A program made the position numbers and the translations under genes. From contig RPGO01000009.1 in NCBI GenBank assembly GCA_004193545.1, positions 15,166-79,165 on the forward strand: a stretch of DNA of 64,000 nucleotides. Direction: 5' to 3'. Below, one piece after another: positions 1 to 64,000 of this stretch. The stretch comes from Candidatus Argoarchaeum ethanivorans. GTDB lineage: Archaea; Halobacteriota; Methanosarcinia; Methanosarcinales; EX4572-44. Every line of letters begins with the position of its first letter. The stretch's first letter is position 1. The notes under the pieces were generated by a model that was given only the letters and a program-made list of their open reading frames with translations, was not told the DNA's origin and ran no database searches.

Positions 1-90
1 TCTGCACAACTGCACAACTTCGTTGTGCAGAGATAACCGGGAACTCTCGATTGCGCAAGCAATCGAGTGCGTTAGCAATCAAGTTGTGCC
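1..90. repeat. REP-like intergenic hairpin cluster, cut by the window edge
   Basis: Two perfect 9-bp-stem hairpins: CTGCACAAC-TTC-GTTGTGCAG (10-30) and CTCGATTGC-GCAA-GCAATCGAG (46-67). The same two stem families recur at 931-990, 4811-4960, 8915-9140, 51766-51891 and 53662-53683. Confidence 0.8.
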
Positions 91-206
91 AATCTCGTGG
101 TTCTGAAAAAGCCAAACCTGGTTTTTTAGGTTTTTTATTTGTAACCTAATCTTTTTAGGGAATGTTTTTTGTAGTCCTAACTTCGATATGAAAGTGGTGA
201 AAAAGA

Positions 207-914
207 ATGAAATTATTAAGTGAAGTTGAACCAGAGGAAACAGTAACTGTGAAAAAAACAGATGGCGGTGTGGAAGCAAAAAGCCATCTCAACGAACTGG
301 GCATTGTTGAAGGAACTGTGCTTACAGTAATTGCCACTGAACCTGTGCATGTGCATGCAGGTCCCATTTCCCTGAAAACTGCAGGGAAAGAGTTGTTTAT
401 AGCTCGTGGATGGGCAAATAAGATCATGGTTGAGCGAAAAGGTGAGGTGCTTCCGCTTCTAAGACTTGAAGCTGGAGAAAAGGGTACAGTAAAAAACATG
501 GGGGACAGTAAGTCTTTTGAAGGTTATTTTACTGAACTTGGTATTGGGATGGGGAGCGAAATTGAGTTTGTAAAGCATCTTCCAGACACTACACTGGTGT
601 TTAAAGTGGATGATTCAGAGATAACGATGGGTGAAGGCCAGGCATCGAAGGTGCTGGTGGAAAAGGAAGGACAAACCATTCAGCTAAACTATCTAAGAGA
701 AGGTGAGAATGCAAAGATAGGAAAAATCATTGGTGGAGTCTCGCTCCTTGAGAAATTTGAGCAGATGGGTCTTGCGGAAGGAGGAAAAATAACACTGGTC
801 AGGAAGAAGGTGCAGCCACCTGTTCCAAAAATTGGGACTTATGTGAGTGCAAAGATTGGTGATCAGTTGGTAACAATCGGGCGAGGACTATCAGAGAGGG
901 TCTGGGTGGAATAA
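207..914 (+). CDS. feoA: FeoA-family protein with three tandem FeoA/SH3-like domains
   Basis: 235-aa ORF. The module L..LGI.EG..(L/I)...G.....(V/I).IG....I.RG.A..I.V occurs three times (for example [12 protein letters not shown]...[15 protein letters not shown]). Confidence 0.7.
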
Positions 915-930
915 GATTCACTGGACTTTC

Positions 931-990
931 GAAAACTACACAACTTCGTTGTGCAGAAAATAACCGGAAACTCTTGACCACGCAGCAATC
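931..990. repeat. Degenerate copy of the hairpin unit seen at 1-80
   Basis: CTACACAAC-TTC-GTTGTGCAG (936-956, one mismatch) followed by AAAATAACCGGAAACTCTTGACCACGCAGCAATCAAG. It is colinear with the unit at 10-67. Confidence 0.7.
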
Positions 991-1303
991 AAGAATCAAA
1001 GGTTACCGGCTATTTCCAAGCCATAATAAGGAAGAGCATATAACAACTCGGACAGTTGGAAAAATATTCGCAAATGCCTATAAAAAGGCAAACATTAAAA
1101 AGGATGCTGCGGTTCATAGTCTAAGACACAGTTTTGCCACACACTTGTTAGAGAGCGGGGTGGATTTGAGATATATCCAAGAGCTTTTAGGGCATAAGAG
1201 CAGTAAAACAACGGAGATATACACACATGTAAGCAATAAAGATTTGAGTAAGATAAAAAGCCCATTAGATAATTTGCTCAACAAAGGGGATACAAAAGCA
1301 TGA
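974..1303 (+). pseudogene. Tyrosine recombinase (phage-integrase/Xer family), C-terminal catalytic fragment only
   Basis: Motifs [39 protein letters not shown] (box II H-x-x-R, catalytic Y). Only about 100 aa are homologous. The N-terminal two thirds are missing, and the ORF start lies inside the hairpin repeat. Confidence 0.75.
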
Positions 1304-1344
1304 AAAGAAATATGGGTAATACGATGTGTTCCGATAGAGGTATG

Positions 1345-1416
1345 TATATCCGCAATACTGCGGATATAATGCCAAAATGGAGGTATATACGCATTGCGGA
1401 TATACCTGAGTTATAC
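1345..1416 (+). repeat. Upstream structured element U1: two hairpins plus a GTTATAC core, directly 5' of the SIR2-TPR cargo gene
   Basis: TATATCCGCA-ATAC-TGCGGATATA (1345-1368, perfect). AGGTATATACGCA/TGCGGATATACCT (1381-1407, one mismatch). GTTATAC at 1410-1416. Homologous to 12518-12578. Confidence 0.7.
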
Positions 1417-2716
1417 GCAATCGGCTTCGGGGGGTTATAAGTGGAGGCTACAGCAATGAGTAGTAAAGAATTTCAAGAATGTATAGACGAAATAGCAGGT
1501 TTAATAAAAAAAGGGCAAGTCCTCTTCTTCGTTGGATCAGGAATATCAAGAGAGAAACCAACTGGTCTTCCTACAGGGGAAACACTAAGGAATGAACTTG
1601 TAGAGTTATTTTGTTTTGATCAAGAAAATGATATCAAACAATATCTTTTAAATGCGGTTGAGAAAATAACTTTGGAGGAAGTCTCCCAAGTCATCTATGA
1701 ACATATAGACGACCGATTATTGGATCTGTTATCGACTATACTTGATGATCAAAAAGTACAACCAAATAACATACATCAATTTCTCGCAAAGTCTTTGACT
1801 TATGGCAATGTTGTAGTAACTACAAATTATGACAGCATGATCGAAAGGGCTTATACCGAAAATGTACCAAAAGAAATACAAAAGGAAAAAGCGCTTTGGC
1901 TATATTATGATGACCATCATTTCGATGAGTTTTATGATTACCGCCAAAATATAGTGAGTAGTGAAGAAGACACCAAGTGGTTCTCACCTATACTTAAACT
2001 TCATGGAACTCTCCAAGACATTAGGTCGAAAAGAAATACTAGGGATAGTGTCATTACTATTTTAAGCCGAATCGAAAGTTTACCCTTGCCTAAGAAAAAA
2101 GCGCTTAAAAATTTGTTTGATGATTATCATGTTATCTTTATGGGTTATAGTGCTCGGGATTTAGATATTTTTGAATGTCTTTCAGAAATCACTAGTCGTA
2201 GAGAAGATTTAACTTTGAAATGGAATTTAGATATTAGCGAGACGATTTCGGATCTCTATAGGATTACTGGCATTGGGGGAGGGATGAATAAAAAGAAGAT
2301 TTTTTGGATTAAATATTATCCAGAGCAAGAACCAAAAATATTGACATATAAGAATATTAAAGATGAAAGCAAGAGAAAAACTGATTGGGAGACCCTAAAT
2401 ACTAATAAGGTCTTATTGAATAGATGCATATACGGAACTGATTTAGGAATAAAAATAAAGCAAACTGCGATCAAATTTGTAGAAGCATTAGCAAATAGAT
2501 TAAAAAAAATAGACGATAAACATTTTTGGATTTTACCTAAGCAACAAGATACTCCAGACGAACAACATCTTAAATCATACAGAAAAGATAAACTCATCGA
2601 ATTGGCAAGCACAGTTCCTAAGTACTCAAGAATGCTGATATTGGCTGACATTGCTGAGAAAGCAAGAGTATGGGGTATTGCTAAACAATTTTGCAAGGAA
2701 GCACAGTTAATAGACA

Positions 2717-3757
2717 TTATAGTTACGAACCTAATATTTCTAACTTATGTTCCTCATCAATAAACTTTTCAATCCATCCCTTCGCAAAGCTGATCTGTGA
2801 TGAATATTTCCGAAACTTATCACTGATTATCTCTTTCATGTGATTTAAATCTACAATAAACTCGCGTGAAATGACTTTCTTGATGCTTTTCCAGATGAAT
2901 TCAATTGGATTCAAATCCGGAGAATATGGGGGCAAAAATACCAATACAATCCCGTTTTCTTCAGTAAACTTTGTAGTATCTTTTGCCCTATGCGAACTAA
3001 AATTATCAAGAATAATAACAATGGTCTTTCCAGGGTTTTTGGACCTTATTTCACCAAAGAATTCACAAATCGATTCCTTTTTCGAGTTTTCCTTAAAGTC
3101 GATAACTGAGTTTCCGTTTAATGCATAAAATCCAAAAGTATTCGCTCGTAATTTTGTAGTGTTCTTGCATATTACGGGTTTTGTAAACGACCACAACCGC
3201 TGTGTATTTGACGTTGTCTGAGGGGATGTTTCATCAAAAAAACCTATCATAGCGTCATTATTTAGTTCAGGAATGTTTTTTTTAAACGTTCTTCCGCATC
3301 ATCTGGTTTTCGGTAATCATGAGGAAATGGTTTTGCGTGGTGCATCTTGAAACTTTTTAAAATAACTCGTATCTGCTTTTGAGTATATCCGACTTTAAAC
3401 TCTCTTAAAACAAGTTCTCTTACCTCTTCTGTTGTCCAATTGTTCTGTTTTTTCAGTATTCTTTTTAGTTGTTCTTTTTGTTGAATTGAGAGCTTCGAGG
3501 GTTTTCCTCCTGCAAATTTTGGTTTTAAACCGTCATATCCTGCTTCATTCCATCTGTTCTGCCAAATATAGGCAACAGGTTTTGAAATTTCTACTCTTTT
3601 GGCTGCCTTCTCAACACTCAGCCCTTCATAACGGAATTTAATAAGATACAATCTTTGTAAAATTTTTACATCCTTCTCTATCGATTTTATTCTTTTGGTT
3701 AGTTCTTCAACACTCATGTGTCGCACAATGGTGATTGATTCATGTCTTGTCATGAAT
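2717..3757 (-). mobile_element. IS630-family insertion sequence (about 1.04 kb)
   Basis: Contains HTH plus DDE_3-type transposase frames. Flanked by the direct repeat ATAGACA. I could not recognise terminal inverted repeats by eye, so the ends are approximate. Confidence 0.7.
2723..3717 (-). CDS. IS630-family transposase in two frames, joinable by a -1 shift at an A8 run
   Basis: The N-terminal frame (3262-3765 ORF) has an HTH. The C-terminal frame (2723-3250) has IVIILDNFSSHRAKD...LPPYSPDLNPIEFIW. The heptamer A_AAA_AAA (minus strand, 3276-3283) is in phase. The -1 frame reads K-N-I-P-E-L-N-N-D-A-M-I-G-F without a stop. Alternative start M at 3753. Confidence 0.75.
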
Positions 3758-4724
3758 ATAGACAAAGAACTGATTAGTTATAAAAGTTACGTTCTTGACT
3801 ATAATTTAAAATCTATTGCTGAAACAGAACGGCGTCTTGGTTGGTATTTTTACCAGTTGAATCGAGAAGGCGATGCTGGTAAGGCATTGCACCATTATGA
3901 ATTAAGTCATTCTTCATATCAGTTGCTTGGTGATAAGTTTGAAGAAGCTCGCCTTAAAAGCTCGCTTGGTCTCTTATACAACAGAAGACAAAGAGAATTA
4001 GGGAAGCTGGAGTTAGATACATCAAAGACATATGTTGAACGCGCTTGGGATGTGCTAAAACCAATTCTTGATCCAACGCATACTATAACTGAAGGCAACA
4101 TAACGAGCAAGGATGAAATAGATCAAGTAGTTGACAAGATGATAAACTTATCTCGTCATGTAACCGTTGAACAGAAACGTATACTTGCGAAAGTTTGGGG
4201 TGGAATAGCCCATGTTTATCTCCGTTTAAGTGGGGATCCTGGAGGAGTTATTGTTAGGAAAGGAAGAACTGAGATTGAAGAGGATGAAGAGAATAGACAA
4301 TTATTATATAAAGCAGAGACATTCCTCAGAGCAACTCGGCAATTAGAAAAAGAAGTTGGAGCAATCCGTGATTTAATACAAACTGATCACTTGATAGGCC
4401 TAACACTTACTAGACTTGGAAAAGCTGAAGAAGCAATTAAATTTCATGAAAATTGGACGAGAAAGGCAGGATTACTTGGATGGAAGCATGAATACGCACA
4501 AGCATGTAGAAATTTAAGTGTAGCATATGCATACAACGGAGATGGGGAAAGTAAAAAATGGGTTGACGAAGCTATTAAGACTTGGGAAAATTTGCAAAAA
4601 ATAACAAGTGAGGATAGAACAACAGACATTGAAGCAGCAAAGAAACTCAAGAAAAAGATTTCCAATTTAATAAAGAAATAAGCAATATGGAAAAGAGGAT
4701 AATAACACACCTCGCCGACAGCGT

Positions 4725-4806
4725 ATAACACGGTGTATGCGGTTCGCTTCGCTCACCAAAATGCTCGGCTTCGCCTCGCACTTCGCATACACCGAGAACG
4801 TTATCT
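4725..4806 (+). repeat. attC-like imperfect palindrome D1, immediately 3' of the SIR2-TPR gene
   Basis: ATAAC(4725-4729)-A-CGGTGTATGCG(4731-4741), a 42-nt loop, then CGCATACACCG(4784-4794)-AGAAC-GTTAT(4800-4804). Same geometry as 14524-14601. Confidence 0.7.
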
Positions 4807-4810
4807 GCTG

Positions 4811-4960
4811 CACTCGATTGCCTGTGCAGCTTGATTACTTCGTAATCGAGAGTTGATTTCTGCAAAAGCGAAGTTGTGCAGTGCTTGCGTAATCGAAAAT
4901 TAAAAATTAATTTCCGCACAACGAAGTTGTGTGGTTCTGCAGAACGAAGTTGTGCAGTAC
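4811..4960. repeat. REP-like hairpin cluster
   Basis: CTTGATTAC-TTC-GTAATCGAG (4830-4850). CCGCACAAC-GAA-GTTGTGTGG (4914-4934). CTGCAGAAC-GAA-GTTGTGCAG (4937-4957). One more degenerate copy at 4859-4881. Confidence 0.8.
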
Positions 4961-5000
4961 CAAAGGATTAATAATACTTCTTTTACACATAACAATAAAG

Positions 5001-6287
5001 GTGACAGTCATTCAACCAATCCTCCAGGTAGCTCTTGACATACTTGAAACAGAACGTGCCATCGAAATAGCAACTGAGGCAGTGGCGGGTGGCGCGGAAT
5101 GGATAGAAGCAGGTACACCGTTAATCAAAAGCGAGGGCATGGATGCAATACGAAAACTGAGAGAAGCATTCCCTGACAAAACCATTGTTGCGGACATGAA
5201 AATTCAGGATACAGGTGCATTGGAAGTTGAAATGGCATCAAAAGCAGGAGCGGACGTGATAACAATCCTTGCGACTGCTGACAGTGCGACAGTGGAAGAT
5301 GCCCTGCGGGCAGCACGCAAATACGGAACAACACTCATGGCAGACCTCCTGTGCACAGAAAACCGGATTGTGCGGGCAAAAGAACTTGAACGGCTTGGGG
5401 TGGACTACATCAACTTTCACACAGGAATCGACCAGCAAATGAAAGGAGAGACTCCACTAAAACTGCTTAAAAATGTAGATTTAGTTACTCCCATTGCTAT
5501 TGCAGGGGGAATCAACGCGGAAATGGCTGCACAAGCAGTATCAGCAGGTGCAAGCATAATTATAGTGGGCGGAAACATCACTCGCTCAGAAAACGTTACA
5601 GAATCCACAAAAAAAATAATCAGTGCAATGCACAAACCACAGACCACTGCCAACAAAAAAATAAACATACAAAAAGAGATCATACGTCTCCTGGAGAACA
5701 CATCAACACCAAACATTACAGATGCCATTCATCGAAAGGGTGCAATGAAGAACATCAAGTCAATTGTCGCAGGTCAAAAAATAGTTGGGCAGGCTGTTAC
5801 AGTACAAACATTTGAAGGCGACTGGGCAAAACCAGTCGAAGCAATCGACATAGCAAAACCTGGTGAGATCATAGTAATCTACAACGCAAGCAAACATATC
5901 GCACCATGGGGAGAACTTGCCAGCTTAAGCTGCATCAATAAAGGCATTGCAGGAGTCGTCATCGATGGTGCAGTGCGAGATATAGACGATATTCGAAAAC
6001 TTAAATTCCCAGTATTTGCCTGCAACGCGGTACCGAATGCAGGAGAGCCAAAAGGCATGGGCGAAATCAATGTAGAAATCGTATGCGGGGGACAAACCGT
6101 GCGGCAGGGGGATTACATCGTAGGCGACGATAATGGTGTTGTTGTAATACCAAGAGAGCAAGCCTACGAAATCGCACGGCGTGCTGTTGAAGTAGCAAAA
6201 ACAGAACAACGCATCAGGGAAGAAATAAAACGCGGGAAAACCCTCTCACAGGTACTGCACCTTGAAAAATGGGAAAAAATGTCGTAG
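5001..6287 (+). CDS. Bifunctional 3-hexulose-6-phosphate synthase (OMPdecase-fold) / RraA-like domain protein
   Basis: The N-terminal half has PILQVALD...ADMKIQDTG...[14 protein letters not shown]...IAIAGGI (HPS/KGPDC family). The C-terminal half has the RraA/DlpA-like GAVRD and [14 protein letters not shown]. The start is set at GTG 5001 because 4929-5000 lies in the hairpin repeat. Confidence 0.75.
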
Positions 6288-6471
6288 TCAAATGCCAAAG
6301 AGGGTATTTGTGCATTCTCTATAACCACGCGTAATTAACCTGAACAAATTAACTTCTCGCGAATATATTCCCTGACTCCAAAAACCAATTCTCTATCGCT
6401 TATTCTTTCAAACCTCCGGCAGGAACGGCAGTGTGATTACCTCACTTTGATAAATATATTAAGTGATTAAG

Positions 6472-6479
6472 TTTATATA
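6472..6479 (+). promoter_or_regulatory. Candidate archaeal TATA box for htpX
   Basis: TTTATATA lies about 40 nt upstream of ATG 6518. GGTGA at 6506-6510 is a possible RBS. Confidence 0.35.
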
Positions 6480-6517
6480 TTGTTTATTGCTATCTTTATC
6501 TATTTGGTGAATGTATT

Positions 6518-7399
6518 ATGAAACAGTGGTATCGTGACACTGGTCTCCAGGCAAGAATGTTTTTGACTATGTTTTTGCTTGCAGCAGTCTATCTGGCTTT
6601 TATTATCTTCCTTGCAACAATGGGGGTTGGTACGATGGGTATTGTAGTTGTTGCCGGGCTTTTCATATTTATTCAGTATTTTTATTCTGATAAACTTGTA
6701 TTGTGGAGTATGGGTGGGAAGATCGTAAGCGAGAGCGAGGAACCTGAACTTCATACTATTATTAGCCGCTTGTGTCAGATTGCAGATTTACCAAAGCCGC
6801 GGATTGCTGTGGTTGAAAACAATGTTCCCAATGCCTTTGCAACAGGTCGCAGCAAGAAAAACGCTGTTGTGGCTGTAACAACAGGTCTTATGCATCAGTT
6901 AAACCATGGCGAACTTGAAGCAGTGATCGCGCATGAACTGAGCCATGTTAAAAATAGGGATGTACTTGTGATAACTATTGCAAGTTTTATCTCTACAATA
7001 GCATTTTTCCTTGCACGAAACCTCATGTTCTTTGGTATGATGGGTAGGGGAAGACGTGATTCCGGAGGCATTATGGCTGTATGGATCGTATCGCTTCTCG
7101 TATGGCTGATCAGTTTCCTTCTGATACGCGCCCTTTCACGATACCGTGAGTTCTCTGCTGATAGAGGTTCTGCAGCAATCACCGGGCAGCCAGCACAACT
7201 TGCGTCAGCCCTTATGAAGATAAGCGGTGCAATGAAACGTGTACCTACAGATGATCTTCGCAAGGTCGAGGGCATGAATGCATTTTTCATCATACCTGCT
7301 GTTTCTGGCAGCAGCCTGATGAAACTGTTCTCAACCCATCCACAGATTGAACAACGTATTGCAAAACTTGAAGAAATGCAGCAAAAAATGGAGTTTTAA
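6518..7399 (+). CDS. htpX: Zinc metalloprotease HtpX (peptidase M48)
   Basis: HELSHV (HExxH) motif, N-terminal and central TM segments, length 293 aa. Confidence 0.9.
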   Translation: MKQWYRDTGLQARMFLTMFLLAAVYLAFIIFLATMGVGTMGIVVVAGLFIFIQYFYSDKLVLWSMGGKIVSESEEPELHTIISRLCQIADLPKPRIAVVENNVPNAFATGRSKKNAVVAVTTGLMHQLNHGELEAVIAHELSHVKNRDVLVITIASFISTIAFFLARNLMFFGMMGRGRRDSGGIMAVWIVSLLVWLISFLLIRALSRYREFSADRGSAAITGQPAQLASALMKISGAMKRVPTDDLRKVEGMNAFFIIPAVSGSSLMKLFSTHPQIEQRIAKLEEMQQKMEF

Positions 7400-7404
7400 A
7401 AAAT

Positions 7405-7974
7405 ATGGGTTTTCTGGATGCATTTCTTGGTAAGACAAAACTTCCAAAGTCCAAAACCAAAGATATCTTTGCAATCTCCACAGCCAACGTCACATTCGAG
7501 GCAAATCTTAATCTCAGAGCACTTAACAAAGCAGGTATATGTTTTAAACCGCAGGCATCATCGCATTTCACACAAGCACGAGCTGAGGTGGAAGAGTTAT
7601 TAACCTACTCCTGCAAAGATACCAACACCGGGTATCAGATAACAAAAGATGCCTATGGATATACATGGATCGTGCTCGAAGACCCTGATTTTGAGGATCT
7701 CGTATCCAACATATACCTGGTAAGCGAGGGGTTAATTGAGCGTGATTTTGGAGAACAACTCCTGTGTGCACTGTTCACTTTTAAAGAGAAGGGTGGCGCT
7801 AATGTATACTGGATATATAACTTCAAACACGGTAATTTCTATCCGTTTGCACCAAAAGCAAACAAAGAGCGCAATTCTGCGTTTGAGTTCCGCCTTCGTT
7901 CAGTAATGGAAAAAGAATTGCCTATTGAAAAAGATGTAGAGCGCTGGTATCCATTATGGGATGTGCCAGTTTAA
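7405..7974 (+). CDS. Conserved hypothetical protein, co-oriented 5 nt after htpX
   Basis: 189-aa ORF with ordinary codon usage. I recognise no motif. Confidence 0.5.
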   Translation: MGFLDAFLGKTKLPKSKTKDIFAISTANVTFEANLNLRALNKAGICFKPQASSHFTQARAEVEELLTYSCKDTNTGYQITKDAYGYTWIVLEDPDFEDLVSNIYLVSEGLIERDFGEQLLCALFTFKEKGGANVYWIYNFKHGNFYPFAPKANKERNSAFEFRLRSVMEKELPIEKDVERWYPLWDVPV

Positions 7975-7983
7975 TATGTGTTG

Positions 7984-8949
7984 ATGCGTTTGACAATCAA
8001 AACACGACTCCGGGATTTCATTATAACAACCGATGACTGGGTCTTTGCAGTAGCAGATTACACTCACCAAAACGGCGTACGCTCTATACTAAGATACGTA
8101 CCTGACAAAGAAGGAGAACGCCTGAAAAACGGTGTCAGATATCACAAACTGGATTTTGACGACTCTTTCACATTTATGAAAAAACACCGTCCATCGTGGG
8201 TGAAGGACGTTCACATCGTGCCATTCGACCAGGTAAAACAGGTGTTAAACCCGGTCAGGCGAATACCAGACCTTATTAGAACCAGTCCAGAAGTAGCAGT
8301 GATTGTGCAGGTTCTCTTAGATGGAGGAATACCGCTATCACAGATTGGTATTACCGGTTCACATCTACCAGGATTAACTAACGAAACATCAGACATTGAT
8401 CTTATCGTATACGGCAAACACTGGTTTAAAGCAAGAGACCTGATTGCAAAGGCAAAAAAAACTGGTGGGACCATCTGCGAAATAAACGACGAGATGTGGC
8501 ATCGCATCTACAACAAGCGAATCCCTGCCACCACCTTTGAAGAATTTATACTGCATGAAAAGCGAAAAGGTAATCGCGGCATGGTAAACAATACATACTT
8601 CGATCTTTTGTATGTACGGGATTGGAAAGACATAAAACCGCTACTACCAGGAGTCGACATCAAACACCAGAAAATAGAAGCAATGGTAACAAATGCGGAT
8701 TATGCCTTTGATGCACCATCAATATACAAAATAGACCATCCGGAAATCAAGTATGTGCTCTCGTACACGCATACATACGCCGGACAGGCAAAGAGGGGCG
8801 AACACATCGAAGCAGAAGGTATGGTAGAACAGATAGGAAACATAAAACGTCTCGTGGTTGGGACAAGCCGTGAGCCAAAAAACGAATGGATACGATCGCT
8901 CACGCTTATTAAAAACTCGACTACTTTGCGTAGCTCGACTACTTCGTAG
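7984..8949 (+). CDS. Predicted nucleotidyltransferase (pol-beta superfamily, archaeal COG1665-like)
   Basis: GITGSHLPG...SDIDLIVYG (G[ST]-x9-13-DxD NTase motif). ATG 7984 is preferred over GTG 7978. The 3' end runs into the hairpin cluster. Confidence 0.6.
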   Translation: MRLTIKTRLRDFIITTDDWVFAVADYTHQNGVRSILRYVPDKEGERLKNGVRYHKLDFDDSFTFMKKHRPSWVKDVHIVPFDQVKQVLNPVRRIPDLIRTSPEVAVIVQVLLDGGIPLSQIGITGSHLPGLTNETSDIDLIVYGKHWFKARDLIAKAKKTGGTICEINDEMWHRIYNKRIPATTFEEFILHEKRKGNRGMVNNTYFDLLYVRDWKDIKPLLPGVDIKHQKIEAMVTNADYAFDAPSIYKIDHPEIKYVLSYTHTYAGQAKRGEHIEAEGMVEQIGNIKRLVVGTSREPKNEWIRSLTLIKNSTTLRSSTTS

Positions 8950-9140
8950 TCGAGAGTCAAATATTACTGGCTATTTTTTGCACTTGATTGCTATGCAATC
9001 GAGAATTAAAAGTTCCCGGTTGCCTTCTGCACAACGAAGTTATGCAGTGCTTGCGTTGTATACAGTTACTGTTTGTCTCTGTACACGAAGTGTACAGTTC
9101 TGCAGAATGAAGTTATGCAGTGCTTGCGTAATCGAAGAGA
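8915..9140. repeat. Largest REP-like hairpin cluster in the window
   Basis: CTCGACTAC-TTC-GTAGTCGAG (8934-8954, perfect). CTTGATTGC-TAT-GCAATCGAG (8983-9003). CTGCACAAC-GAA-GTTATGCAG (9027-9047). CTGTACAC-GAA-GTGTACAG (9079-9097, perfect). CTGCAGAAT-GAA-GTTATGCAG (9100-9120). Confidence 0.85.
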
Positions 9141-9273
9141 GAAAATAAAAATCCTTAAAAGGGATGGATTCACATTTAAGTAAAGAAAATTTGTGCTTAT
9201 GTAAAACGAAGTTCATCATTAAGTAAACGTTAATGAAACACTTTATAACAAAACACCACTCAGGACTTGTACC

Positions 9274-10377
9274 ATGAAGTTTTCAGCGCGCACCAGGCAT
9301 ATCGATATATCAGGCATACGTAAGATGTTTGAAGCTTCTGGAAGAGAGACAATAAATCTTGGACTTGGACAGCCGGACTTTGACACACCAGAACACATAA
9401 AAGAGGCAGCAATTAAGGCGATACAGGAAGGGTTCACAGGATACACAGAAAATCTTGGAATGCCTGAATTAAGAGAGGCGATTGTTGAAAAATTCCAGCA
9501 GGAAAACAATATCTATGCAACACCGGGACAGGTTATTGTTACAGCGGGAGCATCAGAAGCACTCCACATTGCCCTTCAGAGCATCATAGAAGAGGGCGAT
9601 GAAGTGCTGATTCCAAACCCTGGATTTGTATCCTACAGTGCACTTACACACATAGCAGAAGGAAGACCAAAAGACCTGCCTTTAAGTAAGAATCTCACCA
9701 TATCCCCAGAAACAGTAGCAGAAGAGATAACACCAAAGACACGGGCAATCATCATCAACTCTCCAGGAAACCCGACAGGTGCTGTACAAACAAAAGACGA
9801 AATAAAAGGCATATCTGAAGTAGCAGAAGATTACAACCTTACCATCATATCAGATGAAGTCTACGAGCACATCATCTATGAAGGCGAGCACATAAGCCCG
9901 GCAGAGTACACAGAAAACGTAATCACCATCAATGCCACATCCAAAACTTATGCCATGACTGGCTGGCGCATTGGATACGCAACTGCACCAGTTGAGGTAA
10001 TCGAACAAATGACAAAAATACACCAGTACATACAGGCATGTGCCACGAGCATATCACAAAAAGCAGCACTTGCAGCACTAACAGGGCCACAGGATTGTGT
10101 CGGGGAGATGCGCATGGAGTTTCTAAAACGACGAAACATCTTGCTTAAAGGCTTTGATGAGATGAACATCAAGTACCCGCACCCAAAAGGCGCTTTTTAT
10201 GCCTTCCCGGAAGTAGCGAATGCAGAAGAAATGGTAGAGCGATTCCTGCATCATGGTGTGATTACAACACCAGGGACAGCTTTTGGAAGCAGCGGAAGTG
10301 GGCATATTAGATTCTCTTATGCCACATCACAAAAAAACATAGAACAAGCACTGATGATCATAAAAGATATACTTTAG
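9274..10377 (+). CDS. Class I/II PLP-dependent aminotransferase (aspartate aminotransferase-like)
   Basis: NPGNPTG and SKTYAMTGWRIGY (PLP-lysine motif), 367 aa. Confidence 0.85.
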   Translation: MKFSARTRHIDISGIRKMFEASGRETINLGLGQPDFDTPEHIKEAAIKAIQEGFTGYTENLGMPELREAIVEKFQQENNIYATPGQVIVTAGASEALHIALQSIIEEGDEVLIPNPGFVSYSALTHIAEGRPKDLPLSKNLTISPETVAEEITPKTRAIIINSPGNPTGAVQTKDEIKGISEVAEDYNLTIISDEVYEHIIYEGEHISPAEYTENVITINATSKTYAMTGWRIGYATAPVEVIEQMTKIHQYIQACATSISQKAALAALTGPQDCVGEMRMEFLKRRNILLKGFDEMNIKYPHPKGAFYAFPEVANAEEMVERFLHHGVITTPGTAFGSSGSGHIRFSYATSQKNIEQALMIIKDIL

Positions 10378-10391
10378 ATAGAGGTGCTAAA

Positions 10392-10811
10392 ATGGCTGCG
10401 TCTTTTGATTACTTTGAACATGTTGCAGATATTGGTGTAATTGGAATCGGTGACACACTTGCAGAAGCATTTGTTGGTGGGGCACAGGGGCTTTTTAATG
10501 TGATGGTTGATATTGATCAGGTAGATGGTACCAGGTGCATTGATATAACATGCAGTGCTTTTGATATTCAGGAATTGTACATCGAATGGCTTAATACCCT
10601 GCTTGCCAAAGCTGACATCAATGGAATGGTATTTTGCAGGTTTACTATTGACCAGTTAACAGAAAATACACTGCATGGTCATGCTTTTGGAGAAACTATC
10701 AATGCAATGAAGCATCATATTAAAACCGAGGTAAAAGGTGCTACCTATTCCATGCTGAGTATCGAGAAAGTGAATGATAAATTTGTTGTAAAATGTGTTG
10801 TGGATGTGTAA
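10392..10811 (+). CDS. Archease
   Basis: The N-terminus FDYFEHVADIGVIG and the 139-aa length are typical of archease. It sits directly upstream of rtcB. Confidence 0.85.
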   Translation: MAASFDYFEHVADIGVIGIGDTLAEAFVGGAQGLFNVMVDIDQVDGTRCIDITCSAFDIQELYIEWLNTLLAKADINGMVFCRFTIDQLTENTLHGHAFGETINAMKHHIKTEVKGATYSMLSIEKVNDKFVVKCVVDV

Positions 10812-10813
10812 GT

Positions 10814-12241
10814 ATGGATCTTGAACGATTGAAAAAAATTGGTGACAATGTATGGGAAATACCGAAAAGTGGAGACATGCTTGTTAATGGGCGAATCTTT
10901 GGAAGTTACGAACTTGTTCTGGGGATGGACGATAAAGTATACGAACAGACCAGTAATGTCGCATGTCTTCCCGGAATCCAAAAATTTGCTGCCGTTATGC
11001 CGGATGCGCACTGGGGCTATGGATTTCCCATAGGTGGGGTTGCAGCATTCGATCCCGAAAATGGTGGGGTAGTCTCGGTTGGAGGTGTTGGTTTTGATGT
11101 CAACTGTGGGGTTCGAAGCCTTACCACAAATCTCACAGTGAACGACGTGAAGCCCAAACTTTCAACACTTGTTGATGTTCTTTTTGATATGGTACCTGCC
11201 GGTCTTGGCTCACGGGGTGAGATAGCACTTGCAGGAGGCAAGATCTATGATGTTCTGACCGATGGTGCACCATGGATAGTAGAACAGGGTTACGGTACTA
11301 AAGAAGACCTTACCTTTATCGAGGAAGGTGGTGTGATCGCTGGTGCTGATCCAGAAAATGTCAGTGAAACCGCTATAAAGCGAGAAAAACGACAGGTTGG
11401 AACGCTTGGTTCAGGAAATCATTACCTTGAAGTGCAGTATGTGGATCAGATCTACAACCAGTCCATTGCTGAAAAATTTGGACTATCTATGAACCAGATA
11501 ATAATTTCCTTTCACTGCGGCTCACGCGCTCTTGGCCATCAAATCGGCACCGACTATCTTAAAATTCTTGCAGGTGCATCGCGCAAATATGATTTGCCGA
11601 TCAGGGAAAGAGAACTTGTATGCGCTCCAATACACTCTCCCGAGGGTGAAAAATACTTCTCGGCAGTGAACTGCGCTACAAACTATGCCTTTGCCAACAG
11701 GCAGGTAATAGCACATCTGGCGCGAAAAGGGGTTAATAAAGTATTTCCGGATGCAGATGTAAAGACGCTCTATGATGTTGGACACAACACCTGCAAGGTT
11801 GAACGACACAAGCTCAATGGTAAAACAAAAACGCTCTATGTTCATCGAAAAGGTGCTACCAGAGCATTTGGGAAGGGAAGAGATGAGCTGCCGGAATCGT
11901 ACAAGGGTGCAGGACAGCCAGTATTAATTGGTGGCAGCATGGGCACAGCGTCCTATATTCTTGCTGGACTGGAAAAAGAGGGGGGTGCATTTGCATCAGT
12001 GTGCCATGGAGCAGGCAGAGTAATGAGTCGAACAAAAGCTAAAAAGCTCTGGCAGGGAGAGGGAATTGTAAAAGAGCTTGGAGCACGCGGTATCATCATT
12101 AAAACACACTCCATGAGAGGTGTCGCGGAAGAGGCGCCTGGAAGCTACAAACCAATAGAAAAAGTGGTGGATGTGATTGATGCCACCGGACTTGCAGCAA
12201 AAGTTGTAAGAGTGCGCCCGCTTGGATGCATCAAAGGGTAA
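10814..12241 (+). CDS. rtcB: RNA-splicing ligase RtcB
   Basis: MPDAHWGYGFPIGGV, GVGFDVNCG, GSGNHYLE, HRKGATRA and CHGAGR motifs. ATG 10814 is preferred over the upstream extension that overlaps archease. Confidence 0.92.
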   Translation: MDLERLKKIGDNVWEIPKSGDMLVNGRIFGSYELVLGMDDKVYEQTSNVACLPGIQKFAAVMPDAHWGYGFPIGGVAAFDPENGGVVSVGGVGFDVNCGVRSLTTNLTVNDVKPKLSTLVDVLFDMVPAGLGSRGEIALAGGKIYDVLTDGAPWIVEQGYGTKEDLTFIEEGGVIAGADPENVSETAIKREKRQVGTLGSGNHYLEVQYVDQIYNQSIAEKFGLSMNQIIISFHCGSRALGHQIGTDYLKILAGASRKYDLPIRERELVCAPIHSPEGEKYFSAVNCATNYAFANRQVIAHLARKGVNKVFPDADVKTLYDVGHNTCKVERHKLNGKTKTLYVHRKGATRAFGKGRDELPESYKGAGQPVLIGGSMGTASYILAGLEKEGGAFASVCHGAGRVMSRTKAKKLWQGEGIVKELGARGIIIKTHSMRGVAEEAPGSYKPIEKVVDVIDATGLAAKVVRVRPLGCIKG

Positions 12242-12517
12242 TAGGATATTGATTTCGAGTTTCAACTTTTATGCAAACGAGTCCCCCATTCATGGTTGTA
12301 AAGGGGGATCGCACGCATAGTGGCTATTTTCATTTAATTACTATATCCCGCTACTCTATAGATGATGGGCGTTATGTGCATCCTTCGGATGGCTTGAACC
12401 AGAATAACAATCGTGGCGCTAAAATTGGTGCATGGATAACACTACAAAAAGGGACATGTGAAGAAACAGAGGTTATTCATACTTGCATCTTTAAGATGGA
12501 TAGACGAATATAAGTTT

Positions 12518-12578
12518 GGATATAATGCTAAAATATAAGGAATATACGAATTCAAGTTCGGATATCCTCAAGTTAGGC
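12518..12578 (+). repeat. Upstream structured element U2, homologous to U1
   Basis: GGATATAATGCTAAAAT (12518-12534) matches 1362-1378 at 16 of 17 positions. Hairpin AGGAATATACGAA-TTCAAG-TTCGGATATCCT (12538-12568). GTTAGGC (12572-12578) fits GTTRRRY. Confidence 0.65.
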
Positions 12579-12630
12579 GAAATGCTGCCCATTTCTAAAT
12601 TCCAAAAGATAAGTTTATAATCAGAAATCA

Positions 12631-14499
12631 TTGACTAAGATATTTGTAAACTTCAAGAGCTTGCCAATGAAGAAATCCAAACAATCGAAAATACCCAGCC
12701 ATAGTAAAACAAGTTTTACCGATGAGCGGTCAACAACTTTGATTAAGTATATTTTGGCGACTCATGGAAGAGTAATGACACAACTTTATTCTAACGATAA
12801 ATGGCCAAATATAGATGGCTTTTTGGAAGTGCAAGACAGCAATAGGAATTTAGTCGGTAGATTATTTGTGCAAGCGAAAACATTGCCACCCAATCATAAA
12901 AACAAATTTCGTTGTCCAATTCCGTTTTTTTCCAGTTGTGAAATAGACCCAATCCTATTATTTGGCGTTGATAACCAAAATAAAAAGGTGTATTGGCGCT
13001 ATTTTGATAGCCAAATCATTAAAAACATTGACTTTAAAAATAACAAATACTCCAAGACAATAACCTTTGATAGCAACAACTTTTTTGATGAAAACACAAG
13101 TAATTATATTGGTGAGTGGGAAGAGATTATCAAAAATAATAGGTTCAAGTTCCAAAATTATGATGAGTTGAGCAATGCCTATATGATTATTCTGCAAAGT
13201 TCAAATGCGGCATTAGGTAAAGTCAATAATGATTTTGTTAGAATTCACGACTTTTTAGATACCTTCAATGGTTTATTAGACCGTGAATTTTCTATAGTCA
13301 AAACCCTTTTTTATCCTCGCACTTGGAATATCGGTATCGCTTATTATGAATATAAGCCTTCAAAGCTTAGTTATGCTTTGTATCCTATCTATTTAGATAA
13401 AAATGATGTTCAAATCAAAGAAGTTGACAAAAACCTACATGACAAAATTCAAAAAGAGGGATTAAGTTTCACCGGACATTTTGCCGAAAATCCCATAGAA
13501 ACAAGACCAAAAGAATACGCAAAGGAGATTATACAGTCCAAAGTTTTCAAGATGCTGGAAAACAAACCACTCAGTCATGCAGGCAATGACTTTCTGGCAA
13601 GAGAATTTATTTTTGCCTTTGTTGATAAATTCCATGCTCAACTTGGATTAACAAAAAAAGACACCCACACAATCCGCGAGATAGAAAAAGCTTTTTACCA
13701 ATATCTTCCTTCGTGGGTAGAAGAAGCCGCCAATTTTATGGTTTCAGTAAAACGCAACGGCAAAAATAAATTAACCGATTGTTTGACTGTTGATAGGTTG
13801 CGAGGTGGGCAACCGTATTTCGACCCTGACAGTATGATTCGGCAAATTATGAAAGATGAACTGAAAGATATTGAGGATAAAGTAAAGGCAAGATTGAAAG
13901 ATAAAAAAGTGAAAATCCCAAATTGGCCAATAGGTAATCAAGAATTGCCCCGTGGTGTTTTTGTTGAGCTTTTTACTTATCTCAGAAATACTCAAGATGA
14001 AATAACTCGTCCATACAATCCCAAAGATTTTCACCGATTAAATAGCTGGGTTTGGGAAGTATTCTCTAAAAAAGATGCCGAGCAAAACTTAAAAACATTT
14101 TTTGAGAACTTACTAAGTGTCTACAAAACAATACTTGAAAACAATTTCCCTATCCTAAAAAATGAACTTTCACTTTTTAGCAAAGCAGACAAAATCATTG
14201 TTACTTTTGCAGTAAAAGATAAATATAAATCTGCCCAAGATAGACCTACTTACAAAATGTTCTATCTCAAGTCTGAAAATAAACATCTTGAGAGGTCGAT
14301 TATGGTTTTGACTAACAAACAGGCAGAAGAATTTAATAACTTTGACTGGAATAAGCGAGAAATTGATCACCAGAGAAATAAATACAAAGTTGTTTCTATT
14401 CGTAGCAGTGTTTTGGATTTTATTTATGAAGATACGCCGATGTTAGATTTTGTTTATCATCTGTTAGATGATAGATTAAAAGATTATTTTAAAATTTAA
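12631..14499 (+). CDS. Large hypothetical protein with an N-terminal DUF4365 / PD-(D/E)xK-like motif (candidate defence nuclease)
   Basis: 622-aa ORF in a visibly AT-rich stretch. NIDGFLEVQD...GRLFVQAKT resembles the D...E.Q.K signature. No NTPase motifs seen. Alternative start ATG 12667. Confidence 0.6.
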   Translation: MTKIFVNFKSLPMKKSKQSKIPSHSKTSFTDERSTTLIKYILATHGRVMTQLYSNDKWPNIDGFLEVQDSNRNLVGRLFVQAKTLPPNHKNKFRCPIPFFSSCEIDPILLFGVDNQNKKVYWRYFDSQIIKNIDFKNNKYSKTITFDSNNFFDENTSNYIGEWEEIIKNNRFKFQNYDELSNAYMIILQSSNAALGKVNNDFVRIHDFLDTFNGLLDREFSIVKTLFYPRTWNIGIAYYEYKPSKLSYALYPIYLDKNDVQIKEVDKNLHDKIQKEGLSFTGHFAENPIETRPKEYAKEIIQSKVFKMLENKPLSHAGNDFLAREFIFAFVDKFHAQLGLTKKDTHTIREIEKAFYQYLPSWVEEAANFMVSVKRNGKNKLTDCLTVDRLRGGQPYFDPDSMIRQIMKDELKDIEDKVKARLKDKKVKIPNWPIGNQELPRGVFVELFTYLRNTQDEITRPYNPKDFHRLNSWVWEVFSKKDAEQNLKTFFENLLSVYKTILENNFPILKNELSLFSKADKIIVTFAVKDKYKSAQDRPTYKMFYLKSENKHLERSIMVLTNKQAEEFNNFDWNKREIDHQRNKYKVVSIRSSVLDFIYEDTPMLDFVYHLLDDRLKDYFKI

Positions 14500-14523
14500 A
14501 ACAAAGAGTGAGCAGCACATCAC

Positions 14524-14601
14524 ATAACATGATATATCTGGCTACGCTCCGCCCAAATTTTTGCTATCGCAAAAACTTCAGATATACCAGAAACGTTAAG
14601 C
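14524..14601 (+). repeat. attC-like imperfect palindrome D2, 3' of the 622-aa gene
   Basis: ATAAC(14524-14528)-A-TGATATATCTG(14530-14540), a 38-nt loop, then CAGATATACCA(14579-14589)-GAAAC-GTTAAGC(14595-14601, fits GTTRRRY). Confidence 0.7.
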
Positions 14602-14672
14602 GAAATACGTCTTCTAAATCCACAAAATATACATAAAATGAAGAAAGTCATAATCAAAAAGGAGGAATCAGA

Positions 14673-15266
14673 ATGAAAAAGAAATTCAATCAGGTGTATC
14701 GATTTAAGATATCATTATTGGGTATTAGACCACCTATTTGGCGACGAATACAAGTTCCAGAAACCTATACGTTTTGGGATTTACACGTTGCCATTCAGGA
14801 TGTAATGGGTTGGGCGGATTATCATCTTCATGAATTTGGAATAACTTCTCCTGAAAACGGAGAAAAGGTGAGAATAGGAATCCCTGAAGAAAATTTTGAC
14901 AAAAAAGTTCTTCCTGGATGGAAACAAAAAATTGCTGATTATTTTTCACAGGAGAATGAAAAGGCAGATTATGTATATGATTTTGGAGATAATTGGGAAC
15001 ATATTATCAAGTTGGAAAAAATCCTCCCAAGAGAAGAAAATATCAAATATCCTATATATATCAAAGGGAGAAGAGCATGCCCACCAGAAGATTGTGGTGG
15101 GATCGGCGGTTATTACAACCTATTGGAAATCATAAAGAATCCCAATCACGAGGAGTATGAAGAAATGTTAGACTGGTTTGGTGGGGAATTTGATCCAGAA
15201 CGTTTTGATGTAGAAGAGGTTAGTTTTGACGATCCTGTTAAACGTCGAAAAATTGCATTCGGGTAG
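14673..15266 (+). CDS. pRiA4b ORF-3-like (PRiA4_ORF3 domain) protein
   Basis: YRFKISLLGIRPPIWRRIQVPETYTFWDLHVAIQDVMGWADYHLHEF plus CPPEDCGGIGGY is the typical family signature. Confidence 0.8.
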   Translation: MKKKFNQVYRFKISLLGIRPPIWRRIQVPETYTFWDLHVAIQDVMGWADYHLHEFGITSPENGEKVRIGIPEENFDKKVLPGWKQKIADYFSQENEKADYVYDFGDNWEHIIKLEKILPREENIKYPIYIKGRRACPPEDCGGIGGYYNLLEIIKNPNHEEYEEMLDWFGGEFDPERFDVEEVSFDDPVKRRKIAFG

Positions 15267-15289
15267 AAGACGTACATCGCCCGACACAG

Positions 15290-16084
15290 CTATCCAATAC
15301 GATGTTGTGATTTTAAATGATACCCTGCTGCAAGTCCAACCACCAGTCCGGAAAGATGTGCTATGTGGGCAACCGCATCGCCACTGCCCATCATCAAAAA
15401 ATCAAGCAGTACTAACAATATGAGCGCATAAGTGATCGGCATCGGAATAAAATAGACATAGATTCGAATATGAGGTGCAAGTATCGTAAGAGTTGCAAGT
15501 ACGCCATAGAGCGCTCCACTCGCACCAATAATCGGGACGCTGGACGTAAGCATATGCCCAAGTGCTGCTACGATTCCAGATGCAAAAAAAATAAACAAAA
15601 ATCTTGGTGTGCCAATGCGACGTTCAAGTTCAGGTCCAAAGAAGAACAGGAACATGCCGTTAAAAAGCAGATGTGTGAAATTCCAATGCAAAAACATATA
15701 CGTGACAATTGTCCATGGACGATCAAACAAAGAAGGGGGATAAAACACAAGAGCATGGTACACAATATTAGATATAACAGGGATGGGTTTAAGTAAAAAC
15801 ACAAATGATATAATTATAAGCAGGGCTAAGGCACTATTATTAGATGCAAACCTGAGCCAGCCCGAAGCGCCTCCAAGACCTTTTTGCACAGCTTCGCCGG
15901 CATAATTCTGTACATTCTCATGCAATGTTCCGGATTCCCGGAGCTTCTGTTTATACTCTGCAATGCCAAGACAATGATGATTCTCTGGCAGGCGGTGATC
16001 AGCACAAAAACGCCCGCCACAGTACTTGCAGGTAAAAAGCATCAGTTCGTATTTACCACAGAAATGACAGCGACTAGCAACCAT
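15290..16084 (-). CDS. Rhomboid-family intramembrane serine protease with an N-terminal AN1-type zinc finger
   Basis: CHFCGK...CKYCGGRFCADHRLPENHHC (AN1-like). A multi-TM core with GASGALYG (catalytic Ser) and a downstream AHIAHLSG (His). Confidence 0.8.
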   Translation of the reverse strand: MVASRCHFCGKYELMLFTCKYCGGRFCADHRLPENHHCLGIAEYKQKLRESGTLHENVQNYAGEAVQKGLGGASGWLRFASNNSALALLIIISFVFLLKPIPVISNIVYHALVFYPPSLFDRPWTIVTYMFLHWNFTHLLFNGMFLFFFGPELERRIGTPRFLFIFFASGIVAALGHMLTSSVPIIGASGALYGVLATLTILAPHIRIYVYFIPMPITYALILLVLLDFLMMGSGDAVAHIAHLSGLVVGLAAGYHLKSQHRIG

Positions 16085-16189
16085 AAAATAAACACATGAT
16101 GGAAATAATAATACATAAACTAAACCATTATACAGGCGAGTGCTTAAGTATATGAAAAGCTTTGAGCATGTGGAGGAGGTTTAAATATC

Positions 16190-17227
16190 ATGGATCGCGA
16201 TCTATCGACTATATTAATAGTTGTGGTGTTATTTCTGATCTTTGTAGGTCTTCTTGCAGCATCAGGCGGTGATGAAAAGGAAAAGTCACGTTTCTGGATC
16301 AGGAACATCGATATCAAGGCAGAAGCAGTGGATGAGGATACTGTAAATATCACCGCTATAATCACACTGGAGCACAGAGGAGATGCAACAGGTGGTGTTA
16401 AGCTTCTTGTGAAAGTCTACGATGGAAAAACAGGGCTTCTTCTTATGGAGCAGTGCGCGCCTGCTGGTGGGCTTGAATCCCAGTCTGCTTCGAACAATAA
16501 AAGTGTGATACCTGGTGGTGAGCAGTCTGTTGAAACAAGGCTCTCGTTTATGCTCCCGACCAAGGATTCGTTGAGTCTTATGGTTGGATTATTCGAGGGT
16601 GATAAGTTTATAACAGACAGGGAAACCTGGATTTCAGGGCTGTCAACTCTCAAAATTGAGGATGACCCAGAGATCCAAATACGTGACGTCGACTTTGCTG
16701 TGAACCGAACAAGTGGCGATCGCATGATTGTTGATGCAACTGCATACATCGATAATCTCAAATCCGCTGACACAACCAGCTTAAGGATGCTCATAAAAGT
16801 AGAGGACAGTGAGACCGGGCTTCTTGTGGATCTGGCAGAGGTTGATATCGGTCCGCTTGCCGGTGGTGGGACATCGATCAGGTCTGCAAGCCTCAGCCTC
16901 CTTGGTGAGAGAGATCATGCAGTCGATCTTACAATCTGGAGCAGTGATAAAATCATTGCAGAGGGATATGGAGAAGTTGGATTGAGTCCATTTGGCAACA
17001 GAACAGAATTTATACCTGTAACAGGAACGGTTATTGAAAAAGAGCCTGAAATCAGTGTGGATAAATTTATCCCACGTCCAACATCGACTCCATCAGAAGA
17101 AATGATACATTATAAGGGAGTTGGAGGTATGGGATCACCTGAGTTGCCAGCGCCAGGATTTGGTGTTATAGGCGCAATTTTTGCCCTCTTAATCGTTTTA
17201 TTAATGAGGAGGACTCTAAAATGGTAG
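16190..17227 (+). CDS. Secreted/anchored protein with a PGF-CTERM sorting signal and internally repeated beta-rich modules
   Basis: N-terminal TM or signal segment. C-terminus PAPGFGVIGAIFALLIVLLMRR. Repeated ...V(K/E)V.D..TGLL... modules. Confidence 0.7.
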   Translation: MDRDLSTILIVVVLFLIFVGLLAASGGDEKEKSRFWIRNIDIKAEAVDEDTVNITAIITLEHRGDATGGVKLLVKVYDGKTGLLLMEQCAPAGGLESQSASNNKSVIPGGEQSVETRLSFMLPTKDSLSLMVGLFEGDKFITDRETWISGLSTLKIEDDPEIQIRDVDFAVNRTSGDRMIVDATAYIDNLKSADTTSLRMLIKVEDSETGLLVDLAEVDIGPLAGGGTSIRSASLSLLGERDHAVDLTIWSSDKIIAEGYGEVGLSPFGNRTEFIPVTGTVIEKEPEISVDKFIPRPTSTPSEEMIHYKGVGGMGSPELPAPGFGVIGAIFALLIVLLMRRTLKW

Positions 17228-17439
17228 ATAATCTTCAAAAAACGATTAAATCTATAATAGCTGGAATATTTATTATTATTCTTCTAATCGCAACGCTAAC
17301 ACTATATTTCAGCATGATGCGCACAATATCGACATTTTTTGATTACAGATACGAATCGATTGTTGAGGTTGGATTTGCACTCACAGTTATTGCGATAACG
17401 ATGACTCTCTTGAAGCGAATCATGAAAACAGAAGAGTGA
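17221..17439 (+). CDS. Small two-TM membrane protein; its start overlaps the stop of the upstream gene
   Basis: 72-aa hydrophobic ORF. The ATGGTAG overlap with the preceding gene suggests translational coupling. Confidence 0.4.
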   Translation: MVDNLQKTIKSIIAGIFIIILLIATLTLYFSMMRTISTFFDYRYESIVEVGFALTVIAITMTLLKRIMKTEE

Positions 17440-17584
17440 GGCAACTTACGAAGACTGATGGAGTGCGCCTGGCAGCGGGGGCACATCTACCACAACTTAC
17501 TTTGGGCCATGTTTTGCAAGCATCAATATGGCAAAAACAACTGACAGAACGGTATTAGGGAAGGAATACAAACATTAATAGATA

Positions 17585-17860
17585 ATGTCTCTTAACTCAA
17601 GCATTATGAACTTAATAACTATACTTGGATTGGTAATAGCAACCTGCACGACCATCTCATTTTTACCGCAGGCAATAAAGACAATAAGATCAAAGCATAC
17701 AAAAGATTTATCATTTGGAATGTATACAGTTTTAACAATCGGAATCTTCCTGTGGTTTGTGTATGGGATTTTCATAAAGGATATCCCTGTCATTCTTGCA
17801 AATGGAATAACCCTTGTATTTACTGCTACAATTTTGTATTTAATAATTAAATATAAATAA
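17585..17860 (+). CDS. SemiSWEET / PQ-loop family transporter
   Basis: 91 aa, three TM segments, with the LPQ motif (SFLPQAIKTIRSK) after TM1. Confidence 0.7.
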   Translation: MSLNSSIMNLITILGLVIATCTTISFLPQAIKTIRSKHTKDLSFGMYTVLTIGIFLWFVYGIFIKDIPVILANGITLVFTATILYLIIKYK

Positions 17861-18034
17861 AAGCCTCAGCCATTTTTGAATGTATGAAATAATCTTTGGT
17901 TTATGGGCTCTTGAATTCTTAATTCTTAGGAAAATTGGATAAAAAACTTGCAAAACAGATTCCGGGATAATTTTTTATGTACAATTGTGCAGTACCATTA
18001 GTTTTTTTACCAGGTTGGATATATGTGACATTCT

Positions 18035-19846
18035 ATGAGTGATGTTTCTGACCTGGTGATTGTGCCTGATACGAGTGTAATTGCAGACGGCAGGATTACT
18101 GCCATGATCGGGATGGGCTGCTACCATGGTGCAATTCTTTTGGTTCATGAGGCTGTAGTGGCAGAGCTTGAGTCGCAGGCAAACAAAGGTAAAGAGACTG
18201 GTTTTAGTGGCCTTAAGGAGCTTCAACAGCTTTTTATGCTGTCAGAGTCAGGTACGATTACGCTTGAGTATGTAGGCAAGCGCCCGAGTTTTGAAGATGT
18301 CAAGCTTGCATCCGGTGGCGAGATTGATGCAATGATTCGAAAAACAGCAGTTGAACGTGGAGCCTTGTTTGTTACTAGTGACATAATCCAGGCAGAGGTT
18401 GCTAAAGCAAGGGGGCTTTCGGTTGAGTATCTGAAGCCAGAGTCAACTCTGTTTGCACCGCTTACAATAGAGCAGTATTTTACAGAAGACACCATGTCAG
18501 TGCATTTAAAAGAGAACACGCCCCCTCTTGCCAAGCGTGGGACAGTTGGAATCCAGAAACTTATTCAGATCGATGATGCACCGCTTAATGCTGCTTTTTT
18601 AAGAGATTTGTCGCATGAGATACTTGAGCGGGCAAAAAAAGATCAGAAAGGATTTGTTGAACTTAATCACGGAGGTGCATCAGTAGTGCAGCTTGGAAAC
18701 CTTCGCATTGCCATTGCTCGTCCACCGTTTTCCGATGGAATGGAAATTACCGCGGTACGTCCCATCGCAAAGGTGCGCCTCGAGGATTATCGTCTTGGAG
18801 AGAATCTTATAGAGCGATTGACTAAAAAGCAGCGTGGCGTGTTGATTTCAGGTGCTCCCGGCTCTGGCAAGTCAACCTTTGCAGCAAGCATTGCAGAGCA
18901 TCTGATGAACAGCAGTTACATTGTTAAGACGATGGAATCTCCCCGCGACCTCCAGGTGTCTGATGCAATAACCCAGTATTCACCTCTGCGTGGCGATATG
19001 GAACAGACAGCCGATGTTCTCCTTCTGGTGAGACCAGACTATACCATCTATGATGAGGTGCGCCGTACTCGTGATTTTCAGGTATTTGCAGACATGCGTC
19101 TTGCAGGTGTCGGTATGATCGGTGTGGTGCATGCGTCATCTGCTGTTGATGCTGTGCAGCGATTGATAGGACGCGTGGATCTCGGTGTAATACCGCAGGT
19201 GGTTGACACGGTAATATATCTTGAAGCTGGAGAAGTTGAAAAGGTGTATACCCTTCGTTTCACTGTTAAAGTGCCGTGCGGTATGGTAGAAGAAGATCTT
19301 GCACGCCCGGTTATTGTTGTGGAAGAATTTGAGACACACACGATGGAATATGAGATTTACACGTATGGCGAGCAGGTCATTGTAATGCCTGCAACAGTGG
19401 AGGAGCCTTTTGACGAAAAAGGGTTAAAAGAGATGGTTACTTCAGAAATCGAAAAACATGCACGAAAACCTTTTGAAATAAACGTATTGTCTCAACGAAA
19501 AGCAGTGATACTTTGCACGGAGTCAGATATACCTGCACTGATTGGAAAGGGGGGAAGGAATATTGAAAAAATTGAAAAACGAGTCGGGATGCGTTTGGAT
19601 GTACGACCAGACAAAACGCTCGTTTCAGGCAAGCAGTCAGACGTTGAGATTGAAACAACAAAAAAGCACCTCACACTCCACTTACCTGAATTTGCCAGTG
19701 AAGTGGTTGAAATATTTATAGACGAAGAGCCTGCATTCAGTGGGCTGGTCAGTCGAAGGGGGGAGATACGTATGCCAAAAAATAGCCAGCAGGCAATCAC
19801 ACTCTATCAAGCCCTGAAAAAAAACAAGCAGATTACAGTGTGCTGA
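18035..19846 (+). CDS. PIN-domain / PilT-type ATPase with a C-terminal KH domain
   Basis: N-terminal PIN ([10 protein letters not shown]). Walker [12 protein letters not shown]-like [13 protein letters not shown]. Confidence 0.8.
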
Positions 19847-20200
19847 ATACTTGACCTGCAAAGCCGTCGGTGGGATTTAAACCTGCAAGCTCACGCTTGC
19901 AGAAATAAACATAAGTTTGCTGGCGTTCGGTTAAGAAGTTTTGGCGATTCATTGCTCACGTTTTTGACGACTTGAATGCTCTGACAAATCCTGATGCATA
20001 TTAAAGTCACAATCAGTCATGGATGGAACCAAATCTTAAATGGAAAAAAGCTGAGCACGTGATAATCTTGGTTGCAGTGTCTCGATTTCCGCGAATGACG
20101 AATCGAAGCTTTTTAGGGTGAGTAGACCGCAACAATTATTACACAGTGCTCGTTAATGTGGTACGCGAATTGATGGGGCATAGCGAGTATATATTCGGGC

Positions 20201-20584
20201 TCATGGATAGTTATCCATCCTTGGAACGTGATGTTCCATAAGCTGCCCATTCTTAAAGACGAGAAGTGCCGGGATAGACATTATTCCGTACTTTCTTGAA
20301 GACCGGGGATTTTCATCGACATTAAGTTTCCCAAAAACGATCTTACCTGCATAATCCTTTGCCATTGCATCAATAATTGGCCCAATCATCTGGCATGGCT
20401 TGCACCACGTAGCCCAGCAGTCTATTACCACAAGTGGGTACTTTCTGACCGTTTCATCGAAATTGGTATCTGTAATCCTGACTGGTGAAGCAGTAGCTTC
20501 TTCTGTCTTAGATGCTGTGCCAGGTGAGAAGCGTTTCTTCATCTCATCGAGCTTTTTCTTTCGTATCTGTTCAAGTTCATCCAT
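20201..20584 (-). CDS. trx: Thioredoxin
   Basis: WATWCKPCQ active site. 8-nt overlap with the upstream mobB-moaE gene. Confidence 0.88.
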   Translation of the reverse strand: MDELEQIRKKKLDEMKKRFSPGTASKTEEATASPVRITDTNFDETVRKYPLVVIDCWATWCKPCQMIGPIIDAMAKDYAGKIVFGKLNVDENPRSSRKYGIMSIPALLVFKNGQLMEHHVPRMDNYP

Positions 20585-21419
20585 TTAATTCAACTCTTTG
20601 CTCACGCATTTCAATGATTGGTGCCTGCACTTCTTCTCTGAGCCTGTCAATTGCTTCTTGCAGCACCGGGAAAAGCTGCTGCCTGTGTTCTGCTGCTACC
20701 ACAATGTAGACAATATCCCCCCCCGGTCGTATCAGTCCAGTTCGGTGGTGCATGACCACATCTGTTATTCCATCTCGTTTTTTCAGGTCATTGCAAATAG
20801 CCTCAATCATCTCATAAGCACTGTCCTGTTGTTTAAGCTCAAGTGCTTTTGTAACGTTATTATCTGTGATTTCTCGTACAATGCCTGTAAAGCTTCCAAT
20901 AGCTCCTGAATATTTTATTATCTCTGGTTTTGATCTTACAACATGAATGAGTGATTTGAGCGTATGATAGTCCTTTTGTTGTAACGTTAACTGAACAAGT
21001 TCTTCTATTAATTGCTCATCAAAGATCTGTTTCTTGTCAATGTATTTCACTGTATTCTCTGCTGTTATGTCTATACTAATTTTTGAAAGCTCACTGTCTT
21101 TAAAACCCTCGACAACAGCAAAGTTCATCCCACTGTCACATAATTCATCAATAGCAGCGTGCAGATCAACATCAGGAATGATCTTAACCATTTCATTCGA
21201 ACTTATGCCGATGGTCATATTTGAACCTGACGCTATGTGCCGGTAAGTGTCGGTTTGATCCGGGTTCAAAGTGCCTTCATGCATGTGTTTTATCGTGCCA
21301 ACTCTGCCGTATTGTTTTAGACCACGGATAAGCTTTTCTGCAAGCGCAGTCTTGCCTGACTTCTTATAGCCTACAATAGAAATGATTTTCACAAGGTACA
21401 CACTAATTCGGGCTGACAC
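20577..21419 (-). CDS. MobB (P-loop) fused to a MoaE-like molybdopterin synthase domain
   Basis: KIISIVGYKKSGKT (MobB Walker A). The C-terminal half has GAIGSFTGIVRE...HRTG.I.PG...V.V...HR (MoaE-like). The likely true start is GTG 21392 (MKIISIVG). Confidence 0.7.
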   Translation of the reverse strand: MSARISVYLVKIISIVGYKKSGKTALAEKLIRGLKQYGRVGTIKHMHEGTLNPDQTDTYRHIASGSNMTIGISSNEMVKIIPDVDLHAAIDELCDSGMNFAVVEGFKDSELSKISIDITAENTVKYIDKKQIFDEQLIEELVQLTLQQKDYHTLKSLIHVVRSKPEIIKYSGAIGSFTGIVREITDNNVTKALELKQQDSAYEMIEAICNDLKKRDGITDVVMHHRTGLIRPGGDIVYIVVAAEHRQQLFPVLQEAIDRLREEVQAPIIEMREQRVELNG

Positions 21420-21462
21420 TTAAATCTTTGTGTAATTGCCTTTTTAAGGTACAGAGACGAAA

Positions 21463-21472
21463 CTTTAATAAA
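21463..21472 (+). promoter_or_regulatory. Candidate TATA box for tRNA-Glu
   Basis: CTTTAATAAA is centred about 30 nt upstream of the tRNA 5' end. Confidence 0.35.
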
Positions 21473-21497
21473 CCGCAAAAGCCTAAAAGAGCAGAAA

Positions 21498-21572
21498 GCT
21501 CCGATAGTGTAGCACGGCCAATCATGCAGGACTCTCACTCCTGCGACTGGGGTTCAAATCCCCATCGGAGCA
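21498..21572 (+). tRNA. tRNA-Glu (anticodon CUC)
   Basis: Hand-folded cloverleaf. Acceptor GCTCCGA/TCGGAGC. Anticodon stem CAGGA/TCCTG with loop C-T-CTC-A-C. T arm TGGGG-TTCAAAT-CCCCA. Discriminator A. No encoded CCA. Confidence 0.9.
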
Positions 21573-21581
21573 CTTAAAATA

Positions 21582-21602
21582 TTTTTAACTTCTATTTTTT
21601 TT
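21582..21602 (+). terminator. Oligo-T tract downstream of the tRNA
   Basis: ATTTTT followed by a T8 run (21595-21602). Archaeal termination typically occurs at oligo-T. Confidence 0.4.
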
Positions 21603-21807
21603 GCCGCATTCTGGATTGCAGGATTTGAAGTTGCAATGAATCCTCCCTACTTGAAAACGAGAATCTCCAGAGATTCGTGTATTATAAGGATACGAGTGGA
21701 TGGCATTGTTGTTCTTTGTTCTTATTACAATAGGCTTTTATCCGGGCATAATTATGCCACCCGGGTTTATCCCATTAATGATATGGTGGAGACGTTTTCT
21801 GCCAATC

Positions 21808-22203
21808 TCAGGTTTCTGCATCAATGATTGATTCATACTTGCTTGGGCATTTGAGTGTTAGTTTGCTAGCGTGTACAACATTGTCCTGGTAGGTGCCTGT
21901 TACTACTATCGATATGCCCTCTTTGTAGTTATTAGGTAAGATGCCATGATAGACAACGTCAACCGTGCTTTCATTATCAGTTATTTTAAATTTCAGGGTC
22001 TGTGTTTCCTGTACCCTGATTGTCGAGTCTTCAACAATGATGCCATTGATGTTGACTGGTTTTTCAATGTCTCCTCCTGATACGACTTCACTTACTGTTT
22101 GGTAGTAGGCTAATTGTTCGCTACTGAAACTTGTAAACCCTGCATAAACAAGCAGCGCCACAACCACAACCACACTTAGTATAATACGTTGTTTTTTATT
22201 CAT
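21808..22203 (-). CDS. ccmE: Cytochrome c maturation heme chaperone CcmE, Cys-type (CxxxY) variant
   Basis: N-terminal TM anchor, OB-fold body, and a C-terminal LKCPSKY in place of the canonical HxxxY. Start ATG 22203 lies 5 nt after the AOR stop. Confidence 0.8.
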   Translation of the reverse strand: MNKKQRIILSVVVVVALLVYAGFTSFSSEQLAYYQTVSEVVSGGDIEKPVNINGIIVEDSTIRVQETQTLKFKITDNESTVDVVYHGILPNNYKEGISIVVTGTYQDNVVHASKLTLKCPSKYESIIDAET

Positions 22204-22208
22204 GATTT

Positions 22209-23829
22209 TTACTCCGGGCATCCATTTTTAGTCCATCCTCGAAGACGATAGTAACTCTTTAGTTCTTCTTCAAAACCAGATGGTTTCATTATCTCTGGAA
22301 GAACATCATCTTTCTTATCGAAGCCGCGTTTACAATTAAATCGCCGCTCCATCTCAACAATGCTTGCTCCAAGCATTTGCATATCCTTTTCTTCCATACT
22401 TCCTGTTATTTTCGATAGTATTTTCAGGTAATCGTCCATTGTATAAAATCGTACTGAAAACTTGCAAAGTGCCATCGAATCAAGCACTGCATTTCTATTT
22501 TCATTATAAACCACACGCTTCGCTTTGCCTGTTATTATGGTTCTTTCTGGATTGCCATATTCTTCCATGTATTCCATACTATAAAGGTGGTCTGCCCCAC
22601 GATTCGATACTGCGTAAGATAAACCCTGCCCTGCAAGACCTCGACAATCATGCCCTGGAAAGTCAAGACCTTTTACAGTGTAGCAGGGCACATCGTGTTT
22701 TTGTGCAAAAGCTGCAGCACCCTTTGCAAGTTCAGCACCAATCCCCTTGCGTTTTGCAATCATTTCAATCAGCTTATGCACACCATCATAATCTCCCCAT
22801 GTAATCTTATATTTTGTCCTGTTTTTTTCTGATGCTTCAATCAAACCTGCAACTGCTGCACCAGTGGAGATGGTGTCAAGCCCATATTTGTTGCATAGAT
22901 AATTAGATTTAATAATATCATCGAGGCTGTTGACACACAGGTTTGAACCGAGGGCCATGAGAGTTTCGTACTCTGGCCCCTCGGTTATGATATTATATTT
23001 TTTACTCTGCGTTACCCGTTTGCAGGCAACCAGGCAGCTGTGGCAGGTGTTAACATTGATCGTGTGCTTGCGAAGCGCTTCACCGTCGATTTTCCCTGCG
23101 TCTTCATAAGTGGTTGCTGAATAGTTTCTGGTTGGAAGTGCCTGATTACTATTTGCCACACCCAGGATGCTTGATGTTCCAAGGTATTTCAGACCTGTCA
23201 TACTGTCAACAACTTTTTTCCAAAGACCTGCATCGATATCAGTGTAACGACCTACTGGAATCATAGTTCCACCAGATGCAACGACTGCTTTCAAATTTTT
23301 ATTACCCATCACAGCACCAAGTCCACCGCGTCCAAAAGCTCGATGCATCTGGGTCATGATATTTGCAAAGTATACCTGATGCTCTCCAGCAATCCCTATA
23401 ACAGCCGTATTTCGAAAATGCACCCGGCATTCTTTTGTCAATCTCATTGGCTTCAAATACGTCAGCGCCCACAAGGTGAGAGCAGCGTCTCGAAGAGTTC
23501 TGCGGGTTCATGCACCACATTCCTCACCAATATATACGGGTACACAGGTGAGGATGCTCTTCCCTCAATGATCACTGCGGTATCCTGTGCGTGCAGAGTT
23601 CAACCAAAATTGCCGCCGGCATTAGAACTAAAATCGTATTATTGGTCAATGGTGAAATACTGAGCTAACATTATGACGTGCTGAAAATGGGATGGACAGA
23701 ACCAGTTAATGTGCCTGTTGCAAATATCAACTTATTATCGGAATGTAAAGGCTTTTTACATCTGGTTTTTACCTCATCTGAGAGTGCTGTCGCAAGTCCG
23801 CGCCCACCAATAAAACCAAGGAAACTCAT
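22209..23829 (-). pseudogene. Aldehyde:ferredoxin oxidoreductase (tungsten AOR family) with a decayed N-terminal domain
   Basis: The C-terminal 421 aa are intact (GIAGEHQVYFANI, GRGGLGAVMGNKNLKA, DSMALCKF). The N-terminal domain (MSFLGFIGGRGLA..., SPLT, NAGGNFG, AVIIEG, VYPYI) is spread over three frames with TAA and TGA stops between 23475 and 23829. Confidence 0.75.
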
Positions 23830-24131
23830 CATCTATCTCCTCGGTACGGATTGTCTGTTTGAGGTAGGTTGACGCGCAAGATTCATATCAAGCTCCATGA
23901 AGAGTGTTGTGCTTCAAAATGCATAACTTGCAGAAGTCCTCTATCATTTATCAGCACCTTTTAGAAATCTTCGCTAATAATCCTTTACCAAGCACTTTTA
24001 TTGTTTTGGGACTATTTAAAGGCTTTTTGCTTCTATTAGATTTGTGCCACATGCGAAATGCTTGAGCTTCCTTTTTGCCTCACTACTGCATAACCTAATT
24101 TCTCAAAACGATTTTAACTGTTTTCTCTCAA

Positions 24132-24268
24132 GTGGTTGTAAAGTTGTTGAGTGTTGTATTGTTTCGACCCGATTGTATATTCGAATTATATTATCTACGT
24201 CTTATGTTTGAACCGCATGAAGAGTTAGAGTTCACGGCGCAACTTGCCAACAACTTTACAATGACCAC
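24132..24268. repeat. About 137-bp unit bounded by roughly 20-bp inverted repeats (MITE-like or long hairpin)
   Basis: GTGGTTGTAAAGTTGTTG (24132-24149) against the reverse complement of CAACAACTTTACAATGACCAC (24248-24268). Confidence 0.4.
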
Positions 24269-24610
24269 GTGGTGGGGGCTGTCAACTTGTTGGGTGTTGG
24301 TATCTTCCATGTTTTGATGTCAATTATTCCATTTTTCGCGATTTAGAAAGACTGAGTATTCCTTGATATGTCTTGTATTTCTTTTTATTTGGTTGGGATC
24401 GGTCTGTCGGTAGTAATTTTTCAACTTGATTGTTCGTTTGGGGATTGACCCATCTCTCATGAAGATGATAAGTCGTTTCAAAGTCGAAGGGGATGATTTT
24501 TTTCCGTATCCACTTTTGTAAAACGCGTGGAATATCGTCATATTTATTTAATAATTTATTTAATCTTTCCTATTGCAATATCAAAAGAGTGGTATGTCCT
24601 GAATATTTCC

Positions 24611-25045
24611 TTAATTTTTGTGAAATAGATGCATAATTTGATTTATTCCGATATGAGACGGCTTTGGACTGGGCTTGATCATGCCCATCCTTTCCTATCA
24701 TTTTCCTTTCCTATCATTTTGAATGGAGTGGAATATGCATAATTGATGTAAAGCTCCACAGTTTCTCGATTATGCTATTGGCATCCTCTTGTGATCCGTT
24801 GTTATTGTAATAAAGCGGTTTTATCTGCAAGTACTGATTTTAAAGCTGTATGAAACTGTCATTAATCTATTTTTATTGGCTATCTCTTCAGCGATTGGGA
24901 TATTAAATAAAGCATCGAATAATGTCAGACGGTAGCTTTTTCTACCATCAATCTTGATATATTACTCATCATAGCAGTAATAATCGGAATAATCATGTAT
25001 TTTATTATTGATTCTCTTTTCATCCCAGAATTTCGCCAGTTCTTT
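24611..25045 (-). pseudogene. Decayed DDE transposase remnant, family unassigned
   Basis: The minus-strand translation reads KELAKFWDEK...YYCYDE*YIKIDGRKSYRLTLFD...ITITTDHKRMPIA*...HQLCIFH with several in-frame stops. Confidence 0.5.
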
Positions 25046-25651
25046 ATCGATTGAGGAGTTGTGAGAGGTTATCGGTGATTAATTTGAGGAGGGCGAGATT
25101 CGAAGAACGTATGGAGATCTCGCAGTTTTTCGCAAGGAACGGTAGCCTGTTTTGACTAAACCATCTATTTTTCTCCTTGAATATCGATGCATATCGATGA
25201 TTCGGCTATACAACCAAGTTTAACTGTGTTCAAACCATGAAATTCCTGCCGAATCACACAATAAGAAGAACCACAAAATGGGGACAAATTGGGTTAACAA
25301 GTTCAAAATGGTTATCTGCCAGGAGGGAATCAATCCCTTGTTCACATGATACAGTTTATTATCCATCGAAATCAGCTCTGCTACTTGGTCTTCTATATGG
25401 TTCCGGGGTACCAGATGGAAAAATCAGACAAGAGAAGCTGAATCTGCGAGATGTTTGTTTTCAAAGTAGATAACATTGTAACACTCATTGTACATACTCT
25501 GTTTTCCTTATGCATAGATTTTTCGATTTATTTTTGGATAAAAACTTAAATTATAAGACAAAATCAGATTTAAAAAGAAGATACAGGTGTTCCAGCATGG
25601 ACATGTTTATAATTAACGCCAACACCCGGAGAGTTTACAACCACGTTCTCT

Positions 25652-25912
25652 TTAACATTGTGTGGGTAAACCCGAAGACAACTCCAATTTGCCTGCCACC
25701 AGATAAATCATCGTATTTCTGTATTTAACCGTCTTAAATCCATAGGATCTTTTGACGACAGTTTTGATTTTGTTGTTCAATCCCTCAGCAACGCTATTGT
25801 CGAGTCCTGTTCCGATTGCTTCCAGAATCCCATAAGAAGGTTTATCCACGGTCTCAGCAAGTTTGACGATTTCTTCAATCCTATTAAGAAGGTCTGGATA
25901 CGTGGACTTTTT
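25652..25912 (-). pseudogene. ISL3-family transposase, C-terminal fragment
   Basis: NSVAEGLNNKIKTVVKRSYGFKTVKYRNTMIYL matches the conserved ISL3 C-terminus (EG.N.KIK...R..YGF). Confidence 0.65.
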
Positions 25913-26200
25913 TTGGGCACCCCACTATTTTAGTGTGGGTGCTATGAACCAAAAATTCAGAATCTCAATCAAGCTGATTTGATGGTCGCAAATCCCGGCT
26001 TTCATGCAGGGGGTGACCGGAACAGTAATCCAATTCTTACTGCTCTTTCCACTGAGTGTTAAATGCGCTTATTATGTCATGTCTAAAAATTGGATTACCA
26101 TGACGTTATCTTGTTTTTGTTGATGAATTCTTCTATTTCAACGTCAACGATTCATCATTAAACTTTGAATATTTAAATTATTTATATTCTCTAAAAACTT

Positions 26201-26869
26201 TTATTTAAATACATCCCCTGTTTCTTTATACCACAGTACAAAATCAAGATGACTCATAGGAATACAAATCTTCTCTGCAAAATCCTTCATCCCTTTCTCG
26301 ATTTCAAGATATTTTTTCCTTGACAAAGACTTTGGTATCTCTTCTATTATGCCAAGTAATTTTAAGTTCTTCAGTATATGCCGATCTAAAATCGCCATAT
26401 TCTCTGCCAGTGCGACATTTCGTAGAAAATGACTCGCCTCCTTGTAACCGATCCCCCTTATGTCATTAACCAGGTAATCTCTTGCTTCTTCAACCTTTAA
26501 CCCGGTTATTTTCTTTCCAACGTTTAATTTTCCATTATTTATGAATTCTTCTCTTGCATCAATGATATATTCTGCTTTTTTGTACTTAAATCGGACACCA
26601 TTCAATTCCCGTGCTATCTGTTCCTTATTGCCCCTTAACAGTAGATTTTTACTGGTAAGATTTTCTATAGCAGCCCAGCAAAGTTTTGCTCTGGACTGCG
26701 GAGTTAATATGCAAAAAGCAAGTTCAGCAAAAATTCTATTCTCACTTCCTTCATCCAGAACCTCTCTAAATTCACTCAATCTTGATGTTATCTGCCCTTT
26801 AATAGATATATAAATTTGACATATCTCTTCAATAACGTTCTCATTTTCAGGCATGAAGCATATCTCCAA
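26201..26869 (-). CDS. ogg: N-glycosylase/DNA lyase (archaeal Ogg2-type 8-oxoguanine glycosylase)
   Basis: HhH-GPD features: FCILTPQSRA, IRGIGYKEASHFLRNV, ILDRHI. Alternative start at 26854. Confidence 0.75.
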   Translation of the reverse strand: MEICFMPENENVIEEICQIYISIKGQITSRLSEFREVLDEGSENRIFAELAFCILTPQSRAKLCWAAIENLTSKNLLLRGNKEQIARELNGVRFKYKKAEYIIDAREEFINNGKLNVGKKITGLKVEEARDYLVNDIRGIGYKEASHFLRNVALAENMAILDRHILKNLKLLGIIEEIPKSLSRKKYLEIEKGMKDFAEKICIPMSHLDFVLWYKETGDVFK

Positions 26870-27088
26870 TCACCATATTCAGGGCTTTCTATCTCTTGTG
26901 CTTGTTTATAATCGGTCTCATGTTGTGGTCTCCTCACCCACGCATCGCATTTGAGGTATTTTATCCACACTTTTCCTCAAATGTTCACTGAGTAATATTA
27001 TTAGATAGAGGGTGTATAAAACTTTCGTTGTTTGCAGGACGAATGATTAGCCAACATTTATGACAAATAAGGTAGTAATTAGTATATA

Positions 27089-28504
27089 ATGACAGCAGTA
27101 AAGCTTCCTGGTGAATTGGTTCTTGTCACCAACAGAGAACCTTACAGCCATGAGCGTACATCAAAGGGGATTATATGCAGAAAACGGGTAGGTGGGGTAG
27201 TCAGCGCACTCGATTCAACGATGCGAAAAACAGGAGGGACATGGGTTGCATGGGGAAGTAGTAAGGCTGATTTTGAGAATGGCGATGTTGTGAAGGTGCC
27301 TTGCAGCTCACCGTGCTATACTCTCAAGCGAGTAAAGCTTTCTGAAAAGGAGAGAGAGTTTTATTATCGGGGTTTTTCTAATAGAACACTATGGCCTGTT
27401 TTTCATTTGTTTACTGAAAAAGCGATATTTAACACCCAATTTTGGAAGATGTATGTTAAAGCTAATACGAAGTTTGCTAAAGCTGTGATGGATGTTGCGA
27501 CAGATGATTCTTTTGTGTGGGTGCATGATTATCATTTAAGCCTTGTCCCCTCGATGATACAAAATACCGCGCATAAGATTGCTTTTTTCTGGCATATCCC
27601 CTGGGTATCATGGAACACGTTTAGCAAGATTCCCTGGCGAGATGAGATATTCAATGGTTTGCTTGGCAGCGATTTGATAGGATTTCATACCAAGTATTAT
27701 GCACAAAACTTTCTTGAATGTGCTGAACAACTTGGTTTCCAGGTGAATAAAAAGCAGAGCATCGTACATCATGGAGACCGGGATGTAAAAATTGGTGTGT
27801 TTCCAGTTGGTATAGATTATCAACAATTCACATCTGTAAAAAATAGGTCGCATACTCTTCGCAGTAAAATTAAAGGTGAGAAAATTATTTTTGGAATTGA
27901 CAGACTTGATTACACCAAAGGCATTCTTGAACGCATGCTTGCTTTTAAGCAGTTCATTGAGAAGAATCCACAGTGGAAAGGAAAAATAACCCTGGTGCAG
28001 GTTGCGACACCCTCACGCACCAAAGTTGAAGAATACCGAACGATGAAACATGAACTGGACGAAAGTGTCGGATGCATCAATGGTGAATATAGTACTGTCG
28101 ACTGGACCCCGATAAAATATTTTTACCAGCCAGTTTCTTTTGACAATCTTGTAAAGTATTATAAAATGGCAGACGTTATCCTGGTCACTCCAATCATGGA
28201 TGGCATGAATCTTGTAGTGAAGGAGTACATAGCTGCAAAGGATACTGGTGTGGTTATATTAAGCGAATTCGCAGGGGCGGCTGAGGAGCTTAAAGAGGCA
28301 ATCATTGTCAATCCATACGACATAAATGCAATCGCAGAAGGCATAAAAGAAGCAGTAGAGATGCCAGAGGATGAAAAAAAGAAGCGGTTTATGGCACTCA
28401 AAGGAAAGGTCAGGCAAAAAGATATTAACTGGTGGATGGAAAAGTTTTTTTCTGAATGGCAGAAACTTTACATACCGGCGCATCCTGAATCAGGTTCTGC
28501 TTGA
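27089..28504 (+). CDS. otsA: Alpha,alpha-trehalose-phosphate synthase (GT20)
   Basis: NREPY, WVHDYHL, GFHT, GIDRLDYTKGI, ...MDGMNLV.KEY, LSEFAGAA. Confidence 0.9.
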   Translation: MTAVKLPGELVLVTNREPYSHERTSKGIICRKRVGGVVSALDSTMRKTGGTWVAWGSSKADFENGDVVKVPCSSPCYTLKRVKLSEKEREFYYRGFSNRTLWPVFHLFTEKAIFNTQFWKMYVKANTKFAKAVMDVATDDSFVWVHDYHLSLVPSMIQNTAHKIAFFWHIPWVSWNTFSKIPWRDEIFNGLLGSDLIGFHTKYYAQNFLECAEQLGFQVNKKQSIVHHGDRDVKIGVFPVGIDYQQFTSVKNRSHTLRSKIKGEKIIFGIDRLDYTKGILERMLAFKQFIEKNPQWKGKITLVQVATPSRTKVEEYRTMKHELDESVGCINGEYSTVDWTPIKYFYQPVSFDNLVKYYKMADVILVTPIMDGMNLVVKEYIAAKDTGVVILSEFAGAAEELKEAIIVNPYDINAIAEGIKEAVEMPEDEKKKRFMALKGKVRQKDINWWMEKFFSEWQKLYIPAHPESGSA

Positions 28505-28659
28505 TATTCCAAAGGAGCATCCCGAGACCGTCGCGCCATACGGTGTTGGCTTAAAAGATTCAAATCAGCAGCATCTTCAAAACAACGTCAACACCACGTA
28601 ACGTGACAGTTTTCCAAGGCAAAGTTTATCTTGTATAATCATAAATCAGTGTACTTATT

Positions 28660-29556
28660 ATGGACATGGAAAAACTTCGACATGGGACGGAATTAATAAA
28701 ACGCGGCTTTGCAAAAATGCAGAAAGGCGGTGTGATAATGGACGTTACAAACAAAGAGCAGGCACGCATTGCTGAAGAAGCTGGTGCTGTTGCTGTCATG
28801 GCACTCCAGGCCGTACCGGCTGATATACGTAAAGAAGGTGGAGTCGCACGAATGGCGGATCCGGAAATAATAAAGTCAATTATCGACGAGGTAACCATTC
28901 CTGTAATGGCAAAAACAAGAATAGGGCACTTTGTAGAGGCAGAAATACTCCAGGCGATTGGCGTGGACATGGTGGATGAGTCAGAAGTTTTGACGCCAGC
29001 CGATGAAATGTATCATATTGATAAAACAGGATTTACGATACCTTTTGTTTGCGGTGCACGAAACCTTGGAGAAGCTCTGCGGCGCATAAACGAAGGTGCA
29101 GCAATGATACGCACTAAAGGTGAGGCAGGCACAGGAGATGTAAAAGAGGCAGTGCGTCATACGAAGCAGATTACAGGTGAAATCCGTGCTCTTGCAAGTA
29201 AAAACAAAGAAGAACTGATCAAAGCAGCACGAGAGATGGAAGCACCCATTGAATTAGTAGTTGAAACAGCAAAGCTTCAGCGCCTGCCAGTGGTAAACTT
29301 TGCAGCAGGTGGCATAGCAACACCAGCAGATGCTGCAATGATGATGCAGCTTGGAGTAGATGGCATATTTGTAGGCTCCGGCATCTTCAAATCAGAAAAT
29401 CCTGAAAAAATGGCAAAATCTATTGTTGAAGCAGTAAACAACTACGACAAGCCAGAAATGCTTGCAGAGATCTCAAAAGGAATTGGAAACCCGATGAAAG
29501 GGGTGGACACAGCAACAATACCAGAATCAGAGATACTTCAAACACGTGGATGGTAA
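28660..29556 (+). CDS. pdxS: Pyridoxal 5'-phosphate synthase subunit PdxS
   Basis: [52 protein letters not shown]. Confidence 0.95.
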
Positions 29557-29749
29557 ACATTATAAGGTATGCATTTTGAACCTTTTATCTCAAAACGTTT
29601 CGTGAGATTAATATAGCTGCATAAAAAACCACGAGATTTACCGTGATTATAGTCTTCAGTAAAACTAAATTCAAAATCGCGAGATTGGAACACCTGTATA
29701 CAACGCAAGCAGAAATAATGAACTTTGACAATCAAAGTAGCAATAATTT

Positions 29750-29768
29750 TTGATTACGTAGTAATCAA
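29750..29768. repeat. Isolated REP-like hairpin
   Basis: TTGATTAC-GTA-GTAATCAA, a perfect 8-bp stem of the GATTAC stem family. Confidence 0.6.
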
Positions 29769-29821
29769 GATACCAAAAATTAGAACAATTTGAAGTGTTT
29801 TAAGGGCAGAGGCTTGCAGTT

Positions 29822-30304
29822 ATGAAGCTATACCAATACTACAAAAAAAACCAGTTGCTTAAAATGGCAGAGAAAGAAAAGGCAGAATATCTTGAGTACA
29901 TAAAAAGACTTCAGGCTGAGTTTGAGAACTATAAAAAAAGAGTAGCTCGAGAGCAGGAAGAATTTGTTAAATATGCAAATGAAAAACTTATCAGAGAACT
30001 GATAGATGTTTATGAGAACCTCGATCGCGCACTTAAAAATTGCAGTGATGATAAAAACGAGGAGTTGGCTAAAGGATTGAACATTGTATACAAACAATTA
30101 ACTGACATCCTGACGAAAACGGGACTGTCAAGGATAAAAGCGGAAGGTGAGCAGTTTGACCACAATCTACATGAAGCATTGATGCAAACCGTAACCGATG
30201 AAGTTACAGAGGATACGGTACTTGAAGAACTGCAACAGGGATACATGCTTCATGGAAAAGTACTGCGCCATTCAATGGTGCGGATTTCAAAACATTCAGA
30301 ATAA
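29822..30304 (+). CDS. grpE: Nucleotide exchange factor GrpE
   Basis: LQAEFENYKKRVAREQEE and a C-terminal beta domain. Upstream of dnaK. Alternative start at 29864. Confidence 0.9.
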   Translation: MKLYQYYKKNQLLKMAEKEKAEYLEYIKRLQAEFENYKKRVAREQEEFVKYANEKLIRELIDVYENLDRALKNCSDDKNEELAKGLNIVYKQLTDILTKTGLSRIKAEGEQFDHNLHEALMQTVTDEVTEDTVLEELQQGYMLHGKVLRHSMVRISKHSE

Positions 30305-30336
30305 ATTAATTTTATAAATATGAGGTGAATAAAAAT

Positions 30337-32208
30337 ATGTCTAAGATAATAGGAATCGATTTAGGTACAAGTAACTCGGCAGCAGCAGCATTAATAGGTG
30401 GAAAACCTACTATTATTCCGAGTGCGGAAGGTACCACAGTTGGTGGAGGAAAAGCCTTCCCGTCTGTTGTAGCCTTCACAAAAAAAGGAGAGCTCTTGGT
30501 AGGAGAGCCAGCGCGCAGACAAGCAGTAAGCAATCCTGAACGCACAATTACTGCAATTAAACGAAAAATGGGAACAGACTACAAAGTAACAATTGGCAAT
30601 AAAAAACACACACCACAGGAAATCTCATCTTTCATCCTGCAAAAAATAAAAAAAGATGCTGAAGCGTTTCTTGGAGAAAAAGTGGAAAAAGCGGTAATAA
30701 CCGTTCCGGCATACTTTAATGATAACCAGAGACAGGCAACAAAGGATGCAGGAAAAATAGCAGGACTGGATGTAGTACGAATCATCAATGAGCCGACAGC
30801 AGCTTCGCTTTCTTATGGGTTGGAAAAATCTGCTGAAATGAAAATACTTGTCTTTGACTTTGGTGGGGGAACACTGGATGTAACCATAATGGAACTTGGA
30901 GATGGTGTATTCGAAGTAATATCAACATCCGGTGACACACAACTTGGCGGAACAGACATGGATGAGAAACTCATCAACTACATCGCTGGGGAATTTAAAA
31001 AAGAACATGGTATTGACCTGAGAAAAGACAAAATGGCAGTGCAGAGACTGAAAGATGCTTCAGAAAAAGCAAAGATAGAGCTTTCATCTGCAATGAGCAC
31101 AAGCATCAACCTGCCATTCATAACTGCTGATGCCAATGGACCAAAGCACCTTGAGATGGAAATTACAAGAGCAAAACTTGAAGAAATTGTGAAAGACGTG
31201 GTTGATAAGTGTGAAGGATCGATCACACAGGTTCTTGGTGATGCCAAATTACAACCATCAGATATTAATAAAATCATCATGGTCGGTGGACCCACGCGCA
31301 TGCCAATCGTACAAAAATTTGTAGAAGGCGTTATAGGCAAACCAATCGAAAGTGGTGTTGACCCAATGGAATGTGTTGCATTCGGGGCAGCCATACAGGG
31401 CGGAGTGCTTGCAGGTGAAGTAAAAGACATCGTACTTCTTGATGTTACACCACTGACACTTGGAATTGAAACACTTGGTGGAGTAAGGACAGCATTAATC
31501 GACAGAAACACGACCATACCAACAAAGAAGAACGAAATATTCTCAACAGCAGCAGACAGCCAGACAAGCGTGGATATTCATGTGCTCCAAGGAGAGCGAC
31601 CAATGGCTGCCGACAATATATCACTTGGAAGGTTTACACTCGTGGGAATACCAATGGCGCCACGAGGTATGCCGCAGATAGACGTCACCTTTGATATTGA
31701 CTCAAACGGCATACTTCATGTGACAGCAAAGGACCTTGGAACAGGTAAATCACAGGATATGACTATTTCAGCACCGCTTAAGATGTCGGAAGACGAAATC
31801 GATGGAAAAATAAAAGATGCAGAGGAGCATGCGAAAGAAGACGAGAAACGAAAAGAGTTAATAGAGATCAAAAATCAGGCAGACTCTCTTGTGTATACAA
31901 CAGAAAAAACCATCAGTGAACTTGGCGAAAAGGTTCCAGAAGACCAGAAAACAAAAGCCGAAGACGCTGTAAAAAAGCTCAAAGATGCGATTAAAACCGA
32001 CGATGTAGACACAATAAAGTCAGCAATAGAAGAACTTACAAAAGAAATGCACGCACTGAGTCAGATTCTTTACCAGCAAGCACAGGAAGAACAAGCACAG
32101 CAGCAGCAAGCGCAGGAAGAGCAGGCACCAGAAACCGAAAGTACAAAAACCGGTGATGAAGAAAAGGTGGTTGATGTTGACTACGAAGAGGTGGATAACA
32201 ACAAGTAA
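30337..32208 (+). CDS. dnaK: Molecular chaperone DnaK (Hsp70)
   Basis: [34 protein letters not shown]. Start at [10 protein letters not shown]. Confidence 0.97.
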
Positions 32209-32361
32209 CATTCACCTATATATTTTATTTACAAAAATAAAAATCGCTGTTAATGGGATTTTGGGTGCTGGATTCACTGGTCATCTTTGTTTACCAATGA
32301 CAACGGCTGTTTCACCGGGTTTTGGATTGATATGACAATAAAAAAAATAAATTAAAGGTAG

Positions 32362-32879
32362 ATGTCTAATATAAATAAACCTGAAGTTACGTTATGGATA
32401 TTAAAATGGCAACATTTTCTTTCTAATTTTTTCCATTTAAAAATAGTTGCATCACTATTTATATTTTATGTTCCAATAATTATTACAGGTTACATATTAC
32501 AAACAATTTACAATTATAGAATTTTTACTTTAAATATCCATGTAGCTCTCCTGTGGATTGGAATGGCTCCATATATTATCGAGAATGCTTTCAATTATAT
32601 AAATGACTTCTTTTATAGAAATAAGATTATTTTTTTAAACAAAGATGAGTGGAAAGCACTCTATTTCTATGAAATGAAACGAATTCAAACTTCTAAATAT
32701 TTTTTACAGTTTGGATTGCCATGGGGAATAATAACCTCTTTTGTACTTTCGTATTGTCTTTATAATAATGCTCCCATAATTATTCAATTTTGGTCTATAA
32801 TTTCATTTTTTATACTTTTTTTTGTTTCAGCAATTGGTTTTGTTGGTATTTTATTATTAATTTCAATATTAAATAATTT
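32362..32879 (+). pseudogene. AT-rich multi-TM membrane ORF interrupted near its 3' end by an IS
   Basis: Hydrophobic ORF. The frame continues at 34244-34329 once the IS and one ATTT copy are removed. Confidence 0.45.
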
Positions 32880-34239
32880 GGGACCAGTATCAATTTGGGG
32901 CACTGGGGATCTGACCGAAAAATCCAGTAACACTGGTGCGGATCCGGAACACACAACAACACATGCCCAAAACCGTCGCCTACGAGATTATCTGCCAGAT
33001 TGTGTTCACCATAATATCCAGGTTCTTATCAACCCATGACTGGCGATTCTTCTTTATTCTCTGTCCAACGATCCCCATGAGTTTTTCAACATGATTGTTG
33101 GTGTCATGAATCTGTATTACTCTTGTTGTCAATTCTGCGAAGAGGGTTACTTTGCCAGCAGTCCTGAGAATAAATTTGGCAGTAGTGCTGTCTTTGTTCC
33201 TTGATAGCAACTCATTGGCGATTAATAGCAACTCTTTTTGGGTCTTATCGATCCTCCACTCGAGTCTTGCAAAATCGTGATCTATTCTGTGCTTTTTCAC
33301 CGAATTCTTCAACGTAGAAATTATTCTGCTTATCTCCTTTTTGAGCTTCATTCGCTCACCTTTTGGATATTGCTCTTTCCACAGGTAATACATTGATGTT
33401 TTGACAAAATGATTCGTGCATTGCTGTACTTTGTAGCCATACCCTTCCAGATGCCGCTGTAAGTTTTCGTCACCGTCGCAGATGGCATATACTTCATCAG
33501 AAATGTTGTAATTATCCCTGATGTGGGATAGGGCCTCTGACCAGTTCTTGACCGCACCCAGGTATAGAAGAAACGCTTCCCCGCTTTCCAAATCGAGCCC
33601 CAACGCTCCTTTGATGCTGGGACGACCGCCAGACCTTCGTTTCGATTTGGTGTCATCTATGCTTATAGCACCGATCGTTTGGTAGTTGTATTGCGAATAA
33701 ATTGGATTTCTTGCAGGGAGTACATTGCTTTCGTAAAATATCTTCTTTAACTTAAAAGAACTCACTTTGATACCCTGTAAGATGTCAATCAGAAAAGATG
33801 CCTCCGAAAACGAGACTATTGTGCACAGATATTTCCATGAAGGGTAGTGTATGAAATCCAGCAAATTTTTATTTCGGTTGTGCAGATAAGGTATTATGAA
33901 CGTTTTTTCCCCGCTTCATCGAGTGTTCTCTTTGCATGGAAATTAAATTCAAAATGGGGTGTTTTGATATGTATTTTTTTGCTCCCCCTCCTTATTTCCA
34001 CTTGTTGTGCCATATCGTCCTGTAAACTATCGAGATATTTCCTTGCCGCCTGCTCGCAGGTGTCTTGGGCAAGAGTCTCCCGTTCGAGGTCTTCTATGCT
34101 GTTGACTCTGTCATCGTTGATGTCAACAACGATTGTCAGTTTTCGTTCAGACATGTACGATTGAACTGGCGGCATTTTTATTAAGACTTGTTACGAATCA
34201 CATGGGAATGAATACTGTGCCCTAGTAAAAACTGGTCCC
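32880..34239 (-). mobile_element. Insertion sequence (1360 bp) with imperfect ~26-bp terminal inverted repeats
   Basis: IRL is GGGACCAGTATCAATTTGGGGCAC (from 32880). The reverse complement of IRR is GGGACCAGTTTTTACTAGGGCAC (ending 34239). The first 9 nt are identical. ATTT flanks both sides (32876-32879 and 34240-34243). Confidence 0.75.
32980..34175 (-). CDS. DDE-type transposase (possibly ISLre2/UPF0236-like) in two frames
   Basis: ORFs 33894-34175 and 32980-33864. The -1 frame is open from the A6 run (minus strand, 33903-33908) into the second ORF (…DEAGKK/TFIIPYLHNRNKNLLDFIHYP). ICDGDENL and CTNHF motifs. Family assignment is uncertain. Confidence 0.55.
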
Positions 34240-34456
34240 ATTTTATTAGAACGGAACAATATGGCTCACATTTCAAATGTACTATCAAAGCCAATGATAA
34301 AGAATTTCAAATCATGAGCATAAACTAAGATGCCTCAGACAGAGCATATCGCCGTCTGATGTCATTGATTTCATTCCCTTTCAAATTCGATGCAGAACGG
34401 CTTTATATTGTTTTATAACCTGTTTCTCTAATATGCTTAAAGGCGATTAAGCGCGT

Positions 34457-35623
34457 TCAACTCGTTATTTTTTTCCCATCAGAACTGCTAAATACATCGC
34501 TTGCTGCATTCACACCATCACCAATCCGCGTAATCACCTGATATTCCTTGAGCACCACTTCAAGTGTTTGTATGGTTGTAAGAATGTCACGTTCTGTAAA
34601 GTTACCCATTGCACCAATTCTAAAAATGCTGCCTGAAAGATGCTCCTGCCCGCCCGAGATCTGGACCTTTCGTTTAAGCATTCCATCTCTTAGCTTTTTA
34701 TCATTGATGCCTTCTGGCAAAAACATAGCAGTAACAGTGTTAGAATACTCACTAATCTCGTTTAGGCTTGGAAATGGCTTTATCCCCAGTGCTTCTGCTG
34801 CTGCCCTGATGGCTGCTGCTGCCATTTTATGTCGCTTCCTGCGTGCATCTATCCCCTCCTCGTTACTGACGTTGAGAGCTTCTTCAAGAGCACAAAAAAG
34901 GGAGACTGCTGGCGTGTATGGCGTTTGTGTAATCTCTTTTGCAGAAGATTTTCGATATGCATTCAAATCCGCATAATAAGGTGGTTGATCAACAATGGCG
35001 TCCCATGCAGCACCACCTACTGAAATGGCTGAAAGCCCTGGCGGTGCACCAAGACATTTTTGTGAGCCGACAAGAGCAATATCAACTCCCCACTCATCAA
35101 CCAGTACGGTATCGCCGCCAATTGAAGTGACCCCATCCATTATAAATAGAGCATCGTATTGATGAGCAAGCTTACTTACTTCCTTTGCAGGATTTTTTAT
35201 ACCGGTGGAAGTTTCATTGTGCACCATTGTCACAGCCTTTGCACCATCTGATAAAGCATTTTCTACTTTATCAAGTTCTATCGATGTACCCCACTCGAAT
35301 GTAACTGGTTTTACTTTTCCATATCGTTCTGCAATGAGTCTGAACCGTTCGCCAAACTTTCCATTTTCAATAGTAACGACTGTATCATTTCGTCCAATGA
35401 TGTTTCCAACCGCAGCCTCCATCGCACAGGTACCACTGCCACTCATTACAAAAATATCGTTTGCTGTTTGAAACAGTTCTTTCAGTGTTTTCTGGCATTC
35501 CTCGTAGATTCTGCCAAATTCCTTGCTCCGATGACCAATCATGGGGCGGCTCATTGCTCGTAGTATGCGAGGCAGCACCTGGACAGGTCCTGGTATCATA
35601 AGAAGTGTGCTTTCGTCTTCCAT
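34457..35623 (-). CDS. Class V PLP-dependent aminotransferase (serine-pyruvate / alanine-glyoxylate type)
   Basis: LMIPGPV N-terminus, HNETSTG, and the lysine region VGSQKCLG. 388 aa. Confidence 0.85.
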   Translation of the reverse strand: MEDESTLLMIPGPVQVLPRILRAMSRPMIGHRSKEFGRIYEECQKTLKELFQTANDIFVMSGSGTCAMEAAVGNIIGRNDTVVTIENGKFGERFRLIAERYGKVKPVTFEWGTSIELDKVENALSDGAKAVTMVHNETSTGIKNPAKEVSKLAHQYDALFIMDGVTSIGGDTVLVDEWGVDIALVGSQKCLGAPPGLSAISVGGAAWDAIVDQPPYYADLNAYRKSSAKEITQTPYTPAVSLFCALEEALNVSNEEGIDARRKRHKMAAAAIRAAAEALGIKPFPSLNEISEYSNTVTAMFLPEGINDKKLRDGMLKRKVQISGGQEHLSGSIFRIGAMGNFTERDILTTIQTLEVVLKEYQVITRIGDGVNAASDVFSSSDGKKITS

Positions 35624-35689
35624 ATCAATATCTCCATTAAAGTATTACAATCATACAGACAACCTTGGCATGTATAGTTTACTATTTAC
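35571..35689. repeat. Direct repeat copy 1: 5' end plus upstream region of the class V aminotransferase gene
   Basis: Near-identical to 38660-38779. The differences are a few substitutions and a 2-nt indel. Confidence 0.9.
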
Positions 35690-35848
35690 CTTAACTCCGA
35701 ACGAATAGGGAATAGGTATCATCTGAATATCCTGTAATATCTTTTCTATCACAGGTGCGAGCGTGAAAAACTAAAACGAAACGTATATATACCAAGTCAT
35801 TCCTGTAAAAGGTACTGGATTTATAACAAATAAAATGGAGTTGATAAG

Positions 35849-36514
35849 ATGCATTTATCAGATGGTATATTGGCACCAGAATGGTGTTTGGTATGGTTTG
35901 CAATCGCAATATCCTTTATTGCGGTTGGGGTATGGCAGATAAAAAAAGGCACAAAAGAAAACGCATCGTACCTGCCGATGCTTGCAATGATGGGCGCTGT
36001 GGTCTTCGTAATCTCGGTCTGGCACATTCCAGTCCCGGTATCAGGATCGTGCTCACACCCGATAGGAACGCCGATGTCAGCGATAATCGCTGGTCCTTTT
36101 CCAACCGTGGTACTGGGTGCAATTGCACTGTTCTTCCAGGCGTTTTTTGGACACGGTGGACTCACAACGCTCGGTGCGAATGTAGTGTCAATGGGAATCG
36201 TGGGGGGATTCAGTGGTTATCTCCTCTACGTACTACTGAGGAAGGTGAACTTGCCTTTATGGCTTGCTGCTGGGATGGCAGGATTCGTAGGGGATGTATT
36301 ATGTTATCTAACGACAGCACTCCAACTCGCATTGTCGCTCAATCCGGGTTCAGTGCTCTCACACTGGGCGATCTATACGGTAGGATACATGCCGACACAG
36401 TTGCCACTTGCAGTTGCAGAGTTTGTGTTCACCGCAGGCATTGTGCAGTATATTGCAGATAGAAGGCCGGATCTTCTGGCGAAGAAGTTGTGGGGGGGTG
36501 TTTCAAGTGATTGA
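35849..36514 (+). CDS. cbiM: ECF cobalt/nickel transporter substrate-capture component CbiM
   Basis: MHLSDGIL N-terminus and a multi-TM body. Followed by cbiN, cbiQ and cbiO. Confidence 0.9.
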   Translation: MHLSDGILAPEWCLVWFAIAISFIAVGVWQIKKGTKENASYLPMLAMMGAVVFVISVWHIPVPVSGSCSHPIGTPMSAIIAGPFPTVVLGAIALFFQAFFGHGGLTTLGANVVSMGIVGGFSGYLLYVLLRKVNLPLWLAAGMAGFVGDVLCYLTTALQLALSLNPGSVLSHWAIYTVGYMPTQLPLAVAEFVFTAGIVQYIADRRPDLLAKKLWGGVSSD

Positions 36515-36800
36515 CCGATTTACAAAGACAGCGTTGGTTTTGCTGGTAGTAATAACTGCGATCATCCTTATCATTGCGTATCTTGGCTATATAGGCGATC
36601 AGGGGAAGATGAAGGGAATAGGACCTATAGTGGAAAAACAGGCGGCGAGCACTGTTACAAATGTTGCGCCTGTATCGCTCGTTCCCGCAATTACTGATTT
36701 TGTAGGAAAGTTCTGGGGCTTCACAATCGCGGGAATTGTTGCAGGCTTCATAGTCGGCTATTTATGGACGGGGCTATTTAGGAGGCGAGAGGATGCTTGA
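36507..36800 (+). CDS. cbiN: Cobalt transport protein CbiN
   Basis: About 97 aa with two terminal TM segments. GTG 36507 overlaps the cbiM stop. The upstream part of ORF 36408-36800 overlaps cbiM. Confidence 0.7.
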   Translation: MIDRFTKTALVLLVVITAIILIIAYLGYIGDQGKMKGIGPIVEKQAASTVTNVAPVSLVPAITDFVGKFWGFTIAGIVAGFIVGYLWTGLFRRREDA

Positions 36801-36912
36801 ATGGCTAGTGGCGGGCCCGTTATTAGGAATCGGAACAACGATAGGGTTCTTCGTTTTCCTGATCATTGGGCATTATATATGTGAGTGGAGATTAAAATCG
36901 GAAATGATGTAG
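36793..36912 (+). CDS. Unannotated 39-aa single-TM micro-ORF between cbiN and cbiQ
   Basis: MLEWLVAGPLLGIGTTIGFFVFLIIGHYICEWRLKSEMM. AGGAGG at 36780-36785 lies 7 nt upstream. The ATG overlaps the cbiN stop (ATGCTTGA). Confidence 0.45.
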   Translation: MLEWLVAGPLLGIGTTIGFFVFLIIGHYICEWRLKSEMM

Positions 36913-36923
36913 AATGACAGACG

Positions 36924-37739
36924 ATGCGGCTCATTAATTATGTCCAGGAAGTGGACTTTGAGCGGTTAGTAGTTGGCAGTAGTTCGGCTATCCACCGACT
37001 TGATGCACGAGTAAAGCTCATAGGTGCTTTTGCGTTGATATTCTGCATCATTTCGATGAAGCACCCCCTCATCCCCCTCTTTATTTTTTGCGCTGCTACA
37101 CTTATCTGTTTTGGTATTAAAATGCCACAGAGGACATATCTAAAAAGGCTGGTTCTCCTTCCGTTCTCTGTTGCAACTGTCGTGCTTGTCGTTGTCATAT
37201 TCACTTACGGCGGTGAGCATCAAGTCGCATCCTTCTTCGGACTGCCAATCTACCATGAATCGTGCTCGTTTGCTGTTTTGCTTTTCGCCAGGATAATTGC
37301 ATCGATTTCCGTATTGAGCGTTTTTGTAGCTACTACCCAGGTGTTAGAGGTGACGGAAACAATGCAGTGGTTCAAGGTGCCAAAGGTCATGGTTGACCTC
37401 GCAGTGATGATGCTGCGCTATATCCATCTGCTGTCCGTAGAAAGTGTAAAGATGTACAGAGCACAAGCGTCAAGATGCGGCTTCTCCCAGCAAATAGGCT
37501 ATAAACAAAAGCTGAAGAATCTTAGTACCATCGCAGGTTCGCTCATCTTGAGGGCATTAAAACGTGGTGAACGCGTATATGCCGCAATGCTATCACGCGG
37601 ATATACCGTAGATTCACATCTTACAGAAATTGAACCGTTATCCATCAAAAACGCTCTTTTATGTGTTATACTTATCGTGATTTCGGTACTACTTGTAATT
37701 GTTGACCGTATATGGTTAGGAGCGGGGACCAACTTATGA
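36924..37739 (+). CDS. cbiQ: ECF transporter transmembrane (T) component CbiQ
   Basis: 271-aa multi-TM protein, with position and length typical of CbiQ. Confidence 0.85.
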   Translation: MRLINYVQEVDFERLVVGSSSAIHRLDARVKLIGAFALIFCIISMKHPLIPLFIFCAATLICFGIKMPQRTYLKRLVLLPFSVATVVLVVVIFTYGGEHQVASFFGLPIYHESCSFAVLLFARIIASISVLSVFVATTQVLEVTETMQWFKVPKVMVDLAVMMLRYIHLLSVESVKMYRAQASRCGFSQQIGYKQKLKNLSTIAGSLILRALKRGERVYAAMLSRGYTVDSHLTEIEPLSIKNALLCVILIVISVLLVIVDRIWLGAGTNL

Positions 37740-38584
37740 AATGTGCAGTAAACGTATCAGACTTATTTTATACATATCCAGACGGAACAGAAGCGTTGAA
37801 AGGCATTAACTTTAGGGTAATGGAAGGTGAGAGAGTAGCGGTTATTGGCTCGAATGGATGTGGTAAATCCACACTATTCTACCATTTTAATGGCTTGTTT
37901 TTACCTACGAAAGGCACGGTTCTTATCAACGAAGAAGAGATAACAAAGAAGAATTTAGATAAGATAAGGATGACAGTAGGATTTGTATTTCAGGACCCGG
38001 ACGATCAGTTGTTCGCGCCGACAGTGTGGGCAGATGTTGCATTCGGACCGAGGAACATGGGCCTTTCAAAACGCGAAGTAGCCGAGCGGGTAGATGATGT
38101 GTTGAATATGCTGAGAATAGCAGATTTGAAAGATAAGAGTCCGGATAATCTTAGTGGAGGACAGAAGCGATTGGTTTCAATCGCAGGGGTTCTTGCAATG
38201 AATCCGAAAATCATCGTGCTGGACGAACCCACGTCTAATTTAGACCCACGCACGTCAAGCAGTGTGATGCACCTTTTGGTGGATTTGAGCAGAAGGATGA
38301 ATATCGCATTGATTATCGCCACTCATGATGTAGACGCGGTACCGCAATATGCGGACAAAATATATGTGATGCACAGGGGGCGGTTCGTGGCAGAAGGCAC
38401 ACCAGAAGCGGTCTTTTCTGATTCTTCTGTCATAAAAGAATCACAATTGAGACTTCCGCGGATTGCGCATTTGATGGAGATTCTACATAAAGAGGACAAG
38501 TTGCCGATACAAAATCCGTATCCGTTGACTATTAGAGCGGCGAGAAGTGAAATAATGAGATTGATGAGGGGGGATGAGAAATAA
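37736..38584 (+). CDS. cbiO: ECF transporter ATPase CbiO
   Basis: Walker A GSNGCGKST. LSGGQKRLVSIAG signature. Walker B IIVLDEPT. ATG 37736 overlaps the cbiQ stop. Confidence 0.92.
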   Translation: MKCAVNVSDLFYTYPDGTEALKGINFRVMEGERVAVIGSNGCGKSTLFYHFNGLFLPTKGTVLINEEEITKKNLDKIRMTVGFVFQDPDDQLFAPTVWADVAFGPRNMGLSKREVAERVDDVLNMLRIADLKDKSPDNLSGGQKRLVSIAGVLAMNPKIIVLDEPTSNLDPRTSSSVMHLLVDLSRRMNIALIIATHDVDAVPQYADKIYVMHRGRFVAEGTPEAVFSDSSVIKESQLRLPRIAHLMEILHKEDKLPIQNPYPLTIRAARSEIMRLMRGDEK

Positions 38585-38659
38585 TCAGAGCATAAAAGGA
38601 AAATACTGAATGGTGACAGAGATAAATAACATCATTGCCGCCGGTGTACTTGAAGGTGA

Positions 38660-38779
38660 GGCAGCACCTGAACAGGTCCTGGTATCATAAGAAGTGTGCT
38701 TTCGTCTTCCATATCAACGTGTCTCCATTAAAGTATTATAATTATACAAACAACCTTGGCATGTATAGTTTACTATTTA
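38660..38779. repeat. Direct repeat copy 2: orphan duplicate of the aminotransferase 5' end and promoter
   Basis: The minus strand reads MEDESTLLMIPGPVQVLP and then diverges. The rest of the gene is absent here. Confidence 0.9.
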
Positions 38780-38854
38780 GTTATATCCAGGTAATCACGT
38801 TAACTTTATTTGTAATTGGTTAGTTAACATCGTAGGACAAGAGGTTGATATACT

Positions 38855-39568
38855 TTGGTTATAAAAAAAGAAATTCAGTACTCTGGAAAAGCAAAGACTT
38901 TGTATCGAACTGATGATGAGACAAAACTAATTGCGGAATTTCGTGACAGTCTCACAGCATTCGATGGTAAAAAAAAAGGATCGCTTGAACATAAAGGCTA
39001 TTACAATGCTGCAATTTCAGCACACATATTCAAACTTCTTGAAGAAGAGGGGGTACCAACTCATTTTGAATGTATGCTTTCTGATACAATGATGCTTGTT
39101 GATGCTGTTGATATTATTCCCGTTGAAGTGATTGTGCGAAATATTGCTGCTGGTTCTATCACCAGGAAATATCCAATAAAAGAGGGAACACCTCTTGTGC
39201 CGCCTGTGATTGCTCTGGATTACAAGAGTGATGAGTATGGCGATCCAATGATTAATGAGGATATCGCATGCGTGATGGGTATTGCAGAGAGGGTAGAGCT
39301 TGCAGTTATGCGAAAGCTTGCACTTGAAGTAAATAAACTGCTGATAGAGTTTTTAGATAGTAAAGGATTACTTTTGCCTGATTTCAAGCTTGAGTTTGGA
39401 CGATTGAATGGTAAGATCGTACTTGCTGATGAGATTTCGGCTGATACCTGTCGATTCTGGGACAAGAAAACCGGAAAATCACTGGATAAGGATGTGTTTC
39501 GTTTTGATAAAGGAGACGTTGGAAAAGCTTACTATGAGATTGCACAGAGGATTTTGCCTGAAATTTGA
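38855..39568 (+). CDS. purC: SAICAR synthetase PurC
   Basis: [45 protein letters not shown] start. Confidence 0.92.
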
Positions 39569-39624
39569 TTATAATCACTCCAGTAATAAATTGCAATTAA
39601 TAAACCACGAGATTACACAGATAT

Positions 39625-39641
39625 TGATTACTGCGTAATCA
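39625..39641. repeat. REP-like hairpin next to the copA truncation point
   Basis: TGATTAC-TGC-GTAATCA, with further CTCGATTTGATTAC fragments up to 39670. Confidence 0.55.
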
Positions 39642-39699
39642 GGAGTTATTAGTGCCTCGATTTGATTACTATACTCAGCAGCTCTGCCGTGGTTGGGCC

Positions 39700-40782
39700 A
39701 AGCCATAGAGCAATCTTCTCATCAACATCATCCCCCTTCTTCTTGAGAACAGGGCTTGGCTCCCCTGTGATCATCGACTCATCCACATAGCTCTCGTCAT
39801 CACAGCAAAGCCATCCACCCATATCTTCTCTCCGGGTTTGACGACCACGATGTCATCTATCTCCGGGTCTTCTATCGGCACCTCGACCTCATCGCTGCCA
39901 CGGATGATGAGGGCGGTCTTTGGCTGCAAGCCCATCAGCTTCTTTATCGCTTCCGATGTTTTTCCTTTTCCTTTTGTTCCAGATACTTGCCAAGTGTGAG
40001 AAATGTGGCAAGAAGAATCGCGGCCTCATAAAACAAGAATTCACTCGAAAGTGTGATCTTAAAAGTGCCCAGAATGCGCGATATGAATGCAACACCAATT
40101 TCCATCGAGTACATCACGTCCATGTTGAGGTTTCGGTTATTAAGGGCGCGATATGCAGCGAGAAATATCGGATAACTCAGATAGACAAAGACCGGAACTG
40201 AGATCACCATCATAAGATATGCTGGAGGGATGCCGGTCGAAACGCGCCCGATAACCATCAGAAGGGCGCCTGTGGCAGACCCGATAAAGCTCCTGTTCAG
40301 TTTTCCTTTTAGTTCTCCCTCTCGCACAATTTGTTCCAGATCATCTTCTTCTCTCTATTCCGAGGTACGGGTATCCGGCATCCGAAATGGCTTTTTTCAT
40401 CTTGGATACCGTCCGTCATATACGGATTGTAGGTTACGTATGCCTTTTCAGAACTTAGATTAACATTGGAACCTGTGATTCCGTCCAATCTCTCGAGTGC
40501 GTCCACAATTGTCCTGACACACATTGCATAGGTCATCCTGCCGACTTTGATGGTGATTCGCTCATGCACCACCTCGCAACACACATCGGTTACTGCTTTT
40601 TCAAGATCGGCAAGTTTCAATAGTGTTGGGTCGTACTCCACTCGGACAGTCTCGTTTCCAAGATTGACCTCCGCATCTGTTGTGCCATCGAGATCCTTAA
40701 GCGAGTGTTCGAGTGTTCTGGCACACATCGCACAGGCCATCCCTGCGACCTTGAGTTCAACACTCTTCAAACTCTCAGTCAT
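39700..40782 (-). pseudogene. copA: Copper/heavy-metal P1B-type ATPase (CopA-like): N-terminal third only, frameshifted
   Basis: Two HMA domains: the first has GMACAMC, the second is degenerate (GRMTYAMC). TM helices in ORF 39944-40327. The actuator-domain fragments KPGEKIWVDG and YVDESMITGEPSPVLKKKGDDV lie in different frames. No DKTGT, P or N domains. Confidence 0.75.
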
Positions 40783-40955
40783 GCTGTAACCCCTTGGAGG
40801 ATCGTATTACCCCACATTCTTCAATTTTATGATCCCGAACCGCAAATGCCCGGATGAAAAATACTAATATCGCCAGAAATGTTACATGCAACCGTATGAG
40901 TATCCTGCGGATGCTGCCGATCCGGTAGTGCCATTTCATACCAATCCGTTACACA

Positions 40956-41705
40956 TCACCTTACTATAAGCGATGCATCCTGGTCAAATGGATTTGTTCT
41001 CATGGCGAGAGAAAAGAGATACGGGTAATTATACTTCAAATGTCTCATGTAATCCAGCCATTCGTGGATCAGTAAGGTGTAGACCCTTTTAATATCGCCG
41101 GATAGGTGTGCGTAGTCGGTATCCGGTAACTGATTCAGGTTACCTCTCTTAGCCAATTCCTCGGTCAGATGAAACACAGCCCAGAGAAGCTCTGTAAAGG
41201 ATTCATGTTCCAGCAAATTTGGGTTTTCTAATAACCGCAGTAGAAAATTCCTATGCCTGGTCAGGAAGTTGCGTAAGTGCTCCAGATCTACGTTTTGGAT
41301 ATCGATCCTGTAATCATAATTCTTGAGGTGTTTGCTGAGCTCCATAAATTCTTTCTTAGACCATTTATCAGTAATAACAAGTTCTTTTTTTATTTTATCC
41401 AATTTAGGGTCGCATTCAGAAAAATAAGCCAATAAATCTCCTCCAACTTCGCTAAAAAATGCCCCTATAACCATATTCAGCTTGTTTAACATAGCACGTT
41501 TCTCCCGCGTATTGAGTAGCCGTTGTAGTATCAGGGCAACCAGTAGGACCTCGATCGGGATAAATGCGATATGCCCTAACATGTAGATGAAGATGTGATG
41601 AGAGTCCCTAAAGATGGCATAGTGGAGGAGATAAATTAGCGCAGACAATAAAACCAAAAATAATCCGAAACGAATCTCCCAACCAACGCTTTTCACATTT
41701 TTCAT
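40956..41705 (-). CDS. Hypothetical membrane protein (two N-terminal TMs plus a soluble helical domain)
   Basis: ATG 41705 lies 1 nt after the stop of the upstream MBL-rhodanese gene. I recognise no motif. Confidence 0.55.
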   Translation of the reverse strand: MKNVKSVGWEIRFGLFLVLLSALIYLLHYAIFRDSHHIFIYMLGHIAFIPIEVLLVALILQRLLNTREKRAMLNKLNMVIGAFFSEVGGDLLAYFSECDPKLDKIKKELVITDKWSKKEFMELSKHLKNYDYRIDIQNVDLEHLRNFLTRHRNFLLRLLENPNLLEHESFTELLWAVFHLTEELAKRGNLNQLPDTDYAHLSGDIKRVYTLLIHEWLDYMRHLKYNYPYLFSLAMRTNPFDQDASLIVR

Positions 41706-41706
41706 A

Positions 41707-43095
41707 TCATTCCCTCTCAATCGGAAAACTGCGAACATGCCACGCTTTCATGCTACCGAGAACGTCGCAGCAGACATTCGTATACCCGGCTCTTAAAAGA
41801 ATGCTTGCGGCAAGACTTGCACGGTGACCGACATTACAGACGATCGTGATTGGTTGGTCTCGCGGCACCTCGGAAAGCCGGCTTTCAAGCTGCCCGACAT
41901 AGATGTGCATAGCGCCCTTTATATATCCATCTCTCCACTCATTCTCAGCCCGCACATCGAGCACCAGAAGATCATCCCCGCGATCAATCCGGCGTTTAAG
42001 TTCGTGTACCGTCGAGATTCCCATGTACTCAACCGCATTGCCCGCATCATACCATGCCTCAATCCCTCCTCTCAGGTATCCTCTGATATTCTCGTAGCCC
42101 AGCCGCACAAGGTATCGGACTGCCACGTCCAGATGGTCGTGCAACTCAAGAACCAGCAGAATCGGCTTGTCATAGGGTATGACCCATCCCGCATACACGG
42201 GGAGCCCCTTCAGCCAGATGCTATAAGAGCCCCTGATATGAGCGCCTCCAAAGGATGGCGGGGTTCTGGCATCAAGAATAATTGCCTCCTCTCGTTCCAT
42301 CGAATCCTTGAACTCATCAGGCGTCAGAGGAGGTGGGGCTGGCAGCTGGCCCATGGGGAGCGGTCCCTCTAGATTGTATCGCTCCATAACTCTGAAATAT
42401 GGGGGTCGTTCGTGTTTTTCGGCTGTTTTGTGTCTGATAAACTCCTGCCGGTTCAGCTGGAGCATGGGATTACTGGCTCGCTCTATTCCTATCGTGCTGT
42501 AATCTCTCTCGCTGATGCTTCCACCGCAGACCGAGCCAGCACCATGAGCCGGGCAAAGGATGACTCCGTCACCAAGGGGAAGGATCTTTTCAAAGATGCT
42601 GTCATAGAGCGCTCCTGCCAGTCTCTCCGCTTCATCCGGACCGTAAAAGTCGGTTCTACCCACGTCTCCAACGAAGAGCGCATCTCCTGCGAAGACCATA
42701 ACCATAGTGGCATCTTCGCCAGAAGAGAGGTCTGCCAGTGTGTATGACATGCTCTCATCCGTGTGCCCGGGCGTGTGCAGCGCGGTGATCTCCAGACTTC
42801 CAATCCGAAATGCTTCACCACCACGAAGCGTGCTGCCATAACCCCAGTTGAGACCCGGCCCGTGGAATATCTTGATCTCAGCACCGGTTAGGTTCGATAG
42901 CTCTTTTGATCCGATGACGTAGTCTTCGTTACGGTGGGTCTCAAATACGTACTTGATCCTCTGTTCTTCTCGCTCTGCTAACTCGATGTAAACGTCGCAG
43001 TCCCTCCGCGGGTCGATCACAGCCGCCTCGCCGTCCGAACCGATGAGGTATGAGTTGTGAGCCAGTCCATCTGATTTGATTCGTTCAAAGATCAT
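41707..43095 (-). CDS. MBL-fold hydrolase (persulfide dioxygenase-like) fused to two rhodanese domains
   Basis: MBL motifs HTPGHT, GDALF and CPAHG. The first motif reads THRNEDY instead of THxHxDH. The C-terminal rhodanese has the active-site loop CNVGHRAS. Confidence 0.75.
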   Translation of the reverse strand: MIFERIKSDGLAHNSYLIGSDGEAAVIDPRRDCDVYIELAEREEQRIKYVFETHRNEDYVIGSKELSNLTGAEIKIFHGPGLNWGYGSTLRGGEAFRIGSLEITALHTPGHTDESMSYTLADLSSGEDATMVMVFAGDALFVGDVGRTDFYGPDEAERLAGALYDSIFEKILPLGDGVILCPAHGAGSVCGGSISERDYSTIGIERASNPMLQLNRQEFIRHKTAEKHERPPYFRVMERYNLEGPLPMGQLPAPPPLTPDEFKDSMEREEAIILDARTPPSFGGAHIRGSYSIWLKGLPVYAGWVIPYDKPILLVLELHDHLDVAVRYLVRLGYENIRGYLRGGIEAWYDAGNAVEYMGISTVHELKRRIDRGDDLLVLDVRAENEWRDGYIKGAMHIYVGQLESRLSEVPRDQPITIVCNVGHRASLAASILLRAGYTNVCCDVLGSMKAWHVRSFPIERE

Positions 43096-43120
43096 TCGTT
43101 AGCACCCTCGATCGTGTCCT

Positions 43121-43405
43121 TCAATCTCCCGGAGCAAGAAGTTGGTATGTCTCTTCTACTACAAGTTCGTGGAGAAGATTCATAGTTTTATTATCATCAA
43201 CTGTATCTGCAACCCTCATGTAGAAGTCATAAGCCGCATACTCATTCTCAAGACCAATCTCGAGAGCTTCAAGATCGTTCATAAACGCAGAATCCTCGCT
43301 CTTTACCAGTTCCCCCTTGAACCTCGTGCCGCCTTCCATATATGCAGTGGATAGTTCATCCTTCGACTGGTCGAGCGATGGTAACTCAGCAGCAGCACGA
43401 AACAT
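43121..43405 (-). CDS. Small ferritin-like / rubrerythrin-family-like protein (weak call)
   Basis: 94 aa. ALEIGLENEYAAYDFY...LHELVVEETY resembles half of a diiron four-helix bundle, but the ExxH histidine is replaced. Confidence 0.35.
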   Translation of the reverse strand: MFRAAAELPSLDQSKDELSTAYMEGGTRFKGELVKSEDSAFMNDLEALEIGLENEYAAYDFYMRVADTVDDNKTMNLLHELVVEETYQLLAPGD

Positions 43406-43456
43406 ACCCCGCTGCTCTGCAGTGGGGTGTGCCGCCGCGTTGACTTTAGCTATTAT

Positions 43457-44770
43457 TCACATATTTTTATCTGTATATGGGTTTTGCGGAACTGTAAGAT
43501 CAAGTCCCATTGCCTCAGCTAATAACACCATCTCGTCCTCAAAGACTACCTTAGTATCCATCGCATTGATTCCATCCATGATGTTTCTTCTGCAAAACGG
43601 ACAGGTACATGTGATCATTTCTGCGCCAACTTCTTCTGCATCTCTGACTCGTTCCTGTGCCAGTTTTAGAGCCAAATCGGAGACTCCTGCTTTTATTCCT
43701 CCGCCTGCACCACAGCAACGCTGATAGCTTCTGTTTCGCTCCATCTCAACAAGTTTTATCCCTGGAATCAACTCGAGTATTCTTCTTGGCTGTTCATATA
43801 TCCCAACATGTCGTCCAGTATGACAGGAATCATGGAATGTTACTACCTTATCCAGAGAGTTTTTGAATTTAAAGTCTTCAGGCTTTAATTTTCCTTCATC
43901 CATAAGCTCACAAAGATACTCGCTCAAGGCATATACTTTGAATGGGAGTTCTCCACCTTCATAGAATTTTGGCCAATCGATGATACTTGTTCGATGACAG
44001 CCTGCACAGGCATATACCATCTTTTTTATACCTTTTTTCTTTGCTGCATTCACATTGTGGTTTACAAATTCTTTTGCAATACCAAGCTGACCGGTTCGCA
44101 CTGCTACAGAAGCGCAGCACCATTCTTCTTCACCAAGCATGGTAAATGGAATGCCCAAAGCATCCAACACCCTTACAGTAGCAACACCGACTTTCTGCAT
44201 TCGGTATGCTGCTGTACAGCCGGTAAAGTAGCCTACCTCTGCCGTATCCTCAACATGTATATCCTCCGGTATCCAGCAGAGTCGATCCTTCTGATCAGCA
44301 GCAAACACGTTGTAGCTTTTGAGAAGATCTATAAAACCTGACTGTTTTCCATAGGGACCGCGCTCGTTTATTACCATATTGGCACGGGCAGACTCCCATA
44401 TCTCTACAGTATCTATTCCAGCTTCACAGACTGAACCGCATGCACCACAGGTGGTACAATGGTATAATTGATCCTTAAACTTGAGAATGTCTTCCTCAGG
44501 AATGTGTTTTGGACCAAACAGTCGTGCTCGCCAGCCGTATCCCTTATTAATGAAGTCCTTCAATACCATTATTCTGTTTCTTGGTGAGTAAGCAAGTGCC
44601 TCTTGTTCAGTTGCTGTGTGTCCTTCTGGCATTTCAGCTGGCGTGAATTGTCCAGTATTTATTTCCTCGTATACAGGACACCAGTTCAGACATTCATTGC
44701 ATCTGGTACATGCATCAAGCTCCATTAACTGCACTGCTGTAAATCTCTCTGACGTCATGGAAGGTTTCAT
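43457..44770 (-). CDS. hdrD: HdrD-like heterodisulfide reductase subunit (2x[4Fe-4S] plus two CCG domains)
   Basis: CTRCNECLNWCP, CTTCGACGSVCE, CCASV and RCCGAGGG. 4-nt overlap with the upstream hdrE-like gene. Confidence 0.7.
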   Translation of the reverse strand: MKPSMTSERFTAVQLMELDACTRCNECLNWCPVYEEINTGQFTPAEMPEGHTATEQEALAYSPRNRIMVLKDFINKGYGWRARLFGPKHIPEEDILKFKDQLYHCTTCGACGSVCEAGIDTVEIWESARANMVINERGPYGKQSGFIDLLKSYNVFAADQKDRLCWIPEDIHVEDTAEVGYFTGCTAAYRMQKVGVATVRVLDALGIPFTMLGEEEWCCASVAVRTGQLGIAKEFVNHNVNAAKKKGIKKMVYACAGCHRTSIIDWPKFYEGGELPFKVYALSEYLCELMDEGKLKPEDFKFKNSLDKVVTFHDSCHTGRHVGIYEQPRRILELIPGIKLVEMERNRSYQRCCGAGGGIKAGVSDLALKLAQERVRDAEEVGAEMITCTCPFCRRNIMDGINAMDTKVVFEDEMVLLAEAMGLDLTVPQNPYTDKNM

Positions 44771-45576
44771 TTCTTACCACCTCCACTGGCAAGTATTGCT
44801 AAAGGAGAAGCAATAATGTGCGTGAATTTGCTATAAGGAATGTATGCTACCATTGCAAACAGTGAAAACACCTCGTGAAAGATGGTAAAAGAATTTCCAA
44901 AGCTTCCGTAGTATCCTGCAGGGTACTCTGATGTAAGCATCCTGACAGTAACATCTGCTGTCTCACGAAGATATTGTGCATAGAACCCTGATGCAACAAC
45001 AAGGATTAACAGAGCTATGAGTATCCAGTCAGTGTCATCAGAGAACGCACGCGTATCTTTGCTAAAGAGACGTCTTCCAAAGGCAATGGCAATCCCTATT
45101 AGAAGCATGTAGCTGAGAAAATCGAATGCGGGTTCAAGCATTATCCACGCATTTGGAAACATCTCATGGTCGTTGGCAACAAACACGCCATACATCTCGT
45201 AAGAGGTTGTTACAGCCATTGAAAGGAAGGCAAGCCCAATCCAGCCGTAAAGGATGCATATATGCATGAACCATCGCAGCTTGTCTGCTTTGAATGTCCG
45301 CCTCTGGAGGAAGACATCCATTACCAGTATATTTATAACCTTTGATCCGCTCTCTTCACGAATCCGGTGTACTAACGTTTTAAGGAAAGCCCACACACTC
45401 CCGCCCTGGGATGGCCCTCCATAAGCTCTTGAGCCTTCGCCCCATTTTTTTAGTTGTAGATATACTCCAAGTAAAAATACGATCACCGCCAATACAGCAC
45501 TAATCGCCATTATTCTCCAATCTATAAATAGCATATTCCATATCGTTTTACCAAATACTAAAAGTCCATCAGTCAT
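44767..45576 (-). CDS. hdrE: HdrE-like membrane b-type cytochrome subunit (NarI fold)
   Basis: 269 aa, about 5 TM helices with conserved His residues, directly upstream of and overlapping hdrD. Confidence 0.6.
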   Translation of the reverse strand: MTDGLLVFGKTIWNMLFIDWRIMAISAVLAVIVFLLGVYLQLKKWGEGSRAYGGPSQGGSVWAFLKTLVHRIREESGSKVINILVMDVFLQRRTFKADKLRWFMHICILYGWIGLAFLSMAVTTSYEMYGVFVANDHEMFPNAWIMLEPAFDFLSYMLLIGIAIAFGRRLFSKDTRAFSDDTDWILIALLILVVASGFYAQYLRETADVTVRMLTSEYPAGYYGSFGNSFTIFHEVFSLFAMVAYIPYSKFTHIIASPLAILASGGGKK

Positions 45577-45739
45577 GATTCATTCTCCATTTTCCGCATA
45601 AATAAAATAAACTATAACATGGTGGAATAATCCATATATTAATCTTTCGATATGAACTCATGTATTGAATAATGCTATATATGAAGACTGTTACAATAGG
45701 AGGCTGTGTTAGTATTCACTTTTGTTGTTTCGGAGGATT

Positions 45740-46969
45740 ATGCAGGATCAGCCAGTCATTAATATTGGTATTGTCGGACACGTGGATCATGGCAAGACCA
45801 CGTTGGTAAAAGCCCTCTCTGGTGTGTGGACTGATCGCCATAGTGAGGAAGTAAAGCGTGGTATTTCTATCAGGCTTGGATATGCTGATATAACATTTAA
45901 AAAATGTATGACATGTGATGAACCTGAGTGTTACACAGTAGATAATGTGTGTGAGGTTGATGGTTCGCCAACTGAACACGTTCGAACAGTTTCTTTTGTT
46001 GACTCTCCAGGGCATGAAACTCTCATGGCTACGATGCTTTCCGGTGCTGCGATTATGGACGGTGCAGTGCTTGTGATTGCAGCTAATGAGTCGTGCCCCC
46101 AGCCGCAGACTAAAGAGCATTTGATGGCACTAAATATTATTGGCATCAGAAATGTTGTGATCGTTCAGAATAAGATTGATCTTGTCACACGAGAGGAGAT
46201 GATCACCAATTATAAAGAGATAAAAGAGTTTGTTAAAGGGACTGTTGCTGAGAATGCTCCAATTATTCCTGTGTCTGCCCAGCACAAGGCAAACATTGAC
46301 TTGTTGATCCAGGCTATAGAAAAGTACATTCCTACACCGGAAAGAAAAGAAGACGTTCCCCCAATGATGCTAATTGCGCGCTCCTTTGATGTTAATAAAC
46401 CCGGAACAGTCCCTAAAAAGCTTGTTGGCGGCGTGATCGGCGGCACACTCAGTCTTGGGAAGCTTCGTACCGGTGACGAAATAGAGATACGTCCCGGGCT
46501 AAAAGTGGAATCTGGAGGATCAACTGCGTGGATGCCGATACGTACGATTATCACACAGGTATTAGCTGGTGGAAACGAAGTAAGTGAGATAACACCAGGA
46601 GGTCTTATAGGCGTTGGAACACAGCTTGACCCTGCTTTAACAAAAAGTGACAGTCTCGTGGGACAGGTTGCAGGCTATCCTGATTCTATGCCACCAACAA
46701 TTGATGAGTTCGTAATGGAAACACATTTGCTCACACGGGTGGTTGGCACGAGTGATGACACAGAGGTTGGTGCCCTGCATCCAAATGAAGTACTTATGCT
46801 TAATATTGGTACGGCAACAACGGTTGGAGTTGTTGTAAGCACGGTAAAGAAGAATGTTAAAGTAAAACTTAAACGTCCGGTGTGTGCATCAACTGGCATT
46901 CGTGTTGCTATAAGCAGGCGCATTGGAGCACGCTGGAGATTTATAGGTTCCGGAGTAATAATAGAATAG
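45740..46969 (+). CDS. eif2g: Translation initiation factor aIF2 gamma subunit
   Basis: [21 protein letters not shown], and the zinc-knuckle region CMTCDEPEC. Confidence 0.95.
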
Positions 46970-46985
46970 AATTTGCAGAAGCCAG

Positions 46986-47354
46986 ATGAAAGTTCTTATT
47001 GACACCAATTCCTTCCTGTTGCCCCACCAGTTTGGTGTGGACATATTTGGGGAATTGGCTCGACTTGGATACCACAGGTGTCTTGTTTTAAGAGCTGTGA
47101 TTGGCGAACTCAACAAACTGGCAGCTAACTCAACGGGAAAAGATAAGATCGCAGCAAAGGTTGGTTTATCCCTTGTAGATAGGTGTGAAATAATAGAAAC
47201 AGAACAAAGTGCTCTGGTGGATGATATCATCACAAACATTGCAGTAAAACAAAAACTTGCAGTCTGCACCAATGACTTGCTGCTAAAGAAAAGATTATCT
47301 ACAAAGGGTATTACTGTGGTATACTTACGACAAAAACACAGATTAAGTATTTAG
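46986..47354 (+). CDS. PIN-domain protein, conserved neighbour of aIF2g and rpoE
   Basis: Acidic residues in VLIDTNS, VDD and CTND. 122 aa. Confidence 0.7.
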   Translation: MKVLIDTNSFLLPHQFGVDIFGELARLGYHRCLVLRAVIGELNKLAANSTGKDKIAAKVGLSLVDRCEIIETEQSALVDDIITNIAVKQKLAVCTNDLLLKKRLSTKGITVVYLRQKHRLSI

Positions 47355-47367
47355 AGGAAGTATTCAG

Positions 47368-47943
47368 ATGTATAAGAAGATGAGACTCATCGACATTGTG
47401 CGAATCACTCCTGAAAAACTTGGCGAACCCAAGAAAGAGTCAGTGAAGGTTGCACTCCAGGAAAAACTTGAAGGAATGATAGATAAAAAACTTGGAACGG
47501 TCGTTTCAATACTCGATGTGGTAGAGGTTGGTGAGGGGCATATCATCCCTGGTGACGGGGCGGTCTACTACGATGCAACCTTTGATGCGATCGTCTTCAC
47601 ACCAGTGATGCAGGAAGTTATTGAAGGTCTGGTAGTCGAAATCGTGGAATTCGGGGCATTCATTGGAATAGGCCCTATGGATGGGCTTCTTCACATAAGC
47701 CAGATAACAGATGAATACATATCTTGTGATTCAAAAAATGCAAGACTCATGACAAAAGAAATGGGACGCTCAATTAGCGTAGGAGATAAAACCCGTGCAC
47801 GAATTGTAGCCGTGAGCCTGAACGAACGTGAACCAAGAGATAGTAAAATAGGACTCACTATGCGACAACCAGCACTTGGAAAACTCGATTGGATAGAAGA
47901 AGATCGCATAGCAAAACAAAAAAATAAAACACAGGCATTATAA
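47368..47943 (+). CDS. rpoE: DNA-directed RNA polymerase subunit E' (Rpo7)
   Basis: N-terminal Rpb7-like fold plus an S1 domain (GLVVEIVEFGAFIGIGPMDGLLHISQI). Confidence 0.9.
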   Translation: MYKKMRLIDIVRITPEKLGEPKKESVKVALQEKLEGMIDKKLGTVVSILDVVEVGEGHIIPGDGAVYYDATFDAIVFTPVMQEVIEGLVVEIVEFGAFIGIGPMDGLLHISQITDEYISCDSKNARLMTKEMGRSISVGDKTRARIVAVSLNEREPRDSKIGLTMRQPALGKLDWIEEDRIAKQKNKTQAL

Positions 47944-47945
47944 AT

Positions 47946-48134
47946 ATGGTAGATAAAGTTTGTAGAGAGTGTCGCAGTATTGTGTTGAGCGGTCAAAGCT
48001 GCGCAGTATGCGGTTCAACAAACCTCAGCACTGACTGGGGTGGCTATGTTGTAATCATAGACCCATCGCGCTCACAAATCGCAAAAAAAATGCAGATAAC
48101 ACTACCAGGCAAATACGCACTAAAGGTGCGATAA
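47946..48134 (+). CDS. spt4: Transcription elongation factor Spt4 (RpoE'')
   Basis: 62 aa. Zinc ribbon CRECRS...CAVCGS, followed by W.G.V.IIDP. Confidence 0.85.
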   Translation: MVDKVCRECRSIVLSGQSCAVCGSTNLSTDWGGYVVIIDPSRSQIAKKMQITLPGKYALKVR

Positions 48135-48135
48135 C

Positions 48136-48648
48136 GTGCACACCACATACCACCTCCCACAGAACCTGCGAAAAGAACTAAAAAAACCTATTGGAACGCT
48201 GTACAAGGACGATATACTGTTAGAACAGATACGTGCAGAACTTAAACAACCAACAGAAAAGGTCATCGCCATAGGAGATATAACTACAAAAAATCTTCTT
48301 GATGCAAACATAGCCTTCGATCTTGCAGTGATAGACAAAAAAACCAGAAGAAAATACAATGCACCAGCAATAGACCTGCCAGCAAACTGCAAGCTGATAC
48401 CAGTTCATAACCCGCCCGCAACGATCACACAAGAACTGTTTAGCTCTATAAAACAGGCACTATCTCAGAAGATAACAACTGTGATAATAGTTGATGGTGA
48501 AGAAGATCTTGCCGCACTACCTGCAGTAATCCTGGCACCAGTAACATCAATAGTAATATATGGTCAGCCAGATGAAGGGGCAATATTAGTACGAGTAAAT
48601 AGTCCAGTCAAACAAAAAGTACAAAAATTATTATCATACTTTATTTAA
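48136..48648 (+). CDS. DUF359-family protein (GTP-dependent dephospho-CoA kinase type)
   Basis: AIGDITT, IDKKTRR and VDGEEDLAALP motifs. Conserved position after spt4. GTG start. Confidence 0.65.
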   Translation: MHTTYHLPQNLRKELKKPIGTLYKDDILLEQIRAELKQPTEKVIAIGDITTKNLLDANIAFDLAVIDKKTRRKYNAPAIDLPANCKLIPVHNPPATITQELFSSIKQALSQKITTVIIVDGEEDLAALPAVILAPVTSIVIYGQPDEGAILVRVNSPVKQKVQKLLSYFI

Positions 48649-48724
48649 TTATTATACCCCGCAGCAGAGCCTGCTGTTGGGACATGCCACAAAGCAAGTT
48701 TTTTTAAGCGTGGATATATAAGAA

Positions 48725-49019
48725 CCTTAACTCCGAATGAATAGGGAATAGGTCTCATCAAAATATCGTATAACGTACTCCTTTTCGCAAATCAAACCAC
48801 ATAAGCACCGATACTTTTATAATAACATATCCCCTATGTACCAGATATGGAACAATGGGCCATAGAATGGCTGAATGAACAGAGAGATCAAGGTGTAAAA
48901 TGTCTTGAAGTGAAGATGCATGGGAAAAATCACTACGTTTATCATTCAACCACTTATTGGGATAAAGAACTTAAAAACCAATAAAAACATCAAAATATCT
49001 TGGAAAACAAGGACATTAC
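48725..49019 (+). mobile_element. Solo IS end with a decayed transposase N-terminus
   Basis: The 35-nt CCTTAACTCCGAATGAATAGGGAATAGGTCTCATC (48725-48759) matches 35689-35724 with 2 mismatches. The 45-aa ORF at 48847-48984 (…HYVYHSTTYWDKELKNQ*) continues out of frame as KKPIKTSKYLGK and then stops at the phoU gene end. Confidence 0.5.
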
Positions 49020-50027
49020 CTAATTTTTACCACCAATTAAATAATTAATCACCACTTCAGACAGGTCACCTGCATACTCGCCTGTTCTTCCGATGCTCTC
49101 GATAATATAGCCTACTGAGATAACCATTATGCCTTTCTGCGGCAGTGCGAGAGTGTTGATTTCTTCGTACAGTGGTGCAAGTTTTTTTACTGACTCAATG
49201 TTTTCATTGGATGCTTTTATGTCTTCTTTAAGGAATGATTCCATACTTTTTTTGAAAATTTGTAGTGCAAAATTACCAGTGGATATTACAGTATCAATGA
49301 TTTTTTTATCTATGTCCTTATCAATAAGATTTAAGACATTTTTTGCTATTATAACTGCATGATCTCCAATGCGCTCCACAATCCTGCTTATCAGGAGATA
49401 GTTAGTAGCCATTCCAAGGGTAACACCCATATTTTCTGCAAGGTTTGCATTTCTTAATATCATATTGTACTGTCGTGCAATCAACCAGTGCAGCCTGTCC
49501 ACATCATTATCCCTTGATATTACATCTTCAGCTAACATTTTATTTCCGTTTTTTAAAGCACTAATAGCATCTTCGTGCATATTTTTTACGATAATATACA
49601 TCCTCTGGATAGTATTATTAAATGGCATCTCTACTGGATTGAGTAAGTCTTTTATTATAATGGAAGTATCTGTTTCTTCCACAACTTCCTGACCTATTGT
49701 CACATCAGTAAACTCTCTAACGTTTGTTCTCACAAAAAGGGGCATCTTTTTAGCTGATTTGATTTTGATAATAGTATATCCTGCTATATATGCTCCAATT
49801 AAACACCGGTATATGCATGTTGGCTCAGTTGTGTTGTCTACGTCAAATTCCTTTGTTATTTGTACCTGTCTTCCTGTAATTTCAGTTGTAACCAGTAATG
49901 TTCCATTTGGCTGGGTAATTAATCCCAACTGGTCATTCTTCTTTATGTTCAATGATTTTGTCCATTCTTTTGGCAGGGTGATAATATAAGATGAACCGCC
50001 TGTGACCTGAACTTTTCTGATTTCCAT
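49020..50027 (-). CDS. phoU: Phosphate uptake regulator: AbrB/SpoVT-like N-terminal domain plus two PhoU repeats
   Basis: MEIRKVQVTGGSSYIITLPKEW (SpoVT/AbrB). PhoU-like helices (RIGDHAVIIAKN, RTGEYAGDLSE). Confidence 0.8.
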   Translation of the reverse strand: MEIRKVQVTGGSSYIITLPKEWTKSLNIKKNDQLGLITQPNGTLLVTTEITGRQVQITKEFDVDNTTEPTCIYRCLIGAYIAGYTIIKIKSAKKMPLFVRTNVREFTDVTIGQEVVEETDTSIIIKDLLNPVEMPFNNTIQRMYIIVKNMHEDAISALKNGNKMLAEDVISRDNDVDRLHWLIARQYNMILRNANLAENMGVTLGMATNYLLISRIVERIGDHAVIIAKNVLNLIDKDIDKKIIDTVISTGNFALQIFKKSMESFLKEDIKASNENIESVKKLAPLYEEINTLALPQKGIMVISVGYIIESIGRTGEYAGDLSEVVINYLIGGKN

Positions 50028-50132
50028 GCTATCGCCTTCAGGTAAGGTAAGTCATTATAAGTTTTTAAAGCTTTCTATATATTCACAATTCAATATAGAG
50101 TCATATTGTGATAATATAGTGAACTATAGCTT

Positions 50133-51038
50133 ATGTCGAGAAAGTATATGTGTCATAGTTTCTATTTCGGTGGTGGTGATATAATGAGGTCTAAAACTAA
50201 GACTAAAAGCAAAAAAATAACGATTGGAATGCGTGTAAGCATTGTAGGAATAATCGTTTTTGCGGCATTGTTCGCAGGATGTATCGGAGATAATGACATA
50301 AAAACACTGACAGTAGCAGGTTCTACAACTGTACTCCCGATAAATCAGGAGTGTGCAAGGCTTATGATGGACACAAATCCCGGGCTTAAAATATCAGTTT
50401 CAGGTGGCGGGTCCGGTCATGGCATAAAGTCGGTTGGTGCAGGTGAAATAAATATTGGTGCGGCATCACGAGACATAAAGTCAGAAGAGATGGAAACGTA
50501 CCCTGATCTGAAAGCGGTTGGAGTAGGCAAAGATAGTGTTGCTATCGTTGTGAATAGAGCAAATTCCATCAATGGACTTACAATGGATGAAGTGTCAAAA
50601 ATATTTGCAGGTGAGATAACTAACTGGAAGGAAGTAGGAGGAGAAGATAGCAAGATCCGCGTTCTAACAAGAGAGGATGGTTCAGGTACAAGAGAAGTCT
50701 TTGAAAAGTATGTGCTGAAACCTTCTCTGAGAGATATATCAAAAGAAGCATCAGTGAAGCCATCAAACGGTGAAGTAAGAGCAACCGTTAAGACTGACGA
50801 TAAAAGCATTGGCTATCTTTCTCTTGGCTATGTTGACACTTCGATAAAAGCCCTGGGAATAGATGGAGTGGAAGCAACCGTTGAGAATGTTCTTGCAGGC
50901 AATTATCCAATCGTAAGAACACTGTACCTTGTAACAAATGGAGAGCCAGATAAGCTTGAGAGTGAATTCATAGATTTTGTATTGAGTAATGATGGACAAG
51001 GTGTGGTTGAAGAGATGGGCTATATCAGCGTAAAATAG
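50133..51038 (+). CDS. pstS: Phosphate ABC transporter substrate-binding protein PstS
   Basis: Lipobox-like LFAGCIG, GSTTV.P and SGGGSG motifs. Probable start ATG 50184. Confidence 0.88.
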   Translation: MSRKYMCHSFYFGGGDIMRSKTKTKSKKITIGMRVSIVGIIVFAALFAGCIGDNDIKTLTVAGSTTVLPINQECARLMMDTNPGLKISVSGGGSGHGIKSVGAGEINIGAASRDIKSEEMETYPDLKAVGVGKDSVAIVVNRANSINGLTMDEVSKIFAGEITNWKEVGGEDSKIRVLTREDGSGTREVFEKYVLKPSLRDISKEASVKPSNGEVRATVKTDDKSIGYLSLGYVDTSIKALGIDGVEATVENVLAGNYPIVRTLYLVTNGEPDKLESEFIDFVLSNDGQGVVEEMGYISVK

Positions 51039-51039
51039 G

Positions 51040-51792
51040 ATGAATACGATGAAAGTGAAAATCGTGCATCTGTCAGATATTCACACTGCTAATCCGCATT
51101 TCCTTCCGGAAATGGCTCTGGAGGTGGTAGAAAGGATAAACGAGATAAATCCGGAAATCGTGATTATTACTGGTGATCTGACAGAAAGCGGTTATCCTTT
51201 TGAATTCAAGTGTGCTAAAAGCTATATCGAGAAAATAAACTGTGCATCAAAGGTGATAATTCCAGGAAATCACGATGTGAGACATGTTGGCGATCTGTGT
51301 TTCGAGGAAATATTTGGCTCAAGGTCGAAAGTTAGGCGATACAAGGGAATAACAATTGTTGGCATAGATTCTACACAGCCGGATATTGATGATGGACATA
51401 TTGGCAGGGATAAGTATGAATGGATAGAGAAGTGCTTTGATACCGATGATTTCAAGATTTTTGCATTACACCATCACCTGATGCCAGTTCCGTTTACTGG
51501 AAGGGAGAGGAATATACCAGTGGATGCCGGTGATGTCCTTGAGTTGTTGGTCAGGTGCAAGGTAGATCTTGTGCTTTCCGGGCATAAACATGTGCCATGG
51601 GTGTGGAACCTGGATGGCATGACAATACTGAATGCAGGAACAGCATGCACCAACCGGATGAAGTGGAGTATTCCCCAGTCGTTCAACCTGATTGAGCTTG
51701 ACAGTGAGATGCTTAGAATATACAAGATCTATTCCAAAGGCGGGCATGAACTTATCCTTGAAAAACCGCACAACTTTGTTGTGCGGGGATAA
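51040..51792 (+). CDS. Calcineurin-like metallophosphoesterase inserted between pstS and pstC
   Basis: LSDIH, GDLTESG, GNHD, HHH and GHKH motifs. Its last codons form part of a hairpin repeat. Confidence 0.8.
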   Translation: MNTMKVKIVHLSDIHTANPHFLPEMALEVVERINEINPEIVIITGDLTESGYPFEFKCAKSYIEKINCASKVIIPGNHDVRHVGDLCFEEIFGSRSKVRRYKGITIVGIDSTQPDIDDGHIGRDKYEWIEKCFDTDDFKIFALHHHLMPVPFTGRERNIPVDAGDVLELLVRCKVDLVLSGHKHVPWVWNLDGMTILNAGTACTNRMKWSIPQSFNLIELDSEMLRIYKIYSKGGHELILEKPHNFVVRG

Positions 51793-51891
51793 CTCTCGAT
51801 TGCGGAGCACCACACACCGTGTGCGGAAACAATTCTCGATTACGCAGTAATCGAGTGCGGCAAAATAATTCTCGATTGCAGAGCAATCGAG
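51766..51891. repeat. REP-like hairpin cluster between the phosphoesterase gene and pstC
   Basis: Three perfect hairpins: CCGCACAAC-TTT-GTTGTGCGG (51766-51786), CTCGATTAC-GCA-GTAATCGAG (51835-51855) and CTCGATTGC-AGA-GCAATCGAG (51871-51891). Confidence 0.85.
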
Positions 51892-51893
51892 AG

Positions 51894-52757
51894 ATGAACA
51901 AGGTAAACGTGGAATGGGTAATAGAGAAACTGCTGTTTATATCTGCGATCTCTTCCTCTTTCATTGTATTTTTTATTATTATATTCATGTTACACGAGGG
52001 AATTCCAGCTTTAGCTATTGGATGGGATTTCTTCTTTGGGATGGACTGGAGTCCTTCCAATAACCAGTTTGGCATTTTTCCGATAGTGGTCAGTACATTC
52101 GTGGTTGGAATCGGTTCACTATTAATTGCTGCTTTTATAGGCATACCAGCAGCAGTTTATTTAGCAGAATTCTCGCCCCGATGGGTGCACAGCATCGTTA
52201 AGCCGTGTGTGGAAATGCTGGTTGGAATTCCTTCGATAGTGCTCGGCTTCTTTGGGCTAATGGTACTTATTCCTTTGATACGGGACTCGCTTGGCGGATG
52301 GGGGGAGTGCATACTTGCTGGCTGGATAATCCTTGCGATAATGACACTGCCTCATGTCATCAGCATCTCCGAAGATTCTATTCGTGCAGTTCCGAAAGGA
52401 TTCAAGGAAGCATCGGTTGCTCTTGGTGCAACAGAGTTACAGACTATCAGGAAAGTGATACTTCCAAACGCTCGCTCAGGAATATTAGCATCCCTGATTC
52501 TTGGTATGGGAAATGCAATCGGCGAAACAATGGCTGTTTTGATGGTTATCGGCAATCCAAACATACCATGGATTCCTTCAAGCATCTTAGAACCTGTTTC
52601 TGTGCTCACGTCAGTAATAGTCATCGGGATAAACTATGCGGTCTGGGGTTCGATGCACCAGCATGCACTGTTTGCAATCGGAATCGTCCTGTTTGCAATC
52701 GTTGCTATTCTCAATGCAATAACTACTACTGTAATAAGAAAAGGAGTGAGCCGATGA
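51894..52757 (+). CDS. pstC: Phosphate ABC transporter permease PstC
   Basis: Multi-TM protein with an EAA-type loop (ISEDSIRAVPKGFKEASVALGAT). Start ATG 51894 lies downstream of the hairpin cluster. Confidence 0.88.
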   Translation: MNKVNVEWVIEKLLFISAISSSFIVFFIIIFMLHEGIPALAIGWDFFFGMDWSPSNNQFGIFPIVVSTFVVGIGSLLIAAFIGIPAAVYLAEFSPRWVHSIVKPCVEMLVGIPSIVLGFFGLMVLIPLIRDSLGGWGECILAGWIILAIMTLPHVISISEDSIRAVPKGFKEASVALGATELQTIRKVILPNARSGILASLILGMGNAIGETMAVLMVIGNPNIPWIPSSILEPVSVLTSVIVIGINYAVWGSMHQHALFAIGIVLFAIVAILNAITTTVIRKGVSR

Positions 52758-53596
52758 AAGTACGTGAGAATGTAGTGAAAATTGGGCTGTGTTCAACTTC
52801 TCTTATGGCAGTGGCAGCACTCTTTATCGTGGTTGCATACGTATTTTTTAATGGTGCAGGAATAATAAATCTGTCTTTCCTTCTTGAATCGCCTTACCGG
52901 TTTGAGTACGGTGGGATATTTCCACAGATTATAGGCTCACTGTGTCTGGTTGGGATCTGTTTGCTTTTTGCTGTTCCACTTGGCGTTGCATCAGCGATAT
53001 ATCTTGTAGAGTATGCACCCGATAATATAGTAACAGCAAGTGTGAGATTTTTTATTGAATGTCTTGCAGGAATACCATCCATTGTGATCGGTCTCTTTGG
53101 ACTTGTATTTCTCGTGTATCGCCTTGGTCTTGGAATCTCTATGTTGTCAGGTGGTCTGACTCTCGGATTTATGATCCTGCCGTGGACAGTAAGAGCTAGT
53201 GAAGAGGCGATAAAAACAGTCCCGTACTCATACATGGAAGCTTCTCTTGCGTTGGGAGCTTCAAAGTGGCAATCCATTTATGGTGTGATTCTAAAAAGCG
53301 CATATCCTGGCATCATAACCGGAATATTGCTTGGGATGGGAAAAGCAATGGGGGAAACGGCAGTTGTCCTTTTAACCGCGGGTTCGGGTCTGGAATCGTT
53401 TTTACCGCAATCAATACTTGACCCTGTAGCCTCACTACCAGTGTACATTTATATGCTGGCAACACAGGGTCACACAGAGGCATCTTATTCTCGTGCCTTT
53501 GGCGCCTCACTCGTGTTAATCACAATGTTTTTGATAATAAGTATGTTTGCCATGTTCCTTCGAAATAGATATATTACCAGAAATTCAGGTTTTTGA
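52754..53596 (+). CDS. pstA: Phosphate ABC transporter permease PstA
   Basis: EAA loop ASEEAIKTVPYSYMEASLALGAS. ATGA overlap with pstC. The upstream 183 codons of ORF 52205-53596 are an out-of-frame overlap with pstC. Confidence 0.88.
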   Translation: MKVRENVVKIGLCSTSLMAVAALFIVVAYVFFNGAGIINLSFLLESPYRFEYGGIFPQIIGSLCLVGICLLFAVPLGVASAIYLVEYAPDNIVTASVRFFIECLAGIPSIVIGLFGLVFLVYRLGLGISMLSGGLTLGFMILPWTVRASEEAIKTVPYSYMEASLALGASKWQSIYGVILKSAYPGIITGILLGMGKAMGETAVVLLTAGSGLESFLPQSILDPVASLPVYIYMLATQGHTEASYSRAFGASLVLITMFLIISMFAMFLRNRYITRNSGF

Positions 53597-53639
53597 GGCG
53601 ACAAAAGTATAGGATTTGGAGTATGGACTTGGAAGGGTC

Positions 53640-53729
53640 TTTTGACAACGTTCACTCAAACCTTGATTGCTATCGCAATCAAGAATTATGCAGTTACTAG
53701 GGGGTGTTTTGACAACGTTCACTCAAACC
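53640..53729. repeat. 23-bp perfect direct repeat flanking a REP-like hairpin
   Basis: TTTTGACAACGTTCACTCAAACC occurs at 53640-53662 and 53707-53729. The hairpin CTTGATTGC-TATC-GCAATCAAG (53662-53683) lies between them. Confidence 0.85.
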
Positions 53730-53736
53730 CCAAGTT

Positions 53737-55239
53737 TTAGCTGTAGAACTGCTCCCGTCGCATATGTTTTAGTCTGCGCTGGTATCGAATACTGTTATAA
53801 GTATCAAACTCTCTCATATAGGTGACAAAAGCACTCCAGATATCTTCTACACTCATGGTGTTTGTCATTATTACAGGAAGCTGAAGATTATACCGCCACC
53901 ATTCTGTGGTTAGAATTTTAATACCAAGAGATTCCGCCTCATCATAAGCGCGTGTGCCTGGATACGGTGTTAACAGATGCACCTGTGCCTGGTCAGACTC
54001 GATCTCTTCTGCACACGCAAGGGTTTCAAACACCGTTCCTGTAAGATCGCCTTCGTAAGTCCTGCCATATTCAGCTTTTTTTAGATACGATTCAAAAGCC
54101 TTGTCTGCGCGCTCTCCAGGAAACCCAATAATATAGGATGCGACAGTGGTAATACCAGCATCATGTGCCAACTTTACAGCATTTTTTGCCTGCTCGATTG
54201 TGATGCGCTTTCCAACAAAACGATCCAGTATATTCTGGTTTCCAGACTCTATCCCATAGTAGATCATGTTGCATCCCGCCTCTGACATGTGAGATAATAA
54301 TTCAGGGGTCACGCTATCAACACGTGTTGAACATGCCCAGGTAATATCAAGCCCACGCTCTACAATTTCATTACAGATGTCAATAGCTCTTTTGTTATCT
54401 AATGTAAAGGTGTCATCATTAAAGACAAAACGATTAAAGTCGTAGTCATTTACTACACTCTGAAGTTCATCTACTACATTTGCAGGGCTTCTTGCACGAA
54501 AAAGATGTCCTGCCATCTTTGAAGTGGAACAGAACACACATCCAAACGGACATCCCCGGCTCGTGAGAATTGGAACTTCGTGCATGCCCCGTTTGATGTA
54601 TTTTTCTGACCAGAGATGTCGTGCCGGGAATGGCAGAGTGTCAAGGTCATCGATAAATGCTCGATCTGCATTATTCACAATCAGGTGTTTGACCCGATAG
54701 GTGATTCCGTCAATCCCTGTTAGAGGCAGTTTGCCAGCTATTGCCTTTACAAGCTCCAGCATAGTTTCTTCTCCTTCCCCGCGAACAACCACATCAATAG
54801 AGGGTGTTTCCCGAAGCGTCTGCCCTGCAGTAAAACTTACATGCGGACCCCCGATAACAGTCATCACTTTAGGCAGAAGATGCTTTGAAAGTTCTGCAAC
54901 CTTTTGTGCTTGCTGATAGTTTGGTGTGAAACAGGAAATGCCGACCACGTCCGGTTTGAATTCAAGAATGGTTTTTCCAATATCATCAAGTTTCATCTTC
55001 AAACTCTGTGCATCACACAGACTTACCTTAAATCCTCCTTTTTCAAGTACTGCTGCAATATAAGATGTACCGAGAGGCGGTGAAATAATATTAATCAGTC
55101 CAAGTCTCTTTCCATCAACGCCTGCAATAGGAATGTCTGCAGCAGGAGCATTTATTAACAATACCTTCAACAAAACCACCAAGATACCAGAGTTACTATC
55201 TGGTACAGACGTCCAATCATTATTTAAACATAACGTCAC
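53737..55239 (-). CDS. B12-binding-domain radical SAM protein
   Basis: N-terminal cobalamin-binding-like domain, then TSRGCPFGCVFCS (CxxxCxxC). The likely start is TTG 55170 (MKVLLINAP). Confidence 0.8.
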   Translation of the reverse strand: MTLCLNNDWTSVPDSNSGILVVLLKVLLINAPAADIPIAGVDGKRLGLINIISPPLGTSYIAAVLEKGGFKVSLCDAQSLKMKLDDIGKTILEFKPDVVGISCFTPNYQQAQKVAELSKHLLPKVMTVIGGPHVSFTAGQTLRETPSIDVVVRGEGEETMLELVKAIAGKLPLTGIDGITYRVKHLIVNNADRAFIDDLDTLPFPARHLWSEKYIKRGMHEVPILTSRGCPFGCVFCSTSKMAGHLFRARSPANVVDELQSVVNDYDFNRFVFNDDTFTLDNKRAIDICNEIVERGLDITWACSTRVDSVTPELLSHMSEAGCNMIYYGIESGNQNILDRFVGKRITIEQAKNAVKLAHDAGITTVASYIIGFPGERADKAFESYLKKAEYGRTYEGDLTGTVFETLACAEEIESDQAQVHLLTPYPGTRAYDEAESLGIKILTTEWWRYNLQLPVIMTNTMSVEDIWSAFVTYMREFDTYNSIRYQRRLKHMRREQFYS

Positions 55240-55386
55240 CGTGGGGTTGGAAATTATAACGTTAATTAACTGAAGTCAGTAAAAGTTATGTACTTTTCCG
55301 ACAGTTTTGTAATGGTTCCTATGGGCGACTGGGCAAAATCAAGATCAGGGAACTAAGAAGAACTAAAGTGTAAGAGGTAATTCGGC

Positions 55387-56475
55387 ATGACAGAAAAGGC
55401 TGAAAACGATGGAAAAAACCAGCATTCGAGTGAGACAAATGGTTTTAAGTTTGCAGTAACACTGCTTGCAGCTTTTGGAACTATTTTCTATACGGTATAT
55501 AATTACCTTCAACACACAGCGGTTGACATTTATTGGTATAAATTTCTTTGTGGAATAATTTCTGTCACGCTTATTTTGGTAGTTGGTCTGCTGTTGTATA
55601 TTTTGATTATGGGGTGGGCGATGGAAGTACACAGCGTCCTGGCAAAAAGAAAAGCGGAGGGGTGGGCATCAGATATTTATTTAGCATCCTTTTTAGCCTT
55701 CGTGATGTTACTGGTGTACATTTTGCTTACTTTTGTCGCTTACCGAAATGGGTGGATCAGTCCAAAGAGTGAACTACCTCTGGCGATACTATCCTTTCTG
55801 GTGTGTTCTATACTCTATTATTTATTTTTTAAAGAAACTACGATTAGTGAGGATGTGATTGGATTATTCTTTATAATCCTTCTTTTACTCTATTATTTAT
55901 TTTTTAAAGAAACTTCGATCAATAATAGACATGCGGCGGAGTTAGTAATTATATTTGGTATTATTATCTGTTGCTTACCTTTGATAAAAAAACCTGGGTC
56001 ATCAGAAAAATATGGAGGGTACCAATTGATAAAAGTGGTATATTTGCTTGCTTTAGTTATGACTATTTTGTTACTTCTATTCTTCCCAGTTTTAAACTCT
56101 CCGCTGCAAGGTCATGTGACTGTTGATATGGACAGCATCTGTTACACGGATGGTGCGCCGATTCCTGTGTTAATTCAGGTAACAGGACCGAATACTAATT
56201 TATCCATAAAGTTATCTAAAGAATCTGACCATAATTTAACTCTTATAGACTCGATTAAATTAAAACCAGAACACAATGAAAAACAAACGGCATATATAAA
56301 TAAGAACTCGGTTTTACCTGGTAATTTATCTGGTAATACGTTAGGTGAAGGAAAATACAGCGTATTTATCAATACCACCAATCTGACAACAGGGTATTAT
56401 GAAATCAAGTCTGTGCGTCCGGAGTATACGGAAAGCTATGGTGTAAAAAGATTTTACCTGTTGGACAACAGTTAG
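55387..56475 (+). CDS. Hypothetical polytopic membrane protein with a C-terminal extracellular beta-rich domain
   Basis: 362-aa AT-rich ORF. It has an internal 27-nt exact duplication (55813-55839 and 55888-55914) encoding LYYLFFKET. Confidence 0.55.
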   Translation: MTEKAENDGKNQHSSETNGFKFAVTLLAAFGTIFYTVYNYLQHTAVDIYWYKFLCGIISVTLILVVGLLLYILIMGWAMEVHSVLAKRKAEGWASDIYLASFLAFVMLLVYILLTFVAYRNGWISPKSELPLAILSFLVCSILYYLFFKETTISEDVIGLFFIILLLLYYLFFKETSINNRHAAELVIIFGIIICCLPLIKKPGSSEKYGGYQLIKVVYLLALVMTILLLLFFPVLNSPLQGHVTVDMDSICYTDGAPIPVLIQVTGPNTNLSIKLSKESDHNLTLIDSIKLKPEHNEKQTAYINKNSVLPGNLSGNTLGEGKYSVFINTTNLTTGYYEIKSVRPEYTESYGVKRFYLLDNS

Positions 56476-56697
56476 TCATTTAATCCCCCTTCTCAAGGCA
56501 CCTACAATATCACTTCTATAAACTATCCAATCTTGAATTCAGGTTAGGACACATATAAAAACCTTGATGGAAGTAATACGAATAATCTGTTTCAAAAATC
56601 AAGATATGTAGTTGACAATTCTCAAAAATTGGATAACCTATTTTACCGGGAGTGCCCCTACATATAAAAGCGTCACAGTCCTGGATGGAAAATAACC

Positions 56698-57334
56698 ATG
56701 AAATCCCTTAAAACAAAAAATAATTCAAATCTTGAAATCATATTTGTTGGCCGCTCAAACGTTGGTAAATCCAGTCTTATCAGGTGTTTAACCGGGCGAA
56801 GTGTGCCGACCACGCAAGCCTGGTCTTACGCGGAAGCCGCTTAACCTTGAGCTTGATGATTTGATTATCACAGATATGCCAGGTTTTGGTTTTATTAGTG
56901 GAGTTGAAGAGAAATATATTAATGCAGTAAAGGATGAAATAGTTCATTATATCGAGGATCATGCTGACCGTATTATGCTTGGTTTTGTGGTAGTGGATGC
57001 AAAGTCTTTTCTTGATATAGTTAATCGGTGGTTAAACCAGGGAGAAATTCCAGTTGACCTTGAGATGTATGATTTTCTCTCTGATCTTGCAATCGATACA
57101 AAGTTGCTGGTAAATAAAATCGATAAAATCAGGGAGAACCGTGACGAGTTGCTGGATGCGGTTGGTGAGCAGTTTAATATGCTTCCACCGTGGCAGCAGT
57201 GGCTTGATACTATTCTACCGGTAAGTGCTAAAAAGAAAGAGATTCAACCACTGCAACACGTGATCAGGCAAAAGTTAGTGGACATTAAAAAAGAGCGATT
57301 GTTAAAATACTTCAGTACCAAATGTTTTAGGTAA
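56698..57334 (+). pseudogene. engB: GTP-binding protein EngB/YsxC, split by a frameshift
   Basis: Frame 1 reads MKSLK...IIFVGRSNVGKSSLIRCLTGR and then stops at 56842-56844. Frame 2 (ORF 56801-57334) continues RKPGLTRKPLNLELDDLIITDMPGFGF...NKIDK. The shift must lie at about 56792-56803. Confidence 0.7.
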
Positions 57335-57377
57335 GATTTAATACATCTCTGCATAATACTACCTCTGGTGTTCATAT

Positions 57378-58430
57378 TTGATTAAACCACCACGACTTAT
57401 TGCATGGGAACTTACCTGTGCCTGCAATCTCAGGTGTATTCATTGTCGGGGAAGTGCCACTGAAAAGCCAGACACTGATGAGCTTTCTCTTGGAGAAGCA
57501 AAGCATTTCATCGATGAACTTGTAGACTACGGCAAGCCAATTCTGATTCTAACAGGTGGCGAACCGCTTGTACGGGAAGATGTGTTTGAAATTGCACGAT
57601 ACGGGACAGATAAAGGACTTCGCGTAGTGCTTGCTACCAATGGAACGCTGGTTACTAAGGAAGTTGCACACAAAATGCGAGAGTCAGGTATCAAGCGCGT
57701 GAGTGTGAGTATTGACGGGTCTTCTGCAGAAATACATGATAAATTTCGAGGTATGCCCGGAAGCTTCGAGGCATCGCTACATGGTATTGATGAAATAAAG
57801 AAAGCAGGTATCGAGTTTCAGGTTAATACAACGATTACCAGGCATAATATCAAAGAAGTTACAAAAATCTATGATTTTGCCCTAAGTATTGGGGCAAAGG
57901 CACTGCACGTATTTATGCTGGTTCCGACTGGACGAGGCAACGCGATGGAAGGTGATGAAATTCCTCCAGATGAGTACGAACACGTGCTTAACTGGGTGTA
58001 TGATGTTAACTATCTAAGTAACAGTCAGATGCAAGTAAAAGCAACCTGTGCACCACACTATTTCAGAATTATGCGGAAGCGCGCAAAAGAGGATGGTATA
58101 AAAATCACAGCACAGACACACGGTTTTGAAGCTGTAACCAAGGGCTGCCTTGGTGGGACCGGGTTCTGCTTTGTATCTCATACTGGCGAGGTATGCCCCT
58201 GTGGTTTCCTTCCGGTAATTGCCGGAAACATCAGGGAAATGCCATTCAAAAAGATATGGGAGCAGTCGAAGATATTCAATGATCTAAGAGATGCAAATAA
58301 ACTTAAAGGCAAATGTGGCATCTGTGAATATCGCAGGGTATGTAGTGGTTGTCGTGCACGAGCTTTTGCTGAAACTGGAGACTACCTTTCAGAAGAGCCG
58401 TATTGCACATACATCCCTAAAAAAAGTTGA
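57378..58430 (+). CDS. ahbD: Radical SAM/SPASM enzyme of the NirJ/Ahb family (AhbD-like heme synthase)
   Basis: ELTCACNLRCIHC. A C-terminal Cys-rich SPASM region (CGICEYRRVCSGCRARA). Adjacent to the siroheme decarboxylase subunit gene. TTG start. Confidence 0.65.
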   Translation: MIKPPRLIAWELTCACNLRCIHCRGSATEKPDTDELSLGEAKHFIDELVDYGKPILILTGGEPLVREDVFEIARYGTDKGLRVVLATNGTLVTKEVAHKMRESGIKRVSVSIDGSSAEIHDKFRGMPGSFEASLHGIDEIKKAGIEFQVNTTITRHNIKEVTKIYDFALSIGAKALHVFMLVPTGRGNAMEGDEIPPDEYEHVLNWVYDVNYLSNSQMQVKATCAPHYFRIMRKRAKEDGIKITAQTHGFEAVTKGCLGGTGFCFVSHTGEVCPCGFLPVIAGNIREMPFKKIWEQSKIFNDLRDANKLKGKCGICEYRRVCSGCRARAFAETGDYLSEEPYCTYIPKKS

Positions 58431-58436
58431 GTTCCA

Positions 58437-58904
58437 ATGATAAGTAAATTCGTAGCTCTTGATGAGATGGACAAAAAACTGTTAAATCTCATCCAGCTTG
58501 ATTTTCCTTTAGCAAAACAACCTTTCAAAGAATTGGGTGAAGAACTTGGAACCTCGGAAAAGGAGATTATGATGCGCATTGAAAGGCTAATTACCGAGGG
58601 GGTAATAAGACGCATCGGACCAATCATCAACACCAGAAATGCAGGGGGTGTAAGCACTCTTGCCGCAGTTAAAGCAGAGAAGGATAAAATCAGTGAGGTA
58701 GCAAACATCATCAGCGAATACGATGAAGTCTCACACAACTACCTTCGGGGCGGGAACTACAACATCTGGTTTACCGTATCAGCAGCAAACAAAGCAGAAC
58801 TTAATCGGATAATTCGTGAGATAAAGGTGCAGACCGGATGCCCACTGATTGAACTGCCTACGAAAAGATTGTTTAAGATAGGCGTCAAATTTGAGATACG
58901 CTAA
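58437..58904 (+). CDS. Siroheme decarboxylase subunit (AhbA/AhbB, NirD/L/G/H family, Lrp/AsnC-like)
   Basis: LDEMDKKLLNLIQLDFPLAKQPFKELG...GVIRRIGPIIN...VSHNY.R....N.WF. Confidence 0.75.
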   Translation: MISKFVALDEMDKKLLNLIQLDFPLAKQPFKELGEELGTSEKEIMMRIERLITEGVIRRIGPIINTRNAGGVSTLAAVKAEKDKISEVANIISEYDEVSHNYLRGGNYNIWFTVSAANKAELNRIIREIKVQTGCPLIELPTKRLFKIGVKFEIR

Positions 58905-58921
58905 AGACCCGGACGCTTACA

Positions 58922-61900
58922 CTATCTCTTCCTGTAACCGCTATAGATGGCAGCAAGAAGCACAACGACAATGATTACTGCCAGAAACGGTGCCCCGGAA
59001 AGTAGAGATATTGCAGAACTAGCAGCATCGCTTACGGTCTGAACTTCCATTTCATAGCCTTCGACATGCTGGGAAGATTCTGACGCCTTTTGTACATTCT
59101 CACCAACACTTCCCTGCTGTGTCTGGTTAGAATCTCCCCCTTTAGCTGGTATTATCTTTCCTTGATTTTCAGTTCCACCCCCGCTATCATCACTTGTTGT
59201 CTGGCTGCTTGCACTGGTTTTCCCGGCTGCAGCATCAACGATCTTACGATATTTGGCATAAGTTTCATCTGAGACCACGCCAGGCACCGAGACAACGCCT
59301 TTCACGAAGTCATCAAGGAACGGGTTTCCACAGGTGTGATGGCAGCAGGTGACACCGTGCTCCACGATTGAGTCCATGTACTCGGAGATTAATTTATCCC
59401 GTACTTCATTCGACGGGATCCAGTGTTCCTTGCGTATTGTCTCAAGCATCCTGCCGGTCATGGACTGGTATGCGTAAGGATTATTATCGTTTGTGAACGT
59501 GTTTATATCCAGATTGTTGTAATCATCGTTGTTGTATGCACCATTTACGTACACATCATAGACCTGCTGCCACATATTATCGGTGATCATGTCCGGAATT
59601 GTTGCCTCCCAGCCCCAGAGATATTCAACGAATCTGCTCATTTCCCGCCCACCTGCATAACCCTCGCCCATCATCCCCTTGATCCATTTTGGATTGAGGT
59701 ATCTGGTTCTGAGTTCTCTTTGGATTACCGACTCCAGTGTTGATGCAGTTGGATTGCCGTCAGGATCGCGATTATCAGTAACATAGAAATCAGGACTGCC
59801 TTCTCCCCCGCTCGCTGTGTATGCAAGAGCAAGCCCGCCAACGTACTGGAAAACATCGTCATTATCGATGAACCCGTACAGATTCGAGTTCGTGTTGTGG
59901 ACGATCGCATCGGTCTGTGCCAGATTAAGACGGAACATTTCCTCACTCGAAATGCCCCAGGCACTGTCGCCATAAATGTAGTTCATTCGGCTGATGAAGA
60001 GTTCGCCGATCTTTGAACTGTTATTCCAGGTCCCGCTTGCCCCGATTGCAGAATCGAGATTTGGCCCATACGTACCCGGTGCTTCAAGAAATATTCTTGA
60101 CATCGAAAGATACTTTGCTTCTTCTTCAGTATATTTTCCTGTTGCATTCAAGACTTCAAATATTGCCTTCGAGTTCTCTTTGACGTAGTTTGGATATGCT
60201 GTGCCGTTTGGATACGTATCATTTGCAGTCGCTGCAAGTCGAATCGCCCTGTCGATCAGTTTCAGCGCGTTTGGAGCAAAGTCTCGTTCCAGTCCGGATG
60301 GAACAACCATAACATCGATTCGCGAGCGATTAAGCTCGCTTACCGGTATCAGTTCGACATCGATGACCTTGTCGTATTCATCCCTGACAGGCTTTGTCCC
60401 GACAAGTCTCAAGATCTCAGACTCAACCACTCCGCCGTCTGTGGTGCACCATGCCCAGAGCACGATTGTGAACTTTCGCGGATAGCTGTTGTTATGGTCT
60501 GTAAGGTAGCATTCGATGAGTGTATCTGCCATCTTTGTACCGATCTTGTATGCGGTTTCTGTTGGTATGCGATCCGGGTTTAATGAATGGAAATTCCTGC
60601 CTGTTGGGAGCGCATCAGGGTCTCTGATCGGATCGTCAGCAGTCGATGGTGGGATGTAGCTGCCGTTTAAGCCTTCAAGAGTCCTCTCTACTTCTATCGT
60701 GCAGTTAGCAATCCTCCCTGCAAATACAATCGATCGATTCAGATACATAGTGATGTTTGCAGTAGCGTTCTCATTTGGAGAATATTTACTGAATGTGAGG
60801 TTTTCCGCTTCTTCCGGGGTTGTTTTATTCAATATCACGTATTCAAGCAGTTTAGTGGTACAGTTGTCCAGTTCTAAATTCTTGTCCAGTCTTGTAGAAT
60901 TTGGATAATCGTAATACTCGATCCGATCAGCGACTGCCCCAGTGTAGCCCTTTCTGAGCATCGATTTAATAAGCGAGATTAATGGTTCGCCCCCAGGCAG
61001 CGGTTCACGTGCTGGAGGTTCGCCGAATGTGTGCAGTCCATAAGGCATAAACTCATTCTTTAGATTGTAGAGATAATCAGCAAGTTCGCTGAGGAACTCT
61101 TCAAAAGCAAGATCGTCTGCTGCGGTTGCGTTCAGATCATCGATGCACAGATCTTCATCAAGATGTAAATCGCGGCAGGTAGATATGATTGTTTCTTTAT
61201 GTTCTTCCTGCGCTGCAAGGTAATAATCCTCGATTGTCTTTAAGAGGTTGGTGTAATTGCCGTACAACCCGGCAGCAACGATCGGGGGTGTAAGATGTGT
61301 AATCATCGTTGCGCTTCCTCTTCTCTTTGCCTGTGTGCCTTCGGCAATGTTGTCAACGATGTAAGGGTAGATCACAGGAATATCCTGGATCAGGATTGAA
61401 GGCCAGCAATCCCTGCCTGATAGCCCGGTCTCCTTTCCCGGGAGCCACTCCTGTGTGCCGTGTTTCCCAAAGTGGATGATTGCATCTGCACCGAATTCGT
61501 GCTTGAGCCAGAGATAGAATGCAATGTACTGGTGGTGCGGTGGGATGTCTTTGTTATGGTAGAGAACTGTATTGTTCTGAAGCCAGCCTCTGGTTGGTTG
61601 TGGCGCAAGGATCACGTTTCCGAACGAGAGTTTCGGAACCACAAAGTACTCTTCTCCTGTTGTCTCGTTCTCCCACGTCATAATCTCGCCTGGAGGCTTC
61701 CCCCACCGCTCGATAACTTCTTTCTGCCGCTCATCATCGAGTTCGTGGAACCATTCGATGTAAGAATTCACAGGAATACGGGTTACATTCCCGGCGGCAG
61801 CCATTTTCTCGAGTTCTCCTGGCGCCCATGTTCCAACGTTTGTGCCCTCGTGCATCATCAGGTCGATGAGTGCTTTTTCACCAGGTATTTCTCCTGTTAT

Positions 61901-64000
61901 GTTGTATCCCGATTCATTCATTGCAGATACGATATTTTTGAGACTTGGAGGAACATTGACGTAACATGCACCGATGTTATCCTTACCGCCGCCGTGATTG
62001 TAGTAGATCATAGCAATCTTCTTATCCTTGTTTGGAACATGGCGGAGATGCCCCCACGAAATTATCCGATCGCAGGTCCAGTTAATCTGCTCGTCGATTG
62101 GCAGATATTCGTAATCTGATGCGTTCTTTCCAGCAATAACGATCGGGTCGATGATGCCATCGAGTTCTGGGAGCCCAACCTGGAAGCCGAGATCCATGAT
62201 TGAGATGCCGTGACTTGTTTCATTCCTCCATAGAGAAGGCGGCATGTAATACAACCGGACTGCTTTCATCACAGGAACATTCAGGGTTTTAAGGTCTGTA
62301 ACCCCTTTAGCAGAATCATCGAAGTTGATACGGAATGATTTTGTACAGATGATGGCATCAACGATCGTTCTGTTGTTTATGAAATAAAACTCCTTTAGAT
62401 GGGCAGTTCCAGTGAATCCTATGGAAATAACGTTTGCCCCTTTTTCTTCCAGTGTATGGATGAGTTTTTCTATTTCAGGCGATTTTGTGGATTCATGCCA
62501 GTTTGCAATGCCAATCGTGATGTTGCTCTGGTTGTAGTGATAGCCAGTCTCGTTTGTTTCATCTGAGTACCACTTAAGGTACTCTCCGGTATTGAAAAAC
62601 AATTCCTGAGTACCAGGATGATGGATATATGCCTTCGGAATTGGAATTGGATCCTTTATATCCCCGATCAGCCCGCAGAAGTTAACCTCGAGATACGTCA
62701 GCAACCGTGCGATGTTCCCCTCATCACAGTTATCCCAGTACTGCTTGATGAATGGATGCATAGTCAGGTTGACATTTCCAAAAATATCGTCATAAGCATC
62801 TGAATGAATACTGATGATTGAAATTCCAGTTCCAGTTCCGTTTGCAGTTTCAATTGGATTTTTAAGCTTTTCAGCAGTTTCACCACCAACATGCTCAAGA
62901 AATATCAGATCGTATCCTGTCAGATCGATTCCGCTTGGAACCTCTGATGGATGAAGGAGTGTTATGTTCAGATTGCATGAATGAGACACGGTTTCAATGA
63001 ATTCGTGCCTCTCTGCCGCGATTACAATTGCTTCTGGTTTCTTCTTGATAACCTGTGTCGTAATTTCGATTACCATTGCAGCATTTTCTGGAGTGCTCGC
63101 AGCGTCGCCATAATAGAACGTGACCACATCGCGGGCATCGCTCGAATCGTTCAACACGCACTCGTTTGCATCCCCCACCGGCTTTGAACTGTTTGGATAG
63201 TTCACCCAGTAGTGCCAGAATCTCCCCCCGGAAACATCATTCGATACATCTGCGATCGAGTCCACAAAAGCAGAACAGGAATCGTTCACCGTGAAATTGA
63301 AATTCCCGTACCATGGCCCAGCGGCCCGTATGAATGCACCGAGTGCTGTTACGCGATCGACCGTGTAGTTTATGCCGCTGTTTTGTGCTGTCACATTCAG
63401 TGTCTCGCCCCCCAAGAGCACCATATTTCCCTTCCAGATACCAAATGCGTAGAGATATCCGGTGTCTGATCCCATGTAGAGGATTCCATCAGAGACCGAC
63501 GGCTGCGCCATATTGTAGTCGTTAGTGTCATAACTCCATATCAGGGTGCCATCATCTGCATCGAAACAATAGATCGTGCCCTCTGCATTGTTGGCTGCGG
63601 TGTAGACCATGCCGTCTGCAACGACCGGCGATGAGCGACATGCCCCATTCAGTGTTTGATTCCAGACCTCGCTTCCATCGATTGCATTGATGCAGTTCAT
63701 CTTTTTGTCTTTGTCGCCGATGTAGATTCTGCCGTTCGATATCGCAGGCGAAGAGAGTGAACCATAAAGATACCTACTCCAGACGAGGGTCCCTGTCGTA
63801 GTATTGACGGCATACAGCTTCTTGTCTGGTTTTCCTGTTGCAAAGTACACAATCCCATCATGGACAGCAGGTGTTGTTGATACCTCACTGTCACCAACAT
63901 TGAATCTCCATACCTTTGTGTGATTTGTAATGTCAACGCAGTTCATCGCGTTTCCCCCGCCAAAGAAGAGTTTACTGCCATCGGTTGCAGCAGACATATA
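58922..64000 (-). CDS. Giant predicted surface protein: PQQ-like beta-propeller, DUF4430-like module, CobN/Mg-chelatase-like domain, S/T-rich linker and C-terminal TM anchor. The 5' end lies outside the window.
   Basis: More than 1691 aa with no stop to the window edge. PQQ repeats (GIVYFAT, GRIYIGD, GMVYTAA, GILYMGS). GGRFWHYWVNY...VVTFYYG (DUF4430-like). A long CobN-like core (…HFGKHGTQEWLPGKE…, TMITHLTPP, LDGSYIPP). C-terminus SGAPFLAVIIVVVLLAAIYSGYRKR (PGF-CTERM-like). Many N-x-S/T sequons. Confidence 0.75.
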   Translation of the reverse strand, partial: YMSAATDGSKLFFGGGNAMNCVDITNHTKVWRFNVGDSEVSTTPAVHDGIVYFATGKPDKKLYAVNTTTGTLVWSRYLYGSLSSPAISNGRIYIGDKDKKMNCINAIDGSEVWNQTLNGACRSSPVVADGMVYTAANNAEGTIYCFDADDGTLIWSYDTNDYNMAQPSVSDGILYMGSDTGYLYAFGIWKGNMVLLGGETLNVTAQNSGINYTVDRVTALGAFIRAAGPWYGNFNFTVNDSCSAFVDSIADVSNDVSGGRFWHYWVNYPNSSKPVGDANECVLNDSSDARDVVTFYYGDAASTPENAAMVIEITTQVIKKKPEAIVIAAERHEFIETVSHSCNLNITLLHPSEVPSGIDLTGYDLIFLEHVGGETAEKLKNPIETANGTGTGISIISIHSDAYDDIFGNVNLTMHPFIKQYWDNCDEGNIARLLTYLEVNFCGLIGDIKDPIPIPKAYIHHPGTQELFFNTGEYLKWYSDETNETGYHYNQSNITIGIANWHESTKSPEIEKLIHTLEEKGANVISIGFTGTAHLKEFYFINNRTIVDAIICTKSFRINFDDSAKGVTDLKTLNVPVMKAVRLYYMPPSLWRNETSHGISIMDLGFQVGLPELDGIIDPIVIAGKNASDYEYLPIDEQINWTCDRIISWGHLRHVPNKDKKIAMIYYNHGGGKDNIGACYVNVPPSLKNIVSAMNESGYNITGEIPGEKALIDLMMHEGTNVGTWAPGELEKMAAAGNVTRIPVNSYIEWFHELDDERQKEVIERWGKPPGEIMTWENETTGEEYFVVPKLSFGNVILAPQPTRGWLQNNTVLYHNKDIPPHHQYIAFYLWLKHEFGADAIIHFGKHGTQEWLPGKETGLSGRDCWPSILIQDIPVIYPYIVDNIAEGTQAKRRGSATMITHLTPPIVAAGLYGNYTNLLKTIEDYYLAAQEEHKETIISTCRDLHLDEDLCIDDLNATAADDLAFEEFLSELADYLYNLKNEFMPYGLHTFGEPPAREPLPGGEPLISLIKSMLRKGYTGAVADRIEYYDYPNSTRLDKNLELDNCTTKLLEYVILNKTTPEEAENLTFSKYSPNENATANITMYLNRSIVFAGRIANCTIEVERTLEGLNGSYIPPSTADDPIRDPDALPTGRNFHSLNPDRIPTETAYKIGTKMADTLIECYLTDHNNSYPRKFTIVLWAWCTTDGGVVESEILRLVGTKPVRDEYDKVIDVELIPVSELNRSRIDVMVVPSGLERDFAPNALKLIDRAIRLAATANDTYPNGTAYPNYVKENSKAIFEVLNATGKYTEEEAKYLSMSRIFLEAPGTYGPNLDSAIGASGTWNNSSKIGELFISRMNYIYGDSAWGISSEEMFRLNLAQTDAIVHNTNSNLYGFIDNDDVFQYVGGLALAYTASGGEGSPDFYVTDNRDPDGNPTASTLESVIQRELRTRYLNPKWIKGMMGEGYAGGREMSRFVEYLWGWEATIPDMITDNMWQQVYDVYVNGAYNNDDYNNLDINTFTNDNNPYAYQSMTGRMLETIRKEHWIPSNEVRDKLISEYMDSIVEHGVTCCHHTCGNPFLDDFVKGVVSVPGVVSDETYAKYRKIVDAAAGKTSASSQTTSDDSGGGTENQGKIIPAKGGDSNQTQQGSVGENVQKASESSQHVEGYEMEVQTVSDAASSAISLLSGAPFLAVIIVVVLLAAIYSGYRKR

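Follow-up and report, generated by a model that had tools for sequence, protein, structure and literature searches.

The window, which is the whole 64,000-nt stretch of Candidatus Argoarchaeum ethanivorans DNA that was analysed, contains two segments that each begin at an attI-like site (S1 and S2) and end in an imperfect palindrome (D1 and D2) (Table 1). The first segment carries a SIR2-TPR gene that is split by an IS630-family insertion sequence, with the SIR2 and TPR reading frames continuing on either side of the element. S1 is preceded by the remnant of a tyrosine-recombinase gene, the sole integrase-like ORF in the window, and no recombinase gene is left upstream of S2. The second segment encodes a 622-aa protein from a rare family (103 clusters). 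The first-pass annotation, which described the two palindromes, had overlooked the truncated integrase, the attI-like sites 5' of both cargo genes and the IS630-family element within the SIR2-TPR gene. D1 and D2 are single sites among housekeeping genes, at a distance of 9.8 kb from each other, and do not constitute an array.

Table 1. Positions of the cassette-related features in the window.
Feature	Position	Strand	Remarks
Truncated tyrosine-recombinase gene	974..1303	+	C-terminal ~88 aa of catalytic domain left (...LLGH...TEIYTHV)
attI-like site S1	1334..1414	+	31 nt past recombinase stop (1303); ends CCTGA-G|TTAT, G = 1410
Cassette 1	1411..4800	+	From TT after attI G to G of D1 R' box; cargo SIR2-TPR
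SIR2-TPR gene	1441-4681	+	SIR2_2 and TPR_12 domains; weak PADLOC SIR2 matches
IS630-family insertion sequence	2720..3790 (approximate bounds)	-	Splits SIR2-TPR gene; two ORFs
IS630-family ORFs	2723-3250; 3262-3765		DDE_3; HTH_32/HTH_23
attC-type site D1	4720..4806 (hairpin 4725-4806)	+	Starts 43 nt past stop at 4681; model score 88 bits
attI-like site S2	12455..12576 (core 12510-12576)	+	Ends CCTCAA-G|TTA, G = 12572
Cassette 2	12573..14595	+	Cargo 622-aa protein of unknown function
622-aa protein gene	12631-14499	+	True start probably Met at 12667
attC-type site D2	14518..14605 (hairpin 14524-14601)	+	Starts 24 nt past stop at 14499; model score 90 bits
D4 hairpin (unproven candidate)	26021..26107	+	GGAAC-A, 15-16-bp stem, ATGAC-GTTATCT; from structural scan

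D1 reads ATAAC/A/CGGTGTATGCG, a 42-nt loop, then CGCATACACCG/AGAAC/GTTAT. It consists of an R'' box (GCGTATAAC), an 11-bp L stem, a branched terminal structure formed by the 42 nt, the AGAAC segment and an R' box G|TTATCT (G = 4800). D2 has the layout ATAAC/A/TGATATATCTG, a 38-nt loop, then CAGATATACCA/GAAAC/GTTAA, with CATCACATAAC as R'', an 11-bp L stem, a 38-nt terminal structure, GAAAC and the R' box G|TTAAGC (G = 14595). The sequences and coordinates given for both in the first-pass annotation are correct, and its reading of compensatory change in the inner stems holds, with four fully compensatory pairs and one single-sided change. The statement that these stems differ at most positions does not, as only five of the 11 pairs differ. 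The G..TAT..G positions of the stem are conserved throughout the site family described below. The minus strand of both elements folds better, with RNA and with DNA parameters, and two further details change when this strand is read. The supposed A:C mismatch of D2 is a G.T wobble, the one such pair in its L stem, and what had been taken for an internal loop of 1 versus 5 nt is a continuous helix (AAC-G/T-GTT) with a 4-nt bulge (TTCT or TTTC). The 3' core of D2 (GTTAAGC) fits the GTTRRRY consensus, whereas that of D1 (GTTATCT) does not. Stable small hairpins are found within D1 and D2, with mini-hairpins of the GAA type on one strand.

The sequence pattern common to D1 and D2 is expected 0.02 times per shuffled window. 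A loose scan for structure only recovers D1 with 11 and D2 with 10 Watson-Crick pairs, while each shuffle yields 1.25 hits of 10 or more pairs. Such a scan is weak on its own, so that the elements owe their significance to homology, to covariation and to the breakpoints seen by comparison. The same type of scan gave the D4 hairpin, with 14 Watson-Crick pairs against a maximum of 12 in all 40 shuffles. D4 was considered as a third family member; it is missed by both covariance models described below (R1 and R2) and has no complement to a cassette start, and it stays a candidate that is not counted.

The first covariance model was built from four cleanly aligned sites, since MAFFT alignments that included D4 or the sites of related loci L003 and L087 mis-registered the stems, and the remaining sites were kept as held-out tests. 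The model recovers held-out relatives, including the L003 and L087 sites. Models R1 and R2 detect 28-36 sites, some of them in arrays in L016 (eight sites), L089 (five), L087 (three) and L093 (three). In each of these four loci two or more attC sites share one orientation and are spaced by less than 4 kb, the arrangement that defines a CALIN; the window has no such arrangement. In the 28 aligned sites 91% of cells pair, and both sides change in 10 of the 11 inner pairs. The covariation score is 0.462, compared with 0.129 in shuffles, and was reached by none of 500 shuffles; with slid partners it is at most 0.08. The inverse cores of R'' and R' (AAC-GTT) pair in all 28, as in the imperfect palindrome of an attC site. 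D1 and D2 are thus confirmed as homologous imperfect palindromes. Their family numbers at least 28 sites, covaries strongly and is common to CPR bacteria, Bacteroidota, Spirochaetota and archaea. Two checks proposed in the first-pass annotation bear out its reading: the covariance scan of relatives gives further copies in related genomes and in other phyla, and in 18 of 22 sites the bottom strand has the more stable fold, with a mean advantage of 2.9 kcal/mol (p=3e-4).

The borders of the variable DNA can be seen by comparison of related genomes. At the D1 locus (FeoA-HPS) the flanks are 92-97% identical among three related Methanosarcinales genomes (the window, L001/L002 and L003). The cargo between these flanks is unrelated, being SIR2-TPR in the window, a different SIR2 gene in L001/L002 and a TIR gene in L003. 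On the left, homology between the window, L001 and L003 stops at GTTAT (1414), and the variable segment as a whole is bounded by ...CCTGA-GTTAT and ...AAC-G|TTATCTGC. Different genes occupy one chromosomal site, and homology breaks at GTT. S1 itself holds repeated CGGATATA / TATATCCG boxes. A further hairpin within it, D3 (1344-1405), was examined as an attC site; it has no 5' AAC, is deleted to a variable degree in L001 and L003, and has been reread as part of the attI-like site.

The D2 locus provides the converse case, in which the same cargo is found elsewhere. Positions 12579-14596 of the window match 2440-4474 of L089 at 95% over 2037 nt, and the DNA on either side of the block is unrelated in the two. 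The L089 copy, bounded by GTT at both ends, lies inside its array of five confident attC sites (30-58 bits). A 56%-identical homologue of the 622-aa protein is found within another attC array, in L093. S2 is 64% identical to S1 over 131 nt (blastn, E=1e-4), and both can be aligned to the attI-like sites found past the recombinase stop in L086 and L087. An alternative left boundary for cassette 2, at GTTATGTG (12370; an 8-nt match to the D2 R''), was rejected because L084 is collinear across this position and because S2, with 15/20 complementarity at 12572, explains the boundary. The homology to L089 likewise begins at the start defined by S2 and not at 12370.

The cassette ends carry a further signal. 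When the 20 nt before the hairpin are reverse-complemented and compared with the start of their own cassette, the mean agreement over 16 cassettes is 15.0/20, against 9.4/20 for non-self pairings (p=7e-10) and 10.0/20 for the sequence that actually lies downstream (p=5e-5). The signal extends past the consensus R' box. The R'' flank of D1 is complementary to the start of cassette 1, GTTATACGC, at 9/9 positions and at 15/20 overall. The flank of D2 likewise reaches 15/20, although the nine bases next to the crossover fit the rule less well (7/9). Joining the cassette ends stabilizes the bottom-strand fold by 7.5-11 kcal/mol. This complementarity to the own cassette start is the integron signature of a circular intermediate. 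The sites thus share with attC their position 3' of an ORF, an R'' that pairs with the start of its own cassette and a boundary at the G|TT of R', the placement of the crossover being resolved to within GTT(A/T). Neither a cassette circle nor an unoccupied attI site was seen for this genome, nor was an intact recombinase.

Taken together, D1 and D2 are very probably attC-type sites at the 3' ends of mobile cassettes that were inserted at attI-like sites. Since each site marks the 3' end of a cassette at such a site, the window would contain two decayed single-cassette integron-like platforms. Platform I would comprise the truncated recombinase gene, S1 and the SIR2-TPR cassette closed by D1, and platform II S2 and the 622-aa cassette closed by D2. 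The proposal of the first-pass annotation that the palindromes are recombination sites delimiting mobile gene cassettes is supported by the copies in relatives, the cargo swaps, the relocated cassette and the strand folding. The two alternatives that it listed fare poorly. Terminators or 3'-UTR RNA stability elements with no role in mobility would suit hairpins that are small, stable and 24-43 nt past stop codons. However, the strand that folds better is antisense to the gene, no T-run follows D1 or D2, Rfam gives no relevant match for the hairpins in gathering or E-value mode, homology between genomes breaks exactly at the sites, and the complementarity of the flank to the cassette start has no explanation at the RNA level. 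This reading is hardly credible, though the hairpins may have a secondary role as terminators. The other alternative, subterminal structures of an IS200/IS605-type or other HUH single-stranded DNA transposon, could account for imperfect palindromes that edge variable DNA and for the mini-hairpins on one strand. Against it, no tnpA or tnpB is found among the cassette or flanking ORFs, each unit has one hairpin in place of distinct left and right ends, related loci contain tandem arrays, and a tyrosine recombinase and an attI-like site adjoin the cassettes. The array structure, together with the rule that R'' complements the cassette start, which is specific to cassette systems, effectively refutes it.

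The recombinase fragment matches PF00589 (1.4e-23) over profile positions 96-170 of 172 only, and its best NCBIfam match is the C-terminal part of the integron integrase model TIGR02249. The same 109-aa fragment is found in L001, L002 and L003. A contig search with it gave 80 independent recombinase loci at no more than 68% identity, and its close homologues are mostly fragments or frameshifted. In the full-length homologues the match to TIGR02249 is broken into two parts (model positions 1-180 and 234-315), and the scores, 196-241, stay under the cut-off of 265. Aligned with VchIntIA (2A3V), the family has 21 residues where IntI has 64, and the spacing from KDR to HxLRH is 58-63 aa in 11 homologues. 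The additional domain near patch III that characterizes IntI is therefore lacking from the family, as read from the full-length homologues, the window copy being truncated upstream of the IntI-specific region. The family has, in addition, an extra N-terminal domain. In the window, L001, L003, L086 and L087 the stop codon of the recombinase gene is directly followed by a conserved attI-like site, whose terminal GTTA is where the first cassette begins. Among the loci retrieved by recombinase similarity alone, 11 have R2 hits and in every one the array reads away from the recombinase gene. The family is tied to D1/D2-type sites by association only.

The affinity of these recombinases to Xer proteins raises the question of whether the cassettes exploit the host dimer resolvase XerA, in the manner of an IMEX such as CTX phage or of the Acinetobacter pdif modules, with the hairpin mimicking dif. 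The alignment of the family with XerA (5HXY) runs over the full length, and against the NCBIfam XerA model it scores above or only just below the threshold. CTX phage is a precedent for a folded single strand that is recombined by Xer enzymes without the IntI domain. The sites, however, are hairpins of 80-190 nt with AAC/GTT inverse cores and occur in direct orientation in arrays, whereas dif-like sites measure 28 bp. Further, the arrays have a dedicated recombinase gene beside them, which is accompanied by an attI-like site of its own, and the best PDB match of the family is VchIntIA, not XerA. Use of the host resolvase is accordingly highly improbable.

A less remote, but still unlikely, explanation is that a canonical IntI with the additional domain, encoded elsewhere in the genome or in a donor, moves what are ordinary integron cassettes, so that the Xer-like remnant is a bystander and the site geometry a lineage-specific flavour of attC. 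IntI1 recombines highly diverse attC sites, archaeal ones included, and archaeal IntIs with the additional domain exist (Ghaly 2022, PMC9668308). Recombinases without the domain near attC sites have been held not to be integron integrases (Cury 2016, PMC4889954), and the copies that adjoin the arrays are mostly decayed. On the other hand, the conservation of the attI-like site directly past the recombinase stop in five loci and the constant orientation of the arrays link the sites to the neighbouring gene, and no second tyrosine recombinase was found in the 17 loci searched, 16 of which have the family recombinase. The geometry of the sites also differs. In constrained folds, 29 of 33 family sites have a bulge of 3-4 nt on the R'-L' arm next to the crossover, while in the same comparison the excess unpaired bases lie on the R''-L'' arm in all nine published archaeal attCs. 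[quoted passage not shown] For IntI, a switch of such features between arms is reported to flip both strand choice and crossover point (Bouvier 2009, PMC2727003). With the bulge on the opposite arm, the off-consensus GTTATCT and a neighbouring recombinase family without the IntI-specific domain, D1/D2-type sites are not canonical attC.

The catalyst of cassette exchange is likely the Xer/IntI-like family whose remnant is found in the window. By analogy with integrons, a transient cassette circle would complete the attC site, the start of the cassette pairing with the 9-20 nt that precede the hairpin; in the circle the G would be joined to the cassette's own TTATACGC (D1) or TTAGGCGAAAT (D2). 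One strand, probably the bottom one, would then fold into the hairpin, and the tyrosine recombinase would exchange strands at G|TT with attI or another attC, giving a product that would be resolved by replication. With the window's own recombinase gene truncated, any present-day exchange depends on an enzyme supplied in trans.

A wider proposal, to be held tentatively and at slightly less than an even chance, is that a second lineage of integron-type gene capture exists. It would use a Xer/IntI-like enzyme that has a novel N-terminal domain and is without the IntI additional domain, would signal the polarity of attC by the bulge, and would be common to CPR bacteria, Bacteroidota, Spirochaetota and Methanosarcinales, moving defence genes across domains. 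The sites and the recombinase depart jointly from two features regarded as defining integron recombination, the R''-L'' extrahelical bases and the additional domain by which IntI reads these bases. If the proposal is true, cassettes can be recombined without the IntI-specific domain, and some of the numerous orphan attC clusters (CALINs) would have a cognate integrase that has gone unrecognised. Should the association hold, a recombinase could be assigned to some of these clusters, a route of gene flow between CPR bacteria or Bacteroidota and the archaea of the methane cycle would be indicated, and the evolution of tyrosine recombinases toward folded single strands would become directly testable. 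Within the Methanosarcinales lineage, cassette exchange is seen at nucleotide resolution, with three defence-type cargos at one attI-like site and one cassette common to an unrelated array. Single cassettes beside decayed integrases, which standard surveys drop because singleton attC sites are excluded, can nevertheless be real and recently active.

Integrons are the textbook bacterial gene-capture system. The sites described here resemble bacterial attC in forming an imperfect palindrome with AAC...GTT cores 3' of the cassette ORF, in their variable terminal structure and in the C before GTT, which corresponds to a G after AAC on the bottom strand (PMC2727003, PMC4889954). The G|TT boundary of R', the complementarity of R'' to its own cassette start, the better folding of the bottom strand and the tandem cassette arrays beside a tyrosine recombinase and attI are also those of bacterial integrons (PMC2727003, PMC4889954). 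In contrast to bacterial attC, the family has neither the symmetric unpaired central spacer nor the single extrahelical bases of the R''-L'' arm and shows the 3-4-nt R'-L' bulge instead. The R' consensus is GTTAT(N)TGAAAT where bacterial integrons have GTTRRRY, and the recombinase is without the IntI-specific insertion.

Archaeal integrons were reported only in 2022, by means of clustered canonical attC sites and a few IntI genes (PMC9668308). That study found attC cassettes in Archaea including Halobacteriota and Methanosarcinales, and lists a Methanoperedens CALIN (Data S1/S3); it left out singleton attCs, and the MAG that contains L003 (GCA_004212095.1) is absent from its genome list (Ghaly 2022, PMC9668308). 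The present loci are similar to those integrons in the position of attI immediately 3' of the integrase gene, in signs of sharing across domains and in a cargo rich in toxin-antitoxin, TIR, SIR2 and restriction functions (PMC9668308). The SIR2, TIR, PDC-S11 and PemK toxin-antitoxin genes carried across the loci agree with reported integron cassettes (Ghaly 2022 Data S7, PMC9668308). The present loci differ in that the archaeal integrons have IntI with the additional domain and nine tested attCs of canonical form, whereas here there is one cassette per platform and a decayed integrase of another type (PMC9668308).

The co-directional arrangement of integrase gene and cassettes, with attI 3' of the integrase gene, is that of the 'reverse' integrons of Spirochaetota (Treponema type) and is found in the window, L086, L087 and eight bacterial loci. 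The integrases of the Treponema type are genuine IntI proteins that possess the additional domain. They are also remarked upon in the survey of archaeal integrons (Ghaly 2022, PMC9668308). Sedentary chromosomal integrons, which serve as reservoirs of anti-phage defence genes (bioRxiv 10.1101/2024.07.02.601686; PMC12614218), similarly have a compact cargo of the defence type (SIR2, TIR, PDC-S11, toxin-antitoxin) that varies between close strains; for the cargo genes of the window a defence role is predicted only, from weak profile matches. Unlike the large arrays of the Vibrio type with an active IntIA, the window contains single cassettes at two chromosomal sites of an archaeon. In CTX phage (an IMEX) one strand exchange is carried out by a Xer-type recombinase and replication resolves the product. 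The phage uses the dif site and Xer recombinases of its host, however, and has none of the cassette arrays, dedicated attI site or AAC/GTT attC architecture that mark the loci described here.

Cassette exchange has taken place, at fixed GTT points, since the compared genomes diverged. Three contigs from close relatives were reached through homologues of a short ORF lying 5' of the SIR2 gene: L001/L002 and L003 (the last from a MAG labelled Methanosarcinales archaeon). Their flanks are 92-97% identical to the window. All have the order FeoA, 109-aa recombinase fragment, ...CCTGA-GTTAT junction, cargo, hairpin-G|TTATCTGCTGCACTCG, HPS/RraA gene. The cargo enclosed by the two GTT points varies: the window holds the SIR2-TPR gene, L001 a distinct 393-aa SIR2 protein and L003 a TIR gene, bearing out the proposal of the first-pass annotation that hairpins such as D1 delimit mobile cassettes. 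The L003 hairpin has a sequence of its own and the design of D1; in L001 the right half of the hairpin is deleted. The SIR2-TPR gene named in that annotation is real but not intact, being split by an IS630-family element. In the L003 TIR gene a frameshift follows an in-frame TAG; a pseudogene or a misassembly could account for this, a pyrrolysine codon being less likely.

One cassette also recurs in unrelated contexts. The 622-aa protein preceding D2, which gave no match in profile searches, is 93% identical to a homologue encoded on contig L089, within a 2037-nt block that is 95% identical to the window. The match begins just past the GTTA that closes the site before the cassette and stops at the GT of the D2 GTT, so that the cargo is GTT-bounded as had been anticipated; the sequence on either side is unrelated. 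The L089 block sits between two other cassettes in an attC array; a 56%-identical homologue on contig L093 likewise lies inside such an array. D1 and D2 could instead be the ends of an IS200/IS605-type transposon; with one hairpin per unit, tandem arrays in related loci and neither tnpA nor tnpB in the cassette or flanking ORFs, this is very unlikely. Directly 3' of D2 is a PRiA4_ORF3 gene, which begins past an R'-like TTAAGCGAAAT, has no attC of its own and may be a decayed second cassette. A similar gene in L089 forms a cassette that does have an attC.

The ends of each cassette are made to pair with one another. In integrons the bases after the crossover move with the cassette, so that its first bases pair with its own R''. 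Sixteen cassettes were scored, 12 of them taken from arrays and 4 being archaeal single cassettes: the 20-nt stretch that ends in AAC was reverse-complemented and its matches counted, giving 15.0/20 with the cassette's own start, against 9.4/20 (maximum 14) with the starts of other cassettes (p = 7e-10) and 10.0/20 with the true downstream sequence (p = 5e-5). The complementarity to the own start is still present at positions 13-20, outside the shared R' consensus. D1 matches its own start at 9/9 positions beside the core and 15/20 overall, D2 and L001 at 15/20 and L003 at 18/20. When the ends were joined in silico, the bottom-strand energy fell from -22.4 to -30.9 kcal/mol for D1, from -13.5 to -21.0 for D2 and from -14.1 to -25.3 for L003.

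The sequences first given for D1 and D2 match the window letter for letter. D1 starts 43 nt past the stop of the ORF ending at 4681, and D2 24 nt past that of the 622-aa ORF ending at 14499. Fold z-scores with RNA parameters are -3.9 (D1) and -4.3 (D2) for the minus strand, which is antisense to the genes; the plus strand scores -2.9 and -1.0, and the ranking is unchanged with DNA parameters. A pure terminator or RNA element, as might be read from the position behind two ORFs, is very unlikely, the better fold lying on the antisense strand. The minus strand forms a single helix, with AAC-G paired to T-GTT, followed by a 4-nt pyrimidine bulge (TTCT or TTTC), an 11-bp stem and a tip that branches into small hairpins of GAA or GNA type. 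The 11-bp stems were said to differ at most positions; by count 5/11 pairs differ, four of these being compensated on both sides. The fifth is the A:C mismatch ascribed to D2, which exists on the plus strand and is a G.T pair on the minus strand. A shuffled window would contain the literal D1/D2 pattern 0.02 times on average; a structure-only scan of the window did not set D1 and D2 alone decisively apart from chance.

D1, D2 and two sites from one metagenome contig were used to train a covariance model, which recovered further copies, including the held-out L003 hairpin and one L087 hairpin, and arrays in L087 (3 sites), L089 (5), L093 (3) and L016, a CPR Kerfeldbacteria MAG (8). It also matches sites in Bacteroidota, Spirochaetota and other loci. 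Across 28 aligned sites 91% of cells are paired and in 10/11 inner-stem pairs both partners vary. Covariation scores 0.462, compared with 0.129 for shuffled alignments (0/500 reach the real value) and at most 0.08 with slid partners, the fairer control because the alignment was fitted to the model. The conserved stem positions G..TAT..G look like a protein-binding box. The tip of D2 (CCCAAATTTTT...AAAAACTTC) recurs almost unchanged in one L016 site, an indication that attC sites of this type are shared across domains. A further window hairpin, D4, has the outline of D1 and D2 (GGAAC-A, 15-16-bp stem, ATGAC-GTTATCT) and a stem exceeding those of all 40 shuffles; neither covariance model recognised it.

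Coordinates of the features discussed
Feature	Sequence	Coordinates	Remarks
Hairpin D1	window	4725-4806	
Hairpin D2	window	14524-14601	
Site S1	window	about 1334-1414	
Site S2	window	12510-12576	core
Recombinase ORF	window	974-1303	C-terminal ~88 residues
Block shared with L089	window	12579-14596	
PRiA4_ORF3 gene	window	14673-15266	
attC of PRiA4_ORF3-like gene	L089	6182-6278	
Hairpin D4	window	26021-26107	
ISL3 transposase fragment	window	25652-25849	neighbour of D4
ORF-poor stretch	window	23500-26000	neighbour of D4
Clustered short palindromic intergenic repeats	window	8-89, 934-990, 4807-4958, 9008-9154, 29741-29782, 51762-51892	CTGCACAAC-TTCG-TTGTGCAG and TCTCGATTAC-GCAG-TAATCGAGA types
Near-identical 50-60-nt repeats	window	35569-35737, 38658-38779, 48724-48773	88-98% identity; unrelated to cassette sites
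TIR cassette gene	L003	3607-4321	TAG at 3771-3773
Decayed recombinase genes	L086; L087; L016	3229-4235; 9260-10339; 6680-8570	
Hairpins with shared R'' flank	L086; L087	9473-9561; 12952-13048	CGGCTCGGTCATATAAC; beside PemK/DUF2281 genes
Eight-site array	L016	557-6162	minus strand; same attC family
Site with D2-like tip	L016	3839-3946	

The only tyrosine-recombinase sequence in the window is a C-terminal fragment. Shortly 3' of its stop lies S1, which terminates in the conserved GTTAT junction, and its homologue S2 precedes the D2 cassette. In the metagenome contigs L086 and L087 an S1-type site follows the stop of a frameshifted, near-full-length recombinase gene. Arrays of small cassettes come next on the same strand, and their contents include PemK/DUF2281 toxin-antitoxin genes, a PDC-S11 defence candidate and an IS66 element. 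In the S1-type sites a TTCG(C/G)ATATA box is repeated in both orientations, direct and inverted, and their last box, spacer and GTTA resemble the 3' arm, spacer and R' of the hairpins (S1 GGATATACC-TGA-GTTAT; D2 AGATATACC-AGAAAC-GTTAA). S1, S2 and the L086/L087 counterparts are read as attI-type sites, and the window would thus hold two decayed, single-cassette integron-like platforms. The hairpin with the CGGCTCGGTCATATAAC flank precedes the PemK/DUF2281 pair in L086 and trails it in L087, which suggests related cassettes at different array positions. Palindromic repeats adjoin both ends of the D1 platform: one cluster sits where the recombinase gene is cut off at its 5' end, another immediately past the GTTATCTG of D1. 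They may be of REP or MITE kind and responsible for the truncation of the integrase.

With similarity to the recombinase fragment as the sole criterion, 80 loci were identified in species-representative genomes. In all 11 with model matches the array points away from the recombinase gene (8 downstream and co-oriented, 3 divergent), and no second tyrosine recombinase was found in these 11. Full-length members (357-497 aa) consist of an extra N-terminal region of 90-220 aa without a Pfam match, Phage_int_SAM_4 and the catalytic domain. Their top solved-structure match is VchIntIA (2A3V; 157 bits), with XerA at 150 bits. The IntI alignment falls into two pieces, with 21 residues against 64 in IntI, as does the match to the NCBIfam integron-integrase model, which scores under its cut-off; together with a KDR-to-HxLRH spacing of 58-63 aa (11 homologues), this shows that the IntI-specific additional domain is absent. 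Use of host XerA by the cassettes is unlikely; a canonical IntI working from elsewhere is a somewhat more probable rival, though still less likely than the main reading. Close homologues of the window recombinase are nearly all fragments of 100-190 aa, frameshifted or interrupted even on long contigs, which indicates widespread integrase decay beside its arrays.

By analogy with integrons, a cassette would pass through a circular intermediate and be recombined as a folded single strand; a single exchange of strands at G|TT, with attI or a second attC as partner, would yield a product that replication resolves. The association favours the domain-less family as catalyst, presumably now provided in trans, since only a truncated copy is left beside the cassettes. 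Profile matches of the window cargo genes are weak; SIR2, TIR, PDC-S11 and toxin-antitoxin cargo is probably anti-viral.

Archaeal integrons are already known, including attC clusters in a Methanoperedens MAG (Ghaly 2022, PMC9668308), as is cassette cargo of the SIR2/TIR/PDC-S11/toxin-antitoxin kind. That study left out singleton attCs, described integrases with the additional domain and tested canonical attCs; the MAG holding L003 is absent from its list (PMC9668308). Domain-less recombinases near attC sites were explicitly dismissed by Cury 2016 (PMC4889954), and the full-text literature searched, of incomplete coverage, held no description of the variant hairpin geometry or the recombinase association. 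Canonical attCs and the D1/D2 family share AAC/GTT inverse cores, the post-ORF position, the R' boundary, the complement rule, C before GTT, a variable tip, occurrence in arrays and a better-folding bottom strand (more stable in 18/22 family sites; mean 2.9 kcal/mol, p=3e-4). Canonical attCs by definition carry their extrahelical bases on the R''-L'' arm, the R and L boxes being parted by a roughly symmetric unpaired spacer (Bouvier 2009, PMC2727003), and nine archaeal attCs of Ghaly et al. (Data S9, PMC9668308), folded by the procedure used for the family, have the excess of unpaired bases on that arm in 9/9 cases. In the D1/D2 family, by contrast, the excess is on the opposite arm in 29/33 sites, mostly in the form of one bulge of 3-4 nt, four base pairs inward of the crossover. 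With IntI, swapping extrahelical features between the arms flips the strand choice and shifts the crossover to R'' (Bouvier 2009, PMC2727003), whereas here the crossover stays at R'. The altered hairpin geometry and a recombinase without the domain that reads extrahelical bases form a coherent pair of departures from the canonical system, and we infer a functional link between them.
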